Shown here: positions 1 to 64,000 of the stretch, piece by piece | Numbering within the stretch: the stretch's first letter is position 1 | How the letters are laid out: the number at the start of each line of letters is the position of its first letter | Assembly: GCF_041248615.1 (NCBI RefSeq) | Contig: NZ_CP158426.1 | Direction: 5' to 3' (one strand) | Source of the DNA: Escherichia coli | Lineage (GTDB): Bacteria > Pseudomonadota > Gammaproteobacteria > Enterobacterales > Enterobacteriaceae | DNA: 64,000 bases | Program-made: the position numbers and the translations under genes | Notes under the pieces: model-generated | What the model saw: the letters and a program-made list of their open reading frames with translations, nothing else | Told to the model about the DNA's origin: nothing | Databases searched by the model: none

Positions 1-20720: not shown

Positions 20721-21515
20721 TTATTGACCATTGTCGCCTTCGCGGGTTAGCCACCAGGCCCCCAGGATCGGCAAGGTTGTTACCAACATAACCAGCAGTG
20801 CCACCACGTTGGTTACCGGTACATCACGCGGTCGCCCAAGCTGATTGAGCAACCACAACGGTAACGTTCGTTCATGACCTGCCGTAAAGGTCGTCACGAT
20901 GATTTCATCGAACGACAAGGCAAACGCCAGCATTCCTCCTGCCAGTAGCGCCGAACTGAGATTCGGCAACACTACGTAGCGGAAGGTTTGCCAGCCATTG
21001 GCCCCAAGATCCATTGATGCCTCAACCAGACTCCACGAGGTGCGGCGAAAACGGGCGATGACATTGTTAAACACCACCACTACGCAAAAAGTCGCATGGC
21101 CGACCACGATGGTGAAAAATCCCGGCTCCAGATTGATGGTTTTAAAGGCGGTTAATAGCGCCAGACCAGTGACAATGCCCGGCAGCGCAATGGGCAGCAG
21201 CAGTAACAGCGAAATGGCATTTTTGCCGAAAAAGTCTCGTCGCCACAGCGCAGCAGCTGCCAGCGTCCCTAACACCAGCGCGATTAATGTCGCCAGCGCT
21301 GCCACTTTAAGTGACAGTGTCACTGCATCAAGAATATCACTACGCTGTGCTGCCACGCTAAACCAGCGCAGCGTCAGGCCTTGCGGTGGAAAACTAAACG
21401 CCGCATCTTCAGTGTTAAAGGCATAGGCGGCGATAATCAGGATGGGAAAATGTAGGAAAACCACGCCGCCCCAGGCCGCCAGTTTGAGGAAAAACGGTGC
21501 GCGTTCAGAGTGCAT
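20721..21515 (-). CDS. ydcV: ABC transporter permease (polyamine-type)
   Basis: ORF track; multi-TM permease; operon with ydcSTU. Confidence 0.9.
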
Positions 21516-22446
21516 CGAACGCTCCCAGACGTTTCACGAACGCCAGGTACAGTGCGATAAGAACAATCGGCACCAGGGTGAATGCCGCCGCCATCGGCAT
21601 ATTGCCAATCGCTCCCTGCTGGGAATAAACCATATTGCCGATAAAATATCCTGGAGGGCCAACCAGCTGAGGAACAATAAAATCGCCCAGTGTGAGTGAA
21701 AAGGTAAAGATAGAGCCAGCGGCAATACCAGGGATTGCCAGCGGCAGCACCACATAGCGAAAGGTTTGCCGTGGACGCGCGCCAAGATCAGCCGACGCCT
21801 GCAACAATGACAGCGGCAAACGCTCAAGCGCCGCCTGCACGGGCAGGATCATGAACGGCAACCAGATATAGAGAAACACCAGAAAGCGCCCCAGCCCGGA
21901 AGTTGACAGCGTATTGCCGCCCACCGCAGGTAATGTAAGGAACGCAGTCAGCAGTGGTTCCAGCCCAAGATGTTGTAAAAACCACTGAGCCACGCCATCT
22001 TTTGCCAGCAATAACGTCCAGGCATAGGCTTTAACAATGTAGCTCGCCCACATCGGCAACATTACCGCAATATAAAAAAACGCTTTCATTTTCCCGCTGG
22101 TATAGCGCGCCATATACCACGCCATTGGAAAAGCCAGAATGGCGCTGGCGATAGTGACTGCCACAGCCATAGTCAGCGTGCGGAGAATGATGTCGTAATT
22201 CGCCGGATTAAACAGCGCACGGATATTCGCCATCGTCAGTTCCGGCGTTACCGACATGGTGAAATCGTCAAAAGTATAAAAGCCCTGCCATAACAGCGTT
22301 AGCAGCGAGCCGAAATAGACAATGCCAAACCACATTAGCGGGCCAAGCAGCAGTAAAAACAGCCCCAGCCCCGGATTACGCCAGAAGAAACCGGACACCT
22401 TACCCAGACCTGGACGTGAAGGTGATTGCAATACATTCATCGCCAT
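21505..22446 (-). CDS. ydcU: ABC transporter permease (polyamine-type)
   Basis: ORF track; multi-TM permease; overlaps ydcV start. Confidence 0.9.
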
Positions 22447-23460
22447 TCACCTCTCCTCAACCAGCGGCACCATCACATCACGCGACCAGGAAACCATCAC
22501 CTGTTGTCCGGGCGTGAGCGTGGCAGGCAGTTCTTCGCCTGTCATATTGGCCTGACTCACCAGCAGTTTTTCACCGCCGTTCAATTTCAGTTCAAAACGA
22601 GTTGCCGCGCCCTGATATTGCACCGCCTGGATCGTGCCATTGGCCTGCAGTTCACCAGGGGTGTTGAGGCGGATATGTTCCGGTCGCAGGGCGAAGCTTC
22701 CCGTCATGCCACAAAGTTTCTCTGCCATCAGTCCATCAAAAACATTCGATGTACCAACGAACCCGGCAACAAACGGCGTGCGCGGGCGCATATAGAGATC
22801 GCGCGGGGAATCGACCTGCTCAATGCGTCCATTATTGAAAACCGCCACACGATCGGACATCGATAACGCTTCGCCCTGATCGTGGGTAACGAAGATAAAA
22901 GTGATACCGAGAGACTGTTGCAGTTTTTTCAGTTCCAGCTGCATCTGCTCACGCAATTTGAGATCCAGTGCGCCGAGCGGTTCATCCAGCAATAACACAC
23001 GCGGTTCGTTCACCAGTGCTCTGGCGATGGCGACTCGCTGGCGCTGACCACCAGAAAGTTGTGACGGTTTGCGTTGCTGTACAAACCCCAACGCCACTTT
23101 CTCCAGCGCCTCTTGCGCCATTGCGTGCCGCTGCTTTTTATTCACGCCTTTGACCATCAGCCCATAGGCGACATTGTCAAGAATCGACATATGCGGAAAT
23201 AGTGCGTAGTCCTGGAAGACAGTATTCACGTCCCGCTCCCACGGTGGCAGATTGCTGGCGGGTTTACCAAAGATAGAGATAGCCCCGCCGGAAAGCTGTT
23301 CGAAGCCAGCAATCAGGCGCAGGCAGGTGGTTTTGCCGGAGCCGGACGGCCCCAGCATAGAGAAGAACTCACCATCTTTTATCGCAATACTGACGCCATC
23401 TACTGCGCGCACGTCACCGTACAACCGCGAGACGTTGTCAAACTCCACTGCGTACGTCAT
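22447..23460 (-). CDS. ydcT: ABC transporter ATP-binding protein
   Basis: ORF track; Walker A GPSGSGKTT, signature LSGGQRQRV, Walker B LLLDEP. Confidence 0.9.
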   Translation of the reverse strand: MTYAVEFDNVSRLYGDVRAVDGVSIAIKDGEFFSMLGPSGSGKTTCLRLIAGFEQLSGGAISIFGKPASNLPPWERDVNTVFQDYALFPHMSILDNVAYGLMVKGVNKKQRHAMAQEALEKVALGFVQQRKPSQLSGGQRQRVAIARALVNEPRVLLLDEPLGALDLKLREQMQLELKKLQQSLGITFIFVTHDQGEALSMSDRVAVFNNGRIEQVDSPRDLYMRPRTPFVAGFVGTSNVFDGLMAEKLCGMTGSFALRPEHIRLNTPGELQANGTIQAVQYQGAATRFELKLNGGEKLLVSQANMTGEELPATLTPGQQVMVSWSRDVMVPLVEER

Positions 23461-23477
23461 AAAACACCCCAGCGAAG

Positions 23478-24623
23478 TTAGCGACCGCCCATAATGGCAA
23501 TGTAATCCTGCGTCCAGCGACTGTAGGGAACAAACTTGCCCCCTTCTGCTATAGGTGTTTTCCAGAAGGCGATTTTATCGAAATAGTTAAAACCGTTTGT
23601 TTCACACCCTTTCTCGCCTAATAACGGACTGGCTTTACACCCTTCCGGCACTACCGGTAACGAGCCAAACCAGGCCGCCACATCGCCCTGCACTTTTGGC
23701 GTTAATGACCAGTTCATCCATTTGTAGGCGCAAACCGGATGTTTCGCTTCACTATGTAGCATGGTGGTGTCAGCCCAACCGGTAACGCCCTCTTTCGGGA
23801 ATACGGTCGCGACAGGCTGGCCTTCGGCTTTCAGGGCGTTGGCCTGATAGGGCCATGCACTGGAAGCAACCACACCCTCGTTTTTGAAATCGCTCATTTG
23901 CACGGTAGTGTCATGCCAGTAGCGATGGATCAAACTATGTTGATCGCGCAGCACTTTCAGCACCGCCTGGTACTGTTCTTCGGTGAGTTGATACGGATCG
24001 CTGATGCCCAACTGCGGCTGAGTGGCTTTAACGAACAACGCAGCGTCCGCAATGTAGATAGGGCCATCATAAGCCTGAACGCGGCCTTTATTGCTCTTGC
24101 CGTCCGGCAGATTCTGCTCAACAAAAACCACTTGCCAGCTATCCGGCGGCGTCGGGAAGGTTTTAGTGTTGTACATCAGCAGGTTCGGCCCCCATTGGTA
24201 AGGTGTGCCATAAACTTTGCCGCCAACGTTAAACCAGTCGCCTTTAACCACGCGCGGATCGAGCGCTTTCCAGTTGGGAATCAAGGCGGTATTAATCGGC
24301 TGCACGCGTTTGCCCATAATCAGGCGCAGCGAGGCATCGCCGGATGCCGTAACCAGATCGTAACCCCCTTTGGTCATCAGACTGACCATTTCATCGGAAG
24401 TCGCGGCGGTTTTAACATTCACCGCGCAGCCTGTCTCTTTTTCGAATTGCGTTACCCAGTCGTATTGTTTATCAGTTTGTCCGCGTTCGATGTATCCCGG
24501 CCAGGCGATAATATCCAGTCGCCCTTCCGGTTTATCTAAATTGGTAGGCGGTTCGGCGGCGTGAGCGGTCATTATTGTCATGGTGAGCGCACACAGGCTG
24601 CTGCGGGCAAATGTCTTGCTCAT
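23478..24623 (-). CDS. ydcS: Periplasmic polyamine-binding protein of ABC transporter (PotD/PotF-like), signal peptide
   Basis: ORF track; signal peptide MSKTFARSSLCALTMTIMTAHA. Confidence 0.9.
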   Translation of the reverse strand: MSKTFARSSLCALTMTIMTAHAAEPPTNLDKPEGRLDIIAWPGYIERGQTDKQYDWVTQFEKETGCAVNVKTAATSDEMVSLMTKGGYDLVTASGDASLRLIMGKRVQPINTALIPNWKALDPRVVKGDWFNVGGKVYGTPYQWGPNLLMYNTKTFPTPPDSWQVVFVEQNLPDGKSNKGRVQAYDGPIYIADAALFVKATQPQLGISDPYQLTEEQYQAVLKVLRDQHSLIHRYWHDTTVQMSDFKNEGVVASSAWPYQANALKAEGQPVATVFPKEGVTGWADTTMLHSEAKHPVCAYKWMNWSLTPKVQGDVAAWFGSLPVVPEGCKASPLLGEKGCETNGFNYFDKIAFWKTPIAEGGKFVPYSRWTQDYIAIMGGR

Positions 24624-24867
24624 AAGGTCTTACTCCTGTCGTAATTAATTGTTCAGCCGCCGTGCCGTAAAAATATCTCCTTGTTTAACCATAGACGGCG
24701 GCTAGCAGGCACACCTTCGCCCCTGAGAAAATTTAATCAGGTTGTGAGCTACCGCGCATTATGCCGTCTGTAAGGTTATCTTCTGGAGTATAGACAAGGA
24801 GTTAGGAAATATGACTGCTATTCGAAATTCATATTACCCAACCTGAGAGGAATTTAATTAAACGCTA

Positions 24868-26274
24868 TTACAGCCGTTCTTGAATAAGTTTGCCTAATTG
24901 TTTAACCGCCTGTTCTTCACGTTCTCCCCACTGCCACGCGGTATTAAAACGGAAAAAACGTGACCAGTTTTCACCGGTAGAAAACATTTTACCCGGCGCA
25001 ATACTGATATGATGCGCCAGTGCCGCCAGGCTTAATTCGCCCGCATCTAACGGTTCGGGAAGCTCCAGCCAGAGAAAATAACCGCTGTCATTATGATGAA
25101 TTTTCACTTCCGCAGGCAGATAACGCAGCAGTGCTTGCCAGGCACGTTGTTTACGTTCCGCAAGCTGGCGACGCAGGCGACGAAGATGGGCGTCGTATCG
25201 GCGCGTGGAAAGGTAATCCACCAGAGCAAGCTGCATCGGTGAGCTGGTGGAAAGCGTACTCATCAACTGCAAGCGTTGAATTTTACGTGCATGTTTTCCG
25301 GCGGCGACCCAACCAATACGAAAACCAGGCACCAGACATTTCGAAAACGAAGAGCAATGCAAAACACCATCGTGGTGATCCCACGCTTTCGCAGGCAGCG
25401 GTTTTTCCCGTCCAAAATAAAGTTCGCTGTAAACGTCATCTTCAATCAGCGTTACGTTGTACTGATTGAGCAACGCTACCAGCCGCGCTTTTTTCTGCGG
25501 CGTTAAGGTAAATCCGAGTGGATTCTGGCTATTAGTCATCAGCCAGCACGCTTTCACCGGATACTCCTGCAACGCCAGTTCCAGCGCCTTGAGATCAATC
25601 CCTTCTTTAACGTCCGTCGCCACCGATAACGCCTTCAGCCGTAACCGCTCCAGCGCCTGCAACGCGCCGTAGAAACAAGGATTCTCTACTATCACCCAAT
25701 CGCCCGGTTCAGTGACCGCTTGTAAACTGAGGTTTAATGCCTCTAACGCCCCGGCGGTAATGACAATTTCATCAGGAGAAATAGTGATGCCCTGTAAGGC
25801 ATAACGACGAGCAATAGCCTGACGCAGTTCTGCGTTTCCTGGCGGTAAGTTTTCAATCACGCTCATCGCCGTGGCGGTTTTGCTTACCTGCGCCAGCGAG
25901 CGGTTTAGTTGTTGGAGGGGGAAAAGTCGCGGGTCGGGAAAGGCCGAGGCAAACGGAACTACCGACGGATCGCGACTGGCCTGCAACATATCAAAAATAT
26001 AGGTGTTGATATCGACTGCTTCATCTCGAGTGACAGGAATGACTGGCGCTTTCGGCATTTTTATTGCCTGTGGCGCAACGTAATAACCCGACTGCGGTCG
26101 AGCGATAATATGTCCCTGACTTTCGAGCAACTGATAGGCATGGCTGACAGTCATAAAGCTCATGCCAGAAAGCGCCACCTGGTCACGCAACGAAGGCAAA
26201 CGATCGCCAGGTTGCCAGATACCCGACGCAATCTGCTCGCGTAATTGTTCTGCAAGCTGCTGGTATTTTTTCAT
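24868..26274 (-). CDS. ydcR: MocR/GntR-family regulator with PLP-dependent aminotransferase-like domain, 468 aa
   Basis: ORF track; N-terminal GntR HTH plus aminotransferase-fold C-terminal domain. Confidence 0.9.
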   Translation of the reverse strand: MKKYQQLAEQLREQIASGIWQPGDRLPSLRDQVALSGMSFMTVSHAYQLLESQGHIIARPQSGYYVAPQAIKMPKAPVIPVTRDEAVDINTYIFDMLQASRDPSVVPFASAFPDPRLFPLQQLNRSLAQVSKTATAMSVIENLPPGNAELRQAIARRYALQGITISPDEIVITAGALEALNLSLQAVTEPGDWVIVENPCFYGALQALERLRLKALSVATDVKEGIDLKALELALQEYPVKACWLMTNSQNPLGFTLTPQKKARLVALLNQYNVTLIEDDVYSELYFGREKPLPAKAWDHHDGVLHCSSFSKCLVPGFRIGWVAAGKHARKIQRLQLMSTLSTSSPMQLALVDYLSTRRYDAHLRRLRRQLAERKQRAWQALLRYLPAEVKIHHNDSGYFLWLELPEPLDAGELSLAALAHHISIAPGKMFSTGENWSRFFRFNTAWQWGEREEQAVKQLGKLIQERL

Positions 26275-26352
26275 TATCGAATCGTAATTATGTGCAGATG
26301 ATTCGGCAGTCTATATCAGTTGTTAAAAATGACAACTTTTCGTTAACTGTAA

Positions 26353-26790
<438 letters not shown>

Positions 26791-26814
26791 GTCATTAACC
26801 TTTTTAATTGGCGA

Positions 26815-26991
26815 TTAACTCAAACCGAGTTGCTTCAGGATTGCTTTACGCAATGGTTCTTTTATCTCATCACTGGGGTGACGCGGCATGACACTGCGTC
26901 GCCCTTGAAACCTGAGTTTCAAATGGTTGCTGCCATTCGCCACATCGACGCCCTGAGATTCGAGCCAACGTCTGAACTCGCTTTGTTTCAC
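26815..26991 (-). CDS. hicA: HicA mRNA interferase toxin, 58 aa, GTG start
   Basis: Read from DNA: VKQSEFRRWLESQGVDVANGSNHLKLRFQGRRSVMPRHPSDEIKEPLRKAILKQLGLS; below the ORF-track size cutoff. Confidence 0.8.
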   Translation of the reverse strand: MKQSEFRRWLESQGVDVANGSNHLKLRFQGRRSVMPRHPSDEIKEPLRKAILKQLGLS

Positions 26992-27212
26992 ATCACCTCC
27001 CTGCCGCTGAGTATATCAACAAAGTAAACATTAGTGTTTACCTCCGTGTGTAATTTGCTCGAAAATAGCACTAAATCGCCGCAACGGCAGAATGCAATGC
27101 AAAATCAGGAAGGAAGATTCCAGAATTTCTTTGCGCTAATTTGCAAAACTGAATAATAACCTCAAGAAACGATCGGCATCATAGCGGCAAAAGGTCAGAA
27201 AAAGGTGGTGGG

Positions 27213-27443
27213 ATGTTTTCGAAGGTGTTATCGGTTGTCTTATTAACGTGTGCGCTGTTCTCAGGACAACTCATGGCAGGGCACAAAGGACATGAATTTG
27301 TGTGGGTAAAGAATGTGGATCATCAGCTGCGTCATGAAGCGGACAGCGATGAATTGCGTGCTGTGGCGGAAGAGTCGGCGGAAGGTTTGCGCGAGCATTT
27401 TTACTGGCAAAAATCGCGCAAACCAGAAGCGGGACAGCGTTGA
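27213..27443 (+). CDS. yncJ: Small secreted protein YncJ (76 aa)
   Basis: ORF track; signal peptide MFSKVLSVVLLTCALFSGQLMA. Confidence 0.7.
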   Translation: MFSKVLSVVLLTCALFSGQLMAGHKGHEFVWVKNVDHQLRHEADSDELRAVAEESAEGLREHFYWQKSRKPEAGQR

Positions 27444-27534
27444 GTCATTTGTTGCCGGATGCGGCATGACGCCTTACCCGGCAGGCAATATCATGCAGAT
27501 TTGATGAGTTGTGAGTAACCAGAAAACTGGCGTT

Positions 27535-29538
27535 TTACCCTTTTCGCTTCGGTAAAGTTTTCAGCAGCTCATCCGGACTTACGGATGCCACTACGCTTCC
27601 CGGTAACGGCATTTTCAGTATGTGATTTTTGATTTTGCCAATGACGTGCATCTCGCATGGGCGGCAATCAAACTTTAGCGTTAACACTTCATCACCGTTA
27701 ACCAGTTGCATTGGCGTCGCCTTCCAGCTTTTGATATTGCCTTTCGCCTGTTTCGGGCACAGATTGAAGGCAAAGCGCAGACAATGCTTAGTGATCATCA
27801 CCGGGACTTCGCCCTTCTCTTCATGTGCCTCATACGCCGCGTCAATCAGCTGCACACCATAGCGATGATAAAATTCACGCGCTTTCTGGTTGTATACGTT
27901 CGCGAGGAAACTCAGATGCGTTTGCGGATAAACCGGCGCAGGATCAGCAACCGGTTTACGGCTGCCCCGCTGGTAACAGGCTAGACGTGCAGCATCCAGC
28001 ATGTCGGCGGCTTCACGGCGGAACTGGTTTAACAGACTGTTTGGTACAAACAGCGCCCCGGGCAAATTAATTTGCACATCGCGGGCGTAATAGATGGTTT
28101 GCCCCAGTTTTGCCAGACCATCCTTCAGATTGTTCATTGCTTTTTCGGCGTTATTGGCTTCGTCGAATTGCCCGTCCAGGGTATGCGTGACGCTGACACC
28201 CTCTTCACTGGTGAGGGTCAGAATCAGTTGTTCCTGCCAGCCGCCCAGTTCAATGTCTACCGCCACCCGACGTTCGCTGGATGTTTTTGTCAGTGCCTGC
28301 TGCCAGTTATGATCAAGATTACGGTTTAGTGGGTGATGCGGGCGAATTTTGTGCAAATCTGCTGGCATTTCATTTGGCCAGACGCGGTACTGATTTTCTC
28401 CGGTTTTCTCTACCGTATTGGCACGAAAACCGACTACTTCACGTTTAATCATCACGTTCAGGCCATCGCCATTTGCCAGTGGCTCGGTGACGGCAACATC
28501 AAGATGATCTTTCGCCACTTTCAATACTTCACCCACCGGCAGGCCGATAAATTTCGGCGAATCGAACGCGCCAATATCGCCTTTACGGGCATTCACAAAA
28601 TAATCTGTGCTACCACGGTGGAAAGTCTTTTCCGTCGATGGAACAAAGAAATGTTCAGTACGACCTGATGAAGCACGCGCCAGATCGCCACGTTCTTCAA
28701 TAATGGCATCCAGCATTTGGCGATAATGCGCGGTGATATTCTTCACGTAGCTCATATCTTTGTAACGCCCTTCAATCTTGAAGGAGCGCACGCCAGCATC
28801 AATCAGCGCGCCAAGGTTGGCAGTCTGATCGTTATCTTTCATCGACAGCAGATGTTTTTCATAAGAAACCACCCGCCCCTGATCGTCTTTCAATGTGTAT
28901 GGCAAACGGCATGCCTGCGAGCAATCGCCACGGTTGGCGCTACGCCCTGTTTGCGCATGAGAAATGTAGCACTGACCAGAATAGGCCACGCACAATGCAC
29001 CATGAATAAAGAATTCAATGGTCGCGTCCGTGGCCTGGTGAATCGCGCGGATCTGCTCAAGATTCAGCTCTCGCGCTAGCACTATCTGCGTGAAACCAAC
29101 ATCAGAGAGGAACTTCGCTTTTTCTACTGTGCGAATATCGCACTGCGTACTGGCGTGAAGTTCAATCGGCGGAATATCAAGTTCCAGAATCCCCATATCC
29201 TGAACAATCAGCGCATCGACGCCAGTCTGGTAGAGGTCGGTAATCAGCCGTTGCGCAGGTTCCAGCTCATCATCATGCAAAATGGTGTTAAGCGTGACGA
29301 AAATTTTTGCACCATAACGATGGGCAAATGGCACCAGTTCGGCAATATCTTTCAGGCTATTACTGGCATTATGACGGGCACCAAAACCAGGGCCGCCGAT
29401 ATAAACAGCATCGGCACCGTGCAAAATAGCTTCGCGGGCAATGGCGGCATCGCGTGCCGGGCTTAACAGTTCAAGTCGATGAGAAGATACGGTCACATTC
29501 TTATCCAGTAGCTGAAAAATGGCGGCTATTTTAGCCAC
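27535..29538 (-). CDS. rlhA: Peptidase U32-family protein (23S rRNA hydroxycytidine synthase RlhA/YdcP); start uncertain (GTG at 29536-29538 or a downstream start)
   Basis: ORF track; U32 family conserved region and Cys-rich C-terminal region. Confidence 0.85.
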   Translation of the reverse strand: MAKIAAIFQLLDKNVTVSSHRLELLSPARDAAIAREAILHGADAVYIGGPGFGARHNASNSLKDIAELVPFAHRYGAKIFVTLNTILHDDELEPAQRLITDLYQTGVDALIVQDMGILELDIPPIELHASTQCDIRTVEKAKFLSDVGFTQIVLARELNLEQIRAIHQATDATIEFFIHGALCVAYSGQCYISHAQTGRSANRGDCSQACRLPYTLKDDQGRVVSYEKHLLSMKDNDQTANLGALIDAGVRSFKIEGRYKDMSYVKNITAHYRQMLDAIIEERGDLARASSGRTEHFFVPSTEKTFHRGSTDYFVNARKGDIGAFDSPKFIGLPVGEVLKVAKDHLDVAVTEPLANGDGLNVMIKREVVGFRANTVEKTGENQYRVWPNEMPADLHKIRPHHPLNRNLDHNWQQALTKTSSERRVAVDIELGGWQEQLILTLTSEEGVSVTHTLDGQFDEANNAEKAMNNLKDGLAKLGQTIYYARDVQINLPGALFVPNSLLNQFRREAADMLDAARLACYQRGSRKPVADPAPVYPQTHLSFLANVYNQKAREFYHRYGVQLIDAAYEAHEEKGEVPVMITKHCLRFAFNLCPKQAKGNIKSWKATPMQLVNGDEVLTLKFDCRPCEMHVIGKIKNHILKMPLPGSVVASVSPDELLKTLPKRKG

Positions 29539-29568
29539 AAGCGCGACGTTGCGAAATAGTTTTCCCGC

Positions 29569-30105
29569 TTAACTGCGTGGGTAATGGATGAGGGAATGAA
29601 AATGTACGATTTGCTCCCCACCATTACGATAGATATGCGTAACGTCTGCAGCAAATCGAGCGCCTTCTCCACAATTAAGGCTCTGCCATTCACCATCAAC
29701 GCACAGATCAAGTTGCCCATCAATGACGACAACATGTTCGATTACTCCCTTCTCATGGGGCGTCGATTCACTTATTGCACCAGGTGCCATCTGAATCGAG
29801 AAGTGTTCAAAGCAGAGTTGTGGATCATAAGGAAACAGTGAAGTGATCACCATCGCCTGCTGTTGTGGATCATAAACTGAAGGCGTAGCGGACTGTGGCG
29901 GAGAAATAAATGTCGAAAATGGCACGTTCAACCCGGTGGCAATTTTCCATAATGTCGCGACCGTCGGGCTGGATTCATTACGCTCAATCTGCCCTAACAT
30001 CGCTTTAGAAACGCCCGTCGCTTCTGCCAGTCGCGAAAGACTCCAGCCGCGCTGCTGACGTAGTTGTTTAAGTGTGGTGGATAAAAAGCGAGTGAGATTT
30101 TCCAT
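29569..30105 (-). CDS. ydcN: XRE-family HTH regulator with C-terminal cupin domain
   Basis: ORF track; N-terminal HTH (LRQQRGWSLSRLAEATGVSKAMLGQIE). Confidence 0.85.
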   Translation of the reverse strand: MENLTRFLSTTLKQLRQQRGWSLSRLAEATGVSKAMLGQIERNESSPTVATLWKIATGLNVPFSTFISPPQSATPSVYDPQQQAMVITSLFPYDPQLCFEHFSIQMAPGAISESTPHEKGVIEHVVVIDGQLDLCVDGEWQSLNCGEGARFAADVTHIYRNGGEQIVHFHSLIHYPRS

Positions 30106-30196
30106 GTGACTCCTCCGGCAAAGCGGAAGTTTATCACTTGTGCGTTATAACGGACAAATGCTACGGTGCCTGTATGCTATAACGCACGAGGTGACT

Positions 30197-31369
30197 ATGC
30201 GTCTGTTTTCTATTCCTCCACCCACGCTACTGGCGGGGTTTCTGGCGGTATTAATTGGCTACGCCAGTTCAGCGGCAATAATCTGGCAAGCAGCGATTGT
30301 CGCCGGAGCCACCACTGCACAAATCTCTGGCTGGATGACGGCGCTGGGGCTGGCAATGGGCGTCAGTACGCTGGCTCTGACATTATGGTATCGCGTACCT
30401 GTTCTCACCGCATGGTCAACGCCTGGCGCGGCTTTGTTGGTCACCGGATTACAGGGACTAACACTTAACGAAGCCATCGGCGTTTTTATTGTCACCAACG
30501 CGTTAATAGTCCTCTGCGGCATAACGGGACTCTTTGCTCGTCTGATGCGCATTATTCCGCACTCGCTTGCGGCGGCAATGCTTGCCGGGATTTTATTACG
30601 CTTTGGTTTACAGGCGTTTGCCAGTCTGGATGATCAATTTACGTTGTGTGGCAGTATGTTGCTGGTATGGCTGGCAACCAGGGCCGTTGCGCCGCGCTAT
30701 GCGGTAATTGCCGCGATGATTATTGGGATCGTCATCGTTATCGCGCAAGGTGACGTTGTCACAAATGATGTTGTCTTTAAACCCGTTCTCCCCACTTATA
30801 TTACCCCTGATTTTTCGTTTGCTCACAGTCTGAGCGTTGCACTCCCCCTTTTTCTGGTGACGATGGCATCGCAAAACGCACCGGGTATCGCAGCAATGAA
30901 AGCTGCCGGGTATTCGGCTCCTGTTTCGCCGTTGATTGTGTTTACTGGATTGCTGGCGCTTGTTTTTTCCCCTTTCGGCGTTTATTCCGTCGGTATTGCG
31001 GCAATCACCGCAGCTATTTGTCAAAGCCCGGAAGCGCATCCAGATAAAGATCAACGTTGGCTGGCAGCTGCCGTTGCCGGCATTTTTTATTTGCTCGCAG
31101 GTCTTTTTGGTAGTGCTATTACCGGGATGATGGCTGCCCTGCCCGTAAGTTGGATCCAGATGCTGGCAGGTCTGGCGCTGTTAAGTACCATTGGCGGCAG
31201 TTTGTATCAGGCGCTGCATAATGAGCGTGAGCGAGACGCGGCGGTGGTGGCATTTCTGGTAACGGCAAGTGGATTGACGCTGGTCGGGATTGGTTCTGCG
31301 TTCTGGGGATTAATTGCCGGAGGCGTTTGTTACGTGGTGTTGAATTTAATCGCTCACAGAAACCGATAA
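30197..31369 (+). CDS. ydcO: BenE-family inner membrane transporter
   Basis: ORF track trimmed to ATG 30197 (MRLFSIPPPTLLAGFLAVL...); about 12 TM helices. Confidence 0.85.
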   Translation: MRLFSIPPPTLLAGFLAVLIGYASSAAIIWQAAIVAGATTAQISGWMTALGLAMGVSTLALTLWYRVPVLTAWSTPGAALLVTGLQGLTLNEAIGVFIVTNALIVLCGITGLFARLMRIIPHSLAAAMLAGILLRFGLQAFASLDDQFTLCGSMLLVWLATRAVAPRYAVIAAMIIGIVIVIAQGDVVTNDVVFKPVLPTYITPDFSFAHSLSVALPLFLVTMASQNAPGIAAMKAAGYSAPVSPLIVFTGLLALVFSPFGVYSVGIAAITAAICQSPEAHPDKDQRWLAAAVAGIFYLLAGLFGSAITGMMAALPVSWIQMLAGLALLSTIGGSLYQALHNERERDAAVVAFLVTASGLTLVGIGSAFWGLIAGGVCYVVLNLIAHRNR

Positions 31370-31403
31370 TAAAAAGCGCCATCTTACGATGGCGCGGCTG
31401 GAA

Positions 31404-32072
31404 TTACTTTTTGTTAACGTCAAACATAGTGGCATCGGTCGCCATGTCATCAATAACTTGTTTAATATTTTCGAAAGCCATTGGCGTACTTTCGTTATTC
31501 AGGTCTTTACCTTCGCCCTGACGAACGACTTTGATAACCGGTTTATTAGTCGCTGCATCAATCAGCTCACCTTCAAAATAGAGGCGAGTATCCATGGTAC
31601 GGTGGCCTGTAGCCATTTGCGTCCCCGCAACCACTAATGCAACAGGAACCACTTCATAGAATTGCAGCCCTTCTTTGCTGGTATCTACACCGGTAATGGC
31701 CCCACGGAAAATCAGACTACGCGGCCCAGCGGTGGTAACCAGTGGTTTACGCTGCGCTATCGCTTCTTTCATTTCGGTGTTGGTATAGTTCAAAATTTTA
31801 TCCAGAACTTTCTGCCCTACCTGGGTAGAAGGTTTTGGCACCGGATAATAAGTGATTGGGTTCCAGACGATGCTGTCATATTTGCTTTGATCAAAACTCG
31901 GGTCTACCCAACGTAAAACAGGTTTACCTGTTGCTGAGGTTGTTTCTTTTAAATCAGAGTAATTGTTTAAAAAACCAGAATATTTATCTGGCTGGGTGAT
32001 TTTAGAGGCACAACCAGACAGAGCCAACAAGCCGCATAAAGCTGCAACTTTCGCAAATGATGTAGTACGCAT
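31404..32072 (-). CDS. ydcL: Lipoprotein YdcL (lipobox LSGC)
   Basis: ORF track; signal peptide with lipobox MRTTSFAKVAALCGLLALSGC. Confidence 0.85.
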   Translation of the reverse strand: MRTTSFAKVAALCGLLALSGCASKITQPDKYSGFLNNYSDLKETTSATGKPVLRWVDPSFDQSKYDSIVWNPITYYPVPKPSTQVGQKVLDKILNYTNTEMKEAIAQRKPLVTTAGPRSLIFRGAITGVDTSKEGLQFYEVVPVALVVAGTQMATGHRTMDTRLYFEGELIDAATNKPVIKVVRQGEGKDLNNESTPMAFENIKQVIDDMATDATMFDVNKK

Positions 32073-32374
32073 GAATAGTTTCCTGAGATGATTATATTAC
32101 TTTCTAAGTTATAGCAAAAAGCGCCGCTTCGTGTTGTGGCAAAAAAAGTGTTGGTGAAAATAAATTTTTTAGCCCCTTTTCAGACGACATAGTCAATGCC
32201 GAAAAAGGGGCTAAGTCAATCATCAGTAGTTAAATTTCAGTAAGTTAAGCGGCTAAAAAACTTCGACTACTGTGATTGATTTCACATCCCTTCGATAAAA
32301 AATATGCTTACCGAAAAGAAGAACAGTAAACCATCTCAGCGTGGGGAATTTTCACGCGCTTTGTTCTTACCGGA

Positions 32375-64000: not shown

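Follow-up and report, generated by a model that had tools for sequence, protein, structure and literature searches.

The DNA analyzed here, referred to as the window, is a stretch of 64,000 nucleotides from Escherichia coli. Over all 64,000 bases it shows a 100% match to the chromosome of E. coli NRZ14408 (NZ_LT599825.1, 2787672-2851671). As K-12 reference, the segment 1461000-1545000 of MG1655 (NC_000913.3) along with its annotation was aligned to the whole window, and the collinear blocks showed only ~96.5-98% identity. Another strain, GN02461, is 100% identical over a 2-kb query, but its structure differs from the window elsewhere. The initial annotation, which was made from the sequence alone, had assigned the DNA to a non-K-12 lineage, and the match with NRZ14408 along with the distance from K-12 bears this out.

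Two junctions of the window were found to differ from K-12 in gene content. At the first one, ydcO and ydcL face each other across a short spacer, and at the second one, pdxI (ydbC) and paaY are direct neighbours (Table 1). The initial annotation had described ydcO and ydcL as 34 bp apart without insQ and ydbC and paaY as about 230 bp apart without ydbA, and both descriptions hold, the second distance being 231 bp. It had also placed insQ between ydcL and ydcO and ydbA between paaY and ydbC in K-12. The MG1655 annotation agrees with this placement, and the alignment of the whole region showed that K-12 does not possess the junctions of the window.

Table 1. Features of the window discussed in the text, with positions counted from its first base.
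Feature	Position	Strand	Remarks
RHS core protein	1210..5421	-	intact, 1403 aa
yncG pseudogene	7391..7997	-	glutathione S-transferase-like; 11-bp frameshifting deletion; intact in K-12
IS200C between pqqU and mcbR	~13316..15350		interrupted by IS1414; absent from K-12
ydcO	30158..31369	+	BenE-family transporter; Pfam E = 5e-162; stop codon TAA at 31367-31369
ydcL intrinsic terminator (predicted)	31366..31395	-	hairpin 31395..31376, tail TTTTTATTAT 31375..31366
TTAT, unoccupied IS609 target motif	31369..31372	-	insertion point between 31368 and 31369
ydcO-ydcL spacer	31370..31403		34 bp, between convergent genes
ydcL	31404..32072	-	DUF3313 lipoprotein gene
gapC	43818..44819	+	intact type I GAPDH, 333 aa, both GAPDH domains
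Strain-specific segment, ydcF-hrpA	47371..50234		replaces 141 bp of K-12
Three small ORFs, ydcF-hrpA segment	47413-47748, 49233-49682, 49669-50007	-	
Second IS1414	47738-49051		cuts short ORF 47413-47748; absent from the close relative GN02461
pdxI (ydbC)	62174..63034	-	aldo/keto reductase
pdxI-paaY spacer	63035..63265		231 bp
Filler at the putative ydbA deletion joint	63252..63264		13 bp; GTCCTGATGCTGG in K-12 orientation
paaY	63266..63856	-	

The ydcO-ydcL spacer and the IS609 target site

The spacer between ydcO and ydcL is predicted to be the native intrinsic terminator of ydcL. On the minus strand, it runs from the ydcL stop codon TAA through TTCCAGCC, GCGCCATC, GTAA and GATGGCGC to TTTTTATTAT. 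The terminator sequence, GCGCCATCGTAAGATGGCGC followed by TTTTTATTAT, starts 9 nt past the ydcL stop codon and is composed of a G+C-rich stem of 8 bp, a loop of 4 nt and a T-tract. Folding gave a minimum free energy of -15.3 or -16.3 kcal/mol according to the strand folded, with z values of -3.2 and -2.9. The T-tract overlaps with the stop codon of ydcO on the opposite strand. Compared to the haplotype present in K-12, O157 and ST131, the window shows differences in the terminator loop and at two bases close by.

In the alignment, window 15344-31368 corresponds to K-12 1520934-1504909 and window 31369-47370 corresponds to K-12 1503160-1487162. The K-12 segment absent from the window between these blocks is, to the base, the annotated IS609 (1503161-1504908, 1748 bp), which carries the tnpA pseudogene yncK and insQ, coding for a TnpB-type RNA-guided endonuclease. 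No blastn match to IS609 was found anywhere in the 64-kb window. In K-12, the two junctions read GATGGCGCTTTTTAT followed by CCGGTGCGCC and GGAGGATGTCAA followed by TATCGGTTT (the right flank also written as TATCGGTTTCTG), while in the window GATGGCGCTTTTTAT is directly joined to TATCGGTTT (in the other notation, GATGGCGCTTTTTAT to TATCGGTTTCTG) and the IS609 ends are absent. What separates the occupied allele from the empty one is exactly IS609, with no target-site duplication and no loss of flanking bases. When IS609 was removed from K-12 in silico, the resulting sequence matched the empty site of O157:H7 at 81 of 81 positions. The right end of the K-12 element splits the stop codon of ydcO (TA/A), which results in the reading CGA TAT TGA and one additional C-terminal tyrosine in YdcO.

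IS609 shows the features of the IS200/IS605 family, as it has genes for TnpA and TnpB and bears hairpins instead of terminal inverted repeats at its two ends. Its left and right ends contain related subterminal hairpins with the motif C(C/A)C(A/G)TCCTTCAGGGCG(G/T)GG. The right-end fold is well marked with a z of -4.1 and the left-end fold is weak (z = -1.2). InsQ contains the domains OrfB_IS605, Cas12f1-like TNB and HTH_OrfB_IS605. At the ydcL/ydcO locus, the examined copies, that of K-12 included, have tnpA as a pseudogene, and an O157 copy has it intact. Elements of this family encode a Y1 HUH transposase and move as single strands, and the short target 3' of which they insert is not duplicated. 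The absence of duplication at the IS609 site is therefore expected from single-strand 'peel-and-paste' transposition.

IS609 copies at four independent sites, namely ydcL/ydcO, a DUF3251 gene, a yedK-adjacent position and the TetR gene/ytfB position (the last one common to two strains), are all 1748 bp in length with TTAT abutting the left end, and the TTAT rule is derived from these four insertion sites. As the T-tract in the window ends in the same TTAT, its spacer can be considered an unoccupied IS609 target site. At the insertion point of K-12, the window carries the exact target of the element, the ydcL T-tract ending in TTAT and continuing into TATCGG (TTTTTAT directly followed by TATCGG), but the element itself is wholly absent.

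Spacer alleles and the direction of the IS609 event

The distribution of the spacer alleles was analyzed in 5426 complete E. coli genomes. The empty site, taken as an uninterrupted 100-bp junction, was found in 2046 genomes (38%), including O157:H7, Nissle 1917 and ST131. IS609, identified by the junction of its right end with ydcO, occupies the spacer in 3265 genomes (60%), among them K-12, W and ECOR29. In a further 122 genomes (2%), IS200C is situated in the A-run at 31372-31375, ~5 bp from the IS609 point. These three classes cover essentially all the genomes. The empty state is present in over a third of the sequenced E. coli, which is already known as documented strain variation. IS200C also belongs to the IS200/IS605 family and uses the same 34-bp spacer in those 122 genomes, but it is absent from the spacer of the window, though the window has one copy elsewhere, between pqqU and mcbR. 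A 1.3-kb IS1414 interrupts that copy close to one of its ends. The sequence 5'-AATAAA lies against the same end of IS200C in the window copy and in the spacer copy of strain 103.

Species representatives were searched using a pattern for the ydcL C-terminus that allowed for codon degeneracy, which yielded 7 loci. An exact 30-mer across the empty junction, too strict as a query, gave 0 matches among the species representatives. In E. whittamii, Escherichia sp. E1V33 and the 'E. coli' representatives E69 and SCPM-O-B-8794, ydcL and ydcO are convergent and separated by exactly 34 bp. The YdcO proteins of these four Escherichia species-level lineages showed 94.5-97.8% amino-acid identity to YdcO of the window. 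The T-tract varies among the outgroups, reading CTTCTGAT, CTTCGGAT or CTTCTTAT. E. albertii NBRC 107761 keeps ydcL along with its terminator, and ydcO is absent from the locus. In 'Enterobacter sp.' ENT03, ~2 kb of non-IS609 sequence separates ydcL from a ydcO of 67% identity.

Since the same 34-bp spacer is found in four other Escherichia lineages, the empty ydcO-ydcL site is probably the ancestral state for the genus and the IS609 allele derived. IS609 would have entered the site in a forerunner of the K-12-type lineages, its left end coming to lie immediately 3' of TTAT, and the window lineage, never hit by the element, would have retained the ancestral empty site.

A shortened form of IS609 was observed in a cryptic Escherichia clade. 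Escherichia sp. MOD1-EC7003 (NZ_PTRE01000219.1, 1-330) possesses an IS609 mini-remnant of ~46 bp at the same TTAT, in which the start of the left end is fused to the terminus of the right end through the shared hairpin motif. Beyond the remnant, most of ydcO is deleted along with part of sutR. The remnant has the look of a PATE-like derivative or of a recombinant between the hairpins of the two ends. Its presence hints that the insertion of IS609 may predate a single event in E. coli or that there may have been more than one.

The empty site of the window might also be secondary, if TnpA had precisely excised a resident IS609 or if recombination had replaced an occupied allele with an empty one. 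Seamless excision of an IS200/IS605 element would yield exactly the sequence seen, and sequence alone cannot separate an excised site from a never-occupied one. The occupation of the site by IS609 in 60% of the genomes and the degenerate remnant at the same TTAT in MOD1-EC7003 are in line with such an event. However, the four Escherichia species-level lineages with the identical 34-bp spacer and the strains of phylogroups B2 and E are all empty. The pseudogene state of tnpA in the copies examined at this locus and the complete lack of IS609 sequence within the 64-kb window also argue against it, and IS609 was found inactive in mutation-accumulation lines of E. coli K-12 (PMC5009759). Excision or replacement is hence considered very improbable, and retention of an empty site never entered by IS609 is the preferred reading.

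The pdxI-paaY junction and decay of the region

At the second junction, window 50235-63251 corresponds to K-12 1487020-1474005 and window 63265-64000 corresponds to K-12 1465062-1464327. The 8942 bp of K-12 situated between these blocks (1465063-1474004) are represented in the window by 13 bp only. In K-12, this segment contains ynbG and three fragments of ydbA split by IS2D and IS30C. The K-12 ynbG-ydbA region gave no blastn match in the window, and no ydbA is present between paaY and pdxI. The part of the spacer adjoining pdxI (63035-63251) is collinear with the sequence downstream of ydbA in K-12, including the last 9 bp of ydbA and its stop codon. In K-12 orientation, the joint consists of CGACCGAAACAGTAA with the paaY stop codon and one C, the filler GTCCTGATGCTGG, ACGTTCTAA with the ydbA stop codon and then TTTTTAGCATG. 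All the examined ydbA alleles end in GG(C/T)GTGATGCT(G/A)AACTT(C/T)AAGAAAAC(G/A)TTCTAA. The filler matches GGCGTGATGCTGA near the 3' end of ydbA in 10 of 13 bases, 8 of which form an unbroken run, and a search for its origin in the ydbA-allele loci of K-12, O157:H7 and DDG206 revealed nothing better than this 3' end. The match is suggestive, and the filler is probably a deletion scar.

The state of ydbA varies widely among the strains compared. The B2 strain MS15046 and an O25:H4 strain, also of B2, possess an intact ydbA homologue of 8.5-8.6 kb adjoining pdxI, and the sequence downstream of it is the same as that of K-12. In the O25:H4 strain, the paa operon is gone, but a remnant of the paaY 3' end and the same intergenic sequence still lie ahead of the gene. 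In O157:H7, ydbA is split in two, and in DDG206 it is cut by IS3. The ydbA-less joint of the window was found in 2028 of the 5426 complete E. coli genomes. In the O25:H4 genome NZ_CP082775.1, the 8.6-kb homologue (9320-17923) is annotated as 'EntS/YbdA MFS transporter', evidently a slip between the names YdbA and YbdA.

The window shares the paaY-pdxI locus and the sequence downstream of the ydbA stop codon with K-12, but the gene itself is broken by IS elements in K-12, intact at 8.5 kb in B2 and cleanly missing from the window except for ~9-22 bp. As B2 strains keep an intact gene at the same position and the window carries the probable scar, the absence of ydbA in the window is better explained by deletion than as a pristine state. 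Presence of ydbA appears to be the older state among the E. coli strains compared, followed by its deletion in the window lineage. The deletion of ~8.9 kb would have begun one base past the stop codon of paaY and ended ~9-22 bp short of that of ydbA, taking out the entire autotransporter gene together with its upstream region, and the terminator region of ydbA would now lie after paaY.

Alternatively, ydbA might never have been present in the window lineage and might have been gained together with ynbG between paaY and pdxI by K-12-type strains. In favour of this, the ydbA-less joint is common and uniform, and genomic heterogeneity has been described for the paa-ydbA region, full-length ydbA being present in ~42% of phylogroup A (Goldstone et al. 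2016, PMC4951805). A gain is nevertheless difficult to reconcile with the same position and same flanks of the gene in K-12, DDG206, O157:H7 and the B2 strains. Even where paa is lost, B2 strains keep an intact ydbA along with the 3' end of paaY and the sequence between them, and the intact B2 copies are bordered by no mobility genes or repeats. Moreover, the final 9 bp of ydbA and the stop codon are still present in the window, as is a probable 13-bp relic of the codons just upstream. Gain of ydbA is thus judged very improbable, and its deletion from the window lineage is favoured.

The initial annotation had further taken the compact junctions along with intact gapC and rhs as signs of a less decayed version of this region, and this view holds only in part. 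The window is free of IS609, IS2 and IS30. Its gapC is intact, as had been stated, and so is its RHS core ORF, while gapC and rhsE are annotated as pseudogenes in K-12. However, the RHS core shows only 81.6% identity to K-12 rhsE over 1.5 kb and represents a different, divergent allele, not an undamaged form of rhsE. Moreover, ydbA is wholly lost from the window, which reflects more decay and not less because B2 strains still hold the intact gene. The yncG gene is frameshifted, a decay specific to the window lineage in comparison to K-12, and the window has IS200C, IS1414 and ISAs1 elements of its own, none of which is present at those places in K-12.

The RHS core is followed by an overlapping ORF of 161 aa with pentapeptide repeats (728-1213), which is plausibly the cognate immunity gene. 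Both together (728-5421) are bracketed by ISAs1 (H-repeat) pseudogenes. In the segment between ydcF and hrpA, the three small ORFs showed no match in Pfam or PADLOC.

Significance of the two polymorphisms

An origin of the compact junctions as assembly artefacts from collapsed repeats deserves practically no credence, as the same junctions occur in ~2000 independent complete genomes, the window does not contain multiple copies of IS609 and no support for such a reading was found. Both synteny differences are taken, with a probability of about 0.9, as ordinary presence/absence polymorphisms within E. coli which are already known. The finding places the window, identical to NRZ14408, in a non-K-12 lineage of E. 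coli. It is of little importance overall and leaves the current understanding unchallenged.

A further possibility concerns the foot of the ydcL terminator, which may be a recurrent landing pad of IS200/IS605 elements, with the empty allele as a candidate target, on paper, of InsQ (TnpB) and its ωRNA. The IS609 and IS200C insertions ~5 bp apart and the mini-remnant in the cryptic clade point to repeated use of the place. The ωRNA guide of TnpB is drawn from the sequence flanking the right end of the element. In the empty allele, TTAT is followed by TATCGGTTTCTGTGAGCG, which differs by one mismatch from the right-end flank of K-12 IS609, TATCGGTTTCTGTCAGCG, and it is this match that would make the empty allele a candidate for TnpB homing. 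In permissive scans against Rfam, neither the K-12 IS609 locus nor window 30000-32500 matched an RNA family or an ωRNA model, and the literature on InsQ and TnpB yielded nothing specific on a TAM of IS609 and no reports of IS609 activity. The proposal is therefore held as doubtful.

The absence of ydbA illustrates that an absent gene can mean complete loss and not a pristine state. The ydcO-ydcL junction shows the to-the-base seating of an IS200/IS605 element in the T-tract of a terminator without duplication, and the spacer can be used as a three-state marker (empty, IS609 or IS200C). If the homing proposal were true, these three alleles would offer a ready natural system in which to ask whether the retention of IS elements in wild E. 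coli populations is shaped by TnpB homing.
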